Shown one piece after another: positions 1 through 64,000 of a stretch of DNA of 64,000 nucleotides. How positions within the stretch are numbered: the stretch's first letter is position 1; every line of letters begins with the position of its first letter. The notes under the pieces were generated by a model. The model ran no database searches, was not told where the DNA came from, and saw only the letters and a program-made list of their open reading frames with translations. The DNA is from Myxococcales bacterium. Lineage in GTDB: Bacteria; Myxococcota_A; Polyangia; Polyangiales; DASUME01. The stretch spans positions 8,448,001-8,512,000 of the forward strand of contig JASGJH010000001.1 of NCBI GenBank assembly GCA_047601445.1, read 5' to 3'. Both the position numbers and the translations under genes were made by a program.

Positions 1-1198
1 GACCCGACCACACCGCGCCGGTGCGCACCAGCGGGGCATAGGGTGTCAGCGAGAGGGCGATGTCCTTGCCTGGAAAGTCGGGCAAGATAGGCAGCGCCGT
101 GAGCAAGCCGTAGCCGATGGCCAGCTTGGCAAACAGGCCGAACACCAGGGCCTCGCGGCTTAGCCACGACGTGCGCAGCCCGAGCACCGCGCGGTAGGCC
201 AGCAACGGACGTCCCAGATGGAACACGCTGGCACCGAGCGCGGCCAGGGTCACGACACAGGCATAGAGCGATTGCAGCAGGCCGCTGCCGATGGGCGCGC
301 CTGCCAGCTGCTGCGCGGCGTAGGCCACTACGAAGGCGCCCACGGCGAGCTGGGTGAGCGTGAGCATGATGACGAGCGGGGGATGCGAGTGCTCTGAGCG
401 CGTGTGATAGAAGTCGGCCGGACGCAGGTTGCTGGGGAGCGCGCGCTGGGTCTTGTACTGCGTGGTCGGCAGCGTGTGCTCGGGGTCCGGCGCGCCGGGG
501 ACGAACATGCCCACGTCGCTCGAGGCCACGATGCTCTCCTGGTCCACGACGCGGATGGAAATGGCGCCGTTCGGGCAGGACTGCACGCAGGCGGGAGCCT
601 CACCGTGGGCGAGGCGATCGCTGCACATGTCGCACTTGCGCACGATGCCGCGCTCCGCGTTGTACTTGGGCGCGTCGTAGGGACACATCAACGTGCAGTA
701 CTGGCAACCGAAGCACTGGTCGTCCAAGTGCTTCACGATGCCCGTCACCGGGTCCTTCTCGTACGCCTTGGTGGGGCAGCCGAGCATGCACGCGGGCTCC
801 ACACAGTGATGACACGAGGTGGTGATGGTCTGCTGGACCGGCGCCTTGTTGGTGCCTCCGTGGACCAGGCCTACCGTGCGCCAGAGCTCATCCTTGTCGA
901 GGCCGTTGAGGTTGTGGCAAGCGACCACGCAAGCCTTGCAGCCCGTACAGGCATCGAGGTCGACCTCGAAGGCGTACTGCTGACCTGGCTGCGGCTTCTC
1001 GAAGGGAATGAGGTCGCGGTAGAACTTCTCGTGCAGCGGCGCGTCCGGCGACTCGTGCAGCTTCGCGAAGCGCTCCACGGCCGTCAGGCTGCGCTGGGTT
1101 TCCAGCAGCTGCTTCACCGGCAAGAGCGGGAGTCTGCGCTTGGCCTTCTTCTCCCCGGAGGCCAGGGCTGGCATCACCGAAGTGGATGGGCTGGTCAT
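1..1198 (-). CDS. 4Fe-4S dicluster protein fused to a DmsC/YnfH-type membrane anchor (molybdoenzyme partner); runs off the window's left edge
   Basis: Manual translation from ATG at 1198 (absent from the ORF track): DLDACTGCKACVVAC, SCHHCVEPACMLGCP, CFGCQYCTLMCPY, KCDMCSDRL..PACVQSCP, then HPPLVIMLTLTQLAVGAF and hydrophobic helices. Confidence 0.88.
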   Translation of the reverse strand, partial: MTSPSTSVMPALASGEKKAKRRLPLLPVKQLLETQRSLTAVERFAKLHESPDAPLHEKFYRDLIPFEKPQPGQQYAFEVDLDACTGCKACVVACHNLNGLDKDELWRTVGLVHGGTNKAPVQQTITTSCHHCVEPACMLGCPTKAYEKDPVTGIVKHLDDQCFGCQYCTLMCPYDAPKYNAERGIVRKCDMCSDRLAHGEAPACVQSCPNGAISIRVVDQESIVASSDVGMFVPGAPDPEHTLPTTQYKTQRALPSNLRPADFYHTRSEHSHPPLVIMLTLTQLAVGAFVVAYAAQQLAGAPIGSGLLQSLYACVVTLAALGASVFHLGRPLLAYRAVLGLRTSWLSREALVFGLFAKLAIGYGLLTALPILPDFPGKDIALSLTPYAPLVRTGAVWSG

Positions 1199-1281
1199 GG
1201 ACACCCCGCCTTTTGGGCGAGAAACACACAAGAAATACTGGGCAAATTGGACTGCATGAGGGGCTCGCGACGCTTTCTAAA

Positions 1282-1298
1282 AGCAAGTCGCATACCCA
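1282..1298 (-). promoter_or_regulatory. Putative sigma54 -24/-12 promoter
   Basis: Minus strand TGGGTATGCGACTTGCT = GG-N10-GC with TTGCT, about 85 bp upstream of the Fe-S/DmsC ATG; palindrome CCGACA-N4-TGTCGG at 1352-1367 may be the activator site. Confidence 0.6.
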
Positions 1299-1567
1299 GC
1301 TGCAACAGGGGCTTTTCTCGGGATTTTCATGCGGCGCCGGGGGGCGCCAATCCGACAGTTTTGTCGGTCTCGAACGAGCCTGTGAGGTCGGCTTCCGGCA
1401 TGTTTCCGAGACTTGTCGAGTCGGCAGCGGAGACGGGGAGCGCCAAACGCAACGCGAGAGCGGTCTTCGGGCTCAAAACGCGCCGGCGACGGCAGGTAGC
1501 GATCCTCGGCAGAAGGCGCGACTGCGCCTTGACCTCCGCTTGGTCGGCGACGTGGACTTTGACCTGA

Positions 1568-1632
1568 ACGGCGACGGCGTGCGTGAGCGTCCAATTCTCA
1601 GCCTCGAAGGCGCTCACGCACGCCGTCGCCGT
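1568..1632. repeat. 22-bp perfect inverted repeat (long hairpin, REP-like or terminator)
   Basis: ACGGCGACGGCGTGCGTGAGCG (1568-1589) and its reverse complement at 1611-1632, downstream of ppk2. Confidence 0.75.
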
Positions 1633-1718
1633 CAAAGTCGTCGTCCGTCAAAGATCACGACCACCACCACGATTACGCCGACGACCTGCAACGGTCTGTC
1701 GGCGATCCGCGCAAGCCT

Positions 1719-2630
1719 CTACCCGTACACCTTGGGCACGTACATCTCGGGCGGGAACGTCTTGCGCTCGTAATCGGGGTCGAACACGCGGTCGGGCAGC
1801 GACAAGTGTTCTTGCTCGATCTCGACGTACGGGATCTGCTTGAGCAGGTGATCGATGCAGTTCAGTCGGGCCCGCTTCTTGTCGTTGCCCTCCACGATGA
1901 ACCAGTGCGCCTCGGAGATGTTGGTGCGCTCCAGCATCGCTTCCTTGGCCTCGGTGTAGTCCTCCCAGCAGACGCGCGCCTGCAGGTCCATGGGGCTCAA
2001 CTTCCACTGCTTCATCGGGTCGTGGATGCGCATCAGGAAGCGCAGCTGCTGCTCCTGGTCGGTGATCGAGAACCAGTACTTGAGCAAGATGATGCCCGAG
2101 CGCACCAGCATGCGCTCGAACTCGGGCACGTCGTGGAAGAACTGCTCGACCTGCTCCTGCGTAGCGAAGCCCATCACGCGCTCCACCCCAGCTCGGTTGT
2201 ACCAGGAGCGATCGAACAGCACGATCTCGCCGCCCGCGGGCAAGTGGGACACGTAGCGCTGGAAGTACCACTGCGTCCTCTCGCGCTCGGTCGGGGCCGG
2301 CAGCGCGACCACGCGGCAGACGCGCGGGTTGAGCCGCTGGGTGATGCGCTTGATCACGCCGCCCTTGCCGGCCGAGTCGCGCCCTTCGAACAGGACCACG
2401 ACTTTGGCCTTGGTGTGTGCGACCCAGGTCTGCAGCTTGATCAGCTCGGCCTGCAGCTGGAGTAGATGTCGGAAGTACTCACGACGATCGATCGAAGACG
2501 GGTGGTGCTGCCTGTAGATCCTGCGGATCTCATCGGAGAGAGCAGGCTCGGAGAGCTCGAGCTCGTAGTCCTCGTCGAGGCTGTCGGCTAGCTCGGCCTC
2601 GAGCCAGTCTTGATGGGGCGGTCGGTCCAT
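1719..2630 (-). CDS. ppk2: Polyphosphate kinase 2
   Basis: FEGRDSAGKGG, FDRSWYNRAGVERVMGF and WKLSPMD motifs; ATG at 2630 with GGAGG RBS. Confidence 0.95.
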   Translation of the reverse strand: MDRPPHQDWLEAELADSLDEDYELELSEPALSDEIRRIYRQHHPSSIDRREYFRHLLQLQAELIKLQTWVAHTKAKVVVLFEGRDSAGKGGVIKRITQRLNPRVCRVVALPAPTERERTQWYFQRYVSHLPAGGEIVLFDRSWYNRAGVERVMGFATQEQVEQFFHDVPEFERMLVRSGIILLKYWFSITDQEQQLRFLMRIHDPMKQWKLSPMDLQARVCWEDYTEAKEAMLERTNISEAHWFIVEGNDKKRARLNCIDHLLKQIPYVEIEQEHLSLPDRVFDPDYERKTFPPEMYVPKVYG

Positions 2631-2643
2631 GGTGGCCTCCGGA

Positions 2644-3141
2644 TCATCCCGTCCGTGGGCGCTCAGCAAAGCGCATTCGGATCATCTCCACGGCCTCGGC
2701 GCGCTCGGCGGGCGAGCCGAAGCGCTTGTCGTCGAGGTATGGCGCCATGAAGGAGAGCGCCTCGTGAATCGACGAGCAGACTTTCTTGGGGATTTTGTTG
2801 GCGGACGTCATGGTGATGGCGGCCATGATCCCGCGCACGGCCGCGGCCGCAAAGCCCGTGCCCTGGTAGGCATAGGCAAGGCAATTGCAGCGTTCCATGG
2901 TGGCTGACGCCAGGATGTCGAGTCTACGCCGGGCGGCTTGCTCCGGCAGTGGCGCCGAAGGCTCCACCACGATTAGCGCGGCGAACGGCCCAGGGTCCTG
3001 CCGATGAAGGCGTTGCAAGATCGCCATGTGCTCGTCGACCGCTTGGAGGCGTGTCTCGTGCCACCACTGAACGATGAGGTTGTTCCAGCGGGCGAAGCAG
3101 TTGTTGGGGCCGAGCGCCAAGATCTCGGGTGGGTTGACCAT
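2644..3141 (-). CDS. Hypothetical protein (small alpha/beta, STAS/SEC14-like myxobacterial family)
   Basis: 165-aa ORF directly upstream of ppk2; pattern LIVVE..APLP...AYAYQGTGFAAAAVR. Confidence 0.6.
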   Translation of the reverse strand: MVNPPEILALGPNNCFARWNNLIVQWWHETRLQAVDEHMAILQRLHRQDPGPFAALIVVEPSAPLPEQAARRRLDILASATMERCNCLAYAYQGTGFAAAAVRGIMAAITMTSANKIPKKVCSSIHEALSFMAPYLDDKRFGSPAERAEAVEMIRMRFAERPRTG

Positions 3142-3273
3142 TCGAATAAGCTACCCCGCTGGAGCACTCGCTTCGCGCAGGGGTCAGCGGATACACGGTT
3201 CTGTCCCGCCAGTAAGCAGGAAGCGAGCGTTCCTTCGGGCACGAGACCCGGGCGCTGACTTTGTCAGCGCCGG

Positions 3274-6139
3274 CTAGGCCTGGCCTTGAGGACCCCACTG
3301 CGTCTGCCGCGGTGAAGACGGGTCTGCCCTGCGGGAACCGCTCAGGGCCTCGCGGACACGCTGCAAGAGCGCCCTGGGGACGAAGGGCTTCTGCAAGATT
3401 TGCGGTGCCAAGTCACCCATCGAGCAGCCCGCTACCGCGGTGTCCGTGTAGCCCGACATGAACAAGACCGGGAGACCCGGATGGGTGCGGAGGAGTTCCC
3501 TGGCGAGTTCGGGACCGGAGCAACCCGGCATCATGACGTCGGTGAGCAGCAGGTCGATTCGCTCGCGGGTCTTGTGGACCAGGCGCAGCGCGCTCTCGCC
3601 GCTGTCGGCCGCGAGCACCCGGTAGCCGTGGGACGAGAGAACCCGCCGGGAGAGCTCGCGCACGGCCGGGTCGTCCTCCGCGAGAAGCACCGTCTCGGAC
3701 CCGTGGACCACCGAGAGCCTTTCGACGCGGGAGGCCGGGGCCGGCTTGGTTTCACCGCTGGCCGCAGGGAGGAGCAGCTCGAAGGAGCTTCCCTTACCGA
3801 GCTGAGTCTCGACGAGCACGGCGCCGCCGCACTGCTTGATGATGCCGTACACGGTGGAGAGGCCGAGCCCGGTTCCTTTGCCGCGGTCCTTGGTCGTAAA
3901 GAACGGCTCGAAAATGCGCGCGGGGGTCGACGGATCCATCCCGACGCCGGTGTCCACCACCTTGATGCGCACGTAGGATCCGGGTAGCAGCTCGGTGCCA
4001 TCGTCGGCAATGAGCTCGGCGGGGCCGAGGGTCACATCGCTCGTTTCGAGCGAGAGCACACCGCCGCTCGGCATCGCGTCGCGCGCGTTCACTGCCAAGT
4101 TCATGATCACCTGTTCCAGCTGATTGGGGTCCACGCGCACGTGACCGAGCTGCGGGGCCAAGCTGCGCTCGATGCGAATGCGCGCATCCAGTAGGCGGCG
4201 GAGCAAAGGTTCCAGTCCCTCGAGTAGCGTATTGACGTCCACGTCGCGCGCCTCGACCACTTGCTTGCGGCTGAAGGCGAGGAGCTGTTTGGTGAGCGCG
4301 GTACCGCGTTCGGCTGCAGCGTGGATCTGCTCGAGCTCGTTGCGCATGGCATCGCCAGGCCGCAGGCGCATCAGGGCCAGCTCGCTGAACCCCAAGAGTC
4401 CGGTCAGCAAATTGTTGAAATCGTGCGCTACGCCACCCGCAAGCCGGCCGATGGCCTCCATCTTTTGCGCCTGGCGCAGTTGGTCGGCGGTGGTTCGCAG
4501 GACTCGCTCGGCCTCTTGCCGTTCACGCAGGTCGTGGGCTACGAGCGCATAGAAATCGAGGCTCTCCTTCTCCTTTCTCGCGATCACGACCTGCTGCACC
4601 GGAATCGGCGTTCCGTCGCGATGCAGAAGCGAGATCTCGCCGCTCCAGGCGCCCATGCTCACGGCTCGAGCCAAGAATCTCTCCCGGCAAGCGTGCGCGC
4701 TCGGGTTCGGCGTGCAGGTCGGACATCGTCAGTTGTGTTGGGTCGAAGGATTCGTCGAACCCAAGCAGTCGACGTCCCGCAGGGTTGAGGTAGATCAGCT
4801 GACCCTCGGCGTCGGCCAGCGCAACAAGTTCGGTGGTGGCCTCCACGACGGCTGCCAGCCTGTCACGCGCGAGCTCGGCCTTGCGACGTACCTCGATGTC
4901 CTCCAACAGCGCGAGCGAGCCCACCGTGCGCCCGCTGGCATCAATCAAGGGAGCCGCGGAGACGCGAACCTGGAGCAGGCTGCCATCACGGCGCAGGCGC
5001 AAAGTTTCGTACGGGGAGGTCGGCGTACTGGACTCCCGCACGCGCTTCCATTCTTGCTCGAACTCCGCCGTCAATGGCGGCGGCACGATGGGCAAGGGCC
5101 GACCCAGCACCTCGTCGGGGCGATAGCCGAACATGCGCTCGGCTGCTGGATTCCAGGCCGTCACACGGGCCGACTCATCGATGGCGACGGTGGCGAGCGG
5201 AGAGGAATGAACGACTGCCCGATGTAGCTGGAGGGCCGTTTCCAGGCGTTCTACGAGGGCGGCGCGCTCGACGGTGGCGGTTCCGATGACCAGTCCGACC
5301 AGGGCCACGGACGCCAGCGTGACCTGCAGGTGCAAGACGGTTTCGCTCGGGATAGGACGAACGAGTGGTCCGACCCCGAAGAAGACGAGCACAGTGGCGA
5401 GCAGGTATAGGAGTGCAACGGCCACGGTGCCCCCGCGCAAACCAAAACGCAGGGCGCACCAGATCAAGGGCGGATACGCGAGGCTAGGTCGGCCGAAAAC
5501 GGGCGTGAAGCCAAGCAGAGCAAAGCTCACGAGCGTCGAGAACGCCAGCACCCGTTCGGGCCATGGACGGCGTTGCTCGCTTCCGACGTCGGCCCGGCGG
5601 AACGTCGCGGCGAGCGGTACGGTTAGCATCGCGCCCAGAGTGTCTGCCAACCACCAGTGGAGCAGGCTGCCGAAGGGGGCGGATTGCGTTGCGCCCAGCA
5701 AGCCGAGTACTCGGAAGCCGGCGCTGACGGCGGCGCCCAGTGCGCACGCGACGGCCAAGCGGCGCAGGTCGAGGAGTCTCAGCAGTTGAGGGTCGAACTG
5801 AGGCCGTCGACGCAGGAACATCGCGCTACAGACAGGGCCGAGCACATCCCCGAACCAGGTGGTCGCTGCTCCTTGCAGAGGTGTTCGCCAGAGCGATACG
5901 ATCAGCGCCCCGCATGCGACTCCTGGCAGCGCATCGCGTCCGCGCCACAGCAGTGCCGTCACCGCCACTCCGGCCGGAAGCCATACCGCACACAAGCGCT
6001 GAGGACCTAGCGCGATGACATTGTTCAGCACTGCGGCTGCGACGTAAGAGGAGGCAATAAGAGCTGCCTCGAGCACGCGAAAGCCGCCGGCTCGCAATCG
6101 GCTGTTTGGCAGGCTGGGCCGTTCGGACCGAACATCCAT
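3274..6139 (-). pseudogene. MASE1-PAS-PAS-histidine kinase-receiver hybrid sensor split by one frameshift near 4675-4690 (pseudogene or sequencing error)
   Basis: 5' ORF: MASE1 (VWLPAGVAV, WWLADTLG, WCALRFG) plus PAS; 3' ORF continues the second PAS (WSGEISLLHRDGTPIPV), then H-box LAGGVAHDFNNLL, NLAVNARDAMP, GKGTGLGLS and receiver DLLLTDVMMPG. Confidence 0.8.
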
Positions 6140-6388
6140 GGGTTCATCTGTTTTCGTCCAGCACCCGTCCAAAACTTACTCGCCTTGGAAGGTGACGACA
6201 CCTGTAACACTCAGGGGCAATGCTCGCGGCGTCATGGTTCCATGCGACAAGTTACGGCGTCGTCCCGCCAAGCGAGCAAGGGTTGCTCTTGCGAACCGGT
6301 GCACGCGGAGCGTGGTGCGCCGGCTTTCATCGGGGCGCGACGTCCATCCGGCAGCATGTGTCGGCGCCTGTGTGGAATGGCTCTGGAT

Positions 6389-6410
6389 TTTCTAAGGAAT
6401 TTCTAAGGAA
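6389..6410. promoter_or_regulatory. 11-bp perfect tandem direct repeat, candidate winged-helix regulator box
   Basis: TTTCTAAGGAA twice in the divergent intergenic region between the kinase and the PAS protein. Confidence 0.5.
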
Positions 6411-6510
6411 CGATGGAGGTTCCGCGATAACAGGAGAACGCTGTCTGTTTCGACGGGCTGCGTGCTTTTCCTTCAACCAGCGAGGCCCTTCTTTCCACGA
6501 ACCTGATCCC

Positions 6511-7119
6511 ATGACGCTCGTTGCCAACACCATTCGCAAGGTCTCAGCTCGAGAGGCGGGACTGATGGTCGTCAGTCCGGCAGGCGCGATCCGCCAGGCC
6601 AACGCTGCAGCCCATCGCACGCTCGGATACGATCAAGGCGCCTTGATCGGCCTCTCGCTCGCCTGGCTCGTGCCACCTTCCCGCCACGACCTGTTGACGA
6701 AGCTCGATGTCGCGCTGGGGCGCTCGACACCCTTGTACGTCGAGAGCGTGTTCATGCGTGAAGACGGAACTCAGCTCAACGTCGACCTCGTGCTCGAAGC
6801 GCGGAGCGGACGGCGGGAGCTGTCGCTGACCGTCGAGGTAGAGGAGGAGGAAGTCGAGCCGGTGCGTTGGCTGCCGCAGAGGTACGTGCTGCCCGTGAGC
6901 GATGTCGCGCCCAAACCGACGCAGCGCGTCGACTTGGGCGATCACCTGAGCGATTGCATCCAGCTACTCGCCTGGTTGGATTCGCACGTGAAGGACGCGA
7001 CGACCGAGGAGCTCGCTCGCCAGCGCGCTCGTGTGCGGGCCGTGCTGCAAGATGCGAACGGTCTGCTCGAGGACTGCAGAGCGGAACTCGCTCGCACGAA
7101 GATCGCGCTGAGATTTTGA
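6511..7119 (+). CDS. PAS-domain protein
   Basis: IRQANAAAHRTLGY..ALIGLSLAWLVP and REDGT PAS signature; helical C-terminus; start taken at ATG 6511. Confidence 0.65.
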   Translation: MTLVANTIRKVSAREAGLMVVSPAGAIRQANAAAHRTLGYDQGALIGLSLAWLVPPSRHDLLTKLDVALGRSTPLYVESVFMREDGTQLNVDLVLEARSGRRELSLTVEVEEEEVEPVRWLPQRYVLPVSDVAPKPTQRVDLGDHLSDCIQLLAWLDSHVKDATTEELARQRARVRAVLQDANGLLEDCRAELARTKIALRF

Positions 7120-7424
7120 CCTGAACAAACGAGGAGGCGCTCGCCCCGACGGTCGTCGAAGCGCTTCATCAGCGTCCTCAGCGGAGCTCGAAGTAAACTT
7201 TCGACCGGGTCTCGCGACGCGCGCGTAGCGGGCGTGCAACATGCGCAGCGAGCCCGCGATCGTCGTGCCATTCCGCTTGCAGTGCTCCCAGGTACGCATG
7301 TGCGTTCACCCCTGCCTGAGCATTGCTATCTCGGAACGGCTCAGTCTAACGTGAGCCTCCTCAGCAATCTTCTCCCCCAACGCTCGCGCGACGCCGACGC
7401 GTCGACAGCCAGGAGTGAAGTCTT

Positions 7425-10367
7425 ATGAAGAAGTACCGAAACGGTGCAAAATCATTCATTGCCGCGTGCTTCGTGCTCTCGGCTGCCGGTTGCGGAGACG
7501 ACGCTAGCAACGCCGAGGTCGGTGGCCAGGAGCAGGCCCTGACGGCCGTGCCGCAGCCCAGTAGGCCCTACACGTTGTTCGAAAGTCTGCAGGTGCGTCC
7601 GCTCGCGCTCTCTCCCAATGGCAAGTTCTTGTTCGCTGCCAACACCGCGGACAATCGCCTCGAGATGTTCAGCGTCAGCGCGAGTGGCCTCAGCCCCGCT
7701 GGCTCGGTCAGCGTGGGCCTCGAACCGGTCGCAGTGGCAGCACGCAGCGATAGTGAGATCTGGGTCGTCAATCATCTCTCGGACTCGGTGAGCGTGGTCA
7801 AGCTCGAGGCCGGCAACAAGCTGCGCGTCGTGCGCACGCTGCACGTGGGCGACGAGCCGCGCGATATCGTGTTCGCCGGACCGGGCAAGAGTCGTGCGTT
7901 CATCACCACGGCCCATCGCGGACAGAACGGCGATGACCCTCAGTTGTTCGACTCTGCCGCGGGTCGCGCGGACGTTTGGGTCTACGATGCCAACAACCTC
8001 GGCATCGCTGCAGGTGGCAGTCGACTCACCAAGATCACCTTGTTCGCAGACACGCCACGTGCCCTCGCTGCGAGCGCAGACGGGTCGCGGGTCTATGCGG
8101 CCCCCTTCTTCTCGGGCAACCAGACCACCATGGCCTCCAAGGATGCCGTGCGTCACGTCTACGCGAGCTCGGTCAATCCCGCCAATCCCAACGTCTTCCT
8201 CGTCAATGGACAACCCACGCCCATCACCGGCCGCGTCGTGAAGTACAAGGCGGGTCCGGATGGGCAGTTCCACTGGTTCGATGACCTGGGCACCAATTTC
8301 GACGCCTGGGTGCGCGTCCAGCTACCGGACAACGACGTATTCAGTATCGACGCCAATGCGCTGATCCCCTACGCGATCACCAACAAGACCTTCGCGCACC
8401 TCGGCACCACCCTGTTCAACATGGCCGTCAATCCGGTGAACGGGAAGGTGTACGTGGCCAACACCGAGGCGCACAACGACGTGCGCTTCGAGGGGCACAA
8501 CCCGACCCTGCCGGTGACGTCGGTGCGCGGCCGCACGGTCGACAGTCGCATCAGCGTGCTCGACCCCGGGACGGGCGGCGTGGTGCACAACGACCTGAAC
8601 CGCCATGTGGTGAACGGCGTGGGCGATGGCAGCCTGAGCCGTGCGTTCCCGCAGGATCTCGGCGTCACTTCGAACGGGCAGACGTTGGTGGTGGTGGCCC
8701 AAGGTAGCGGCAAGCTCGCCGTCTATGCCACCAGCGAGCTCGAAGCTGGCACCGCGATGCCGACCGCCAGCAACCAGGTGGTGCTCTCGGCCGGCGGTCC
8801 GGCCGGTGTCGTGCTCGACGAGCGCAACAACCGCGCCTACGTGTTGACCCGTTTCGACAACGGTATCTCCACGGTCAGCCTCGCATCACGCAGCGAAATC
8901 GCTCACCGACGCATGTTCAGCCCGGAGCCGGCCGTGGTCACAGAGGGCCGGCGCTTCCTCTACGATGCAGCCTTCACCTCGGAGAACGGCACCCAAGCCT
9001 GCGCCAGCTGCCACATCGGCGGTGACAACGATCAGCTCTCCTGGGACCTCGGAAACCCTGGCGGCGCGGGCAACGAGATCACCAAGCTCGCGGCGAACAA
9101 GAGCGTCATTTGGACCGCGCCGCCCGAGGTCATCTTGCAGACTCGCCCGCTCGCCGGGCCCATCTTCGAGCGCGCCGCCGCGCTCAAGGGGCCGATGAGC
9201 ACCCAGAGCCTGCGCGGTCTCGACAATCACGGGTCCATGCACTGGCGAGGCGATCGCAACGGCGCCATCCAGCAGAACGGACAGCCCTTCATCGATCCAG
9301 GCACGGGGCAACCCGTGGTGTCCGCGCAACCGAACGCGGGCATCTTCGACGAGTTCCGCGCCTTCGAGTCGTTCAACGTGGCCTTCCCCGGCCTGGTGGG
9401 TCGCAACGCCGAGCTCAGTTCCGCCGACATGGCCGCGTTCGCGGCCTTCGCGCTGGAGATCAGCTATCCGCCGAACCCCATTCGCAACCTGGACGACTCG
9501 CTGACGCTGGAGCAGGAGTACGGGCGTAGCGTGTACTTCCAGACCGATGCCCAGGGCAACGAGCTTCCGGTCGATCGCCTGCACAACTGCAACGGCTGCC
9601 ACACGCTCGACCGCAACGGCAACGCAGGTCAGACCGATCATCCCGGTTTCTTCGGCACCAGTGGGCGGCTCTCCTTCGAGAACTTGCCGCAGATCTTCAA
9701 GGTCGCGCACTTCCGCAACGCCTACACGAAGGTCGGCATGTTCGGCTCCTCGCCTGACGAAAACCGCACCTTCACCACCCAAGACCTGCTCAATCCGGCG
9801 GTCACCGCGGTGCGTGGCTTCGGCTATCAACCGGACGGCGCGGTGGGCTCCATCGAGCACCACCTCACGGGCAAAGTCTTCATCCGCACGGACTTCGAGA
9901 TCGAAGGCGCATCGCCGAATCCAGGCGGCATTCCCACCTTCTATTTCGACGCCGACAAGAACCCGGTGCTGCCGGACCCCGGGGGCTTCGTGGTGCGCCG
10001 CGGCCTCGCCGCATTCCTGCTCGCCTACGACAGCAACGTGCGACCCATCGTGGGGCAGCAGATCACGCTCAACCTGTTTAGCGCTGTGGCAGCGGGCGTG
10101 CGTATCGATCTGCTCAAGGCGCGCGCCCAGGCGGGTGACTGCGATCTGATCGTCAAGGGCATGATCAACGGGCGCGAGCGTGGCTATGTCTTCGAGAACG
10201 GCAAGTTCCGCCCGGACGACAGCAGCTCGCCCATCACGGACCTGCAGCTGCGGGCCATGGTGCCGCTGGCTACCGACGCGCTCACGTACACGTGCGTGCC
10301 GCCGGGCACCGGCTACCGCGTCGGCATCGACCGCGATGCGGACGGCATCGCAGACGGCAACGAGTGA
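7425..10367 (+). CDS. Lipoprotein with YVTN/YncE beta-propeller and di-heme cytochrome c region
   Basis: Lipobox AAGC; propeller repeats (VGLEPVAVA, VVNHLSDSVSVV, VGDEPRDIVF); two CxxCH motifs (CASCH, CNGCH); AGGAG RBS. Confidence 0.85.
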   Translation: MKKYRNGAKSFIAACFVLSAAGCGDDASNAEVGGQEQALTAVPQPSRPYTLFESLQVRPLALSPNGKFLFAANTADNRLEMFSVSASGLSPAGSVSVGLEPVAVAARSDSEIWVVNHLSDSVSVVKLEAGNKLRVVRTLHVGDEPRDIVFAGPGKSRAFITTAHRGQNGDDPQLFDSAAGRADVWVYDANNLGIAAGGSRLTKITLFADTPRALAASADGSRVYAAPFFSGNQTTMASKDAVRHVYASSVNPANPNVFLVNGQPTPITGRVVKYKAGPDGQFHWFDDLGTNFDAWVRVQLPDNDVFSIDANALIPYAITNKTFAHLGTTLFNMAVNPVNGKVYVANTEAHNDVRFEGHNPTLPVTSVRGRTVDSRISVLDPGTGGVVHNDLNRHVVNGVGDGSLSRAFPQDLGVTSNGQTLVVVAQGSGKLAVYATSELEAGTAMPTASNQVVLSAGGPAGVVLDERNNRAYVLTRFDNGISTVSLASRSEIAHRRMFSPEPAVVTEGRRFLYDAAFTSENGTQACASCHIGGDNDQLSWDLGNPGGAGNEITKLAANKSVIWTAPPEVILQTRPLAGPIFERAAALKGPMSTQSLRGLDNHGSMHWRGDRNGAIQQNGQPFIDPGTGQPVVSAQPNAGIFDEFRAFESFNVAFPGLVGRNAELSSADMAAFAAFALEISYPPNPIRNLDDSLTLEQEYGRSVYFQTDAQGNELPVDRLHNCNGCHTLDRNGNAGQTDHPGFFGTSGRLSFENLPQIFKVAHFRNAYTKVGMFGSSPDENRTFTTQDLLNPAVTAVRGFGYQPDGAVGSIEHHLTGKVFIRTDFEIEGASPNPGGIPTFYFDADKNPVLPDPGGFVVRRGLAAFLLAYDSNVRPIVGQQITLNLFSAVAAGVRIDLLKARAQAGDCDLIVKGMINGRERGYVFENGKFRPDDSSSPITDLQLRAMVPLATDALTYTCVPPGTGYRVGIDRDADGIADGNE

Positions 10368-10795
10368 CTCTGCTGCATGCCCGTGACCTCGAGGACCTCG
10401 AGGTCGGGCACGTCACGAGGTGATGACGTTGCTGCGCACCGGGGCGCCGGCGAGTCCCTATCAGGACGCGTTCGTGGTGCGAACGTTCTGAGCGCGGCTG
10501 GGGAGCAAGGCTTGGCTCGCACGGCGACGTGCATCGTGCGCGGCACGGTTGGTACAAAGCGCCGCGGGGCGTACCTCTTGAAGCACCAGAATAGTCGATT
10601 CGAGCCCGTCCCACGGTAGCGGGAGTTCGGGCACGGGACGCCAAGGCGAGGTCGACACGTCACCCGCAGGTGCTTGGGATCGCTCGGTTTTAATATTAGT
10701 CGCTATAACGCTAAATGGGCGAGCCGCGTCGCCATGGGCGGACGTGTTCTTCTGCAGCGGTGCCATGGCTACGCGAGCTGCTTGGCAAGGGCCAT

Positions 10796-10836
10796 TTTTA
10801 ATGTTAGTCGATGTGACATCAAATGAGCGAGCCGCG
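10796..10836 (+). promoter_or_regulatory. TetR operator/promoter abutting the tetR start; degenerate second copy at 10688-10728
   Basis: Imperfect palindrome TTTAATGTTA-N7-TGACATCAAA running into the ATG; 41-bp similar copy 108 bp upstream. Confidence 0.6.
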
Positions 10837-11428
10837 CCCCTACAACATGAAGGCCCGCGCCGAGAGCGCGCAGGCGACGCATCTGAGCATCATCGCGGCG
10901 GCCGTTGCGCTGTTCATGGAGACGGACTGGGCCGACGTGAGCCTGGAGATGATCGCAGCGCGCGCGCAGGTGACGCTTCAGACTGTGCTGCGCCGCTTCG
11001 GTTCGAAGGCGGGGCTGTTCAGCGCCGCCGTCGAACAGGTCGCAGCCGAGGTGCAGAGCCTGCGCGTCCCCGCGCGCAAGGGCGATGCGCGCGCTGCCAT
11101 TCGTGCGCTCGTCGACTTGTACGAGAAATTCGGTGAGATGAACTGGCGCCTCTTGCGTCACGAAGCGCACGACCCAGCGCTGGCGGCCCTGCTCGATCGA
11201 GCGCGCTCGGTCCACCGCACGTGGCTGGAGGAGGTGTTCGATGTGCACCTGCCTGCGCGCGGAAAGGAGAGGGAGCGACGTCTCTCGCTGCTGTTCGCGG
11301 CGACCGATTTCTACGTATGGAAGCTTGCGCGCAAGGACCTAAAACGCAGTCGTGCCCAGGCAGAGCGAGTGATCTTCGAGCTAGTCGAAGCACTCCTGCA
11401 GCAGTTCGAGCTCAAGGAGGAGCCATGA
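10823..11428 (+). CDS. TetR/AcrR family transcriptional regulator
   Basis: N-terminal HTH SLEMIAARAQVTLQTVLRRFGSKAGL. Confidence 0.9.
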   Translation: MSEPRPYNMKARAESAQATHLSIIAAAVALFMETDWADVSLEMIAARAQVTLQTVLRRFGSKAGLFSAAVEQVAAEVQSLRVPARKGDARAAIRALVDLYEKFGEMNWRLLRHEAHDPALAALLDRARSVHRTWLEEVFDVHLPARGKERERRLSLLFAATDFYVWKLARKDLKRSRAQAERVIFELVEALLQQFELKEEP

Positions 11429-12696
11429 GGCGGCGGTTTCTGTTCGCATTGGTCGAGGGTGGAGGCAACGTGCCGCCCGTGCTCGGGTTGGCGCGACGCA
11501 TGGCGGCGCGTGGCCATCACGTGCGCGTGCTGGGCGACCCCGCGATTCTGCCCGACGCGCGCGCTTGGGGCCTCGAGTTTTCTCCCTTCGTCCACGCGCC
11601 GCACCAAAACCTGCGCAGCCTCGAGCACGATCGCCTGCGCGATTGGACGGCGCGCACGTCCATGGGGCAGCTCAAGCGCATCACGCAAGAAGTCATGTTC
11701 AGCCCGGCGCACAAGTACGCCCTCGACACACTGGCGGAGGTCGCACACTTCGAGCCCGACGTGGTGGTCGCCGACTACTGCATCCCGGGTGCCGCCATGG
11801 CAGCCGAGAAGGCGGGCGTGAAGTGCGCCGTGCTGGTGCACCATCCTTACCCCTTGCCGGCGCCGGGCGTGCCGCCGTTCGGCCTCGGACTCCGGCCAGG
11901 TCGCTCTCTGCTGAGTCGCTTGCGCGATGTGGTGCTGCGCGCATTCACCACGTTCTTCTTCAACAGGCTGGGCCTCGCACCCATCAATGCAGCGCGCAGC
12001 GCGCTCGGCTTGGAGCGCTTACACGTTGTGTTCGAACAGATGACACGCGTCCCGCGCGTGCTGGTCATGACCTCGCCCCGGTTCGACTTTGCCAGCCAGG
12101 GCGCGCTGCCCGCCTCCGTACGCTACGTGGGGCCCGCCCTGGACGATCCAGCCTGGACCGAGCCGTGTAAGTTGCTCGAAAACGCGAACGCGTCCGAGCG
12201 GCCGCTCGTGCTGGTTGGGCTCGGCTCAACGTTCCAAAACCAGAAAGCGCTGACTCAACGGGTCATCGACGCGCTCGGCGACCTGCCCGTGCGTGGCCTG
12301 GTGACGCTCGGCAACGTCTTTCAGCCTACTGAGTTTCATGCCGCTCCGAACGTGGAGGTCGTGCGCTCTGCGCCCCACGCTGCGCTGCTGCCTCACGCCC
12401 GCGTGGCGGTGGCCCACGGCGGACACGGTACCGTGATCAAAGCGCTCAGCGAGGGCGTTCCCGTGTTGTGCCTGCCGTTGGGGCGTGACCAGCATGACAA
12501 TGCCGCGCGCGTCACGCACGCTGGGGCTGGCCTGCACTTGAAGGCCACAGTGAGCACAGCGCGCATTCGGGCGGCTGTGGCGCGTCTTCTAGACGAACCC
12601 GCGTTTCGTACTTCGGCGCGAGAGCTCGCCCAGGAGATCAAGGCCTCGGTCGCCGAGGACCGTTGTGTGGGCCAGCTGGAAGAGTTGGCCAGTTAG
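11425..12696 (+). CDS. Family 1 (UDP/MGT-type) glycosyltransferase
   Basis: GGGNVPP N-terminus; HGGHGT..ALSEGVP...LPLGRDQHDNA signature; ATGA overlap with tetR. Confidence 0.9.
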   Translation: MRRRFLFALVEGGGNVPPVLGLARRMAARGHHVRVLGDPAILPDARAWGLEFSPFVHAPHQNLRSLEHDRLRDWTARTSMGQLKRITQEVMFSPAHKYALDTLAEVAHFEPDVVVADYCIPGAAMAAEKAGVKCAVLVHHPYPLPAPGVPPFGLGLRPGRSLLSRLRDVVLRAFTTFFFNRLGLAPINAARSALGLERLHVVFEQMTRVPRVLVMTSPRFDFASQGALPASVRYVGPALDDPAWTEPCKLLENANASERPLVLVGLGSTFQNQKALTQRVIDALGDLPVRGLVTLGNVFQPTEFHAAPNVEVVRSAPHAALLPHARVAVAHGGHGTVIKALSEGVPVLCLPLGRDQHDNAARVTHAGAGLHLKATVSTARIRAAVARLLDEPAFRTSARELAQEIKASVAEDRCVGQLEELAS

Positions 12697-12921
12697 GCGC
12701 AGTGCTGATCTCCAGGCATCCCGCGCGTCCACTGTAAACGGCGTGTTACGGCCCGCGGACAATGGCCGAGGATCTCCGAAGGGAGCAGCCCCCGACCTTT
12801 CCCGATAGCGGCGCGTCTATTATAAGAGACTCGATGCTGCGACCCGTGCGGAGGGCGCTTCCTTGGCCTGCTCGGTCAAGAGGGGAACTGGGTCCGCCGG
12901 TGAGCACAGCGAGGAGGAGAC

Positions 12922-14748
12922 ATGATGACCGCCGAACTTCGAGGGGGCCGACGAACGAGCTTGGTTTCGGCCACCGCAGCCCTGTTGGCCTTGGTGACGC
13001 TGAGTGCATGCGCGAGCACTCCCCCGCCCAAGAGCGTGGTCGCGGAACCCAACGTTGCGATCGAGAGGCTGCCTCGCCGGGTGACGCTCTCCGTGGTGAG
13101 CACCAACGATCTGCACGGGCGGCTGCACACGCTCCCCAGAATCGGGGGCTTCGTCGCCAATTTGCGGCGCGCTCGGGCCGCAGACGGCGGCGGGGTCATC
13201 TTGCTCGACGGTGGCGACACCTTTCAGGGCGAACTCGCGTCGAACCTGAACGAAGGCGCTGCCGTCGTCGATGCCTACAACCTGCTCGGCTACAGTGCGG
13301 CCGCGATCGGCAACCACGAGTTCGACTTCGGCCCCGTCGGTCCCTCGACCTTGGCTCGTGCGGGTGAGAATCCGCGCGGCGCGCTGATCGCACGCGCGGC
13401 CCAGGCCAAGTATCCGGTCTTGTCCTCCAATCTAGTCGACGCCGCCACGGGGCAAGCGTTCTCGGCTCCGAACATCGTGCCCTCGACCTTGCTCGACGTG
13501 GCAGGGGTGCGGGTGGGGCTGATCGGCGCGCTGACCATGGAGACCCCGCAATCGGTGCTGGCCTCCTTGTTCGAAGGCCTGAAGCTCAATCCGTTGCTGC
13601 CCTCCGTCACGCGCGAGGCCGAGAGCCTGCGTGCCCGCGGCGCAACCGTGGTCATCGTGGTCGCCCATGCCGGCGGACAGTGCACGTCCCTCGATAACCC
13701 CGACGATCTCTCGTCATGCCGAGGCGATAGCGAGATCTTCTCGCTGGCCAAGGGACTCTCGGTGGGGCTCGTGGACGCCATCGTCGCGGGACACACGCAC
13801 CAGAGGCTGGCCCACCGCGTGAACGGCATCCCCATCATCGAGGCCGGCGAGCACGGTCAAGCGCTGGCCCGGGTCGACCTTACAGTCGATGCCGAGACCG
13901 GGCGCGTGATCCGAGATCAGCTCCACATCCCGGTCGACGTCTGCCCCAGGAAAGACGAGCACGGCGCCTGCGATGCGGTCAGTTACGAGGACGCGCCGGT
14001 GGTGGACGATGCCCGTGTGTCGGCGCCAGTCGACGCGGCCCTGGCAGCGGTCGACCAGCTGCGCGAGGAAAAGCTCGGCGTCACCCTGACGGCTCCCTTC
14101 ACCAGGCCCCGTGGCGGCGAATCCGCGCTCTCGAACTTGGTGGCGGATCTGATGCGCAAAGCGCGCCCCCAGGCGGATGTCACGCTGGTCCACGCCGGCG
14201 CGCTACGAGCCGATCTGCCCGCAGGCCCGTTGCGCTACGGCTCCCTGTTCGAGATGTACCCGCGTGACAGCACGTTCGCGGTCGCCACCCTCACGGGGGC
14301 CCAGCTGACGGAGGCTCTGGTGGGCATCCTCACCGGCATCAACGGCTCCTTCGTCTCGATCTCGGGCGTACGCGCGACGGCTCGCTGCGAGGGCGAGCGT
14401 CTGGTCGTGAGCCTACGGCGTGAGAATGGCCGCCCGATTGGGTCCAACGAGTCACTGCGAGTGGCCACCAACAACGTGCTCGCGACGGGCGCCAAGGGGC
14501 CGCTGGCGGGACGGCCGTGGAGCGTGGAGGACGGTCCTCCCATTCGTGAAGAGCTAGCGCGTCTCCTGCGGAAGCAAGGCGGCAGCCTTTCGGCCACCGA
14601 CCCGGCGCTCTTCAATCCGGCGAAGCCGCGCGTGAGCTTGCCGTCTCCGGCGCCCCTTTTGTGCCCCACTCAAGGCGGCCCCGTGCCCGTGAGCGAGGGC
14701 GAGGATGCCAGGCCAATTCCCAGCGAGAAGGTCGCCGCGGGCGGCTGA
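12922..14748 (+). CDS. Bifunctional metallophosphatase/5'-nucleotidase lipoprotein
   Basis: TNDLHG, LDGGDTFQG, IGNHEFDFG and AGHTH motifs; lipobox LSAC; GGAGGAG RBS. Confidence 0.9.
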   Translation: MMTAELRGGRRTSLVSATAALLALVTLSACASTPPPKSVVAEPNVAIERLPRRVTLSVVSTNDLHGRLHTLPRIGGFVANLRRARAADGGGVILLDGGDTFQGELASNLNEGAAVVDAYNLLGYSAAAIGNHEFDFGPVGPSTLARAGENPRGALIARAAQAKYPVLSSNLVDAATGQAFSAPNIVPSTLLDVAGVRVGLIGALTMETPQSVLASLFEGLKLNPLLPSVTREAESLRARGATVVIVVAHAGGQCTSLDNPDDLSSCRGDSEIFSLAKGLSVGLVDAIVAGHTHQRLAHRVNGIPIIEAGEHGQALARVDLTVDAETGRVIRDQLHIPVDVCPRKDEHGACDAVSYEDAPVVDDARVSAPVDAALAAVDQLREEKLGVTLTAPFTRPRGGESALSNLVADLMRKARPQADVTLVHAGALRADLPAGPLRYGSLFEMYPRDSTFAVATLTGAQLTEALVGILTGINGSFVSISGVRATARCEGERLVVSLRRENGRPIGSNESLRVATNNVLATGAKGPLAGRPWSVEDGPPIREELARLLRKQGGSLSATDPALFNPAKPRVSLPSPAPLLCPTQGGPVPVSEGEDARPIPSEKVAAGG

Positions 14749-14793
14749 GTAGCAGCCTTTACTCGGGCGTGATGGGCACGCTACAAACCCGCC

Positions 14794-16701
14794 ATGACGG
14801 GGATCAAGGAGCTACGGGAGCGTTCGCTACGGGAGCCGGAGGCATTCTGGCTCGAGGCCGCGCAGGTCCTCGACTGGGAGAGGGCGCCCCGGCAGGCGCT
14901 CGATGCGAGCAACCCGCCGTTCTACCGCTGGTTTCCCGACGCGACGCTCAACACCTGCCACAACGCGCTCGACCGGCACGTGGAGCGAGGACGCGGTGAG
15001 CAGCTCGCCCTGATCCATGACTCCCCCGTCACCGGCCAGATCAACAAGTTCACGTTTCGAGAACTTCGAGACCTCACGGCGCGCTTCGCGGGGGTGCTGG
15101 CAGGGCAGGGGGTCACGCGCGGCGATCGCGTGATCATCTACATGCCCATGATCCCCGAGACGGTTATCGCCATGCTCGCGTGCGCGCGCCTCGGCGCGGT
15201 GCACTCCGTGGTGTTCGGTGGATTTGCCGCACCGGAGCTCGCGACGCGCATCGACGACGCGCAGCCGAAGGTGATCGTGGCGGCCTCTTGCGGTATCGAG
15301 GCGCAGCGGGTCGTGCCGTACAAGCCCTTGGTCGACGCTGCCATCGCGCTCGCCAAGCACAAGCCCGCGCGCTGCATCGTCAAGCAACGGCCTCAATGTG
15401 TGGCGAGCCTCGAAGCAGGCCGCGATCTCGCGTGGGACGACGAGATGAAGGTCGCGACGCCCCACGCCTGCGTAGCGGTGCAGGCCACCGACCCCCTCTA
15501 CATCCTCTACACCTCCGGCACCACGGGCCAACCCAAGGGCGTCGTGCGCGACAACGGCGGACATGCCGTGGCCCTGGCGTGGTCGATGCAGCACGTCTAC
15601 GGCGTCGCGCCAGGCGAGGTGTTCTGGGCCGCCTCCGACGTGGGCTGGGTCGTCGGTCACAGCTACATCGTCTATGGCCCCCTGCTCCATGGCAACACCA
15701 CCGTGCTCTTCGAGGGCAAGCCGGTCGGGACCCCGGACGCCGGCGCGTTCTGGCGCGTGATCGAGGCCCACGGCGTGTGCACCTTCTTCACCGCCCCCAC
15801 CGCCTTTCGCGCGATCAAGAAGGAAGACCCCGAGGGCAAGCTGCTCCACAAGTACGGCCGCTCGAAGCTCCGTGCCCTGTTTCTCGCAGGGGAGCGCTCC
15901 GATCCGGCCACGCTGGCGTGGGCCGAGCAACAGCTCCACGTGCCGGTGGTGGACCACTACTGGCAAACCGAGAGCGGCTGGCCCATGGTCGCCAACTGCC
16001 TGGGCATCGAGCGCCTCCCCGTCAAGCACGGATCCCCTACCGTGGCCGTCCCCGGCTACGACCTGCGCGTGCTCGACGACCAAGCGAACGAAGTGCCCGC
16101 GGGCACCATGGGCGCGCTGGCCCTGAAGCTGCCCTTGCCACCCGGCACCTTGCCCACTTTGTGGAACGCCGAGCAGCGCTTCGTCGACGCCTACCTGAAG
16201 GAGTTTCCGGGCTTCTACAAGACCGCCGACGCGGGCTACGTGGATGAAGAAGGTTACGTGTACGTCATGGCGCGCACCGATGACATCATCAACGTCGCGG
16301 GCCATCGCCTGTCCACCGGCGCGATGGAGGAAGTGCTCGCGAGCCATCCGGCGGTCGCCGAGTGTGCGGTGTTCGGTGTGGCCGACGAACTCAAGGGCGA
16401 ACTGCCTCTGGGGTTGTGCGTGCTGCGTGACGGCAGCAGCCACACGCCGGAGCAGGCGATGCGCGAGGTGGTGGAGCTCGTGCGCCAGGCCATCGGACCC
16501 GTGGCGAGCTTCAAACTCGTGACGGTGGTCAAGCGCTTGCCCAAGACGCGCTCCGGCAAAATCCTGCGCAGCACCATGAAGCACATCGCAGACGGCGAGC
16601 CCTACAAGACGCCCGCGACGATCGAGGACCCGGCGGTGCTCGACGAGATCGCGCAGGCGCTTGCGGGGCTTGGGTATGCGAAAGCGCGCGCTGGGCTGTA
16701 A
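14794..16701 (+). CDS. prpE: Propionyl-CoA synthetase (acetate/propionate-CoA ligase)
   Basis: YTSGTTGQPKG, ASDVGWVVGHSY, DHYWQTESG, INVAGHRLSTGAMEE and LPKTRSGKILR. Confidence 0.88.
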   Translation: MTGIKELRERSLREPEAFWLEAAQVLDWERAPRQALDASNPPFYRWFPDATLNTCHNALDRHVERGRGEQLALIHDSPVTGQINKFTFRELRDLTARFAGVLAGQGVTRGDRVIIYMPMIPETVIAMLACARLGAVHSVVFGGFAAPELATRIDDAQPKVIVAASCGIEAQRVVPYKPLVDAAIALAKHKPARCIVKQRPQCVASLEAGRDLAWDDEMKVATPHACVAVQATDPLYILYTSGTTGQPKGVVRDNGGHAVALAWSMQHVYGVAPGEVFWAASDVGWVVGHSYIVYGPLLHGNTTVLFEGKPVGTPDAGAFWRVIEAHGVCTFFTAPTAFRAIKKEDPEGKLLHKYGRSKLRALFLAGERSDPATLAWAEQQLHVPVVDHYWQTESGWPMVANCLGIERLPVKHGSPTVAVPGYDLRVLDDQANEVPAGTMGALALKLPLPPGTLPTLWNAEQRFVDAYLKEFPGFYKTADAGYVDEEGYVYVMARTDDIINVAGHRLSTGAMEEVLASHPAVAECAVFGVADELKGELPLGLCVLRDGSSHTPEQAMREVVELVRQAIGPVASFKLVTVVKRLPKTRSGKILRSTMKHIADGEPYKTPATIEDPAVLDEIAQALAGLGYAKARAGL

Positions 16702-16864
16702 AAAGGCCAGGGCGATCTCTCGATCAGCGCGGCCTTACCTCGGATTGATATTCAGGCGAGAAGGCAACACTCAGGCCGAAGCTGAGTTCCTCGCGCGACT
16801 CGAGCAGTCCACCTTCCGACACGGGAAAGTCGACGATCCCGGTCTTCGTGAAGCTGCGTGACGT

Positions 16865-17809
16865 CTATTCCGCCAGCTGCAAGGCACTCTCCACCGCTCG
16901 TGGCGCCGTTCGAATCGCGGTCTCGAGTACGCCGAGGCGGCGTCGCGGGTCCATCAGATTGATGCCGAAGGCAGCGATGTCTTCGTTGCTGGGGTCGAGG
17001 CGGATCACGCGGATCTTCGCAGCCTGCAGAGCCTTCACTTCGCGATCGACGATGCGCGTCATGTGCATGCGGAGCGCCTCGGCGAAGGGGTTGCGGCGCG
17101 CGCCGCCGCTGGCAGGCTCGCGGGCGGCCATGGGGGCGAGCACGATGGCTTCGGTGATATCGCTTCCGAGCAGCAAGTCGGCCGAGGTCGGCGAGACCAC
17201 GCCACCGTCCACGTAGGTCCTCTCGCCGATGCGAATCGGGGTGTACCAGCCGGGCACCGCATAGGAGGCACTGACGGCGGAGCTGATGGACGCCAGCGGT
17301 GAGCCCGGCTTGCCGAACGCCACGCGCTCGCCCGAGTCCACGTCGGCGACCATGATCCACGTAGCCTTGTGAGAGACCCAGCGCTGCTCTGGAAGCACGC
17401 GCGCGAACAAACGCTCGAAGGAAGCAAAGCCCGCGCGTCCTTCGGGCAACAGTCCGGTGAACGCCGTGGCCAACGAGACGCGCCCACGCATCACACCCGA
17501 CCAGAATCTGGGCGCCGTGAAGCGAAGCGAGGGAACCGGCGGTCGGCCGCTGCCCCAATCACGCGCGTGGTCCCAACAGTCTGCTTCGAGTTCTCCGCGC
17601 TGGCTCTTCATGAGTTGTGATACGGAAACACCCGCACCGAGCAGCGCGGCCGCGAGTGCGCCGGCCGAGGTCCCGATGAGCACGTCGGCCTCCCGTGCGT
17701 CCCAACCGAGTACCCGTTCGAGCTCCGACAGCGTGGCAGTGGTCCAGGCCGCGCCCGCCACGCCGCCACAGCCGAGCACCAAAGCACGCTTCTTCGCTTT
17801 CGCTTCCAT
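16865..17809 (-). CDS. Patatin-like phospholipase
   Basis: LGCGG, GTSAG nucleophile elbow, YVDGG. Confidence 0.9.
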   Translation of the reverse strand: MEAKAKKRALVLGCGGVAGAAWTTATLSELERVLGWDAREADVLIGTSAGALAAALLGAGVSVSQLMKSQRGELEADCWDHARDWGSGRPPVPSLRFTAPRFWSGVMRGRVSLATAFTGLLPEGRAGFASFERLFARVLPEQRWVSHKATWIMVADVDSGERVAFGKPGSPLASISSAVSASYAVPGWYTPIRIGERTYVDGGVVSPTSADLLLGSDITEAIVLAPMAAREPASGGARRNPFAEALRMHMTRIVDREVKALQAAKIRVIRLDPSNEDIAAFGINLMDPRRRLGVLETAIRTAPRAVESALQLAE

Positions 17810-17957
17810 GGCCTGCTTGTAGCGGACACGGCGTCGTTCGTCCTGCCCTGCGCCCCGTGAGACTCACCCCAGCCTCGGGACTGGCAGTGTTGACGTGCGC
17901 GAACGCACCTCGGTATCGTGTCCCTCTGGTCTGGAACAAGCCAGACCTCGGAGGACC

Positions 17958-18092
17958 ATGAGCGACCCTACCAACAGTGACCCTAGCAAGATCAAGCTAC
18001 CCACCAAGCCCGCCGGTATCAGGTCTAACGCCAACGCTAACGTGGTGCGCGTGAAGCCGTCCGTAAAGAAGCCGATCTGGTCCGGACGCTGA
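17958..18092 (+). CDS. 44-aa small protein, candidate RiPP precursor peptide
   Basis: GGAGGA RBS immediately before the ATG; MSDPTNSDPSKIKLPTKPAGIRSNANANVVRVKPSVKKPIWSGR; same strand as ycaO-tfuA, about 1.25 kb upstream. Confidence 0.5.
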   Translation: MSDPTNSDPSKIKLPTKPAGIRSNANANVVRVKPSVKKPIWSGR

Positions 18093-19287
18093 GTTCGTTC
18101 TTGGGTCGGGCACCCGAGGCCATGCTTCGAGACGTCCGGCCTGTGCGTCCTGGCCCGCGCGTTCGCTTGCGCTCCCTCGGGCGCGCCAGCGAACCGCGGA
18201 GGCGCTCCAACAGGAGCTGATGGTTTTCTCGGCAGGCGGTTACGCTCGGGTGCTTGTCGCCGAGCGTCGCGCGGAAAACGCGCAGAGCCTCCTCGCTCAA
18301 CGGCAGCGCTCGGCGGAGCAGGCCTCGCTCTTGATAGAGGGCAGCGAGGTTGTTCAGGATCAAGCAGAGTGTCGGGTCTGCCTCATGGGTGGCCTTCTTC
18401 AGCGCGAGCGCGCGCCGATAGTATCTCAATGCTTCTGCAGGCCGTCCGCTGCGGTGCAAGAGTGCGCCAAAGTTGGCGAGCTGAAAGGCCAGTTGCGGAT
18501 GGTGCACTCCGTAGATCCGTTGCAGCGCCGCGATGGCCTCGCGATAGAGTCGTTCGGCTTCGCGACGCTCCCCGCAGGCGTCGAGGATGGCCGCCAAGCC
18601 AGCCGCCGTATGAGCGACGTCAGGGTGCCTTGGACCGAGGGCGCGGCGTCGGATTGCAAGCGCGCGCCGTGCGGGCGGCAAGGCGCGCCGGAAGTGCCCG
18701 CGCGCGTGGGCCAGGCCTCCGAGGTTGTGATAGATGCCGCCGAGCCGCAGATCATGCTCATCAACCTGGGGCTTGAGGATTGCCAGGGCTCGTCTGTAGG
18801 CCGTTCCCGCTTCGTTGAAAGCTCCCATGTACTTGCAGACCACGCCCAGTTCGTTGTGCAGGGCGGCCACCGTCGGGTCTCTGGGGCCCAGTGCACGCTC
18901 GGCAAAGAGCAACGCGCGCTGAAGCCGACTCTTGGCGCGGCGGTAGCGCGCTTGACGGCGTTCGAGGTCGGCCAGGTAGAGCTGGACCTGAACGCGCAGC
19001 TGCAGACGCTCGGTTCCTTTTCGGACGCGTCGGCTGAGCTGAGCCGCGCGGGTGCCATGACGATGGGCTTCATCCAGATCGCCAAGGCCGCCGAGCGCAT
19101 TCATCGACGTCATCAGCACATTGACGAGCTCCGGCGAGGACGGGCCGAAAGCGAGCTCGCAGCGCTGCAGGGCGCCCAGGGCCAGGCGGACCGACTCCTG
19201 ATACTGACCGGCCTCGAGTGCTTGCTCAGCGCGCTCGAGCCAGCGGGCGGTCGATCGTTGAAGAGCTTGGTTTGGAATGATGCTCAT
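18037..19287 (-). CDS. Tetratricopeptide repeat protein (kinesin-light-chain-type repeats)
   Basis: Repeats LGPRDPTVAALHNELG, YHNLGGL, LGPRHPDVA, LNNLAALY, LGDKHPSV; start at ATG 19287. Confidence 0.85.
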   Translation of the reverse strand: MSIIPNQALQRSTARWLERAEQALEAGQYQESVRLALGALQRCELAFGPSSPELVNVLMTSMNALGGLGDLDEAHRHGTRAAQLSRRVRKGTERLQLRVQVQLYLADLERRQARYRRAKSRLQRALLFAERALGPRDPTVAALHNELGVVCKYMGAFNEAGTAYRRALAILKPQVDEHDLRLGGIYHNLGGLAHARGHFRRALPPARRALAIRRRALGPRHPDVAHTAAGLAAILDACGERREAERLYREAIAALQRIYGVHHPQLAFQLANFGALLHRSGRPAEALRYYRRALALKKATHEADPTLCLILNNLAALYQERGLLRRALPLSEEALRVFRATLGDKHPSVTACRENHQLLLERLRGSLARPRERKRTRGPGRTGRTSRSMASGARPKNELSVRTRSASLRTASRAPR

Positions 19288-19346
19288 AGAGTGTCCAGTT
19301 GCGGGGCATCCCCACGCGTTCACCAAGAAAGATGGGTCGTTGCGAC

Positions 19347-20561
19347 ATGCGTATTTTCGATCGCGAGTATTCGGCAGAAAAGCACTATCTTGCGGGCACC
19401 CATCGATCGCGTAGCCCCGCGCAGACGGTGGCGGCGATGCGGCGCCACATGCCTCGCATGGGCATTACGCGGCTTGCCAACGTGACCGGACTCGACCACG
19501 TGGGGATTCCGGTGTTCGTTTCGGTCCGTCCAAACTCGCTGTCCCTGGCCACCGCGCAGGGCAAGGGCGTGGATGTCGATTCGGCGCGCGCCTCGGCGTT
19601 GATGGAGTCCGTCGAGGGCTGGCACGCGGAACACATCGAGCTGCCGCTACGCTGGGATTCGTACCAACGCTTGCGTCGCCAGGCCCCGGTGGTCGATGTA
19701 GATAGGCTGGCCCTCGTCAACCCGGTAAACCACGCGCTGGCGCGAGGCTGGTTGGAGGGGTGGGACCTCATCGGAGGCTGCTCGACATGGGTGCCCTACG
19801 ACGTGGTGACCACGGACTACGTCGCGGGAACCCGCAGCGAGTTCCTGCAAACGAGCAATGGCCTCGCATCGGGAAACCACCTCCTTGAAGCGGCCGTCCA
19901 TGGCCTGTGCGAACTGATTGAGCGCGACGCCGAAGCGCTGTGGCACGCCAACGCCGACTTGCGTGCTGTCGACCTGACGTGCATCGAAGAACCATACTGC
20001 GCGGCGCTCTTGACGCGGCTGCGGCGTGCGGAGCTCTTCGTGGCGGCCTGGGAGATGACGTCAGACCTGGGCATTCCCGCGTTCGGTTGCCTGGTGATGA
20101 ACACGCCCGAACAGAACCGGTGGCGTGTCGAAGGGCTCCACTACGGCTACGGCTGCCATCTTGAGCCCGCGGTCGCCCTCTCGCGTGCCATCTCCGAGGC
20201 TGTGCAGACACGGCTGACCTACATCGCAGGCAGTCGCGACGACCTGCGCAAGAGCGACTACCTCGGCACGCGCAACCCGGACCATCTTCGCGAGGCGTAC
20301 GACGAGTTGCGGGCGATGGCGCCGAACCGTCGCCTGTCGGACATGGCCTCCCTCGCGACCAGGACCTTCGAAGGCGATCTGGAAGTGTTGCTCGATGCCG
20401 TACGCAGGGCGGGCCTGCCGCAGGCAATCCTGGTCGATCTTGGCAAACCGGAGCTGGAGATGGCCGTGGTGCGCATGGTGGTACCGGACCTGATGACCTG
20501 CGACGCAGTGCTACCGATGAACCGCTTGCCGGCGAGCCGCGCTGCCATGGGAGGTGTGTGA
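19347..20561 (+). CDS. ycaO: YcaO-family ATP-dependent amide-activating enzyme (TfuA-associated, thioamide-forming type)
   Basis: GITRLANVTGLD, QGKG..ARASALMESVE, SNGLASGN..EAAVHGLCELIERDA, EAVQTRLTYIAGSRDD. Confidence 0.93.
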   Translation: MRIFDREYSAEKHYLAGTHRSRSPAQTVAAMRRHMPRMGITRLANVTGLDHVGIPVFVSVRPNSLSLATAQGKGVDVDSARASALMESVEGWHAEHIELPLRWDSYQRLRRQAPVVDVDRLALVNPVNHALARGWLEGWDLIGGCSTWVPYDVVTTDYVAGTRSEFLQTSNGLASGNHLLEAAVHGLCELIERDAEALWHANADLRAVDLTCIEEPYCAALLTRLRRAELFVAAWEMTSDLGIPAFGCLVMNTPEQNRWRVEGLHYGYGCHLEPAVALSRAISEAVQTRLTYIAGSRDDLRKSDYLGTRNPDHLREAYDELRAMAPNRRLSDMASLATRTFEGDLEVLLDAVRRAGLPQAILVDLGKPELEMAVVRMVVPDLMTCDAVLPMNRLPASRAAMGGV

Positions 20562-21886
20562 TGAATGGAGGGATCTACGTCTTTCTCGGGCCGACCCTGC
20601 CTGTGGCACAAGCGCGCTCCATCTTGTCTGCAGAGTACTTGCCCCCAGTCACGCTGGGGGACGTTACCCGCGTGACGGAGAAAAATCCGTCGGCCATTGC
20701 GATCATAGACGGCTTGTTCGATCAAACCCCGGCGGTCTGGCACAAGGAGATCATGTACGCCCTCCACAAGGGCATCCGTGTGCTCGGTGCGTCTAGCATG
20801 GGTGCACTGCGTGCGGCCGAGCTGCATGTCTTCGGTATGGAGGGCATCGGCAAGGTCTTCGAGGCCTACCGTGAGGGTGTTCTGGAAGATGACGACGAGG
20901 TCGCGGTCGCGCATCGGCTCGCGAGCGGCGAGTTCCGCGTAGAGTCCGAGGCCATGGTGAACGTGCGTGAGACGCTGCTGCGGGCGCAGGCGGCGGGCGT
21001 ACTCTCTCGCACGCTAGAGCAACGATTGTGCGCGATCGCCAAGGAGATGTTCTATCCCGACCGTACCTGGCGCAGCATCCTCGGATCGGCGCGCATGGCA
21101 GGTCTGCCCCAGGAGGAGCTCGCGCAACTCGAGAAGTACGTGGCCGCGTCACGCGCGGACCTCAAGCGCGAAGATGCCCTGGAGCTCTTGCACAAGTTGG
21201 CGCGGGAGCGCCACACGGCAAGACCGCGAGTCGTGCCGAGCTTCGACTTCGAGCCGACCGTCTACTGGCAAGACATGCGCTCCGAGGAGCTGCTCGAGAG
21301 CGAGCTCGAAGAGCTGGCCGGACAGCTTCCACCAGAGCTCGAGGCCGATCAGCTGCGTCGGCACGTCAGACTTTCCCAGGCGCTCCATACCGACATGGCT
21401 CGCGAGGCACTGCTGCTATTTCTGTCGCGACGCGAGGCCGAGCGCATCGGAGGTCCGCCTCCGGCCGAGGAGTGGGCGACTCGAGCCAGCGCGCTGCAGC
21501 AATCGGCGCCGTCGCTCCAGGTGGCCAACGCCCGCAGGCTCGCCGCAGCTCAGCTCGGGCTAGAAAAAGTCCTGGAAACACAGCGCGTCGATCTACTCAG
21601 CCACTTTGCCGTGCTGCTCGCCGAGCGCGGATTGTGGGAAAGCACGATCGCCGACGCTCGGCACAAGATGCGCACGCTCGCCGACCTGGGACTGACGGAG
21701 CCTTCGCTCGAGGACGCTGGGATCGATCTCCCCGGGCTCATGACGTGGTTCGCGGCGCGCTACCAGGTAGAGGTGGCAGAGCCGGAGGTCCACGCATGGA
21801 GTCTCGGCTTCACCACGGTCAACGAGTTCACCAGCGAACTCCTGCGCCAGTTCTTGGTGGAGCGGCAGGTACAGTTGGTTCCGTGA
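20561..21886 (+). CDS. tfuA: TfuA-like protein with long C-terminal extension
   Basis: VFLGPTL, IIDGLF..AVWHKEI, GASSMGALRAAEL, DDDEVAV, EAMVNVR, DLKREDA; overlaps the ycaO stop. Confidence 0.92.
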   Translation: MNGGIYVFLGPTLPVAQARSILSAEYLPPVTLGDVTRVTEKNPSAIAIIDGLFDQTPAVWHKEIMYALHKGIRVLGASSMGALRAAELHVFGMEGIGKVFEAYREGVLEDDDEVAVAHRLASGEFRVESEAMVNVRETLLRAQAAGVLSRTLEQRLCAIAKEMFYPDRTWRSILGSARMAGLPQEELAQLEKYVAASRADLKREDALELLHKLARERHTARPRVVPSFDFEPTVYWQDMRSEELLESELEELAGQLPPELEADQLRRHVRLSQALHTDMAREALLLFLSRREAERIGGPPPAEEWATRASALQQSAPSLQVANARRLAAAQLGLEKVLETQRVDLLSHFAVLLAERGLWESTIADARHKMRTLADLGLTEPSLEDAGIDLPGLMTWFAARYQVEVAEPEVHAWSLGFTTVNEFTSELLRQFLVERQVQLVP

Positions 21887-21910
21887 ATCAGCGAACCTCA
21901 GTATTCGGGC

Positions 21911-23713
21911 TCAGCGAAACAAGCCTGGCAAGTACGCGGTGTCCGCCGTGAAGCGGAGCTCGAGGTCGCGGGCGACGCAGCAGAGTGCGAGCAGGGGCCA
22001 CGCGATCAATCCATCGTCGTCCAGCCGCCTCGACGGCGGCGTGAAGTACTTCTTGTGGGCCGAGAGAGCCGAGACCAGCGCGCTCTGGAAGGCTGCGCTG
22101 TCGCGCCTGGCGAGGGCGTCCAGCAGCGGGGCCAACGGTTTGATCAGCCCGTCCATCTTCGCGCGCTCGATGAAGCGACGGTGCTGCGGTTGGGTGAACT
22201 CGCGGAACTGCGCGACGGCGCGCAGCGCCACGTCGGGCTTGCGGCGCAGGGTACTCAACGCAGCGCGCAGGGAGGCCTGGAACGGATCCACGTCCGTGCG
22301 CAGGCTCGCCTCCGGCATGCCCTCGATGCGCTCGAGGTTCGCACCGTCGCGGACGATCGAAGTTAGATACCAGGCCGCTGTCCATTGGAGTGGGTTGACG
22401 AGCTCGTTCTTCGCCGGCACGGTGACGGTGAAGCTGCCGAGCGGGAACGACACCTCCGGGCCACCGCCTGGCAGGTACGCGCAGAGCTGGCCGGCGGCGG
22501 CCTGGGCCGCGAGCCGCATGCTGTCCAGGATGATCGCGTGGTCCGGCTCGATGGCGGTCGCGCTGGCCGCCACCGTCTTCGCTCCGTAGTGCACGCGGTT
22601 CAGCGCCGCCGCCGGACCCAGCGCAAACGTGCCGTCGATGATCGCGACCATCTCCGCGCGTCGCTCGCGATAGGTCGCGTGGTCCAGCATTGCCACATCC
22701 AAGGCCGGACGCGCGATCGACGCATCCTTCGCGGGCGCCGCAGGAGACGCCTTCGCTCGCGCGCGCTTCGGGCGCTCATACTGGTCCGCCATACGCGAGA
22801 GCGAACCCTCGAGGTCCGCCGCCTCCATGTCTTCGGGAGCGGTGGTGGCGAGCCTGCCGGCACGCGCGTCGTGCCACAGCAGGGTGCCGCTACCATTCGT
22901 AGCGATCGGAACCAGCCAGCGCAACAGCGCGTGCTTGGTGGCGGGGCCCAGCCCCTGGAGTTGTGCGTCGAAGGCCTCGAGCATGCCGTTGCCGTAAAAC
23001 AACGCGACCTTGCGCCCGGCATCCGCGAGCCACCGTACATCGTTCGCGGCAAAGCGCTGACGGTCGACCTTGTTGTTCAGGTCGTGGTGGTGGTCGAGCC
23101 GTCCATCAGCGCTCACGGCCAGGAGGGCGTGCCCTCTTTGCATCATGCGCATGTAGTGGCGGTGCGTGAGCAAGAGGGTGTCGTCTAGCACTGCCATGCT
23201 CTCGAACGCGCTGTGCCCGGCGAACACCTTTCCGCGTGCGTATAGCTGGTCTTTCGAGTCGGCAAAGAACGGCACCGGCGGTTCGGCAGCGGTAGACGGC
23301 ATCACCATCAGCCGCGTCGCCCGCCCGGAGTCCGCGATGCTTAGAACGGTGCGGTCGCCGAGCACGGCGACCTGCATCACGCCGGCCTCCTCGCCGCCGC
23401 AGCCCGTCCACTCGGGCGGCGCGCTGGGCTCGAGCGCCTGCAGGTCGAGTTCGAGGTTGTGTGCGGTATCACCGACCACGCCGAGCAGACATCGCCCGTC
23501 GGGTAGGGCAAACGGTCGCGCCGAGTACCACCTGCACTCGGCACCACTCGCTACGACCCGCGTGCAAAGCACGCCTAGCTGAGCGTCGAACAGGGACAGC
23601 ACGGCCCGCACACCGTGCTGCGCGGCGGCCACAATCCAACCCGACGGCGTATGCGCGGCATGCACCGTGACTGGACTCGTCCAATCTGTCTCGAACTGAA
23701 ACTCCTTGGGCAT
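21911..23713 (-). CDS. Protein with C-terminal Immunity-49 (Imm49)-like domain and unknown N-terminal domain
   Basis: C-terminus WTAAWYLTSIVRD...FQSALVSALSAHKKYF...GLIAWPLLALCCVARD...TAYLP resembles Imm49. Confidence 0.7.
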   Translation of the reverse strand: MPKEFQFETDWTSPVTVHAAHTPSGWIVAAAQHGVRAVLSLFDAQLGVLCTRVVASGAECRWYSARPFALPDGRCLLGVVGDTAHNLELDLQALEPSAPPEWTGCGGEEAGVMQVAVLGDRTVLSIADSGRATRLMVMPSTAAEPPVPFFADSKDQLYARGKVFAGHSAFESMAVLDDTLLLTHRHYMRMMQRGHALLAVSADGRLDHHHDLNNKVDRQRFAANDVRWLADAGRKVALFYGNGMLEAFDAQLQGLGPATKHALLRWLVPIATNGSGTLLWHDARAGRLATTAPEDMEAADLEGSLSRMADQYERPKRARAKASPAAPAKDASIARPALDVAMLDHATYRERRAEMVAIIDGTFALGPAAALNRVHYGAKTVAASATAIEPDHAIILDSMRLAAQAAAGQLCAYLPGGGPEVSFPLGSFTVTVPAKNELVNPLQWTAAWYLTSIVRDGANLERIEGMPEASLRTDVDPFQASLRAALSTLRRKPDVALRAVAQFREFTQPQHRRFIERAKMDGLIKPLAPLLDALARRDSAAFQSALVSALSAHKKYFTPPSRRLDDDGLIAWPLLALCCVARDLELRFTADTAYLPGLFR

Positions 23714-23839
23714 GGGCACCGAACTCAGCACGCGACGGCCCTTGTAGAACTGTGTTGCTGCATGCGCCTGGACTCTACTCGTGAGCCGTGGCCAGGTCGC
23801 GACTTTTCGCCAGTCGTGCTCGGCCGCTGGCAGCTGGCT

Positions 23840-24682
23840 TCAGTTCGAGAAGATGCGCAAATTGGCGCCTGGCTCCAGCATCGGACGAATGCGAGCCGCG
23901 ATGTCCTCGGGCGACTTGGGCGCAGGCTGCGCGTGATAGAGGTCCAGGGAGCGTCGCACGCGCTTGACCTCGCCCATGGCGCGTAGCGCTTCGAGGGAGG
24001 TCCGGTCCGTTCGGTCCAGGGCCGCAAAGCGCAAGCAGGCCGGGTCGAGCAGTCGCCGCTGTACCCGGAAGTTCACTTGATGCGCGCATCGGCACGGATT
24101 CTCGGGGTTGGCCACGCCGCATTGCTTGGACATGAATGCATCGAGGGTCGCGCGGGCCCGTGACAGCCGCTTGCGAAACGCGACCTCGCTGATTCCGAGC
24201 GCCGCAGCGGCCTCGGGCGACTCCAGCTCACAGATGGCCCCGAGCACGAACGCGATACGCTGATCGCGATCGAGCGCCCGCAACATCGCCTGCGTGCAGC
24301 CGAGGAAGACTTCCTCCTCCAGCAGCCTTGCGTCGGCGGCCCCCAACGTCTCCGGCGCGATCTCGTTCGGTGGTTGCCCGAGGTTCTCCGCGAGCTCCTC
24401 GAACGTCGCCCGTCGGGCCTCGGCCTTCTCGCGCAGCAAATGGCGGCAGGCGATGCGATAGGCCCAGGTGGAGACCGCGCTCTCACCGCGGAAGGTGGAG
24501 AGCTTGGTGATCACCAGGATCAAGATCTCTTGCGTTGCGTCACGGGCGTCGTCGCGGTGACTCAGGAACCTCAGGGCGAGCGCGTAGATGGGATCTTGCA
24601 GGCCCCGAACCAGGCCTTCGAGCGCGTCTCGATCGCCTTCTTTGGCGCGCGCTGCCAGGGCGTCGAGGCCAGGGGCAATCAC
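23840..24682 (-). CDS. ECF RNA polymerase sigma factor with Cys-containing C-terminal extension
   Basis: DARDATQEIL, FRGESAVSTWAYRIA, region-4 HTH, then CGVANPENPCRC. Confidence 0.88.
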   Translation of the reverse strand: MIAPGLDALAARAKEGDRDALEGLVRGLQDPIYALALRFLSHRDDARDATQEILILVITKLSTFRGESAVSTWAYRIACRHLLREKAEARRATFEELAENLGQPPNEIAPETLGAADARLLEEEVFLGCTQAMLRALDRDQRIAFVLGAICELESPEAAAALGISEVAFRKRLSRARATLDAFMSKQCGVANPENPCRCAHQVNFRVQRRLLDPACLRFAALDRTDRTSLEALRAMGEVKRVRRSLDLYHAQPAPKSPEDIAARIRPMLEPGANLRIFSN

Positions 24683-25572
24683 TGCGCGGCCTCACTCGCG
24701 GCGCCGACTACCTTGGGCAACCACGCCTCGAGTGCAGCGACGATCTCCATGGGCGAATCCTCCTGCGGGTAGTGTAACCCGGGGACCGTGACCTCATCTT
24801 GGTTGGGCAGTGTGCGGCAAAGCTCGCGCAGGGTGCCCACCAGCAAGCGTCCAGGCTCGGCATTGATGAACAGCTTGGGAACGCTGCTCTCGGTGAGCCA
24901 TGCGCGATAGCGATCGATCCGCGCGACGATCTCGGGCGGCTGGTCGTCGAAGGGCAGCATGCGTGGCCAGGACAGGGTGGGGCGGCGGGCTTCACCGGAG
25001 TCACGAAACGGGCGCCTGTACTCGTCCGCGTCGACCTGGCTCAGGGGGCGCAGGGTGCTCTCCGCGGAGACCATGCGTTCCACGAAAAGGTTCTCATCCA
25101 GCACCATGCGCTCGCCTTCGGATGAGCGAATCTTGTCGAAGAACGCTTGCGCCGGAGGGGGCAGCAGCGACAGCGGCGTCGAGCCGATCAAGCCCTCCAT
25201 GTAGGCCATGCCACGAACGCGCTCGGGGTGTCGGCGCGCCCAGTCGAAGCCCAACGCCGATCCCCAGTCGTGAACCACCAGGACCACTGGCTCGTCAGGC
25301 AGCACGGCGTCGAACCAGCCATCGATGAAGGCCTGCTGCGTCGCATAGGCGTAAGCGTCCGGTCCGGTCTCCGGCAGCTTGGCGGAGTCGCCCATCCCGA
25401 TGAGGTCCGGGGCAAGGCACCGATATCGGCCTTCCAACGGGGCAACGATGTTCCGCCAGAGATACGACGACGTGGGATTGCCATGGAGGAACACCAAGGG
25501 GACACCCTCACCCCGGTCCACGTAGGCCATCGAGAAACCCTTGATCTGAACGAACTTTTTGGCCGCTTTCAT
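24679..25572 (-). CDS. Haloalkane dehalogenase (DhaA/LinB family)
   Basis: FLHGNPTSSYLWRNI, PDLIGMGDS, VHDWGSALGF, RRPTLSWPR, LHYPQEDSP. Confidence 0.9.
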   Translation of the reverse strand: MKAAKKFVQIKGFSMAYVDRGEGVPLVFLHGNPTSSYLWRNIVAPLEGRYRCLAPDLIGMGDSAKLPETGPDAYAYATQQAFIDGWFDAVLPDEPVVLVVHDWGSALGFDWARRHPERVRGMAYMEGLIGSTPLSLLPPPAQAFFDKIRSSEGERMVLDENLFVERMVSAESTLRPLSQVDADEYRRPFRDSGEARRPTLSWPRMLPFDDQPPEIVARIDRYRAWLTESSVPKLFINAEPGRLLVGTLRELCRTLPNQDEVTVPGLHYPQEDSPMEIVAALEAWLPKVVGAASEAAQ

Positions 25573-25728
25573 GACTTGCTCCCGCAGCCCTTGGTTGGGC
25601 TTCTGGTTTTTGGAGCACTGGCGCGAGCCAAGTGTGACCGAGAAAAGAGCCCGGCAGCAGGGCGGCTCGATCACCCTCGCAGGTCGTCTGCCGGCAAGCT
25701 TGCTCACAGGGCGCATGATCTCGTATGG

Positions 25729-26742
25729 GTGGGCAAGCATCAGGAGCTCACGCTGACCCGGACCGTACGCCAAACCATCGCCCTGTTCATGGTCTGTCCG
25801 CTCTGGGCCTGCGCTGGGGACCGTCACGCGGACCGCGACGCGAGTACCTGGTCCGTCGACGGCGGTGCGGACGCTTCGCCCGCCGCGGACGGGGAGTGTG
25901 GCAGCCTGCACGACCTCGACGATTGGGTCGGAATCTCCACCACCGAAGAGCTGGCGGCGATGAAGTGCGTGCGCAGCGTGAGCGGGACCATCACGATCTC
26001 GGGCGACGAGATCATGGATCTGAGCCCGTTGGGACACCTCGAGCGTGCCCATGGCTTGAGGCTCACGGGGCTGACTCGGATCACCAGCCTGCACGGGCTG
26101 GAGAACCTGCGAGAGCTGAGGGTGGATGGCCTGCTCATCGAGTCGAATCCGGCGCTCAAGGATCTGCGTGGCCTCGACTCGCTCGAGCGCGTGGTAGGCC
26201 GACTCGAGGTGGCGGACAACGCTGAGTTGGTCACACTCGATGGCCTAGGGGCCGTTCGTAGCGTGGAGAACCCCTATCCGTCCCAGCCCTTGTTCTGGGG
26301 GCAGATCGTGATTCGCGAGAACCCACGGCTCGGCTCACTCGCGGCACTGGTTGCGCTCGTGAACGTGGACTCTGGCTTCCACGTCTGCGGGAACCAGGAG
26401 CTGACCACGTTGTTGCCCAACCCAGGCGCGATCCAGAACGTCGGCTTGCGTCTGAACGTGTTCTACAACCCAGCCCTGAGCTCCGAGACCGTGCAGGCTC
26501 TGCACGACGCGCTCCGGGTGGACCGGGTCAAGATCGCCGCCAACGGCCCGGCTCCATACGAGCCACGCATCCCTTGCGACTACGTGGGTGACGGCATCTG
26601 CGATGAAGCCATGTACGTCAGCGGCGACGTGATCGAGCACTGCGATCAGCTCCCGTGCTGTGCGCTCGAAGGGCCGACCGGGCTGTGCACCACTGGCAGC
26701 GATGCACTCGATTGCCCCCAAACGGGCGGCCTTCCCTTCTAG
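25729..26742 (+). CDS. Receptor-L-domain/leucine-rich putative lipoprotein (start uncertain)
   Basis: Possible lipobox LWAC; repeats LTSLHGLENL, NPALKDLRGLDSL, NAELVTLDGL; C-terminal Cys cluster GDGICDE. Confidence 0.7.
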   Translation: MGKHQELTLTRTVRQTIALFMVCPLWACAGDRHADRDASTWSVDGGADASPAADGECGSLHDLDDWVGISTTEELAAMKCVRSVSGTITISGDEIMDLSPLGHLERAHGLRLTGLTRITSLHGLENLRELRVDGLLIESNPALKDLRGLDSLERVVGRLEVADNAELVTLDGLGAVRSVENPYPSQPLFWGQIVIRENPRLGSLAALVALVNVDSGFHVCGNQELTTLLPNPGAIQNVGLRLNVFYNPALSSETVQALHDALRVDRVKIAANGPAPYEPRIPCDYVGDGICDEAMYVSGDVIEHCDQLPCCALEGPTGLCTTGSDALDCPQTGGLPF

Positions 26743-26824
26743 CGCCGACGCGCTCCGATTCCCATCAATGACCGAGCACTCGCGGGGCATGGACCGTCGA
26801 GACCACGCTCCGTTCGTCTGCGAT

Positions 26825-26853
26825 GTGAGCCGTCTCGGCCGGCAGCGAACACT
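26825..26853 (+). promoter_or_regulatory. Putative ECF promoter, copy 1
   Basis: GTGAGCCG-N13-CGAACACT, 8 bp before the lipoprotein ATG; same motif precedes the sigma gene. Confidence 0.6.
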
Positions 26854-26861
26854 GCCTCACC

Positions 26862-27695
26862 ATGTTCTCATTCTTCTCATTCCACTCTCACCTCAAGCCG
26901 ACCTCGACAGCCTGGGGCCTGCTCTTCTTCGCATTGGGCGTTCTCGCCGGATGCGGCGACTCACCCATCCAGCCGGGCGCCGTTCCACTTCCCCAAGACG
27001 CCGGACCAGACCGCGAAGCCGAAGCGGATGTAGACGCCGCCACTGGGGTTTCGGAATGCGATGCCGACGACACCAAGAGCTGCACATGTGATGACGGCTC
27101 CGAAGGGGAGCGTACCTGCACGGACGGATTCTATGGCTTGTGCAAGGGATGCCCGACCGTCAACCGCATCGTCACCAAGTGCGTGGGAGGTGTCTACGAG
27201 GGGAGAATGGATGGCACCTATACGGGCGGTTTCCCTGGGGTGATCGCGTTCTATCCCTATATGTTGTCGGCCCAGAGTGAGCTGACCCTGCTGAACACCA
27301 CGCAAGGTGAGTTCGCGACCATCGGCGACGGCTGTCTGCGCTTCGTCTCGGGCGATGGTGGGGTGATCGACACGGGAGCCGGCTGGGTAACGGGCGAGGT
27401 CGACTGTAGAACAGGCGAGCTAGCGGGGATTTTGCGCGCCTACTACACGATGACGGACTTCTTCAGCGGCCAGACATACAAGGTGTTTTTCAAGGGCAAG
27501 TACACAGGCGTCTTCAACCCCACGACCAAGTCGTTCGACAACGGTAGGTGGACTGGTCAGGAGCCGATGGGCGCGATCAACAACGCCGGCGGCGGCGGGA
27601 CCTGGACCGGGGTGCTGAACGAAAGTCGCGCGCCGGGTTCGGGCACCTTGGAAGGCTGCTTGGGTGAAGGATTTCCCGAGAACACGTTCAAGTGA
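26862..27695 (+). CDS. Lipoprotein of unknown function, paralog A
   Basis: Lipobox LAGC; Cys motif C..SCTC.DG..G.RTC.DG.YGLCKGC; highly similar to 30823..31599. Confidence 0.85.
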   Translation: MFSFFSFHSHLKPTSTAWGLLFFALGVLAGCGDSPIQPGAVPLPQDAGPDREAEADVDAATGVSECDADDTKSCTCDDGSEGERTCTDGFYGLCKGCPTVNRIVTKCVGGVYEGRMDGTYTGGFPGVIAFYPYMLSAQSELTLLNTTQGEFATIGDGCLRFVSGDGGVIDTGAGWVTGEVDCRTGELAGILRAYYTMTDFFSGQTYKVFFKGKYTGVFNPTTKSFDNGRWTGQEPMGAINNAGGGGTWTGVLNESRAPGSGTLEGCLGEGFPENTFK

Positions 27696-27711
27696 AGGTC
27701 CGCCAGGTCCC

Positions 27712-27740
27712 GTGAGCCGCGTGGAGGGGGTTCGGACACT
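27712..27740 (+). promoter_or_regulatory. Putative ECF promoter, copy 2 (autoregulatory)
   Basis: GTGAGCCG-N13-CGGACACT immediately upstream of the sigma ORF. Confidence 0.6.
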
Positions 27741-28376
27741 ATGGCTACAGGCAACGTGCTAGTCCGAAAGCTTTCCATGCCACAGTCGCCTCCGCCTGCG
27801 CCCGCCCGAGACGGGGAAGACGCTCTCGTGCGGGCGCTCAAGGCGCGGCAACCCATGGCTGCGGCTCAGTTTTATGACCGCTACGCCGTACAGGTCCAAC
27901 GTGTTCTGGCGCGCGTCATGGGCGCAGATCAGGATCTGGCCGACCTGCTGCAGGAGGTTTTCGCACGCGCTCTGGCCGAGATCGACAAGCTGGAGCGCGG
28001 CGATCGGCTTGGCGCGTGGCTCAACAGCGTGGCGGTGTTCACGGCACGCGGGCACATTCGGCGCCGCAAGCGGCAGCGCTGGCTCCGTTTCTTCGCGCCC
28101 GAGGAGCTGCCCGAACGTGTTGTGCCCGAACCGGAGCACGATGTGCAGCGTGCGGTACGCGCCATGTACTCGGTCATGGACCAACTTCCGACCGACGAAC
28201 GAATCGTTTTCGCGCTGCGTTTCATGGAAGAGATGGAGTTGCTCGAAGTGGCCGAAGCCTGTGGAGTCTCCCTTGCGACGGTCAAGCGCCGCCTGGCCCG
28301 TGCCGAGCGGCGTTTCATCGAGCTGGCTCAGGATTCACCCGCGCTTCGTGCGCGGCTCCAGGGGGACATCCTGTGA
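27741..28376 (+). CDS. ECF RNA polymerase sigma factor (true start may be 27756 or 27777)
   Basis: DLLQEVF, AWLNSVAV, EVAEACGVSLATVKRRL. Confidence 0.9.
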   Translation: MATGNVLVRKLSMPQSPPPAPARDGEDALVRALKARQPMAAAQFYDRYAVQVQRVLARVMGADQDLADLLQEVFARALAEIDKLERGDRLGAWLNSVAVFTARGHIRRRKRQRWLRFFAPEELPERVVPEPEHDVQRAVRAMYSVMDQLPTDERIVFALRFMEEMELLEVAEACGVSLATVKRRLARAERRFIELAQDSPALRARLQGDIL

Positions 28377-29704
28377 ACCAGCCCCTACAAAAACTGGCGC
28401 GTGAGGTGGCCGCGGCTCAGGAGGAGGCGCTCGAGAAGCGCTCCGAGCTGGGCCGCGCTCGGGTGGCTTTTCTACGGTCGCTCGCGGAACAGCAGGGAGC
28501 GGGACGCCGGCCTATCTCTTTCTTCTTCACTCAGAGGTTCGCGCGGTTCGCTTTCGGCATGCCGGCGGTATTTCTGCTTGGGCTCTGCCTTGGGTGGCTG
28601 ACCTGGTGGACGCGTCAGTCTCCTGAGCTGCCTGCGCTGAGTTTTCGCGTGGGTGGTGAGCAGGTCCAGGAGTCTGGGCGGCGGCTCGTGGCACCCGCGG
28701 ATCGCCCGCTCACCCTGGATTTCTCCGATGGCTCGCGGGTCGAGCTGGGCGCCCGGAGCGAACTGCGCGTGATCCAACTCGACAAGCGAGGAGCTCGCCT
28801 GCAGCTCGCCCATGGGAGCGTGCGCTTTGCGGTCGTCCATCGTCACGACACCTTCTGGATTCTCGAGTCCGGGCCGTTTACCACCCATGTCGTGGGAACG
28901 ACGTTCGAGGTGAATTGGAAGCCGGTCGCGGGCAATTTCGAACTGACGATGTTCGACGGTGCAGTCGAGCTCACGGGACCCGTCATCGGAAAGCAAACGG
29001 TCTCGCGATCCGAGCGGGTCAAGGTCTCCGTCAACGAAGGGCGAGCCCAGCTCGAGGCGAGCCACTCCATGGTGCCCACCGTGACGCCTCTTAGCGTGCC
29101 TGATGGTCAGCCGGATGTCGGCACCGTGGCCACCTCCATCGAGGAGGAAGCCAGTCGCCTGCCATCGCGACGACGGGCGGCCAAGGTTGCCACCGGCGTC
29201 GGCAGCATCCCATCCGAGCGCTGGCGAGAAGCGCTCGATGAGAGCCTTGCGAGGCTGTCACGCGAAGGTCGCTACGCGGAGGTCGTCGCGACAGCCGTCA
29301 GCGCGAACTGGGAACAGACGCTCTCGGCTGCGTCTCCTGACGTGCTGGTGCTACTGGGGGATGCAGCTCGTCTGTCCGGGGACGCGGAGCGGGCTCGAGA
29401 CGCATATGAACGCGTGCGTACTCGCTTCCCGGGCTCTGACGACGCAGCGAAGGCCGCCTTTGCATTGGGCAGGCTCGAGCACGACCGGCACGCACAGCCC
29501 GCGCAGGCGGCTCGCTGGTTCTCCCTGTACTTGAAAGAGGCTCGTCATGGCCCGATGGCCCGTGAGGCGATGGGGCGTCTGATGGAAGCCCAGCTCCAGA
29601 GCGGTGCCCACGCTGTCGCTCGTGAGACCGCGAAGGAATACCTCGAAGTTTACGCTGATGGTCCCCACGCCCGCCTGGCGCACCGGTTGTTGGAGGAACG
29701 TTGA
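28373..29704 (+). CDS. FecR-domain anti-sigma factor with C-terminal TPR
   Basis: One TM helix; FSDGSRVEL, VVGTTFEV FecR motifs; C-terminal TPR-like helices; GTGA overlap with the sigma gene. Confidence 0.85.
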   Translation: MNQPLQKLAREVAAAQEEALEKRSELGRARVAFLRSLAEQQGAGRRPISFFFTQRFARFAFGMPAVFLLGLCLGWLTWWTRQSPELPALSFRVGGEQVQESGRRLVAPADRPLTLDFSDGSRVELGARSELRVIQLDKRGARLQLAHGSVRFAVVHRHDTFWILESGPFTTHVVGTTFEVNWKPVAGNFELTMFDGAVELTGPVIGKQTVSRSERVKVSVNEGRAQLEASHSMVPTVTPLSVPDGQPDVGTVATSIEEEASRLPSRRRAAKVATGVGSIPSERWREALDESLARLSREGRYAEVVATAVSANWEQTLSAASPDVLVLLGDAARLSGDAERARDAYERVRTRFPGSDDAAKAAFALGRLEHDRHAQPAQAARWFSLYLKEARHGPMAREAMGRLMEAQLQSGAHAVARETAKEYLEVYADGPHARLAHRLLEER

Positions 29705-30735
29705 CGCGTACTCGCTGGGTAGCCGTGACGGTTGGTGTCTTGCTTTGGAGCGGACTGCTCGGCGCTTGGTCGTGGTGTTGCCAGGCGGCTGCCCAGGAAA
29801 AGCGTGCTCGTGTCCTGGTCGTCGACTCGGAGACCGCCGGTGCGCTGTCGCTCCGCGTCAGTGCCGAGCTCGCCGACGTCGGGCTCGAACCGGTCCGACT
29901 GACCCCGAGCGCGATTCCAGACCTCGCTGCGCTGGGCAATCTCGCGCGAGCTCACGACGCGGAGCTCGCGTTGTGCATCGAGATGAAGGGCTCTTTTGCC
30001 CGCGTGTGGATCGTCGATCGGGTCACGCGCAAGGCACTCCGACGAGACTTCGCGCTGTCTGGCCCGGGGAGCGGCCAGAAGCAGGACGCTGCCGTCGGGG
30101 TCGTCGCGCTCGGTGTCGTCGAGCTCGTGCGGGCAAGCTTGCTCGAGCTCGATGTACTGCTGCCGACCCACCAAGTGCCTTCCCCCAGCCCCAAGCTGAT
30201 CAACCTCGCGCACGAGCCTGCACGCTTCTCACTGCAAGTATCGCTAGGCATCCATGGAGGCCCAGGGGGAGCGCCGCCGCTAGCCCAGTTCCATCTCGGC
30301 GGGAGCATTCGACTACATTCCCGCCTTCACGCCGTCTTGTCAGCGGGACTTCCCATTCACCCCGTTCGCGTCTCGGACTCTCAAGGCACCGCGACCCTCT
30401 GGATGGGATCCTTTGTCGCTGGCCTGCGCGTTCCCCTCGGTGAGGACGACCTGGCCGTGCGCCCGCACCTTGGGCTCGGAATCCTTGGCGTCTTGCTCAC
30501 GTCGGATGGAGCCGGCAAGGCGCCCTTCGAAGGGCGTCGCAGTCGGACCGTCACGAGCGGTCCGGCTGTTGAACTGGGGGCTCGCTGCGCCCTCACGCAG
30601 AGAGTCCGACTGCTGCTGAATCTCAGCGCGGCCTACCTGGTATCGCCGCTGGTGGTCGCTTTTGCCGATCAGGACGTCGCGAGAATCGGCCGGCCCTGGC
30701 TGGGCGCTACGCTCGGTCTCGATCTGGCTCCTTAG
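29701..30735 (+). CDS. Exported protein with probable C-terminal beta-barrel
   Basis: Signal-like N-terminus; amphipathic beta-strand C-terminus; overlaps the fecR stop. Confidence 0.7.
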   Translation: MTRTRWVAVTVGVLLWSGLLGAWSWCCQAAAQEKRARVLVVDSETAGALSLRVSAELADVGLEPVRLTPSAIPDLAALGNLARAHDAELALCIEMKGSFARVWIVDRVTRKALRRDFALSGPGSGQKQDAAVGVVALGVVELVRASLLELDVLLPTHQVPSPSPKLINLAHEPARFSLQVSLGIHGGPGGAPPLAQFHLGGSIRLHSRLHAVLSAGLPIHPVRVSDSQGTATLWMGSFVAGLRVPLGEDDLAVRPHLGLGILGVLLTSDGAGKAPFEGRRSRTVTSGPAVELGARCALTQRVRLLLNLSAAYLVSPLVVAFADQDVARIGRPWLGATLGLDLAP

Positions 30736-30822
30736 TCCAACGCGCCGTTGTGCCCGATAGAGGATCACTCCATGCCGCTATTCTCTTCGCCAGATTCACA
30801 CGAGACGCCCTGGATTTCGCCG

Positions 30823-31599
30823 ATGCTGCGGATCGCTCGCTGGGAATTTGTCGCCTGCCTTGGGCCGCTGCTCGGCTGCGGGGACGCCATCGTTCGCCCC
30901 ATCGTTGCCCCGCCACAGGACAGCATCGAGGCCGGCATCGACGCCTCTCAACCGCTCGCGGAATGCAGCGCTGGCGAGAGGCGTAGTTGTCCGTGCGGCG
31001 ACGGTGCGAGCGGTCACCGCTCCTGCTCCGATGGGTTCTTCGGCTTGTGCAAGGGATGCCCCGCCTCCGTAGACGTTGCTTCGAGGTGCGAAGCCGGTGT
31101 TTACGAGGGAACCATGGATGGCGTCTACACGGGGGGGATTCCGGGCGTGATCGCTTTCTATCCCTACACGATCTCGGCCAAGAGTGAGCTGACCCTGAGC
31201 GAGAGCCAGGGCGAGTTTGCGAGCATCGGCGATGGCTGCCTGCGCTTCGTGTCGGGAGACGGCGGAGTCGCCGACACCGGAGCAGGTTGGGTGTCAGGTG
31301 AGGTCGACTGCAGGACGGGCGAGTTCGCCGGGATTCTGCGCGCCTACTACACCATGAAGGACTTCCTCTCTGGCAAGACCTACAAGGTGTTCTTCAAGGG
31401 CAAGTACGTAGCGACCTACAACTTCAAGACCAAGGCGTTCGAAGGCGGCACCTGGACTGGGCAGGAGCCGATGGGGTCGATCAACGACGCCGGCGGCGAG
31501 GGCACCTGGACCGGAGCGCTGAATGAAAGCCGCCCGCCTCAAGATGGAACCTTGAAGGGCTGTCTGGGCGAGCCGTTCCCGGAGCAGAACTTCAAGTAG
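30823..31599 (+). CDS. Lipoprotein of unknown function, paralog B
   Basis: Lipobox LLGC; near-duplicate of 26862..27695. Confidence 0.85.
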   Translation: MLRIARWEFVACLGPLLGCGDAIVRPIVAPPQDSIEAGIDASQPLAECSAGERRSCPCGDGASGHRSCSDGFFGLCKGCPASVDVASRCEAGVYEGTMDGVYTGGIPGVIAFYPYTISAKSELTLSESQGEFASIGDGCLRFVSGDGGVADTGAGWVSGEVDCRTGEFAGILRAYYTMKDFLSGKTYKVFFKGKYVATYNFKTKAFEGGTWTGQEPMGSINDAGGEGTWTGALNESRPPQDGTLKGCLGEPFPEQNFK

Positions 31600-31624
31600 C
31601 CTCGACAAGGGCGCGACGACCCTC

Positions 31625-32596
31625 TCAGGGCTCGGCTGCGACGCGATCCTTGCCGTCGAACGGCGGCGTAAAGACCGCGTAGCCGATCAGCGGCGTCTTG
31701 GCCGTGTTGCGCATGGAGTGGACGAAACCACGCGGGACATGGACGATGGAGTGCGGGCCGATCGGACGAGTCGTCTGCCCGATGCGCATCTCGCCTTGGC
31801 CCTCGAGCAATACGACCATCAGATCATGGGTGACGTGCCTGTGTAGCGGCTCGGCATCGAGCAGCGCCACCACGTGATAGCTCGCGGTGCCATCGCGCGC
31901 GATCTCCGTAATCTTGAAGGTCTCCCCTTTTGCGAGGGGCACGAGCCGCGGCAGGTCTTCGAACGCGATCTCCAGCGAGGTCTCGCCAAACTGGCCGTAG
32001 ATCGTGGGCTTCGCCTTGGCCGGGGGCGGCATAGGCGCGAGCTCTCGCGGCGCCTCGGGCACACGCTTGGTGAAGCTCGCGAGCGTAAGGCTCTCGTCGC
32101 ACTCTGGACTGCCCTCTCCACACTCGGTTCTGATTAGTTTCCAGGCGCCGTCCAGCTTGCGAAATAGTGAGCTGTAGGCGTACATCGCTGCGTCGTCATC
32201 TCGCCTTCCAGGGTTGTGCGACTGCGTCAGGACCCGCGCCCAGTCCCCGACGCGATGAAACGACAGCATGGTCGTCTCGATCGGCTCGTTCGGTCGCGAG
32301 AAGGCCGCACGCACCAACTCCATCATCGCGTCGTACTCGTTGGGTGGTCCATCGGGTGGCGCGGAACCGAGCGTAGTGAACGCCGATGCCTGCACAGGTG
32401 CCGGCGCAGGCGGCGTCGTCGGCGCGCGTGCTGACTCCGCTGGCGGCGTGGCCGTCTGTGCTGCGGTTTGGGCAGGTGTTGCCTCGTCGGTGTTCCGAGG
32501 GCTGCACGCGAGCGCGAGGCTCGCGAGCGCTATCGGGCCCACACCCAGCGAGAGGCTGGTGAAAGTCCGAACGAAGATAGATCTGCGCGGTTGCAT
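31625..32596 (-). CDS. Lipoprotein with C-terminal cupin domain
   Basis: Lipobox ALAC; cupin motifs HRHVTHD...LEGQGEM and VPRGFVHSMRN. Confidence 0.75.
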   Translation of the reverse strand: MQPRRSIFVRTFTSLSLGVGPIALASLALACSPRNTDEATPAQTAAQTATPPAESARAPTTPPAPAPVQASAFTTLGSAPPDGPPNEYDAMMELVRAAFSRPNEPIETTMLSFHRVGDWARVLTQSHNPGRRDDDAAMYAYSSLFRKLDGAWKLIRTECGEGSPECDESLTLASFTKRVPEAPRELAPMPPPAKAKPTIYGQFGETSLEIAFEDLPRLVPLAKGETFKITEIARDGTASYHVVALLDAEPLHRHVTHDLMVVLLEGQGEMRIGQTTRPIGPHSIVHVPRGFVHSMRNTAKTPLIGYAVFTPPFDGKDRVAAEP

Positions 32597-32623
32597 GCGG
32601 CTCCCTTGCTCGACGTCGGAGTC

Positions 32624-33007
32624 TCAGGTGTACAGTGTGCCTTCTTGGACAAAGCACAGCTCGTTGCTCCACGGATCGGTGACGTAGAACGAACGCTCGC
32701 CCCAAGGTCGCCTCACGATGGCGCCGGCCGGTTCGCCGTGGACCATGAACGACGCGAGTGCCTTCAGCTCCTTCGCTCGCGTGTGCACCGGCTCGAGTTC
32801 GTCGACCGCGAAGTAGAGCGATTTGGCGCCAGGATTCGGCTTGATGCCGCCGGGCGTCGGATCGAAGACCGCGAGGATGACGCCGCCAATGTCGAAGTAG
32901 TGGCGTGAGCCCGGACGTCGCTGGCCCGGGATGCCGAGGAGCTCGGCGTAGAACTTGGCCGCTTCGTCGAGGTTCGAAACCTCGAGGTTGATGCGGAAGA
33001 TCTTCAT
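32624..33007 (-). CDS. VOC/glyoxalase family protein
   Basis: VSNLDEAAKFY..LLG; RPWGERSFYVTDPWSNEL; GAAAGGAA RBS. Confidence 0.88.
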   Translation of the reverse strand: MKIFRINLEVSNLDEAAKFYAELLGIPGQRRPGSRHYFDIGGVILAVFDPTPGGIKPNPGAKSLYFAVDELEPVHTRAKELKALASFMVHGEPAGAIVRRPWGERSFYVTDPWSNELCFVQEGTLYT

Positions 33008-33240
33008 CTTGTTTCCTTTCATTGTCGTGTCGTCAGAGGCCGAACGCGGGCCTGGCGGGAAAAAGGATGGGTCGTGATACAACGAATCCGGCCTTCGCGG
33101 TACCGGCACCACAGCAGGGTGATCGCGGGGTGATCCCTCGGGAGCGTGCACGACGTGTGGCGCTCCCGTTCGGACAACATCACTTGCTTGTTACTCTGTG
33201 CCGCGAGCGAACGATCTAGCTTCCGTGCTCGGAGGCAACG

Positions 33241-33774
33241 ATGCAGAGAGCACGCAACGCGGTTACGCTGGCAAACGTTCTGAGCAGTCTGGCTGTGGTG
33301 ATCGCGATCTGCGTGCTCGGAGCACCAGGCGGTGCATCAGCCCAATCGACCTTTACCGTCACCGTGGACAGCTTTCAGAACTACACGGTCAATGGAGCGC
33401 CCGATCCGACGCTGACGCTGACGCGTGGTCAGACCTACCAGTTCGTCGTCAACAGTCCCGGGCACCCGTTCTACATCAAGACGGCCGCCGTCACGGGCAC
33501 GGGGAGTACCTACGATACCGGGGTGACCGGCAACGGCGCGACCAGCGGTACCATCACCTTCACGGTCCCGGTGAGCGCGCCGAACCAGCTCTTCTACCAG
33601 TGCAGTGTTCACAGCGCGATGTCGGGCGTCATCAACGTCGTGAACGCGGCGGCCGCAAATCCCGTCCCCGGCGTCGGTCCCGGGGCGACCCTGCTGACCG
33701 CCGCGGGACTCGTGGCGCTCGCCTGGTTCTTCATGGGCCGCCGAGGCTGGACCTACGCGAGCCGCCGTTCCTGA
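33241..33774 (+). CDS. Secreted cupredoxin-like protein with C-terminal sorting/TM signal
   Basis: Signal peptide; GHPFYI and YQCSVHSAMSG ligand pattern; C-terminal VPGVGP-TM-GRR. Confidence 0.75.
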   Translation: MQRARNAVTLANVLSSLAVVIAICVLGAPGGASAQSTFTVTVDSFQNYTVNGAPDPTLTLTRGQTYQFVVNSPGHPFYIKTAAVTGTGSTYDTGVTGNGATSGTITFTVPVSAPNQLFYQCSVHSAMSGVINVVNAAAANPVPGVGPGATLLTAAGLVALAWFFMGRRGWTYASRRS

Positions 33775-33793
33775 GGCGTCCGCGCGGTCGCGG

Positions 33794-34960
33794 CTAGAAG
33801 AGCATCGTCTCGTCGCAGACGAACTCGAGGTTGATCGAGCCGCCTTCGCTCTCCGCGAACGTGCAGGCCATCGGGCACAGCAGAACCTGCTTCGGATCGT
33901 CCGGATTGTCGTAGTACCAACCCTTGTCGCTGCCGCAGTCTGCCATCGAGGCCTTGCGCATGAAGGGGGTCGTGGTGCCATTCAGGGAGTGCAGAACGTT
34001 GACCTTGGTGCGGTCGTAGGTCTCACCGCCGGTCGGTTCTGGAATGTCGTATTCGCAGGGGATCACCGCCGTCTTCTGAATGCTGTTCTCGATCGCGGTG
34101 AACGTCGGGCTCCAATCGGCTTCGCAGATCGATTTCTGCACGCCACCGGTGGCCTTGGCACCGTCGATGTAGACCGTGCCCGGTCGCGTCGACGTCGCGC
34201 AGTGCTCGGGCGGATCGACGATGGCGTGGACCGTGTACTTGCGCCCTTTGACCAGGGTGTCCATTTGGCTCTTGAAGTCCGCCCAGCTCATCACGTCGTT
34301 GTCGTCCGTGACCATGATGAAGTGCAGCGCCGCGTCGGGACGCAGCATGGACGAGTAGGACGAGAAGGACCCCACGGCGGGCGTGTAGCAGACGTTGAAC
34401 GTCACGGCGTCTACGGCAAGGAAGCGAGCCGGTTCGAGGCCGAGCGTCTTGGCATCCCATGCGGCTGCGGGCGCATTGAGCACCACGATGTGATAGTCGA
34501 GCCCCGCCTTGACCAAGGACATCGCGAACGACGCCATGTTCTGCTGGACGCGCATGATGTCGTCGAGCATTGAAAACGAGTCGTCGATCACCCACACGAT
34601 GTCCACGGGGGCCGAGCGTGCGACGCCATCGCCGTGGGCTGTGTTGCACGCGCCGCTGTCGCTGACGAACTTGCCGGGGTTGTCAGCACACGCCTTGACG
34701 CCCTCGCAGTCGCTGTCGTCGCAGTCGCTCAGGCCATCGTCGTCGTTGTCTTTGCCGTCGTTGCACTGCTTGGCAGTTTCCTTTGCGTCACTCAGGTCAC
34801 CATCCCCATCCCCACCACCATCGCGTGAGCTTCCGGGATAGTCCGGCACGACGGTGCCTGGGTTCGGGTCTGCAGAGCAGGCCCCGGCGAGTAGCAAGGA
34901 CAGCATGGTGAGCTTGAACACAGGGCGCGGCGAACGCATCTGAAAGTAAGGCATGAGCAC
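33794..34960 (-). CDS. vWA-domain lipoprotein (CglB-like myxobacterial family); start uncertain
   Basis: Lipobox AGAC; CNDGKDNDDDGLSDCDDSDC; MIDAS DIVWVIDDSFSM; VTDDND; C-terminal GWYYDNP..LCP..C. Confidence 0.8.
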   Translation of the reverse strand: MLMPYFQMRSPRPVFKLTMLSLLLAGACSADPNPGTVVPDYPGSSRDGGGDGDGDLSDAKETAKQCNDGKDNDDDGLSDCDDSDCEGVKACADNPGKFVSDSGACNTAHGDGVARSAPVDIVWVIDDSFSMLDDIMRVQQNMASFAMSLVKAGLDYHIVVLNAPAAAWDAKTLGLEPARFLAVDAVTFNVCYTPAVGSFSSYSSMLRPDAALHFIMVTDDNDVMSWADFKSQMDTLVKGRKYTVHAIVDPPEHCATSTRPGTVYIDGAKATGGVQKSICEADWSPTFTAIENSIQKTAVIPCEYDIPEPTGGETYDRTKVNVLHSLNGTTTPFMRKASMADCGSDKGWYYDNPDDPKQVLLCPMACTFAESEGGSINLEFVCDETMLF

Positions 34961-35164
34961 CTCAAAGACCTAATTGCGGAGAGCGGCTCGAAATCCACTG
35001 GTGAAAACCAGACCTAGTGGAATGGCCGAGCAGACACTCAGCCGTGAACAAATCTACGACGAATCACCGACTCGGCGCCATCCACACGAGCATCACCCAC
35101 CTCGTGACGTTTCTGGCGCGCGAGATCCCGTGCGGCGAGAACGCCCGCTCACCAGGCGCTCGCC

Positions 35165-35193
35165 TTGACGTATTTAACGATTCGGTTAAATAC
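35165..35193 (+). promoter_or_regulatory. ArsR operator with adjoining -35 element
   Basis: TTGACG followed by the perfect palindrome GTATTTAAC-N6-GTTAAATAC. Confidence 0.75.
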
Positions 35194-35220
35194 TAGCCAG
35201 AACCTCGCTGGAGCCCGCCG

Positions 35221-35628
35221 ATGCACGCACAGCCCTTGCTCGATGCCACCTTCGCCGCCCTTGCCGACCCGACGCGGCGCGCCATCGTGGCGCGCTTGGC
35301 AGAGGGCGATGCCACGGTGCTCGAGCTCGCCGAACCATTCCAGATCAGCCTGCCGGCCATCTCGCGGCACCTCAAGGTACTGGAGCGCGCGGGCCTCATC
35401 ACACGCGGGCGCGATGCACAGCGCAGGCCCTGCAGCCTGCGCGTCGACTCGCTGCGCGAGGTCGCGGAGTGGACCGAGCACACGCGCCGCGCGTGGGAGG
35501 CACGCTTCGAGCGCTTGGACGAGTACCTGCGCGAGCTGCAGAGCGCGCCAAGCACGAAATCGACGAAGCCGCAGACGAAGAAAGCCGTAAAACAGGAGGG
35601 ACGCGATCATGGACGCAAGACACGCTGA
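35221..35628 (+). CDS. ArsR/SmtB family transcriptional regulator
   Basis: FAALADPTRRAI, ISRHLKVLERAGLI. Confidence 0.9.
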   Translation: MHAQPLLDATFAALADPTRRAIVARLAEGDATVLELAEPFQISLPAISRHLKVLERAGLITRGRDAQRRPCSLRVDSLREVAEWTEHTRRAWEARFERLDEYLRELQSAPSTKSTKPQTKKAVKQEGRDHGRKTR

Positions 35629-36097
35629 AGCCGAGCTGCCGAAGGCAGTGCTCGACCGAGAGATTGTGCTGTCGAGGGTGTTCGATGCACCGCGTGAGCT
35701 GGTGTTTCGCGCATGGACCGAGCCCGAGCACTTCGCGCGCTGGTTCGGCCCCAAGGGCTTCCGTATCGTCATGCACGAGCACGATGCCCGCGTGGGCGGA
35801 CGCGTGCGCTTCGACATGATTGGACCGGACGGCACGCGCTACACGAACCGCATGGACTATCTCGAGATCACGCGCCCCGAGCGCCTGATCTACGAGCACG
35901 GTTCGGACACGGACGACGACGCGAACAAGTTCCACGTGACCATCACCTTCGACTCGCAGAGCGATGGCAAGACGGTGGTCACACTTCGGCAGCTGCACCC
36001 GAGCAAGGCGCGGCGCGCGCTGGTCATCGGCTTCGGCGCGGTCGAGCTCGGCTATCAGACGCTGGACAAGCTGGCCGCCCATTTGCGCGAGATCTGA
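35609..36097 (+). CDS. SRPBCC/AHSA1 family protein
   Basis: SRVFDAPRELVFRAWT..HFARWFGP; common partner of ArsR. Confidence 0.9.
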   Translation: MDARHAEAELPKAVLDREIVLSRVFDAPRELVFRAWTEPEHFARWFGPKGFRIVMHEHDARVGGRVRFDMIGPDGTRYTNRMDYLEITRPERLIYEHGSDTDDDANKFHVTITFDSQSDGKTVVTLRQLHPSKARRALVIGFGAVELGYQTLDKLAAHLREI

Positions 36098-36117
36098 GCG
36101 GGCAGGCGGCTTCGCGG

Positions 36118-37482
36118 CTACGCCAGTGCGAGGGGCGGGAGCTGGTAGTCGCCGTCGAGGATCGCTGCACTGGGCTGGTAGGTGCGCAAGGTCAGGCTGA
36201 AGGCGCCTTGGGGCGCCGGCAGCCAGTTGCTGGTGCCTTCGGCCGGCGGGGCGTTTTGGATTTGGATTTCCAAACTGCCGTCGGCTCCGTACGTGAGGCC
36301 CTCCGTACGATCGTGGATGGCGTAGCGGTTGATGGGGTTGTCGACGAGGAAGAAGTTGGCCCCGTACAGGGTGAGTGACCAGAAGGCGCCGACGGGCGGC
36401 AGCTGACCGGCCGGAAAGCGCAGGCGATAGCGGTTTTGGCCGCTGAGCGGTGCCCCAGCGAGATTGTTGGCACTGAAGTACAGCGCCTCGTCTCGCACGT
36501 GGAAGCCCGGACCGTAGAGCACACTGCCTGCGCGCAAGACCGGATCGGTGATGAACGGCACGACCTCTTGGTTGACGCGCCAGCCGTTGACCACGGTCGC
36601 GGCGCTGGCGAGCCCTTGCTTCACGCGCGCGAGACCAGGTGCCACGGCCGAAGCGAGCAACGCGCGCAGGTCGTCGTTGCGAATCTTGCGACCCGGACCA
36701 ATCCCCACGCGCGCGAGGCGGAACAGAGCCCACCACTCCGACGGCAGCGGTGGATACTCGCGAATCAGGCCGTTCAGCTCGTCGAAGTACGACGCGCCTT
36801 CGCCCGACAAGTCGAGCGCGGGGAACACGTTCAGTGACTCGGTGCGCGGCTCGCTCGCGACGCGCCCGTGCGGATACTGCGAGAGCGCCCCAAGCGTGTA
36901 GCTCTGGTGCACCGCGCGCGAGGCTTCGAGGTCGGCATGGCCGCGCACCAGGGTACGCACGAGCGCGAGCACCTTGCTGGTCGGTGCCTTGATCTGCGTC
37001 ACGCCCCGCGGGATGCGTCCCCAATACCCGGGTGGCGTGAGCGCAAACGCGCCTGCTTTGGTGCCGGTGGTGCGACGTCCGATGTACGCGAAGCTGTTGC
37101 CATAGAGATCAAGCAGCTGAATCGAATAGTAGCGGTCGTTCGTGTCCGGTACGGCGATCACCTGTGGCGCTGCGTCGAGGTCGAGCCACGCGAAGCCGTA
37201 CAGCGTGTCGACGTTGGGCCCCACTGCACGGGTCTGCGGGGTCGCCAGATCCAAGCTGAGCTGGAAGCGATTGAACGGTACGCCCGCGTCGCGTGCGATC
37301 TGGATGTAGCGCGACAGAAGTACGGGCGGGATGCCCCAGATGAAGGCGTCCTCCGCGATCTGCTCCAGGCTGGATCCGGCCGAGCTGTCGGCGCGCGCCG
37401 TCGCGAATGGAAGCAGCGTGGAAGCGCCCACGAGGCTCGAACCAATCAAGAAGTTGCGTCGAGAAAAATCCTGTTGCGACAT
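36118..37482 (-). CDS. Tat-exported DUF1254/DUF1214 protein
   Basis: SRRNFL twin-arginine signal; PNVDTLY..AWLDL; PPVGAFWSLTLY; NWLPAP. Confidence 0.88.
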   Translation of the reverse strand: MSQQDFSRRNFLIGSSLVGASTLLPFATARADSSAGSSLEQIAEDAFIWGIPPVLLSRYIQIARDAGVPFNRFQLSLDLATPQTRAVGPNVDTLYGFAWLDLDAAPQVIAVPDTNDRYYSIQLLDLYGNSFAYIGRRTTGTKAGAFALTPPGYWGRIPRGVTQIKAPTSKVLALVRTLVRGHADLEASRAVHQSYTLGALSQYPHGRVASEPRTESLNVFPALDLSGEGASYFDELNGLIREYPPLPSEWWALFRLARVGIGPGRKIRNDDLRALLASAVAPGLARVKQGLASAATVVNGWRVNQEVVPFITDPVLRAGSVLYGPGFHVRDEALYFSANNLAGAPLSGQNRYRLRFPAGQLPPVGAFWSLTLYGANFFLVDNPINRYAIHDRTEGLTYGADGSLEIQIQNAPPAEGTSNWLPAPQGAFSLTLRTYQPSAAILDGDYQLPPLALA

Positions 37483-37534
37483 GTTCGTCCTTGGATTGAG
37501 GAAACGCGAGCGCGCGTGCCCGCGCCACGCCTGA

Positions 37535-37550
37535 AGCAGCCCGCGTGCCA
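37535..37550 (-). promoter_or_regulatory. Putative sigma54 promoter
   Basis: TGGCACGCGGGCTGCT, about 50 bp upstream of the DUF1254 ATG. Confidence 0.6.
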
Positions 37551-37806
37551 GTCGCGCTTGCCGCTGGAGTCGCAGAAAAGTGCAACGACATGCGCACGCA
37601 GAGTGCAAGGTGCCGTGCATCGTCACGGGCACCAGCGCAGCTCACGGGACAGCCGTGCGATGCGCGGGGAGGCCGTTCAGGGGGCATGGTCCTTGGGCTG
37701 CGGGAAGGGCTCCCACAGCATGCTGACAGAATCTGTCAGTGGACGGATTCTAGGCTGTTTTTGCGCAGAATCCACGGATCGTGGGCGCGTCTGGGAGGAC
37801 TACGTC

Positions 37807-38760
37807 ATGCCAAGCTTCAGTATTCGCAAGCCTCGTGGGTTCGCCTTGCGCGCCGCACGCGAGTTCTACGCCGACTTCGTGCCTGGCAGCGGCATGGCGG
37901 CCGCGGGGACGAGCGACGACGAGTTGCGGCTGGTGTTCCGACTCGACCGCAGTTTCGAGGCGGTGGGCGTGGTCCTGCGCGAGTCGGGCGCTGAGCTCGT
38001 CGCGGACTACGTGGGCACGCACGACGAGCCGGTGGTGCGCGCGCAGGTGTCCCGCATGCTGGGCCTCGACGCCGATGCGGAGGCGTGGCTGACGCTGGGA
38101 GCGAAGGTGCCCTTGGTGGGCAGGCTGCAGGCCGCCTTTCCAGGCTTCTTCACGGCCGCCAAGGCGTCCCCCTACGACGCGGCCGTCTGGGGCTTGATCT
38201 CGCCGCGACTGCAGCAGAAACAGGCCGCCAAGCTCAAGCTCGGCCTGGCGGCGCAGTACGGAGACGTCGTGACGCTAGGTGCCGTCGCGTATCCCGTGTT
38301 CCCGGCCCCCGAGCAGGTGCTCGCGATTGACAAGGCCCCAGGCATCTCGGAGGAGAAGCTGCTCCGCCTCAAAGGCGTGGCCCAGGCAGCGCTGGCGGGC
38401 AAGCTCGACGCGGAACGCTTGCGCGCCCTGCCGCCTCACCAGGCCTTGGAGCTCCTCCAAACGCTGCCTGGCGTGGGCCCCTGGACTGCGAGCCATATCC
38501 TCTATCGCGGCGCGGCACCCATCGATGCGCTCCCTACGGCCGAGCCCCGCGTCTTGCATGCGATCGCCGTCGCCAGTGAGCGCGCCGCCCTCTCCCTGTC
38601 GGAGTATCAGCAGGTGACCGAGAGCTGCCGACCGTTTCGCATGTGGGTCTGCGTGCTAGCGATGCGCCTGCTCGCGCGCGTGGGCCTGTGGAACAAGCCC
38701 GAGTACGGACGCGAGCGCGCCGCAGCAGGACGTGCGCTGCGGGCGGGCTCATCGGGCTAG
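37807..38760 (+). CDS. DNA-3-methyladenine glycosylase II family (AlkA-like, HhH-GPD)
   Basis: SPYDAAVWGLIS; FPAPEQV; HhH LQTLPGVGPWTA; CRPFRMW. Confidence 0.82.
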   Translation: MPSFSIRKPRGFALRAAREFYADFVPGSGMAAAGTSDDELRLVFRLDRSFEAVGVVLRESGAELVADYVGTHDEPVVRAQVSRMLGLDADAEAWLTLGAKVPLVGRLQAAFPGFFTAAKASPYDAAVWGLISPRLQQKQAAKLKLGLAAQYGDVVTLGAVAYPVFPAPEQVLAIDKAPGISEEKLLRLKGVAQAALAGKLDAERLRALPPHQALELLQTLPGVGPWTASHILYRGAAPIDALPTAEPRVLHAIAVASERAALSLSEYQQVTESCRPFRMWVCVLAMRLLARVGLWNKPEYGRERAAAGRALRAGSSG

Positions 38761-38946
38761 GGGCGGTTCCCCCGGTGGACATCACAGCGCGCGAAACAAA
38801 CCGCATGGCCACAAAGCCTCGCGCGCTGGCTTCTTCTAGCGAGTGCGCGCACAGTGCGCCGGCGATCCCGTGGCCGCGATGTAGCGCCGTCCGTCGGTGC
38901 TGCGAGCCCTGCTGGGCGGTCTCGTAGGCGCACCGGCGACACGGAA

Positions 38947-41010
38947 TCAGGCGCCGAACGCGGGATCGCTGACGCTGTCCTTGCCGGTCTCCACGTGGCC
39001 AGCGAGTTGACGCAGGAAGCTGTCCTGCTCGACCTCGAAGGTGAGGTCGTACCATCCCTGGGTGGAGGGCCAGCTCTGCTGCCAGGTGTCGCCGGCGCGC
39101 AGTACGCGGCTGGCGCTGCGGCGCGAGTAGGCGTCGAAGACGGAGACGGTCTTGTTGGCGCGCGTGAGGTTCTTGAGCTGAATGATCAAGTCGTCGCCTT
39201 GATAGCGACTCTCGAGGGAGAGCACCGGCACAGGGCCGCCTGCGTACCTGCGGAAGAAGCCGTTGGGGCCGTAGACCGAAAGGTCATAGGCGGCGCTCAG
39301 TCCCTCACCGACGAGCTGCCAACTATCGCTCAGCTGCCGACGCGATTCGACCGTGTAGGTCCAGGGCCCGTTGCTGTCGAGTACCGAGCGCACCTGGAAT
39401 ACCGCGGCCGCGCGGCCGCTGTTTCGGAACTGCAGCGCGAACCGTCCGGCCGCTGCTGCCAGCTCACCGTCGACGTCGAGCTCATAGGGAAGGGCGCGCG
39501 CCGGGCGCTGACCGCGCTCTTGCTTGGGGAGGACACCCGTTGCAGGCGGCGTGGGTACATAGTCGGGATGGCGTTGATCGTCGGTGGGCTCGTAGGCGTC
39601 CGTGGGCGGCAGACTCGGCCAGCTCGTGCTCTTGCCAGGGTCGGCGCGGAAGTCGAAGGCCGAGGTGAGATCGCCGGTGACCGCGCGCCGCCACTTGGTG
39701 ATGTTGGGCTCGATGATGCCGCGGTGCGAGTCCGAGAAGCGGCGCTCGATGAACTTGACCAACGACGTGTGATCGAAGACCTCCGAGTTCACGTAGCCGC
39801 CTCGGCTCCAGGGCGAGATGACGAACATCGGCACGCGCATGCCCAGACCCAGCGGTCCGCTGACACGCTTCGAGTCGCCGCCGTAGATCTCGTAGGCAGT
39901 CTCCACCGTGGACAAGCCTTCGGCGCGCGTGGCCGGCGGCGTGGGTGGCACCATGTGATCGAAGTAGCCGTCGTTTTCGTCGTACATCACGAAGAACGCG
40001 GTTTGACTCCAGAGTTCTGGATCCTCGGTGAGGATGTCGAGCACCTGCGAGACGTACCAGGCGCCGTAGTTCGCCGGCCAGTTGGAGTGCTCGGTGTACG
40101 CTTCAGGCGCAGCGATCCATGACACCTGCGGGAGCTTTCCGGCGCGTACGTCTGCGCGCAGATCGTCCAGCAACTCGTCGCCGGCGAGGACGTTGCTGCC
40201 GCGGCGCGCGCCCTCATAGAGCGGGCTGCCGGGCTGTGCGTTCTGGTACTGATGGAAGTAGAGCAGTGAGTTGTCGCCGTAGTTGCCGATGTAGGCGTCG
40301 TCGCCCCAACCCCAGAAATGAGCGGCGTCGAGACCGGAGCCGACATCCTGGTAGACCTTCCACGAGATGCCCGCGTTCTGCAGACGCTCGGGATAGGTGG
40401 CCCAATCGTAGCCTGCTTCGGAGTTGTCGAGCACCGGCCCGCCGTTGCGACCGTCGTTGCCGACCCAGCCCGTGAACATGTGATAGCGGTTGGGATCGGT
40501 CGCACCGAGGAAGGAGCAGTGGTACGCGTCGCAGATCGTGAACGCGTCCGCCAGCGCGTAGTGGAACGGGATATCGTCGCGCCGGAAGTACGTCATCGTG
40601 TTGGTTCCCTTGGCAGGGATCCACTGATCGTACTTGCCGCGGTTCCATGCCTTGTGGGTGTCAGGCCAATCGTGAGGCGTGCCTTGCATGAACTGCATGC
40701 CCAGGTTCGGCGCCGTCGGATGGTAGGGAAGGATCGTCTTGTCGCCTTGCTTTTGGTACCAGACGGGATTCCCCGAGGGCAGCTGCATCACGTGTCGGTC
40801 GCCGAAGCCGCGCACGCCGCGCAGCGTGCCGAAGTAGTGATCGAACGAGCGATTCTCCTGCATCAAGATCACGATGTGCTGGACATCCGCGATCGTGCCC
40901 GTGCGGCGACGCGGCGGGATCGATAGAGCGCGGGAGATGCTCGGCGGAATCACGCCAGCGATGGAGCTGGCCGCCAGAAACTGTAGAAACTTGCGACGAT
41001 CGTGCGTCAT
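38947..41010 (-). CDS. plcN: Phosphocholine-specific phospholipase C (PlcN/PlcH type), Tat-exported
   Basis: DRRKFL signal; ILMQENRSFDHYFG; TDPNR; YDENDGYFDH; GLGMRVP; C-terminal GHVETG..SVSDP. Confidence 0.92.
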   Translation of the reverse strand: MTHDRRKFLQFLAASSIAGVIPPSISRALSIPPRRRTGTIADVQHIVILMQENRSFDHYFGTLRGVRGFGDRHVMQLPSGNPVWYQKQGDKTILPYHPTAPNLGMQFMQGTPHDWPDTHKAWNRGKYDQWIPAKGTNTMTYFRRDDIPFHYALADAFTICDAYHCSFLGATDPNRYHMFTGWVGNDGRNGGPVLDNSEAGYDWATYPERLQNAGISWKVYQDVGSGLDAAHFWGWGDDAYIGNYGDNSLLYFHQYQNAQPGSPLYEGARRGSNVLAGDELLDDLRADVRAGKLPQVSWIAAPEAYTEHSNWPANYGAWYVSQVLDILTEDPELWSQTAFFVMYDENDGYFDHMVPPTPPATRAEGLSTVETAYEIYGGDSKRVSGPLGLGMRVPMFVISPWSRGGYVNSEVFDHTSLVKFIERRFSDSHRGIIEPNITKWRRAVTGDLTSAFDFRADPGKSTSWPSLPPTDAYEPTDDQRHPDYVPTPPATGVLPKQERGQRPARALPYELDVDGELAAAAGRFALQFRNSGRAAAVFQVRSVLDSNGPWTYTVESRRQLSDSWQLVGEGLSAAYDLSVYGPNGFFRRYAGGPVPVLSLESRYQGDDLIIQLKNLTRANKTVSVFDAYSRRSASRVLRAGDTWQQSWPSTQGWYDLTFEVEQDSFLRQLAGHVETGKDSVSDPAFGA

Positions 41011-41073
41011 GGGAAGAAGCCTCCGGAATGAGCTGAGTTCAGACGTTTGTCGGGTGCGGTCGCCGACGGCGCA

Positions 41074-42417
41074 TCAGGGCTGCGGGCCGATCCAGGTGCC
41101 GCACGAGCCAGGCAGCCGGCCATGGAAGAACCCGCGGTCGTCACGGTCGAAGCGGCCGTCTCCGTTGCGGTCCCAGCTCCCGTACTCGCGCGCTCGATCG
41201 ACCGTGAATACGGCGCGCGGCGCTCCTTCGAGGTAGCTGTTGTGAAGGAGGACCACGGCGAAGTAGTTGCCGCGAGGCAGACCTTCGAAGGACAGCGTGC
41301 CCTGCTTGGCGCCGAGGTACGCCCACTGCGTGGCCGAGGGACCTCCGGGCGTCTGACCGCTTCGGTAGATCGCCACCCAGTCTTGTGCTTGTCCGGGCGT
41401 GCTCGACCAGCTCAGCTCGATCGGCTCACATTCGCCATACCTGGTCTTCTTGAGCGTCAGCGAAGGAGGCAGCGCGGCCGCGCAGTAGCCGCGGTCCGTG
41501 ATCGGGCCGACCACGAAGCAGGCCCGCGTCGAGAGCTCCTCGCTCGTCCCGTCGCGATACAGCGCGACGAAGTAGTCCCCGGCTGGCAGCCCTGGGAACG
41601 AGACGCTGCCCGCGGCCGCGCCCGCCAGCGTCTTGGCGGCAACGCGTGGGCTCTGTCCCGGCGTCGCGCCGCGCGCGTACACCGCGAGGTAGTCGTCCGG
41701 ATAGCCGGGACCGCCCGAGAAATTCACCGTGAGGGCCGCGCCAGCATCGATGCGGGCCGCCGGGAGATCCACGATCGAACGCACGTTGCCGACCGAGAAG
41801 CGCACCCGATCCGACGCTTCCGAGTAGCCGTCGTTCAAGAAGAAGGACGCGAAGTAGTAGCCAGGTTCGAGACCCGCGAACGTCGCGCTGCCCGCCGCGC
41901 CGACGTACTGCCACTGCGTCGACCCCTGCACGCTGGGAACATCCCCCGCGCGATAGACGCCCACCCAGTCGGTCGCGTTGCCCGGACCGCCGCTCCACTG
42001 CAAGGTCACGCTCGCGCCCGCAGGATAGGTCGCCGCGTCCGCGCTCAGTGCGACCTGGGCCCCGATCGCGAAGCTCACCCGCGTCGCGACCTCGCCGTAG
42101 CCATCGTTCGCGAAGAAGCCTGCGAAGTACTGCCCATCTTCGAGCCCCGTGAACAGCGCACTACCGTTGGGGCCGGCAACGTACTGGTACTGCGTGGACG
42201 CTACCTGTCCGGGTGTCTGGCCCGGCTTGTAGATTCCGAGCCAATCCGTCGCATTGCCCGGACCGTTCTGATAGCGAACCTCGACCGTCGCGCCGCTCGG
42301 ATAGCGCGCCTGGGTCACGAAAAGCTGCGGGGCCTGGGCAGCGACGATGCTCGACTGAAGGAGCCCGATCGCGAGCGAGAACCAAAGCCAGAATCTCTGC
42401 GCTTGAAGCCTGGGCAT
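41074..42417 (-). CDS. Secreted protein of four Ig-like 'DW(L/V)G(I/V)Y' repeats with an EF-hand-like tail
   Basis: Signal peptide; four repeats of about 95 aa; DRNGDGRFDRDD. Confidence 0.8.
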   Translation of the reverse strand: MPRLQAQRFWLWFSLAIGLLQSSIVAAQAPQLFVTQARYPSGATVEVRYQNGPGNATDWLGIYKPGQTPGQVASTQYQYVAGPNGSALFTGLEDGQYFAGFFANDGYGEVATRVSFAIGAQVALSADAATYPAGASVTLQWSGGPGNATDWVGVYRAGDVPSVQGSTQWQYVGAAGSATFAGLEPGYYFASFFLNDGYSEASDRVRFSVGNVRSIVDLPAARIDAGAALTVNFSGGPGYPDDYLAVYARGATPGQSPRVAAKTLAGAAAGSVSFPGLPAGDYFVALYRDGTSEELSTRACFVVGPITDRGYCAAALPPSLTLKKTRYGECEPIELSWSSTPGQAQDWVAIYRSGQTPGGPSATQWAYLGAKQGTLSFEGLPRGNYFAVVLLHNSYLEGAPRAVFTVDRAREYGSWDRNGDGRFDRDDRGFFHGRLPGSCGTWIGPQP

Positions 42418-42732
42418 ATCGCTCCGTCCTTCGCTGTCGGTCGCCGACGCGCGGTGGGAGCAAACTACGAGGGTGAAGCAACACCCAGGTGAAAGGTGTC
42501 CAACTTCGCGGACGCACACCTTCACGACCTCGTGGCACGACGTCACCGATTCGCCGCAGGTCCTCGAACGCCATCTCCGCGCCACCTCGGAGACACCAAC
42601 CCCGTGTTCCACTCGCACCCGCCAGTGAACACTTCGCCTGGGACTCGTTGCGTTGGCGTGTCGCGGGGGCTCGAGCTGGCCGGGAGAGAGCGATTTGGCG
42701 TGAGAGGGGGCTAGGGTTGAGAAACGAGCGCT

Positions 42733-43590
42733 TCAGAGGCGCGCGAGCTTGTCGGGATTGCGCACGGCCCGGATGCCATAGATGAGTTGACCATCGGTCT
42801 CCAGGTTGATCACGGTCTCGACCCCTTCTGAATTGCGTAGCACCAGTGCGGGCCAACCGTTGATCTCCTCGACCGCGAAGCTCAGCTCGGGCGGCACCTT
42901 CTTGCCCAAGCCGTGATAAAAGCGCGCGACGTGATCCACGCCGTGGAGGGCCTGGGTGGCCGCGCTGGCCTTGCCTCCCCCGTCGGACCACGCGGTGACA
43001 TCGTTTGCCAACAACTTCTTGAGGCCGTCGAGATCGCCTGCACCGATGGCCATCATGAACTTGCCGAGCAGGTTCTGGTGGGCCTGCTTGTCCGGCGCGA
43101 AGCGCGGCCTGCCAGCAGTGACACTGCTTTTGGCACGGTGCAGGAGCTGACGACAGCTGGCCTCTTCGCGGCCGAGGATCTGCGAGATCTCGGCATGGCT
43201 GTAGTCGAACACCTCATGCAGCAAGTACACGGCACGCTCCAGGGGCGTGAGGCTCTGGAGCAGCACCAGGAAGGCGAGCGAGATCGACTCGAGGTCGGGC
43301 GGGTCCGCCGATTGCAGTTCGCGAGCCGAGCCGAACTCGGTGCGCACCGGCTCGGGCAGCCACGGCCCCACGTACTTCTCGCGGCGCACGCGCGCACTGG
43401 CGAGCTGGTCGAGGCACAGGCGCGTGACCATGGTAGAGAGAAACGCGCGCTCGGAGCGAACGTCGTCTCGCGGGGCGGATTGCCACTTGAGATAAGCGTC
43501 CTGCACCACGTCTTCGGCGTCGGCGGCCGAGCCGAGCATGCGGTACGCGATGCCGAAGAGCTGTGGGCGGTGGGCTTCGAAACCTTCCAT
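42733..43590 (-). CDS. sigJ: ECF41/SigJ-type sigma factor with SnoaL-like C-terminus
   Basis: AYRMLGSAADAED, YVGPWLPEP, SDGGGK, RNPDKL. Confidence 0.92.
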   Translation of the reverse strand: MEGFEAHRPQLFGIAYRMLGSAADAEDVVQDAYLKWQSAPRDDVRSERAFLSTMVTRLCLDQLASARVRREKYVGPWLPEPVRTEFGSARELQSADPPDLESISLAFLVLLQSLTPLERAVYLLHEVFDYSHAEISQILGREEASCRQLLHRAKSSVTAGRPRFAPDKQAHQNLLGKFMMAIGAGDLDGLKKLLANDVTAWSDGGGKASAATQALHGVDHVARFYHGLGKKVPPELSFAVEEINGWPALVLRNSEGVETVINLETDGQLIYGIRAVRNPDKLARL

Positions 43591-43598
43591 GATTCCTC

Positions 43599-44768
43599 CT
43601 AGCCTGCCACGTTCTCGGGCAACCGCGCGTGTTCCCCGGTCGTACGCAGTCCGAACCGTCGGGACCACGCGCTGCGCTGGCGCTCGAGCCGCAACACCCA
43701 GGTTGTGCTCCTGCAGACGAGCTCCTTGAACCAGGCCGCCGCCTGTCCGGTCAGCGCGCGTCCGCGCAGGCTCGTGTCCCGTGCGCGGCCCTGGATCAAC
43801 CCGTCGTTGCGCCCGAGGCTCACGCAGAAGAAGGGCGATCGGAAAACGAGTGGCCGCTCGCGCTCACCACGCGCACTACGCGCGATATTGTTGGCGGCGT
43901 GGAAGCCCGTGGGGAGAGCACTCTTGCAGCCCATCGGCATGGGATCACCCACGGACTCCACTGGCAATGCGCAGTCGCCCACTGCATAGACATGGGGGTG
44001 CGAGAGAGAACGCAAGCGGGCATCCACGCTCACCTGTCCCAGCGCGTTCACTTGCAGTCCAGCCTCCCTGGCGATGGGCGAAGCCTCGAATCCAACACAC
44101 CACAGGCACGCATCGTAGGCCACGACTCCCCGGTCGGTGTGCGCGCCGCGTTCGCTCAGCGAAGCAACTTTGGCGTGCTGAATCAGCTCCACACCAAGAC
44201 GCTCGAGCGTACGGAGGACGTGCTCGCGCCCTCGCTTCGACCAGCCATCCGCGACCTCACCACGTGTCAGCAACGTGACTCGCAGAGTGGGCCAGCGTTC
44301 CGCCAGCTCGGTGGCCGCTTCGACCCCAGTCAGTCCTCCGCCGACCACGAGCAAGCGGCCGGCGCGCGCCGCGATCTCTGGCACGCGCTGGGCTAGGCGG
44401 GCCGCGTCGGAGCCATCGAGGGTGAAGGCATGTTCGCGCACCCCCGGTGTGTTGCCCAGCAGGGACCGCGATCCCATCGCCAGCACCAGACGGTCCCAGG
44501 GCAGGCTTTGCCCGGATACCCGCACCACCTGTGCGGCGAGATCGATGTGCTCTATCTGTCCCAGGGTGAGCGAGACTTCCGTTCCCTCCAGCAGCTCAGC
44601 CAGGGCCTGGTGCGGTGCGAGTCCGTGGGCAACCTGCTCATGAAGGCGAATTCGTTCGCAGAAATGGGCATCCCGCGTGACGAGCGTGACCTGTGTACGA
44701 CGCTCACGCGAGAGGCGTAAGGCGCATGCCACGCCCGCGTACCCAGCTCCCAAGACCATGATTCGCAT
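43599..44768 (-). CDS. NAD(P)/FAD-dependent oxidoreductase (NDH-2/AIFM2-like)
   Basis: VLGAGYAG, VVGGGLTGVE, YAVGDCA, CVSLGR; a known type of ECF41 partner gene. Confidence 0.88.
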   Translation of the reverse strand: MRIMVLGAGYAGVACALRLSRERRTQVTLVTRDAHFCERIRLHEQVAHGLAPHQALAELLEGTEVSLTLGQIEHIDLAAQVVRVSGQSLPWDRLVLAMGSRSLLGNTPGVREHAFTLDGSDAARLAQRVPEIAARAGRLLVVGGGLTGVEAATELAERWPTLRVTLLTRGEVADGWSKRGREHVLRTLERLGVELIQHAKVASLSERGAHTDRGVVAYDACLWCVGFEASPIAREAGLQVNALGQVSVDARLRSLSHPHVYAVGDCALPVESVGDPMPMGCKSALPTGFHAANNIARSARGERERPLVFRSPFFCVSLGRNDGLIQGRARDTSLRGRALTGQAAAWFKELVCRSTTWVLRLERQRSAWSRRFGLRTTGEHARLPENVAG

Positions 44769-44792
44769 CGGCTCTCTCCTCCTGAGAGCCAA

Positions 44793-44820
44793 GACGGGGT
44801 AGGGGGGCCCGAACGTGACA
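44793..44820 (-). promoter_or_regulatory. ECF41-type promoter
   Basis: TGTCACG-N17-CGTC, close to the ECF41 consensus TGTCACA-N16-CGTC, upstream of the oxidoreductase-sigJ operon. Confidence 0.72.
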
Positions 44821-44946
44821 GCCTAAAAAACGGGGGGTGTGTAGGCTCCGTGGGGGGCGCAGGGGCTCAGCTGCCGTAGGCGGCAGTGACTGTCGTCCGC
44901 CCGGTATCGCGAGCCCTCACTCGAGCCAGCGCAGATCCCTCTCGAG

Positions 44947-46221
44947 TTACTCGGAGGGATCGCTGATCAGCGCGCCCGGTGCGCTGTCGGACTCGTTGCG
45001 CTTCAGCGCGCCGACCACCACCGAGAGCGCGAACAGGCTGGTCAAGGTGACGAAGCCGACGGCCCAGAAGCAGCTCTCGGGACGGCCAGTGAGCTCTTCC
45101 AAATAGCCGAAACCCAGCGGCAGCAGGAAGCCACCGAGGCCCCCGAGCGTACCGACGATGCCGCCCACCGCGCCGACGTCACGCGGATAGTAGCTGGGCA
45201 CGTACTTGTAAACGGAAGCCTTGCCCACGCCCATGCCCACGCCGAGCACCTCGACCAGCGCGAACGTGCCCCACAGTCCCAGCGTCTGAGTGTCGACGAC
45301 CGAGAGCACCAGCGAGGCCAAGGTCATGATCACGAAGGTCGCGTAGGTCACCGACCGCGCGCCGAAGCGATCCGACAGATAGCCGCCGAGCGGACGCAGC
45401 AGGCTGGCCGGAAAGATGAAGAAGGCGGTCAGCAGCGCAGCGCTCGGGAGGCCCAGCTTGAACACGCTGGCGTAGTAGTTGGGCATCCAGACCGAGAGCG
45501 CGACGTAGGCGCCGAACACCACCACGTAGTACAGGCCGAAGCGCCAGACGCGCATCTCAGACAGCGGGCTCAGCAGCGTGGAGAGCGAACGGCCGGCGCC
45601 GGGCTTGCGGTCGGGCGCGGGGGACATGGTCCACAGCACGATGGCCATGATCACCAGGAGCACCGTGTAGAGCACGGGCACGAAGCGCCAGCCACCGGGG
45701 ATCGAGCCGCCGAACAGGCCGCTGGCCGGCACGATCGCGATCAGCGTCGGACCGATGAGCTTGGTGATCGAAGCGCCGACGTTGCCCGCGCCGAAGGTGC
45801 CGAGCGCCACACCCTGGCGTTGCGCCGAGAACCAGGCGGAGGTCCAGGCCACACCGCTGGTGAACGAGTTGCCCGCGAGACCGAAGAACAACGCGTAGAC
45901 CATCAGCTCCGTGTAGCTGCTGGCATAGGCGGTGAGCAGGCAGGGGACAGCCGTGATCAGCGTGATGGTGGTCATCGCGACTCGGCCGCCCACGCGGTCA
46001 GCCCAGAGGCCGAACGGCAAGCGCCACATCGCACCGCTGAGGATGGCGATGGCGGTGAGCCACGAGAACTGCACCTTGTTGAGGCCGAACTCGGCCTTGA
46101 TCGGCACCGCAAGCACGCCGAGCATCAGCCACACGGCGAACAGCAGCGTGAAAGAGGTGGTGGCCAGTGTGAGGACGCGTGCCGCGCCCTTGTCTTCAGA
46201 ACTGAGCTGCCTCGTGTCCAC
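44947..46221 (-). CDS. narK: NarK/NasA-family nitrate/nitrite MFS transporter
   Basis: WRLPFG, GTFGAGNVGAS, FGAYVALS, LLRPLGGYLSDRFG, GKASVYK; GTG start with AGGGAG RBS. Confidence 0.88.
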   Translation of the reverse strand: MDTRQLSSEDKGAARVLTLATTSFTLLFAVWLMLGVLAVPIKAEFGLNKVQFSWLTAIAILSGAMWRLPFGLWADRVGGRVAMTTITLITAVPCLLTAYASSYTELMVYALFFGLAGNSFTSGVAWTSAWFSAQRQGVALGTFGAGNVGASITKLIGPTLIAIVPASGLFGGSIPGGWRFVPVLYTVLLVIMAIVLWTMSPAPDRKPGAGRSLSTLLSPLSEMRVWRFGLYYVVVFGAYVALSVWMPNYYASVFKLGLPSAALLTAFFIFPASLLRPLGGYLSDRFGARSVTYATFVIMTLASLVLSVVDTQTLGLWGTFALVEVLGVGMGVGKASVYKYVPSYYPRDVGAVGGIVGTLGGLGGFLLPLGFGYLEELTGRPESCFWAVGFVTLTSLFALSVVVGALKRNESDSAPGALISDPSE

Positions 46222-46295
46222 GTTCGGCTCCCTGCAAGCGGTTACAAAAGGCGTTGGCGGTGTGCCGCAGCGACGTCTATCTCGGAACACTCTTC

Positions 46296-46311
46296 AGCAA
46301 GCCATGTGCCG
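46296..46311 (-). promoter_or_regulatory. Putative sigma54 promoter
   Basis: CGGCACATGGCTTGCT, about 75 bp upstream of the narK start. Confidence 0.7.
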
Positions 46312-46603
46312 TACCTCGCTTCGTGCGATTTGCCCGTATTAAACGCGGTCTTCGTTCGCCGTGCGAGGGCACGCGGACAACAAAAACGTAGCGCCACGAC
46401 GTTCGCGTATCGAACATATCGAGCCTCGATACATTCTCGCTTTCGCTCGTATTTCTTGATGGTTTCTTCGCGCATTCTCACGCGTTCCGGCGGGCATTGC
46501 GCGTGGACACGCTGCGTTCGCACCGGCCGCCGAATGCATCGACGATCGATATTCTTTATATCGATGATCGATATATTTCGGTGTGCCGCCGCGCTCTTCG
46601 GGC

Positions 46604-47104
46604 TCAGCGCCGGTACTTCCAGGCCCACTCGATGACAAAGCGTGCTGGTTCATGCCCCTCCCCATCGAGCACCTGCACCGGCACTCTGAGGCGGCCTTTG
46701 GGCTCCTCGCGCAGCATCCGCTGCTGCGCCTGATCGAGCGTCGCGTGCGCCACCAAGTCTCCGACGGCGCGGCGCACGAAGTCGATCTCCGAGCGCGTCA
46801 CCGAATAGCGAGTGCCGTCCGGTAGGTTGGAGGCCAGCACGGTGCCGGTCGCGGCCTCGGCGAGGAGATACATGGCCGAAGCGTGCACCGAACGCATGTG
46901 GTTCTGCACCTTGCGCTGATTGCGGACGCGTAACTTGGCGGAGCTCGGATCGAACTCGAGGAGCTCGACGGACGACGTGGACAGGTACGGAATGGTCAGG
47001 CCCATGCCGAGCGTGAGCACTTGCTGACGCAGGCGCCGTGGCAGGGGGAGCGCGCTGACACGCGCGTTCACGCGATTGAACTGGTTGGTCTGCGGGGTAG
47101 TCAT
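46604..47104 (-). CDS. Hotdog-fold thioesterase (PaaI/DUF4442-like)
   Basis: VQNHMRSVHASAMYLLAEAATG. Confidence 0.8.
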   Translation of the reverse strand: MTTPQTNQFNRVNARVSALPLPRRLRQQVLTLGMGLTIPYLSTSSVELLEFDPSSAKLRVRNQRKVQNHMRSVHASAMYLLAEAATGTVLASNLPDGTRYSVTRSEIDFVRRAVGDLVAHATLDQAQQRMLREEPKGRLRVPVQVLDGEGHEPARFVIEWAWKYRR

Positions 47105-47151
47105 GGCGGTGATCCTCGTGTTGATTGCCTCGTATGGAACCGTGATTGCCG

Positions 47152-48063
47152 CTATGCGCGGTCTGGTGTGTTAGCTCGGTACTGACCCGTGAGCACTGCG
47201 TGGCCGGACGCCTTGTCCACCACGACGACGTCGCCTGCGTGCGCGTACACCTCGAGCTCCGCCGGCAACACCACGGGCGCCAAGAGCCTGCAACTCCATC
47301 CGCCGAGACGGTGCACGTCGCCGCCGAAGAGCGTCGAGTTCAGCGCCTCGATGGTATGCGCGACCGTGCCGTACCCCTGGAGCACCACGCCACGAAAGCC
47401 AGCGGCCCGTGCCGCCTGCGGGATCCAGTGGATTGGGTTGAAGTCTCCAGTGAGTTTGGCGAACTCCAGCCCGGCGTGACGGCCGAGCTTGATGCAAGTG
47501 AGCGCGGAGTTGGTGGGGAGCACTGGGCGAGCCTTGACTGGCTTGGAAGGTGCCTTTGCGGGCGCGGCGCGGGGCCTTTCGCGAGGGAACAGGCTGACGC
47601 CGTCCGTCACGAGCCCGCGCGGCGCACTTCGAGTCGTGCTCACCAGACGCCCGGTCGCGATGGCGCGACGGCCGTCGTCGTCTACCGTCACGGGCTCTGC
47701 CGTCACGAGCAGTGGTTCGTCGGCGGGCAGCGGGTCGCGCACTTCGAACGAACAGCCGAGGTTGATCACGCGCCGCAGCGGGAGCCCGCTGGACTCCAGC
47801 ATGCTCGCGGCCACACCGATGCTCCATTGGGGCGCGAGGTGCGGCGGCAGCGTGTTCCCGTAGCGCCGCGGATCGCCGCCAAGGTACGCCACGAAGTCGC
47901 GGACCAGGGCTGGCTTCAGAGGCGGCAAGGTGACGACCAGGGGCTCCGAGCGGAGCTCTGCGGGCGATACCCCCAAGCGCGACGTAACCTGTGCCCGCAC
48001 TACGCGCACCATCGCCCCGAAGGCCTCGCGCTGCTCCAGGATATGCAAGTTCGGCACTCTCAT
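47152..48063 (-). CDS. MaoC-family double-hotdog dehydratase
   Basis: FAKLTGDFNPIHW...GFRGVVLQG. Confidence 0.82.
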   Translation of the reverse strand: MRVPNLHILEQREAFGAMVRVVRAQVTSRLGVSPAELRSEPLVVTLPPLKPALVRDFVAYLGGDPRRYGNTLPPHLAPQWSIGVAASMLESSGLPLRRVINLGCSFEVRDPLPADEPLLVTAEPVTVDDDGRRAIATGRLVSTTRSAPRGLVTDGVSLFPRERPRAAPAKAPSKPVKARPVLPTNSALTCIKLGRHAGLEFAKLTGDFNPIHWIPQAARAAGFRGVVLQGYGTVAHTIEALNSTLFGGDVHRLGGWSCRLLAPVVLPAELEVYAHAGDVVVVDKASGHAVLTGQYRANTPDRA

Positions 48064-48080
48064 CGGTGTGCTCCTCTACA

Positions 48081-48119
48081 TACTACGCATGTAAACTATA
48101 ATGGTTCGCATGCGTAGTA
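48081..48119. promoter_or_regulatory. MarR operator (perfect 11-bp inverted repeat)
   Basis: TACTACGCATG-N17-CATGCGTAGTA between the divergent maoC-like and marR genes. Confidence 0.72.
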
Positions 48120-48177
48120 AGTGCAAGGGGCGGGAGGGGTGACCGGCGTGCTCGGGGCGGACTACACTCGCCTGGTC

Positions 48178-48645
48178 ATGGAAGAGCGTCTGTACTTTTT
48201 GCTCAACGCCGCCCAGCACGAACTACGGCAGTTCGTCGATCAGGAGGGCCTCGGGCGCACGGGTCTCACCTCGGCTCAGATGGGGGTCTTGTTCTTCGTC
48301 GCGCGGAACGACGGCTGCCTCCTGAGCGAGGTCGGCAAGGCTCTTGGGGTCAAGAGCGCCGCCGTCACCGGGCTGATCTCCCGCACCGAAAAAACCGGGG
48401 TGATCCGACGCAAGGCAAGCGCCGAAGATCGCCGCGCCGCCCAGCTATTCCTTACCCCCAAGGGCCGCCGGTTGCTCACCGACATCCACCGCCTCAACAT
48501 CGAACTCAACGCCGCCTTGCGGGAGGGCTTCAGCTACGATGAGCTGGCGGTGGTGGTGCGCTTTCTGGAGCACGTCAGGACGCTGCCTTCCCGCGAGGCA
48601 CCGCGGCAGGCTCGTCGCAAGGGGGAGGGCGTGGCGGAGAGCTGA
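48178..48645 (+). CDS. MarR family transcriptional regulator
   Basis: LTSAQMGVL..., DRRAAQLFLTPKG. Confidence 0.9.
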   Translation: MEERLYFLLNAAQHELRQFVDQEGLGRTGLTSAQMGVLFFVARNDGCLLSEVGKALGVKSAAVTGLISRTEKTGVIRRKASAEDRRAAQLFLTPKGRRLLTDIHRLNIELNAALREGFSYDELAVVVRFLEHVRTLPSREAPRQARRKGEGVAES

Positions 48646-48686
48646 GCGCGGTGGACGAGAAGAGCTTGGGGGCGCGTCGCTAGCGG

Positions 48687-48968
48687 CTACTTGGCGACAC
48701 CCTCGGCCGTGGCCACGCGCGCGCTCCGTCGGCGCTTCGTCGCGTGATCCGCGGGGGGCAGCATGCTACGGGACGCCTCGGGACCTACGGGCACATGCTG
48801 GAGTTCCCCGAGCGCGGGCCTAGAGGAGCGCGAAAGGGTCTCCGGCGTGCGCATTTGCAGCTCGTCTGCGCGCGTCGCTGAGGCCGTCGGCGCGGCACCC
48901 GGAGCAACCCCTTGCTGGGCACCGCACGCGAAACACAAGAGCGACAACACGAGCAATCCTGGGCGCAT
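48687..48968 (-). CDS. Possible small lipoprotein
   Basis: MRPGLLVLSLLCFAC signal/lipobox-like start; no recognisable domain. Confidence 0.4.
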   Translation of the reverse strand: MRPGLLVLSLLCFACGAQQGVAPGAAPTASATRADELQMRTPETLSRSSRPALGELQHVPVGPEASRSMLPPADHATKRRRSARVATAEGVAK

Positions 48969-49068
48969 CTTGTGGTTCCCCCGTCGACTGGGCCCACCAT
49001 ATCGCAGGGAGTCGCCCGCGCCAGTACCAGCCGCCAAGTCGTCAGCGCAGGCGCCCCGCTGCGAGCCC

Positions 49069-50259
49069 TCACCTCGGCGTGACCTGATTGGATTCCAGGT
49101 GGTTGTTCTCGCCATACACGGCGAGGCCGACCCCGGCAGTATCGGTGATGCGATTGCCGACCACGATGTTGTCGTCGCTGTCGATCAAGAAACCGAAGTC
49201 CCCATTGTCGAAGGCGGCGTTGTTCTCCAGCTGACTATAGGAAGAGTCGCCGTCGACCAGCAGCGCTGCGGTGCTGAAGTCGCTCAGCCGGTTGCGTTCG
49301 ACCAGCGTGTACCGGGCTCCCTCTCCGGACACACGGATGCCGATGCTCCCATGGCGCAGCAGATTGGCGGTCAACTCGTTGTTCTCCGTGGGGCCCGCGC
49401 TGCCGATCACGCTGATGCCGCTCGCGCTGGCCCCTTCGATCTTGTTCGCCTCGACCACGGCCTCGCTCGTCGCCAGGAGCGCCACGCCGATCTCGCAGTG
49501 ATCGATGTGATTGAGCGCGACTTCCGTGTGAGGCGCCGAGCCGAACAACAAGATGCCGGTGGATTCCGTTCCCTCCCCCAGATACTCGTTGCCTTCGACG
49601 TGGTTGAGCTTGATGCTGGCATGGGCACCCCCGCTCACCTGAATGCCGTTCTGAGCGATGATGGTTACCGGACCCATGCCCGTCACGCGATTGAGATAGA
49701 TCTCCGCGTCCACGTCGCCTACCACCAGGATGCCCGTCTTTTGATAGGTGATCACGCGATTGCCCGTGATGTGCACCTGGCGTGTCCCCGGATGCGTGCC
49801 GTCGAAGGGCGGACTGCGCACCTCGATGCCGGACCCTTCCTGACAGCCGCTGTTGACCTGTCGAATGTTGCGCACCGTGTTGCCCACCAGCGATCCAGAC
49901 GCCGACTCGAGGTAGATGCCCCGCAACCGCAAGTCCACTGGCGTGGCCGCATCACATGCGTTGGCCAGGCTTTGCGTGTCGATCACGAGATTGCGCACGT
50001 GCGCCACCGCTCCGCTGTTCTTGACCACCGCGCCCAAGAAATGCCCGCCCGCCGGGTCGCGCGCCGTGATCGTTTTTCCCGCTCCCTCCAGGGTCATCCC
50101 GTTCGGCACGTTCAGCGTGGCATCCGTCGAGCAGTTCGTCCGAAGCACCATCGTTTTGCCCAGGGTGGTGAACACGCAGTCCGATTCTGCGCGCGCCTCC
50201 GTCACGTTCACGCTCCAGAGCCCCAGCGCTACCAAGCCGCCAACCGCGAGTCGCTTCAT
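49069..50259 (-). CDS. Secreted right-handed parallel beta-helix protein (NosD/pectin-lyase fold)
   Basis: Signal peptide; repeated N-x-I/GI patterns (YQKTGILV, AQNGIQVS). Confidence 0.82.
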   Translation of the reverse strand: MKRLAVGGLVALGLWSVNVTEARAESDCVFTTLGKTMVLRTNCSTDATLNVPNGMTLEGAGKTITARDPAGGHFLGAVVKNSGAVAHVRNLVIDTQSLANACDAATPVDLRLRGIYLESASGSLVGNTVRNIRQVNSGCQEGSGIEVRSPPFDGTHPGTRQVHITGNRVITYQKTGILVVGDVDAEIYLNRVTGMGPVTIIAQNGIQVSGGAHASIKLNHVEGNEYLGEGTESTGILLFGSAPHTEVALNHIDHCEIGVALLATSEAVVEANKIEGASASGISVIGSAGPTENNELTANLLRHGSIGIRVSGEGARYTLVERNRLSDFSTAALLVDGDSSYSQLENNAAFDNGDFGFLIDSDDNIVVGNRITDTAGVGLAVYGENNHLESNQVTPR

Positions 50260-50446
50260 GGTCGCCCCCTTGTGGTGGCCACCATAGGGCAATAACGAGC
50301 CGGACTTTGCAACCGGGTTGATCGGCGAGCGTGGAGCTCATCAACGGCGGCGGGCAGCGCGCCACACACAGGATGCGACAGCTCGAAATTGGGAACGCTG
50401 CGATTGCCCTTGCCTGTCCACCGGCATTGGCCGACGCTCTGCCACC

Positions 50447-51457
50447 ATGAACCACAATGAATTGCCACCGCAGTCTGTTGTTCTCCAGATGCTCATGGGC
50501 TCTTGGGTTGCGCAAGCCCTCGGGGCTGTCGCGCGCCTCGGTGTGGCCGATCAACTCGCAAGCGGGCCGAAGAGCTCCGGTGATCTTGCCAAGGCCGTGG
50601 GCGCGCACGCAGAGAGCCTGAGGCGCACCATGAGGGCCCTGGCGAGTGTGGGCATCTTCTCGGTACCAAACCCAGACCATTGGTCGCTCACGCCCCTCGG
50701 GGACTGCCTGCGCACCGATGCAGTGGGATCCCTACGCTACATGCTGATCGCCGAAACCGACCACGCCCACTGGGCCACCTGGGGGCGCTTCACGGACGCA
50801 GTGCGCAGCGGACAACCGCAGGCCCAGACCGCGCTCGGGATGATGCCCTGGGACTACTACGCGGCCCACCCCGAGGATGGATCCGCCTTCAGCAGGGCGA
50901 TGGCGAACATCTCATCCATGGCAACGGGGCCACTGCTCGCGTCCTATGACTTCTCCAATGCTCCGCGCATCGCGGACATCGGAGGCGCGTACGGCGCCTT
51001 GCTCGCCGCCGTCCTGCGCAGCCAGCCCAAGGCGCGCGGCATCCTGTTCGATCGGCCGCACGTGGTAGCCGGCGCGGACGAGGTACTCGGAGACGTCAGC
51101 GCGCGCGTGGAACGCGTAGGTGGCGACTTCCTCTCGCAGAGCGTGCCCGCAGCAGACATCTATCTCCTCAAGCACATCCTGCACGACTGGGACGACGATA
51201 CCTCGGTCAAGATCCTCCAAAACCTCCGCGCCGGCATGCCGCCAGGCGCACGCGCCTTGATCATCGAGCTGATCCTCCCCGAACAGATCGAACCCGGACC
51301 AGGCGCGTGGATGGACCTCAACATGCTCGTGATGCTAGGCGGCAAAGAGCGCAGCGCGGCAGGGTACGAGACGTTGCTCGCGCGCGCTGGGTTGAAGACG
51401 AAGCGGGTGATCGCGACACCGAGCCCCTTTGGGATTGTGGAGGCGGTGGCGAAGTAA
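50447..51457 (+). CDS. SAM-dependent O-methyltransferase with dimerisation domain
   Basis: ADIGGAYG, GGDFL, YLLKHILHDWDD, DLNMLV..GGKER. Confidence 0.9.
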   Translation: MNHNELPPQSVVLQMLMGSWVAQALGAVARLGVADQLASGPKSSGDLAKAVGAHAESLRRTMRALASVGIFSVPNPDHWSLTPLGDCLRTDAVGSLRYMLIAETDHAHWATWGRFTDAVRSGQPQAQTALGMMPWDYYAAHPEDGSAFSRAMANISSMATGPLLASYDFSNAPRIADIGGAYGALLAAVLRSQPKARGILFDRPHVVAGADEVLGDVSARVERVGGDFLSQSVPAADIYLLKHILHDWDDDTSVKILQNLRAGMPPGARALIIELILPEQIEPGPGAWMDLNMLVMLGGKERSAAGYETLLARAGLKTKRVIATPSPFGIVEAVAK

Positions 51458-51788
51458 CGGCAGAATAGCTGGGCGACAAGTCGGGCGTAGCGCTGGCCCC
51501 ATACCGAGACCGGATACGCCAAGACCGTGGGGCATCGCGTCGCTCCGTACGAGTTGGCGGTCCGTTCCCGGGCCCGGGGCGCCGGCGGGAGGGCGAGGCC
51601 AGTGGTCATCACCCCGAGTCACCTTTGCGACCTAGAAACTGTGCGCATATGGTCAGGCCCGACCTAATATGCTCAAACCGCGACCCTTCGGGCGTGATGG
51701 CCTTTCTCAGGCACCGGAGAGCGCGTTCCGGCACGGTGGCCTTCCCCGCCCTCGAGCCCGCCGAGTTCGCCTCTTTGCAGCCATCGCC

Positions 51789-52775
51789 ATGGCCTGCCTC
51801 ACTGCGATGCAAGGCTCGGTGGCACGCGCCGACGATAGGCCCGCTGGCCACAAGTCACAGACCGCGGCGGAACAAGCCCACTCCCAGAAAGTCCTACGTC
51901 AGGCAGTGGCCGAATTCGAGCTGGGCAACTGGACCGAGGCGCGGGCGCTGTTCGAGCAGGTACACGAGGTGTCGCCGAGCGCGCGCACGCTGCGAGCCAT
52001 CGGCCTGTGTTCGTTCGAAGAAAAGCACTACGTCGAGGCACTGAGATACCTCACCAGCGCCCTCGATGATCAGCGCAAGCCCCTGACCGACGATGAGCGG
52101 CACAAGCTCACCGAGGTCATCGCGCGTGCGCGCTCGTTCGTGGCTTCCTACGAGCTGGTCCTCTCGCCTGCACACGCAAAGGTGAGTGTCGACGAGCGCG
52201 CAGCAGTGATGCTCGACAGCAAGTTGCTGCTCGACCCAGGTGTGCACGAACTGGCGGTGAGCGCCGAGGGCTACCGCGACCACAGGCGACGTATCGAGGC
52301 CCAACCGCGTGATCACGGTAAGCTCCAGGTTTCGCTCGAATCGAACGTGGCCGTCGAATTGCCGATGGCGGTAGCAACTCCGCCAGCGCAGCGGCCAGCG
52401 ACCTCCGTCGCAGTGGCCCCCGGCCCAACGCCCTCGAGGCGCGATGACCAAGGTGGTCGCAGGACCCTGGCTTGGGCTGCTCTCGCCAGCTCGGGTGTGA
52501 TCGCCATCACCGGTGGCGTGCTCTTGGGCCTGGGTTTGAAGGACGCGGCGAGCGTGACCGACGCATCGAACGGGACGCGTTGGGAAGAGATCGAAGGCGC
52601 GCACGATCGGGCTGGGCCCCTGCAAACAGCGGGTATCGTCGCGCTCGGAGTGGGTGGCGTAGGGATCGTGCTCAGCTCTGTTTGGCTCGCGGTGGGTCGC
52701 AGGAAGAGCGTGGACTCCACGCGTGCGCAACTGGGGCTGGGGCCGAACGGTCTGGTGCTGCGAGGTCGACTGTGA
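51789..52775 (+). CDS. TPR plus PEGA-domain exported protein (start uncertain)
   Basis: TPR helices, PEGA LDPGVHELAVSAEGY, C-terminal hydrophobic segments. Confidence 0.78.
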   Translation: MACLTAMQGSVARADDRPAGHKSQTAAEQAHSQKVLRQAVAEFELGNWTEARALFEQVHEVSPSARTLRAIGLCSFEEKHYVEALRYLTSALDDQRKPLTDDERHKLTEVIARARSFVASYELVLSPAHAKVSVDERAAVMLDSKLLLDPGVHELAVSAEGYRDHRRRIEAQPRDHGKLQVSLESNVAVELPMAVATPPAQRPATSVAVAPGPTPSRRDDQGGRRTLAWAALASSGVIAITGGVLLGLGLKDAASVTDASNGTRWEEIEGAHDRAGPLQTAGIVALGVGGVGIVLSSVWLAVGRRKSVDSTRAQLGLGPNGLVLRGRL

Positions 52776-52783
52776 GAGCGGCG

Positions 52784-54766
52784 ATGAACCGGGCGCCGCA
52801 AGGCAGGCTCGCACTGGTGCTCTCGCTCTGGCTGTCGGCCTGCGTAGCACCGAAAATCCCGGAGGGTGTGTTGAGCTGCCAAGGCAGCGACGAGTGCCCG
52901 GACGGCTGGGCTTGCCGCGATGACCACCGATGCTGGTCACGGGCGGGGGCCAGCGACGGTGCCGTGCTTCCCTCCGATCAGCCGAGCGGTGATGGCGATG
53001 CGGCTGCAGATGCAAACACTAGTTCCTTGGATGGAGATGCCTCAGGACCGGACTCGTCCGTTGACGCCGGTCAGGTTGTCATCGCGTGCGCTCGCGATGG
53101 AGATCCGTGCGACGACGGACAGTTCTGCACAGTCGATGACAAGTGCGTAGGCGGCGCGTGCCACGGGATGACTGCACGCCGCTGCGAAGACCAAGTCGAC
53201 TGCAACGGAGTCGAGACCTGTGACGAACTCGCGGACCGCTGCGCCGAAGGCCAGGTCACGTGCGTCGACCCGCTGCTTTGCGACACCAAGACCGACGGTT
53301 GCGTGTCTGGTTGTCCGGACTGCACCATCGACCGCACCTGTGTCGCTGCGAACGCGACGAAGCTGGGCAATCCTTGCCTTGTCTGCGACCCTGACCGCGA
53401 CCGCAACGGGTGGAGCCACAACGACGGCGTGAGCTGCGGCAACGCGGATGACACGCAGTGCACCCAGCCCGACTCGTGCCTCGGGGGGGGCTGCCGGTCC
53501 AATCACGTGGCGAATGGAACCAATTGCGGCACGGGTCCAGAGGAGTGCTCCGCGCAAGACACCTGTGACGGCAATGGCGTATGCGCCCCCAACCATCGCG
53601 CGACATCGGTGACCTGCGGCGTGGCCGCGACCGCCTGTCGCAATGCCAGTAACTGCGATGGCAGCGGTGCGTGCGGAGCGGTGAGCTTTCGCTCCAGCGA
53701 CGTGGCCTGTGATGCCGACGGCAATCCGCGCACCGTGGATCACTGCAGCGGCAGCGACGCCAGCTGCGTCATGGGCGCCGACTATTGCACCACCAATCGC
53801 TGCTGGGCCGTGCCTCCGACGGGACAGACGCACTGCTACAACGAAACCGTCGAGATCACGTGCCCAGGCAGCGCGGGCGGGTCAGCCTGCGCGACCACCA
53901 GCTTCTGCGGACAGGACGCGCAAGTGACCGATCCCGCGCGCACATTCACGTGCAAGGCATCGGGTGGCACGGACAAGAGCTGCGCGGGCGCGGCCGCCGC
54001 TACCGACATGGTCGTCGATTCGCGCTCTCAGCTGTGGTGGCAACGCGAGGGACCCAGCGATTATGCGGCCGCATGCGGCGGCGCAACCCAGTACTGCACG
54101 TTCAGCAAGGCCACGAGCTACTGCAACGACGTGACCTACGGCGGCTACAGTGATTGGCGGATGCCGGATCTCTTCGAGCTGCTCTCGATCACGCACTACA
54201 ATCTGCCCGCGCTGCCCGGTTCGGACTATCCAGGAGACCTTACGAAGACCCTGTGGAGCTCCACGATGTCGCCAGTGACAGGCACGGAGGCCTACGTCAT
54301 GACGCCGGCTTACCCGTCGCCGATCATGAGCACCCTCGACAACGACACGCCGATTCGATGCGTGCGTAGTGGACCGAGCGGACCTCGCAACGGCGCCAAC
54401 AGATTCACTCAACTGGGCACAATGCAACCCACGACCTACGACCGCGCAACAGGCCTCGAATGGACCCGACGCGGCGAGTACGGAACCTGGAGCCAGGCGC
54501 TTTCCCTATGCGAGGGACTCGACTACGCAGGACATACGGACTGGCATCTGCCGAATCATCAGCAGGCCTTCTCGCTGATGAACCTCGACGAAAACATCAA
54601 TCCCTCGACCGACTTTCCAGGCATCGAGATCATGCCCTACTGGTCCTCGACGACCCTGGTCAGTATCCCCACGAGGGCCTTCGTGGCGGACTTCGACCAT
54701 GGCCACTTCGCAGCCTACACGAAGACGTCAACGGTTGAGGGGATCCTCTGCGTACGGGGGAATTAG
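52784..54766 (+). CDS. Cys-rich lipoprotein with two C-terminal DUF1566 (Lcl/C-type lectin-like) domains
   Basis: Lipobox LSAC; CDDGQFCT-type repeats; GGYSDWRMP..EL and AGHTDWHLP; ends LCVR. Confidence 0.85.
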   Translation: MNRAPQGRLALVLSLWLSACVAPKIPEGVLSCQGSDECPDGWACRDDHRCWSRAGASDGAVLPSDQPSGDGDAAADANTSSLDGDASGPDSSVDAGQVVIACARDGDPCDDGQFCTVDDKCVGGACHGMTARRCEDQVDCNGVETCDELADRCAEGQVTCVDPLLCDTKTDGCVSGCPDCTIDRTCVAANATKLGNPCLVCDPDRDRNGWSHNDGVSCGNADDTQCTQPDSCLGGGCRSNHVANGTNCGTGPEECSAQDTCDGNGVCAPNHRATSVTCGVAATACRNASNCDGSGACGAVSFRSSDVACDADGNPRTVDHCSGSDASCVMGADYCTTNRCWAVPPTGQTHCYNETVEITCPGSAGGSACATTSFCGQDAQVTDPARTFTCKASGGTDKSCAGAAAATDMVVDSRSQLWWQREGPSDYAAACGGATQYCTFSKATSYCNDVTYGGYSDWRMPDLFELLSITHYNLPALPGSDYPGDLTKTLWSSTMSPVTGTEAYVMTPAYPSPIMSTLDNDTPIRCVRSGPSGPRNGANRFTQLGTMQPTTYDRATGLEWTRRGEYGTWSQALSLCEGLDYAGHTDWHLPNHQQAFSLMNLDENINPSTDFPGIEIMPYWSSTTLVSIPTRAFVADFDHGHFAAYTKTSTVEGILCVRGN

Positions 54767-54815
54767 CGCGGCCGAGAGGCGCTCTCGGAGCATGGAGCTC
54801 AACCTCGAGCGTGCG

Positions 54816-55265
54816 TCAGAACCCAATCTCGTTGAGCCCGGCCTGCTTGCGCTCGAGGCGACTCGTGAAGTCCAGGGTGCGCACGTAAAGCTGCCGCCGC
54901 GCGCTGCTCAGCGCGACCTCGGGCATGCCGGTGACCCCGACCGGATAGGACACCGGTCGCATCCAGGAGAGCGCGGTGAGCGTGGTCCGGATGCGGCGCG
55001 AGCTGCTGATCACGAAGTGCCCGAGGCAGCGCTGGGCCAGCGCAGGGTTGCGGATGACCTGATCGAACACGGCGTCCCGCGCCTCTTCACTGAGCTCTTC
55101 CGCTGCGGTCCAATCGTGCACGACCGTGAAATCGTCGCGCCGTTCGAGCAGCTCCCGGGTGTACCGAGCGAGGTCGGACTCCAGCGTATCCAACGAGTCT
55201 GCTTCACCCTCCAGCCGACACAGGACCAAGGGGTAGTGTGCGAGTTCGATGTGCAGAGTCGCCAT
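54816..55265 (-). CDS. Hypothetical small alpha/beta protein
   Basis: 149-aa ORF with plausible composition; resembles STAS/SEC14-like myxobacterial proteins. Confidence 0.55.
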   Translation of the reverse strand: MATLHIELAHYPLVLCRLEGEADSLDTLESDLARYTRELLERRDDFTVVHDWTAAEELSEEARDAVFDQVIRNPALAQRCLGHFVISSSRRIRTTLTALSWMRPVSYPVGVTGMPEVALSSARRQLYVRTLDFTSRLERKQAGLNEIGF

Positions 55266-55869
55266 GGCTGGCGCCAGTGTCGTGCGCTCTGCGTGGGATG
55301 GAATGGGAAGAATTGCCCAATTAGTGGTGGAAATGAACCCTCCATGGGACTAATAGTCGGCTCGCCGCTCAGGCCGCCAGGCTTGGAGTTTGGTGTCCAA
55401 CATTTTCATGACAAGCGTTTGGTCGAGCACGATCCTGCGCAACAAAGAATCAGGCATGTCTCCTGCACACTGTCCTCCATTTCGGCATGTGCAGAACGCG
55501 AACCGCGGATTGATTCGTCGCTTTGGCGAGTCCCAGCGGCCAACCTCGCTTACCCCCATCAGGAATCATGGATTCTCCCTTGAAGTTTCCTAGCCCCGCC
55601 GCTCCCCCTGTGAACTTGCCCGGCGACTCCTCCAAACCTTGTCCTCAATCCATCAGGACTCGAGCGGCTGTCATCCAAGTCGTCGGTGCGCCTGGTTTCG
55701 ACATTGTCGGGAGGGCCACCTCACCGGAGGCCCAGGCGCGGGCGCAGTCGGGCGGGGACTTGTAAGGCCGGCGCGAAGAGCTTCCCGCCGTCAGGTGCGA
55801 TGGGCACGCGCGCGCCACTGCTTATATCGACGATCGATGTTGTTTCTGTCGATCCGGTATGATCGGAGC

Positions 55870-57126
55870 ATGGTTCGCATCTCGGACATCGAGGCTGCAC
55901 GAAGCCGGATTCGCGACGTCATCTACCTCTCGCCGTGCGCACATAGCCGCGTGCTCAGCAGGCGCCTCGACTGTGAGCTGTATCTCAAGCTCGAGAACCT
56001 GCAGATGACCGGCTCCTTCAAGGAGCGTGGCGCCTGCAACAAACTCATGCAGCTCTCTGCCGAGCAGCGTGAGGCGGGTGTCGTCTGTGCGAGCGCCGGC
56101 AACCATGCCCAGGGAGTCGCCTTTCACGCGCGCCGTCTCGGCATTCCGGCGACCATCGTGATGCCGCTCGCCACGCCGCTCGTGAAGAGCAGTTCGACAC
56201 GCGAGCTCGGTGCGGACGTCGTGCTGTTCGGAGCGAACTACGATGAAGCCTCCGGCGAAGCCCGGAGGTTGCACGCGGAGCGCGGCGGCACCTTCGTGCA
56301 TGGCTTCGACGACCCCGACGTGATCGCGGGGCAAGGCACCATCGGGCTCGAGCTGCTGGAGCAGGCGCCCAGGCTCCATGCCGTGCTGGTACCGGTCGGC
56401 GGCGGAGGCCTGATCTCGGGGATCGCGGTGGCGCTCAAGGAGCGCGCTCCCCATGTTCGCTTGTACGGCATCCAGAGTGCCGCCGTGCCCTCGATGTCCG
56501 CTGCGCTATCGGCGGGCACGTGCGTGGAGGTCGAGTCGAGCCGCACGTTTGCCGACGGCATCGCCGTGAAGCGCGTGGGCGGGCAGTGTCTCGAGATCTG
56601 TCAGCAGTACGTGGATGACGTGATCACGGTGGACGAAGAGACCATCGCCGAAGCCGTCCTCTTGCTACTCGAGCGCGAGAAGGTCGTGGCCGAAGGAGCC
56701 GGCGCTGCGGCCTTGGCGGGGCTCATCTCGGGCAAGCTACCCGACATGCGAGGACAGAACGTCGGCGTGATCGTCAGTGGCGGCAACATCGACGTCAACC
56801 TGATGACCCGCATCATCGACCGCGGCCTCTGGCGCAGCGGCCGCCGCGTGTGCCTCCGCTGCACCATCAACGACGTACCGGGAGCGCTCTCGGCCCTGCT
56901 CGGCATCATCGCGAGCAAACAGGGCAACGTGCTCGAGATCGAGCACGAACGCATCGGTGATGGCCTGGAGCTTGGACAGACCGAAGTCGAGATCCTGCTC
57001 GAGTCGCGCGGCTTCGAGCACATCGAGGAGATCGAGTCCGCACTCTCCCAGCTGGGCATCGCCAATGAGCGTGCCCACCATGCTGCGGTCGCGGGGGCGC
57101 GGCGGGCGTCGAGTGTGGTGCGGTAG
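55870..57126 (+). CDS. ilvA: Threonine ammonia-lyase (short form, C-terminal ACT domain)
   Basis: KLENLQMTGSFKERGA, ASAGNHAQGVA, PVGGGGLISG, SGGNID. Confidence 0.93.
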   Translation: MVRISDIEAARSRIRDVIYLSPCAHSRVLSRRLDCELYLKLENLQMTGSFKERGACNKLMQLSAEQREAGVVCASAGNHAQGVAFHARRLGIPATIVMPLATPLVKSSSTRELGADVVLFGANYDEASGEARRLHAERGGTFVHGFDDPDVIAGQGTIGLELLEQAPRLHAVLVPVGGGGLISGIAVALKERAPHVRLYGIQSAAVPSMSAALSAGTCVEVESSRTFADGIAVKRVGGQCLEICQQYVDDVITVDEETIAEAVLLLLEREKVVAEGAGAAALAGLISGKLPDMRGQNVGVIVSGGNIDVNLMTRIIDRGLWRSGRRVCLRCTINDVPGALSALLGIIASKQGNVLEIEHERIGDGLELGQTEVEILLESRGFEHIEEIESALSQLGIANERAHHAAVAGARRASSVVR

Positions 57127-57138
57127 GGACCTGATCCG

Positions 57139-58590
57139 CTACGGGCCGAGGTTGCGGAACGTGGCGGCGTCGGTCGAAAGGTCGCCGTACCAGTCGCACG
57201 GTTTGGTGAAGAGGTTAGCGCAGAAGGCGTTGTAAAAGCGGTCTACGGTCGTAAAGACGTGCTCTGCCGAGAAGTTCCAGGGCGGGTCCGAGGCGTCGGT
57301 CACCGCGGTGTTGATGAAGAAGGTTGCCGTCTTGGGGCCGCCAGTCTGACCGGAGGCGGCAGTCATGTCGGACCGAATATTCAGCATGGCGTTGTAGTAG
57401 CTCGTTTGGTCGATCCAACAGTTGTTGATGTCCGAAAACGCGCTTGATGCAGACTGGTTCTGCGCGCAATTCGCGTTCATTAGGCCCAAATGCCAGCGGA
57501 TGACGTAGTCGCTCATCGAGCTGATGAACGCGTAGCGAATCGACTTCTGGTTGTTCATTAGATAGTTGCGGTAAACCGGAAACCAGTTCTGAGCGTTCGT
57601 GCCTGCGCATGCCGAACCACAGCTCAAGACGGTCGCGTCGTAGTTGAACTTGGTGCGGATGGTTTGCTGCACGACCCCGCCACCGTAGTTGCTGCTGATT
57701 AGAGGGCCCGAGTCGTCGACGACGGTGAGCGTGACGTTCGAGGGCAGCATGGCTTTGAAGCGCTTCGCGTTGAACATCACGCCGTAGCCGCCCGCGCTGG
57801 CGCCATGCAGGATGATGCGCCGGTTCTGTCCCGCCGGTGGGGTTGGCAGAGTCGGCAAGATGCTGTTCACGATGTACGTGAAGAAGGTGGTGGCATTCTT
57901 GTAGCCGACGAAATGCAACGGCTTGGTGTGAGCCGCGTCGTTGGCCGTATCCCAAATCGTGTTGCCGCTGGCGTCCTTGGGCTCCAACCCTACGACTTCA
58001 TTCTGACCAGCGTGGAAGTCACCGGTGCAGTAAGGAATGAACACTTGGCTCCAGCCGGCGACCGGATTGTCCATCGTCCGGGCGTTGTCGAAGATGCCCA
58101 GATGGGATTCGTACTGCGCCGGGTCAGCGCTCGTGAACTTAGCCAGAGAGAAGTTTTGATTGGCCAGTTTTTCGCACGACGGCCGGTTGAAGCAAACACC
58201 ACCACCGTCCATGTAGACGACGAGGTTCGGTGAGCTGGTCGAGGGACGAAATCCCAGGCCGAGATTGTTTGTAGGGTCGGTCGAATCGTAGCCCGTCCCG
58301 TCCAAGCACTTCACTTGGTTCCCGAACCCCGTGATGTAGTTCCACTGATTGCCTGCCTCGTGACAGGTGTACGAAGAACCGCCCGGACAGGGGCTCAGCA
58401 CCGCCTGCTGTTCTCCGTTGACGCTGTCTTCAATCAGCCCCTCATCCTCGGGGCTTCCACAGCCTGCGAGCAACAAGACCAAGGACATCATCCCGGTGCG
58501 AGAAGCGAACAGTAAGGGTGAAAAGGTCTCTCGTAGGCTCTTCAAGGAACTCCTCCAGTCGTCTTTTTGACGCGCAGATCTCAACGTCAC
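57139..58590 (-). CDS. Pectinacetylesterase-family lipoprotein (start uncertain)
   Basis: Lipobox LAGC; CLDGT, MDGGGVC, IPYCTGDFH, GASAGGYG, DDSG. Confidence 0.82.
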   Translation of the reverse strand: MTLRSARQKDDWRSSLKSLRETFSPLLFASRTGMMSLVLLLAGCGSPEDEGLIEDSVNGEQQAVLSPCPGGSSYTCHEAGNQWNYITGFGNQVKCLDGTGYDSTDPTNNLGLGFRPSTSSPNLVVYMDGGGVCFNRPSCEKLANQNFSLAKFTSADPAQYESHLGIFDNARTMDNPVAGWSQVFIPYCTGDFHAGQNEVVGLEPKDASGNTIWDTANDAAHTKPLHFVGYKNATTFFTYIVNSILPTLPTPPAGQNRRIILHGASAGGYGVMFNAKRFKAMLPSNVTLTVVDDSGPLISSNYGGGVVQQTIRTKFNYDATVLSCGSACAGTNAQNWFPVYRNYLMNNQKSIRYAFISSMSDYVIRWHLGLMNANCAQNQSASSAFSDINNCWIDQTSYYNAMLNIRSDMTAASGQTGGPKTATFFINTAVTDASDPPWNFSAEHVFTTVDRFYNAFCANLFTKPCDWYGDLSTDAATFRNLGP

Positions 58591-58776
58591 GTGCTCTGCT
58601 TCATCGAGGATTCGATAGCAAAGCCATGACCAGTGCGGATTCGGAGCGAACTTTCTCTCGAAAACGTCGGCTTGTCAGCGAAGAACGCTTTTCGTTCGGC
58701 AGACTTGCAAGGTCCAAGCTATGACGCGCTTCGAGGACACGGCACAAGTCATTCACGCAGCGACCCAGGAGGGCCC

Positions 58777-59109
58777 ATGATCGTCGAGTACGTCCGCTAT
58801 CGCGTGCAGCCGGGGGAGGGCGAGCGCCTCATTCAGGCCTACGAGAGAGCTGCCGAGAGCCTGCGTCGCTCTGCCCATTGCCTCGGGTTCGAGCTCTCGC
58901 GCTGCGTGGAAGAGCCCGAGCAGTTCGTCCTGCGCATCACCTGGGATTCCGCCGAGGGACATATGACGGGCTTTCGCAAAGGGCCCGAGTTCGCGGCGTT
59001 CTTCGCGGCCGTCCAACCCTTCGTGAAGGCGATCGAAGAAATGCGGCACTACGCGCTGACCGAGGTTCGCTTCGAACGGAGCGGGCGCGTGGCGGAGCCT
59101 GGAGCCTAG
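58777..59109 (+). CDS. Antibiotic biosynthesis monooxygenase (ABM) family protein
   Basis: MIVEYVRY..., WDSAEGHMTGFR, IEEMRHY; AGGAGG RBS. Confidence 0.85.
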   Translation: MIVEYVRYRVQPGEGERLIQAYERAAESLRRSAHCLGFELSRCVEEPEQFVLRITWDSAEGHMTGFRKGPEFAAFFAAVQPFVKAIEEMRHYALTEVRFERSGRVAEPGA

Positions 59110-59183
59110 CCGATCGAGATGCGACGCGACCGAGCTGGCTGGGAGCCGCCCCGCGGGGCAGCGCTTTGCGCTACGCTCGCCCA

Positions 59184-59513
59184 ATGAGCGATGACGAGGA
59201 GCTGGCCATCCATGAGGCCGTCGATGCTGCCCTGAACGAACTCGCGGAGCGGCTCGGAGGCAGTTCGGACACGGGTGGACCGGTCGAGAATGCCACGCAG
59301 ATCAAGGGACGTGGAGACCTCGGGGTCCTGCTCACGGACGCGCAGGACCGCGTGCTCGGACGGGTGTGGATCTCGTTTGGTGCCGGGGTCCAGGTACCGA
59401 ATCAGGACCTCGCCTCCGGCGGCAACGTGCATGTACAGGCCGAGGTGTGCTCCGAGATCATCGAGCCGCCGCTCACGGTGGACGCGTGGCTGAACACGCT
59501 GTCCAAGCACTAG
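59184..59513 (+). CDS. Hypothetical protein
   Basis: 109-aa acidic ORF with GC3-biased codons. Confidence 0.55.
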   Translation: MSDDEELAIHEAVDAALNELAERLGGSSDTGGPVENATQIKGRGDLGVLLTDAQDRVLGRVWISFGAGVQVPNQDLASGGNVHVQAEVCSEIIEPPLTVDAWLNTLSKH

Positions 59514-59566
59514 GTCCGGTCCGACGCGGCGAGGCCACAGGTCGTTTAAGCGCCGCGGGCTGAACA

Positions 59567-60589
59567 ATGTTGCCAAGGAGAAGCGGCCTCGCGGCATCAA
59601 CCCGCGTGCAGCTCCATTCTACCTTCCTCCGTTTCGTTGCCCTGCTCACTCTCTGTGCCTGCTCCGGGGCTGGTCCGCACCCCACGGTCGTTGGAGACGG
59701 CGACGCTGGCGCGTCCAACTCGTCGTCGCGGGATGGAGGCAGCGGGGCGGACTCGCAGGGAGATCATGGAGACGGTGATGAAGGCGAAGCCTCGTCTTCG
59801 CTGAAGGCTCACATCGAGCGCGACCGCGTCACCGTGACGGTGGTGACGCTCGCCTGCGATGGTGCCTGCGCGGACGTCGTTGCGGTCGCCGAGGGCGGCT
59901 CTCCGCCCTACGCCTTCGCCTGGGAAGACGGGAGCAGGAATCCAGCGCGCCACGTGTGCCCGTCCGCCAATACACACTACGAAGTCACGGTAACCGATAG
60001 TTCCGCGGAGGCCCTCGAGTTTGCCGGGTCTACACAGACCGCCGTCGCCCAGGTAAGGGCGGAGCTGCTGAACTGCGCTGGCGATGGAGGAGCGCCCCAC
60101 GGCAACCCCGGAGACATCTGCCTGGACAACGGTACGTTCGCAGGAACCCCTCAAATCAACGTCTTCGGCACCCAATTCGACGCCAAATCCTGGTCCGCCT
60201 GCGCGTCGACGCCGGACATCTACGACAGCTCGATGCTCACGACGCCCCCTACCGACGGCCCCACAGCACTCCACCTGTCGAACGGCCCGAGCGAAGCCGT
60301 CTCACAGCAACTCTGCGCTCCGCTACGCGAGGGCAAGACCTACAGCATGGAGATCGACCTCCTTGCGTTTCAGGGGGCGCCGGAGCTGGCCGTGTACGGC
60401 GGTACGGCGTCCTGCGGAAAGACTCAGCCCCTCTGGCACTCCGCGCCGACCACGACGAGCTGGAAGACGTCCTGCTTCGAGTTCACCCCGAGCCAGGAGC
60501 TGTCCCATCTGGTGCTCGACGTGGTCACGAACAGCGAGTACGGCCGCATCGTTGTGGACAATTTGGTGCCTGTGGAGGCGTGTCCGTAG
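59567..60589 (+). CDS. Putative lipoprotein with beta-sandwich domains
   Basis: Lipobox LCAC; GGSPPYAFAW SprB-like motif; C-terminal jelly-roll-like region. Confidence 0.7.
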   Translation: MLPRRSGLAASTRVQLHSTFLRFVALLTLCACSGAGPHPTVVGDGDAGASNSSSRDGGSGADSQGDHGDGDEGEASSSLKAHIERDRVTVTVVTLACDGACADVVAVAEGGSPPYAFAWEDGSRNPARHVCPSANTHYEVTVTDSSAEALEFAGSTQTAVAQVRAELLNCAGDGGAPHGNPGDICLDNGTFAGTPQINVFGTQFDAKSWSACASTPDIYDSSMLTTPPTDGPTALHLSNGPSEAVSQQLCAPLREGKTYSMEIDLLAFQGAPELAVYGGTASCGKTQPLWHSAPTTTSWKTSCFEFTPSQELSHLVLDVVTNSEYGRIVVDNLVPVEACP

Positions 60590-60677
60590 CGGAGCGCGCT
60601 GACGTTGTGCTCGGGCCTTCGGCCTAGGTCTCTCGTCCGGATTCCCAGAGATCCAGATGGCCCACTAAGCTGTCCGT

Positions 60678-62078
60678 GTGCCCAGTCGCAAAGTGCTTGA
60701 TGTTGGTGCGCCCCTAGGCGCAAGACACTCCGCAACGGTCCGCGCGATCGCCTTGGCCGCGCTGACTTGGGCGTCGCCAACGCGAGCCGAGACGGGAGTC
60801 GCCGACCCGCGTGCGCTGCCAACCACCGAGCTAGGTTGGGACTACCAGGGCCGCCTCGCGGCGGCGAGCGCGGGCGCCCACGCGGCGAGCTATTTCTATG
60901 CGGCAGGCGTGGACCGAGCGATCGAAGTGCATGATGGGAGCCTGAGCTACTTCGTGGGACCGAACTTCGAAGTGCACGATGGCGTTGCGGTCACGTATGT
61001 CCGCTCGGGCGCACGTCGCGTCGCGCGCACGCGCACGAGCACGTTGCAGACAGGGCTGATCGAGGACCCCGCGGCAGCACCGAACCCGCGAATCGATGTC
61101 GGAGATGCCTGGCTAGCGAGTACACTGGGGAAGGAGTCCCTTCGCCAGCTCTACGCCAGCGTGCGCCGACTGCTGCTCGAGAGCAGTCCAGGAACGGCGT
61201 ATCTGCATCATGATCATCTCGGCAGCTTGAGCTTGGCGACAGGAGCCGCGGCCGAGCTGCGCGGGCAATGTGCCTTCCACGTGGTTAGGGAAGCCAAGGA
61301 GTGCCATGGCTTCGTCGACTCTTACGGCTTGACCGGCCAGCGGCACGATCCCACCACGCGGTTCGAACACTTTCCCTATCGCGAACTGGATTCACGCGCA
61401 GGGCGCTGGAATAGCGCGGATCCGCGGTTTCTCCGGGATGGAGAGCTGTGCCTTGCTCGGCCGTTCGAGTGTCGGAATGGATACTCGTACGTTACCAACA
61501 ATCCCATCGACGGCTTCGATCCAACGGGAGAGGCCGTGTACTTCGTCCGCACGGGCGAAGAAGTGACCTTCGTTTTTGAGTACGAGGAAGAGGAGGTGGT
61601 GCAGGGCGGGGAGGGCGACTACGAGGGGACTCGAGCTGGTTGGGATGAAATGAATCGCGAGTGGTTTGGGGTAAGGGGTCCAGTCGTGCTTGATGGGGCC
61701 CTGCAGCGCGCTTTCGAGCTTGCCAGCAGTGCAGGTGGAGAAACGGAGGATGTGGTCGATGAATCGACAACTTTCCACGTTCGCAAGACGGGCGCCGTTA
61801 GCTATACCCTCAACAGGCGATGGCATACCGTGTTCAGGATCATCAGCAGTCCGGAGCAGACCAAAATATTTCGTAACCTGCTTGGATCAGGGATCATGGC
61901 GAACGACGTCGCTGATCTGCAGAACGTGGATGAGTACGAGCCCGAAACTGACGCCGCGCGTGGAATCGCGATCTTCGCACGCATGATTGGTAGGCATGAG
62001 CAAAGGTTGCCTCGCGATCGTGTCGATGCGACCGGCTACGTCAGGCAGCTGAGCCGATTGCTCTCGCACGCAGAATAG
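60678..62078 (+). CDS. Orphan Rhs-core protein with C-terminal putative toxin domain (start uncertain)
   Basis: YLHHDHLGS, YGLTGQRHD, GRWNSADP, YSYVTNNPIDGFDPTG cleavage motif, then an unrelated 182-aa tail. Confidence 0.8.
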   Translation: MPSRKVLDVGAPLGARHSATVRAIALAALTWASPTRAETGVADPRALPTTELGWDYQGRLAAASAGAHAASYFYAAGVDRAIEVHDGSLSYFVGPNFEVHDGVAVTYVRSGARRVARTRTSTLQTGLIEDPAAAPNPRIDVGDAWLASTLGKESLRQLYASVRRLLLESSPGTAYLHHDHLGSLSLATGAAAELRGQCAFHVVREAKECHGFVDSYGLTGQRHDPTTRFEHFPYRELDSRAGRWNSADPRFLRDGELCLARPFECRNGYSYVTNNPIDGFDPTGEAVYFVRTGEEVTFVFEYEEEEVVQGGEGDYEGTRAGWDEMNREWFGVRGPVVLDGALQRAFELASSAGGETEDVVDESTTFHVRKTGAVSYTLNRRWHTVFRIISSPEQTKIFRNLLGSGIMANDVADLQNVDEYEPETDAARGIAIFARMIGRHEQRLPRDRVDATGYVRQLSRLLSHAE

Positions 62079-62105
62079 CCGCCTGGTGAACCGTCCTCGT
62101 CGTGA

Positions 62106-62280
62106 GGTCGCCTGACAGCCGCCAAAAGCGGGTCCCCACACGCCGAGCTATCTGTAAGCCCGGCAGCGTCGACCGCGTGATCGACGAGCGCGGTGGCAGC
62201 CCGACGCACTTCATCGGTCGGACCTTCGAGGTGCGCGACGCATCGCGGTGGCTTACCTGCGGCTGGGCGAGCTCCGGGTA
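62106..62280 (+). pseudogene. Decayed fragment of a second Rhs module
   Basis: GSVDRVIDERGGSPTHFIGRTFEVRD/IAVAYLRLGELRV aligns to AGVDRAIEVHDGSLSYFVGPNFEVHDGVAVTYVRSGARRV of the upstream Rhs; contains a stop and frameshifts. Confidence 0.7.
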
Positions 62281-62347
62281 GGTGGGGCACGATGGCCCGT
62301 AGAACTCGCTACCCCAAAAGTAAAAATCCCCGATACACGGGCTTTCT

Positions 62348-62391
62348 TGGTCGGGGTGGCTGAATTCGAACCAACGACATCTGGCTCCCAA
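62348..62391 (-). mobile_element. 3'-half tRNA-Pro fragment, probable att site of an integrated element
   Basis: Minus strand TTGGGAGCCAGATGTCGTTGGTTCGAATTCAGCCACCCCGACCA: anticodon loop, T-loop and acceptor 3' strand with CCA; no 5' half; terminator-like hairpin follows (about 62320-62346). Confidence 0.75.
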
Positions 62392-62633
62392 GGGGCGGTC
62401 AGGGTGATGCCGCAATCGCTTGCAATCACCCTGACCGGGTCGGTCTTTGCTGGCGCCCACGGCGCTCCTTGTGCACGGATAAGGTGCTCTATTGAAATTG
62501 CTGGTTTCTGTTCGAACTATGCGGTGAGAACGACCGACTGTAGAGTGCGTCACACACTTCCCGTGGCCCCCTTCGGAGACTTGTGGTCGCCGCCGCGCCC
62601 GCGAAGAAGTGAAACGAGAGAAAGGGAATCCTC

Positions 62634-63530
62634 ATGGCCCAAGTACCCGACGTGATGCCCATGTCTGGCGGCGAGTTTTTGACGGCTGCTCGGCTCTGCA
62701 ACTTTTCGACTGGTCAGGCGTTTCTCTTGGCCAAGCATCACACCTGGCTCCAGAAAGACCTGCTGAGAGCGGTTCGCCATTCGGTGGCGCCCTGGATCGA
62801 CGTGGTTGGATACGCCAGCAAGCTCGGCGACGCGAACTTCAACATGACGCTCTCCGGCCACCGCTGTGAGTCGGTCAAAAGGAACATTCGAGCCCACAGC
62901 AACCGCGCAACCTTCAATGTGGAGCTTCACAAGGGCGAGTCCGAGAGCATGGGCAACGAGTCAAACAACGATGGGTATTGGCGCTCAGTCGATGTGTACG
63001 TTTGGGGAAAGAAACCTCCGGTACCAGTTCGACCGCCCCCCGCCCCCATTCCCGCGCTCGGATCCATGGAGTTCGAGATTCGTGTAGTCGGTGGAGGTTC
63101 AGCCTCGATTGGCGTGCAAGCCGACAACTTCTTCTTTCAGATCGTCGACCTCAAAGGCCGCAAAACAGCCTTCTTTTTCTACACCGGTGTGGGGATGGGT
63201 ATTTCCATCCCAAAGATCCCCGGTCCGGGGTCGATGACCAAGGCCGGACCGCCCAGCCGCTTCGTTACCGCGCGGCCCGTGCAGCTTCACTCGTTCAACT
63301 CCAAGGCATCGTTGTATCAGGACCCGGGAGCCACCATCGGATCCTGGAGCTACGGTGGAACCATGCGCCTCAGCTTGAAAGAGCTGACCGATCACGATGG
63401 CTTCGTCGGCACGCGACCGGGAATCATTCCCATCGAAGGCGGACCAGGCATCCAAATGCCGGGCCTCGGCTCGTCCAGCGAAGGCACGCTCGCCTTAGTC
63501 AGCCAAGTTCTCCCGTTCACCGGGTACTAG
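62634..63530 (+). CDS. OmpA-like (peptidoglycan-binding fold) domain protein with unknown C-terminal domain
   Basis: VVGYASKLG...NMTLSGHRCESVK...GESES...WRSVDV; Pro-rich linker; no signal peptide. Confidence 0.72.
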   Translation: MAQVPDVMPMSGGEFLTAARLCNFSTGQAFLLAKHHTWLQKDLLRAVRHSVAPWIDVVGYASKLGDANFNMTLSGHRCESVKRNIRAHSNRATFNVELHKGESESMGNESNNDGYWRSVDVYVWGKKPPVPVRPPPAPIPALGSMEFEIRVVGGGSASIGVQADNFFFQIVDLKGRKTAFFFYTGVGMGISIPKIPGPGSMTKAGPPSRFVTARPVQLHSFNSKASLYQDPGATIGSWSYGGTMRLSLKELTDHDGFVGTRPGIIPIEGGPGIQMPGLGSSSEGTLALVSQVLPFTGY

Positions 63531-63599
63531 GACTACTTGATTGGGGCTTGGGTCTGCCAGGGCCTTGGATTTAGGGTGGAAGCTAAGCTGGACGAGCTG

Positions 63600-64000
63600 C
63601 AAAGTCAGGTCGAGGCAGGCCACGTGAGCTTCGATGAGCGGGCGTTGGCCGGCTGCCTCACCGCGCTGAAGCGGGCGCGCGAGTCGCATGGGTTCGTGGC
63701 ACTGGGAGGACTGCTTCGAGCCGTTCAAGGGCGCCCAGGAATGCGAGGCACCAGACGGTGCGTCGTATTACGTGCTCGGCGTGGACGCGGCCGGAGAGAG
63801 CACCGAGGACGGTGTGTGCTGGGCGCCGCCCAAGCGCAAGCTCGGCGAGCCTTGCGACAGCACTTGCCACACCGAGTACTGCGGCTCAACTTGGGGAGAC
63901 AGCACGGGCAAGAACCCAGGGCGTGTGCTTCTTGGCGGTTGGACTGTTCTGCGATCAATGGCAACGCAAGTGTCAGCATCTGGTCGCGCGCGGCGGAGCC
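63600..64000 (+). pseudogene. Possible decayed Cys-rich protein remnant
   Basis: Fragments in different frames (GCLTALKR, DCFEPFKG, ECEAPDG, KLGEPCDSTC); boundaries approximate. Confidence 0.3.

Follow-up and report, generated by a model that had tools for sequence, protein, structure and literature searches.

Gene content and layout of the locus

Four open reading frames lie within positions 17958..21886 of the window, the whole stretch of 64,000 nucleotides of myxobacterial DNA analysed here: a peptide ORF, a TPR gene, ycaO and tfuA. These and two accompanying features are arranged as follows.

17950..17954, plus strand: GGAGG motif resembling a ribosome-binding site, 3 nt upstream of the peptide ATG (a short spacing)
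17958..18092, plus strand: 44-aa peptide ORF, identified from the open frame, coding-like codons and one homologue
18037..19287, minus strand: stand-alone TPR protein, 416 aa (TPR_12/TPR_10 matches)
19288..19346: 59-bp spacer between the divergent start codons of the TPR gene and ycaO
19347..20561, plus strand: YcaO, 404 aa (PF02624, E 1.8e-75), TfuA-associated type
20561..21886, plus strand: TfuA, 441 aa (PF07812, E 2.8e-46; NF033432, 236.7 bits against a cut-off of 235.2)

The layout described in an initial annotation of this DNA holds up in its particulars. The ycaO stop codon (TGA, 20559-20561) overlaps the tfuA ATG, which has a GGAGG 6 nt upstream, and the two genes are coupled as claimed; the divergent TPR gene is exactly 59 bp from ycaO, ATG to ATG; and the 44-aa ORF is indeed on the ycaO strand, sharing 56 nt with the 3' end of the convergent TPR gene. 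A scan for promoters and terminators in the locus stayed at chance level (1 versus 0.6 and 1 versus 2.7, respectively).

Seventeen flanking proteins, covering 7.4-29.7 kb of the window, were scanned for families. As had been stated, none belongs to a lanthipeptide- or azole-forming enzyme, protease, transporter or ThiS/ThiF family; an alpha/beta hydrolase gene at 24682-26094 is the exception noted among the flanking genes. Elsewhere, the genome encodes three ThiS, three ThiF and two C39 genes.

A likely thioamide synthetase

YcaO proteins use ATP to activate backbone amides; the sulfide, released by TfuA, comes from a thiocarboxylated carrier of the ThiS type. The genome has a single ycaO and a single tfuA, both at this locus, and the intact motifs reported for them are borne out by comparison with relatives. 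In YcaO, each of the 62 columns with 90% or higher conservation among 44 related YcaOs is retained, including SA.ME..E, SNG.A.G, E..ERD and RA..E..Q.R, while the N-terminal TfuA domain (residues 3-220) keeps 46 of 47 conserved columns relative to 46 relatives, the exception being L>M. The TfuA matches the 6XP8 fold (Z 29.8, rmsd 1.5 over 215), and the YcaO, which is of the stand-alone kind, matches 6PE3 (E 4.6e-29). Judged by sequence, the pair is likely to be a thioamide synthetase with a YcaO of the TfuA-associated type. Overlooked in the initial annotation was an additional helical C-terminal domain of TfuA, about 210 aa long and weakly related to TIGR04500/SurA-N chaperone domains; for this domain, Foldseek gave no match at E <= 0.001 and the Atlas no usable one.

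The chemistry of a YcaO is set by the nucleophile, and the five Ser and three Thr of the peptide would offer sites for an azoline or amidine in place of a thioamide. We consider such a product very improbable. Coupling to an intact tfuA argues against it, as does a score of 149 bits against TIGR03604, the model of azoline-forming LAP/TOMM enzymes (cut-off 219). The P-x-P-x-P motif that marks azoline-forming YcaOs does not occur in this one, nor is there an E1 or dehydrogenase partner among the flanking proteins.

The best NCBIfam and PDB sequence matches are methanogen enzymes, and the McrA thioglycine system has the overlapping ycaO-tfuA, the TfuA fold and the stand-alone YcaO of the window (PMC5589413, as far as its available text goes; 6XP8, 6PE3). 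The substrate might likewise be a folded protein, as with McrA or uL16: the TPR protein, whose gene is placed tightest beside ycaO, a kinase of the cassette described below, or a housekeeping protein, with the peptide a separate TPR ligand. Protein substrates of YcaOs are described in the accessible portions of PMC5589413 and PMC13063428. A protein target is nevertheless less likely, and to our minds distinctly unlikely. The window system differs from the methanogen one in being bacterial, in its extra TfuA domain, in its peptide and TPR neighbours and in a YcaO score of 221 bits, below the cut-off of 365, for the McrA thioglycine equivalog TIGR03266; against NF040716, the model of E. coli-type uL16-modifying YcaOs, the score is 34 bits (cut-off 700). 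Here tfuA adjoins ycaO, whereas the available part of PMC13063428 places no TfuA near the suspected uL16-modifying YcaOs. Patchy spread is also ill-suited to a housekeeping target (among 9 congeners, no YcaO closer than 38% and the TPR subfamily in 0/9), and small precursor-like ORFs adjoin ycaO in most of the other long-TfuA loci (by eye, uncounted).

The TPR protein and its wider cassette

Residues ~1-365 of the TPR protein form a distinct TPR subfamily with the motifs KY.G, YHNLGG..H.RG and HP.VA. The subfamily model, of which the window protein is itself a member, gives it 442 bits and finds no other such match in the genome. The ~50-aa tail over the peptide ORF has non-coding-like codons (log-odds -0.65) and looks like read-through. 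Among 40 subfamily members the window protein is the most diverged, with 18 of 56 conserved columns lost (0-11 in the other 39) and the longest branch on the TPR tree, and its reading frame is unbroken; linkage of these TPRs to ycaO requires 3 changes on that tree. A SET-domain motif is present in 32 of 119 TPR homologues, among the matches listed, and these fusions fit a substrate-binding module joined to a modifying enzyme.

The initial annotation missed that the TPR and, as a candidate, the peptide are part of a more widespread cassette in which a C39 exporter normally occupies the ycaO slot. Related TPR genes occur in 35 loci that have no ycaO/tfuA within the fetched stretch. Of these, 22 have a C39 peptidase-ABC exporter gene divergent from the TPR gene, its start no more than 900 bp away; 17 encode peptides with K-x-K-x3-K-A-G...N-H-N repeats (NHN peptides); and many are flanked by genes for Ser/Thr kinase-TPR and FHA-sigma54 proteins. 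We found no paper on such an NHN-repeat peptide/C39 exporter/kinase cassette in Myxococcota or Acidobacteriota. In the window and the three closest YcaO loci (L050-L052), ycaO-tfuA takes the exporter slot. The exporter pair is not beside the window TPR, the two C39 genes of the genome are far away, and the genome holds no orthologue of the pair, generic ABC ATPase matches apart.

The window YcaO is sister to those of L050-L052 (SH-aLRT 96, quick tree), where the divergent TPR-ycaO layout recurs; unlike in the window, their peptide gene lies ~3 kb beyond tfuA on the opposite strand, and the NHN peptide of L052 has five repeats. The initial annotation would have been contradicted by homologous loci lacking the peptide and TPR genes; since the three closest have the same divergent TPR and related repeat peptides, its proposal stands on this point. 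Across all 51 other ycaO/tfuA loci fetched, the TPR subfamily is found in 4, each of them with NHN peptides (29-158 bits), compared with none of the 47 loci without the subfamily (no NHN peptide reaching 20 bits); the four supporting loci all come from one genus and are not independent. Neither the TPR subfamily nor NHN peptides occur in L162 or in five additional close YcaO loci, L163-L167. A genome-contig scan with YcaO alone yielded 2 loci. The peptide of another locus, L053, scored 17.5 bits against TfxA_RiPP (cut-off 35), and no trifolitoxin link is therefore claimed for it.

A candidate precursor peptide

The peptide is rich in Lys, Asn and Pro and ends in IWSGR. Its codon log-odds is 0.175; within a test stretch of 600 kb, 18 of 1,514 short ORFs reach that value, and 21% of segments from true genes fall below it. 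The only homologue found, P0125 (41 aa, 92% over 84%), is identical at 33 of the last 35 residues. Neither peptide has a family in Pfam or NCBIfam, and a search of 1.84 billion representatives with a profile of the two brought up no NHN peptide. Two other matches were set aside: P0263, from the representative search, is a Mind bomb SH3-repeat protein of eukaryotic origin that owes its score to the sum of ten repeats and is attributed to chance, and L049, the only match from a metagenome scan with the peptide, aligns by chance on the strand antisense to an apparent lipoprotein signal peptidase gene (by eye) and has no ycaO/tfuA.

The motif order of the peptide, KIK-LPT-KPAG-IRS-NAN followed by a second unit, RVKPSVK, resembles that of the NHN family, with N-A-N for N-H-N and hence the His lost. 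A family HMM, built solely from loci without ycaO, gives the window peptide -3 bits (two true members, 31 and 158) and leaves it outside the best 15 of 191,958 segments in a genome scan. By a motif matrix, devised after the resemblance had been noticed, the peptide ranks first among the genome's 11,105 short ORFs with an RBS in 5/5 variants and, in the one variant applied to them, first of all 65,118 short ORFs; among 3000 shuffles, 0-10 score as high, and no other short ORF of the genome exceeds it. That score, 12.7, is far under those of true members (38 and 49). The peptide ORF also abuts the genome's only TPR of the subfamily. We regard the peptide as a candidate precursor and a candidate divergent member of the NHN family.

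The same divergence could mean that peptide and TPR are decaying passengers of an ancestral NHN cassette, the substrate of YcaO-TfuA being encoded elsewhere or lacking altogether. Loss of the family His, failure in the family HMM, and a TPR that has drifted furthest of its subfamily and acquired a read-through tail, whereas the conserved columns of YcaO and TfuA are intact, would suit such decay, as would a cassette left with neither exporter nor kinase in a genome that has no orthologue of the exporter pair. We think it unlikely all the same: the TPR frame remains open, the peptide homologue is nearly identical over its C-terminal part, yet the best TfuA and TPR relatives among the matches listed reach only 58% and 49%, and the genome offers no better-scoring candidate peptide.

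A proposed route to a thioamidated peptide

Predicted thioamide enzymes stand beside TPR and peptide genes where relatives have an exporter, and the likely product is therefore a peptide carrying sulfur of a type not yet described. On balance, it seems probable that the locus is a four-gene cassette in which YcaO-TfuA thioamidate the 44-residue peptide at one or more backbone sites, with the TPR protein predicted to bind the peptide. Sulfur would be supplied in trans by a ThiS-type carrier from elsewhere in the genome, which has three ThiS/MoaD-like genes. The K-x-K-x3-K-x-A-G segment may act as the recognition part and the IRSNAN segment, counterpart of the family N-H-N, as the modified core. 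As the initial annotation had suggested, we infer that the TPR protein presents the peptide to the enzymes; it might hold it together with the SurA-like domain of TfuA. Because the cassette has no exporter, the product might be retained in the cell, or trimmed and released by housekeeping proteins, and it may be a signal and not a classical thioamitide toxin. The cassette may have arrived horizontally.

RRNPP receptors offer another precedent, in which a TPR protein recognises the mature form of a signal peptide and governs an output. By analogy, the peptide could be thioamidated without the TPR protein, which would instead be a cytoplasmic receptor of the finished peptide acting on the kinase/sigma-54 circuits of related loci; the chemistry is that of the preferred reading, and solely the role of the TPR differs. 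The subfamily is also present in the 35 loci whose fetched stretches contain neither ycaO nor tfuA, so supplying YcaO cannot be its basic role. The kinase-TPR and FHA-sigma54 neighbours of many TPR genes, and a TfuA that already carries a chaperone-like domain, also speak for a receptor. The window cassette has no kinase or activator, however, Pfam finds no DNA-binding domain on the TPR protein, and the SET fusions indicate substrate holding, all of which leave the receptor highly unlikely.

Extending the four-gene reading beyond this locus, the TPR could be a universal peptide-holding adaptor with swappable partners (C39 exporter, YcaO-TfuA, SET methyltransferase fusion and an unknown 440-aa protein) in a cassette widespread among myxobacteria and acidobacteria. 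Here a thioamide writer would have replaced the exporter to give an intracellular thioamidated signal, TPR and peptide having co-diverged (N-H-N to N-A-N). We offer this wider scheme as a speculative and doubtful one.

Relation to known systems

In thioamitides such as thioviridamide and thiostreptamide, a C-terminal Cys becomes part of an AviCys ring made by enzymes of the cluster. Backbone thioamidation of a ribosomal peptide by YcaO-TfuA is predicted for them as for the window; the window peptide, in contrast, contains no Cys from which an AviCys ring could form, and the locus has no decarboxylase, kinase/lyase or methyltransferase nearby. The nearest architectural parallel is the thiovarsolin (var) cluster of Streptomyces varsoviensis, likewise a minimal precursor-YcaO-TfuA set without a cluster protease. 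According to the available text of PMC6511847, varA-varY-varT alone suffice for thiovarsolin, so the earlier claim of a minimal architecture unlike known clusters was overstated; comparison does, on the other hand, lend support to the reading of the enzymes as a thioamide synthetase and to the association of peptide and TPR with ycaO-tfuA. The thiovarsolin precursor described there has repeats, as do the NHN peptides of L050-L052, whereas the window peptide is unrelated by eye and has no APR/GPR core. Relative to that partial account, the window adds a dedicated TPR subfamily and a TfuA that is long and carries a SurA-like domain, and it lacks genes for a VarO-like oxidase, an ATP-grasp protein, an amidinotransferase and an MFS protein.

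With the NHN/C39 cassette the window has in common the TPR subfamily, the divergent slot and a similar order of peptide motifs; it differs in having ycaO-tfuA for the exporter, one short N-A-N peptide and neither a kinase nor a sigma-54 activator. TPR proteins recur in RiPP clusters of the FxSxx-COOH and graspetide types as well (PMC8939145, in its available part). The window TPR scores 113.9 bits against NF040586, the TPR of the FxSxx-COOH system (cut-off 300), over about half of the model length; precursor and enzymes differ, and the peptide has no FxSxx C-terminus. Minimal precursor-YcaO-TfuA clusters are already known. On sequence grounds, the joining of a TPR protein and a candidate NHN-type peptide to YcaO-TfuA most likely represents a thioamide RiPP with a TPR adaptor.

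Significance

Up to 2021, every characterised YcaO-TfuA RiPP was actinobacterial (PMC8120280). For a likely myxobacterial YcaO-TfuA pair, the locus provides a short and concrete candidate substrate, and the SurA-like C-terminal domain of long TfuAs may be the peptide-holding domain of a large TfuA subgroup. It gives the stand-alone TPR proteins of RiPP clusters, whose role is called unclear in the accessible text of a graspetide survey (PMC8939145), a role that can be tested, and it provides an entry point to the uncharacterised family of NHN peptides.

A peptide-TPR-YcaO-TfuA locus

The locus is real. All four ORFs lie where the initial annotation placed them; its coupling claim holds (the ycaO stop overlaps the tfuA ATG), as does the 59-bp distance between the TPR and ycaO start codons.

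17958-18092, + strand: peptide ORF (44 aa)
18037-19287, - strand: TPR gene
19347-20561, + strand: ycaO (PF02624 match, E 1.8e-75)
20561-21886, + strand: tfuA (PF07812 match; above the NF033432 cut-off)

The 9.5-Mb genome carries one copy each of ycaO and tfuA, and strongly conserved columns are retained in YcaO (62 of 62) and in the TfuA domain (46 of 47), whose structure model compares with 6XP8 at Z 29.8. Named TfuA homologues include those of Polyangia, Kofleriaceae and Sorangium, which suggests a myxobacterial source. Convergent with tfuA across a 24-bp gap is the gene of a 606-aa protein (21911-23731, -); its C-terminus matches the Imm49 immunity domain (E 2.4e-26), its N-terminal part lacks annotation, and it was not seen by eye beside related loci. 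Elsewhere in the window, 7425-10367 (+) encodes a protein of 980 aa whose matches are of beta-propeller and di-haem cytochrome c peroxidase-like type.

YcaO uses ATP to activate the backbone amide. According to PMC8939145 and PMC13063428, TfuA supplies sulfide by hydrolyzing thiocarboxylated ThiS. The source genome encodes three ThiS-like and three ThiF-like proteins, and one such pair sits in an operon read by eye as cysteine synthase/sulfur carrier. This operon (G000:C1:2093672-2097451 in source-genome coordinates) holds two cysteine-synthase-like genes together with ThiF, a JAB-like gene and a ThiS/MoaD-like carrier whose sequence ends in GG (some labels by eye), and is a possible sulfur source in trans.

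The window YcaO falls outside the azoline and uL16 YcaO groups, and azoline or amidine chemistry instead of a thioamide is extremely improbable for a YcaO coupled to so well conserved a TfuA. By its sequence-model scores and gene content, the locus is likewise neither a thioamitide cluster nor an McrA system, and its TPR is not an FxSxx TPR. The initial annotation saw novelty in the minimal architecture; thiovarsolin, according to PMC6511847, already needs just varA, varY and varT, in which the window locus is alike, and its minimalism is therefore not new.

The TfuA C-terminal domain

Residues ~230-441 of TfuA form a confidently modeled helical domain (pLDDT 88). Among 25 aligned C-terminal domains, 15 match TIGR04500 (best E 2e-12) and two SurA_N_3; the window's own matches neither. 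Structure search places PrsA, SurA, trigger factor and PEB4 in the top seven with weak scores; the best (Z 5.6) is too low to indicate anything beyond a shared arrangement. The domain may hold the peptide; it is common to the long-TfuA group (TfuA plus this ~210-aa domain) at large and not specific to the TPR-peptide cassette.

The peptide as a gene

The peptide ORF has a codon score of 0.175, which falls among the values of true genes (mean 0.33, sd 0.24); in a 600-kb test stretch, 18 of 1514 short ORFs score at least as high. GGAGG stands just 3 nt ahead of its ATG, and the promoter-like site 5' of it is no better than chance. The overlap with the TPR gene is probably TPR read-through, judging from sequence, since the overlapping tail scores -0.65 and extends past the end of the family alignment. 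The sole homologue, P0125 (41 aa), shares 33 of the last 35 residues and differs at the N-terminus. An exact eight-residue match at 10001-10084 of L049, another retrieved locus, lies in the antisense frame of a signal-peptidase-like gene and was dismissed as chance.

Neighborhoods of ycaO-tfuA in relatives

Of the 401 genomes of the class, 98 match the long-TfuA profile, a count that takes in two unpublished genomes whose DNA stayed out of the comparison. We compared 51 ycaO/tfuA loci (40 long-TfuA matches picked mainly by score and 11 from other searches, excluding L010 for poor gene calling and L015 with a YcaO match only), in stretches of ~5-19 kb that sometimes stop at contig ends. A related TPR occurs in four, L050-L053, all from one genus of another order; it is divergent from ycaO in L050-L052, like the window, and upstream on the same strand in L053. 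In a quick YcaO tree (45 rows; L073, L086 and L163-L167 left out) the window is sister of L050-L052 (SH-aLRT 96), and L053 sits in a wider group, itself unresolved, that includes loci lacking the TPR.

Peptides of all four loci carry one to five K-x-K-x3-K-A-[AG]…N-H-N units. With a model trained on ycaO-free loci only, such NHN peptides are found in 4/4 ycaO loci with the TPR vs 0/47 without it. A protein as the YcaO-TfuA target seems distinctly unlikely. The 36-aa NHN peptide of L053 (3834-3944, -) weakly matches the trifolitoxin precursor model NF033430 (17.5 bits vs cut-off 35), probably from its Lys-rich composition.

Other layouts were seen. Eight long-TfuA loci (L064, L065, L068, L071, L078, L164, L165, L166) share, upstream of ycaO, a kinase-type gene of ~1100-1250 aa and, directly 5' of ycaO, a gene for a 90-300-aa protein; an NmrA-like gene (by eye) is often present as well. 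A 59-aa peptide with ESAGF repeats immediately 5' of ycaO-tfuA (L067:6497-6676, oriented) is a candidate multi-core precursor. L055 and L057 are thiopeptide-like, flanked by more YcaO-like genes, a ~120-aa peptide and a ~830-aa dehydratase-like gene (by eye). L163 has an acidic 45-aa peptide ahead of ycaO (7853-7990) and, past tfuA, a 240-aa gene (10544-11266) whose product resembles a tetrapyrrole/borosin-type methyltransferase. L162 (G312:C243; YcaO 48%, TfuA 43%) has two further YcaO-like genes upstream and neither TPR nor NHN peptide.

The TPR subfamily and its usual company

The window TPR, single-copy in its genome, belongs to a distinct subfamily present in 38 of 401 class genomes (31 in one family) and in none of nine congeners. 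Apart from the window and L050-L053, the retrieved stretches of 35 TPR loci contain no ycaO or tfuA; 17 have NHN peptides of at least 20 bits, 15 of these having trained the model. A C39 peptidase-ABC exporter starts divergently <900 bp from the TPR in 22, lies elsewhere in three and was not seen in ten, some stretches being cut by contig ends; ycaO-tfuA therefore occupies the slot that is normally the exporter's. With one query the exporter was not found in four of the five genomes of the L050-L053 genus (67-96% complete), and the window genome gave generic ABC matches only. In that genome, a 63-aa peptide with a GG motif, encoded ahead of HlyD-like and C39 transporter genes (G000:C1:4867145-4872079), marks a separate exported-peptide locus.

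Kinase-TPR and FHA-sigma54 genes are frequent neighbors. That the TPR is a receptor of the finished product is very doubtful. A SET motif occurs in 32 of 119 TPR homologues among the matches listed; C-terminal fusions (proteins P0144, P0146, P0148, P0154 and others) could supply a Lys methyltransferase for Lys-rich peptides. A ~440-aa protein without Pfam/NCBIfam match, a candidate modifying enzyme, is encoded directly after the TPR and ahead of the peptide or ycaO in L133 (6485-7813, -), L158 and L053 (seemingly frameshifted there), all three without a visible exporter. Similar peptides occur in unnamed Atlas clusters, mainly of Myxococcota and Acidobacteriota (evidence that the tool itself rates as weak). 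Within literature coverage that omits most subscription journals, we found nothing on NHN-type precursors or a TPR-YcaO-TfuA cassette, and a term search of the PDF supplement of PMC8120280 returned no NHN.

Family membership and proposed function

The window peptide keeps the NHN feature order (KIK-x3-K-x-AG-x3-N-x-N), with Pro replacing Ala and Ala replacing His. The HMMER model gives it -3 bits, outside the genome's top 15, and a profile built on it recovers no NHN peptide. By a two-block motif matrix, made from the same ycaO-free units and designed after the resemblance was seen, it ranks first of 11,105 RBS-bearing short ORFs (five of five variants) and of 65,118 short ORFs (one variant), with a score reached by just 0-10 of 3000 shuffles; the scores of true members are three- to fourfold higher. 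On this sequence comparison we lean toward membership, mainly because the genome's top-scoring ORF adjoins its only subfamily TPR.

That TPR lacks 18 of the 56 conserved columns, where 39 others have lost 0-11, and has the longest branch of the TPR tree. On this tree the five ycaO-linked TPRs require three changes, so it does not show that the link arose only once. The divergence of the TPR alongside the peptide is compatible with the two having shifted specificity together or decayed together. That peptide and TPR are decaying is unlikely. We consider it somewhat probable that YcaO-TfuA thioamidates the peptide and that the TPR acts as its adaptor: the enzymes would place a thioamide at a putative site in the 44-aa peptide, the candidate substrate, and the TPR would present it.
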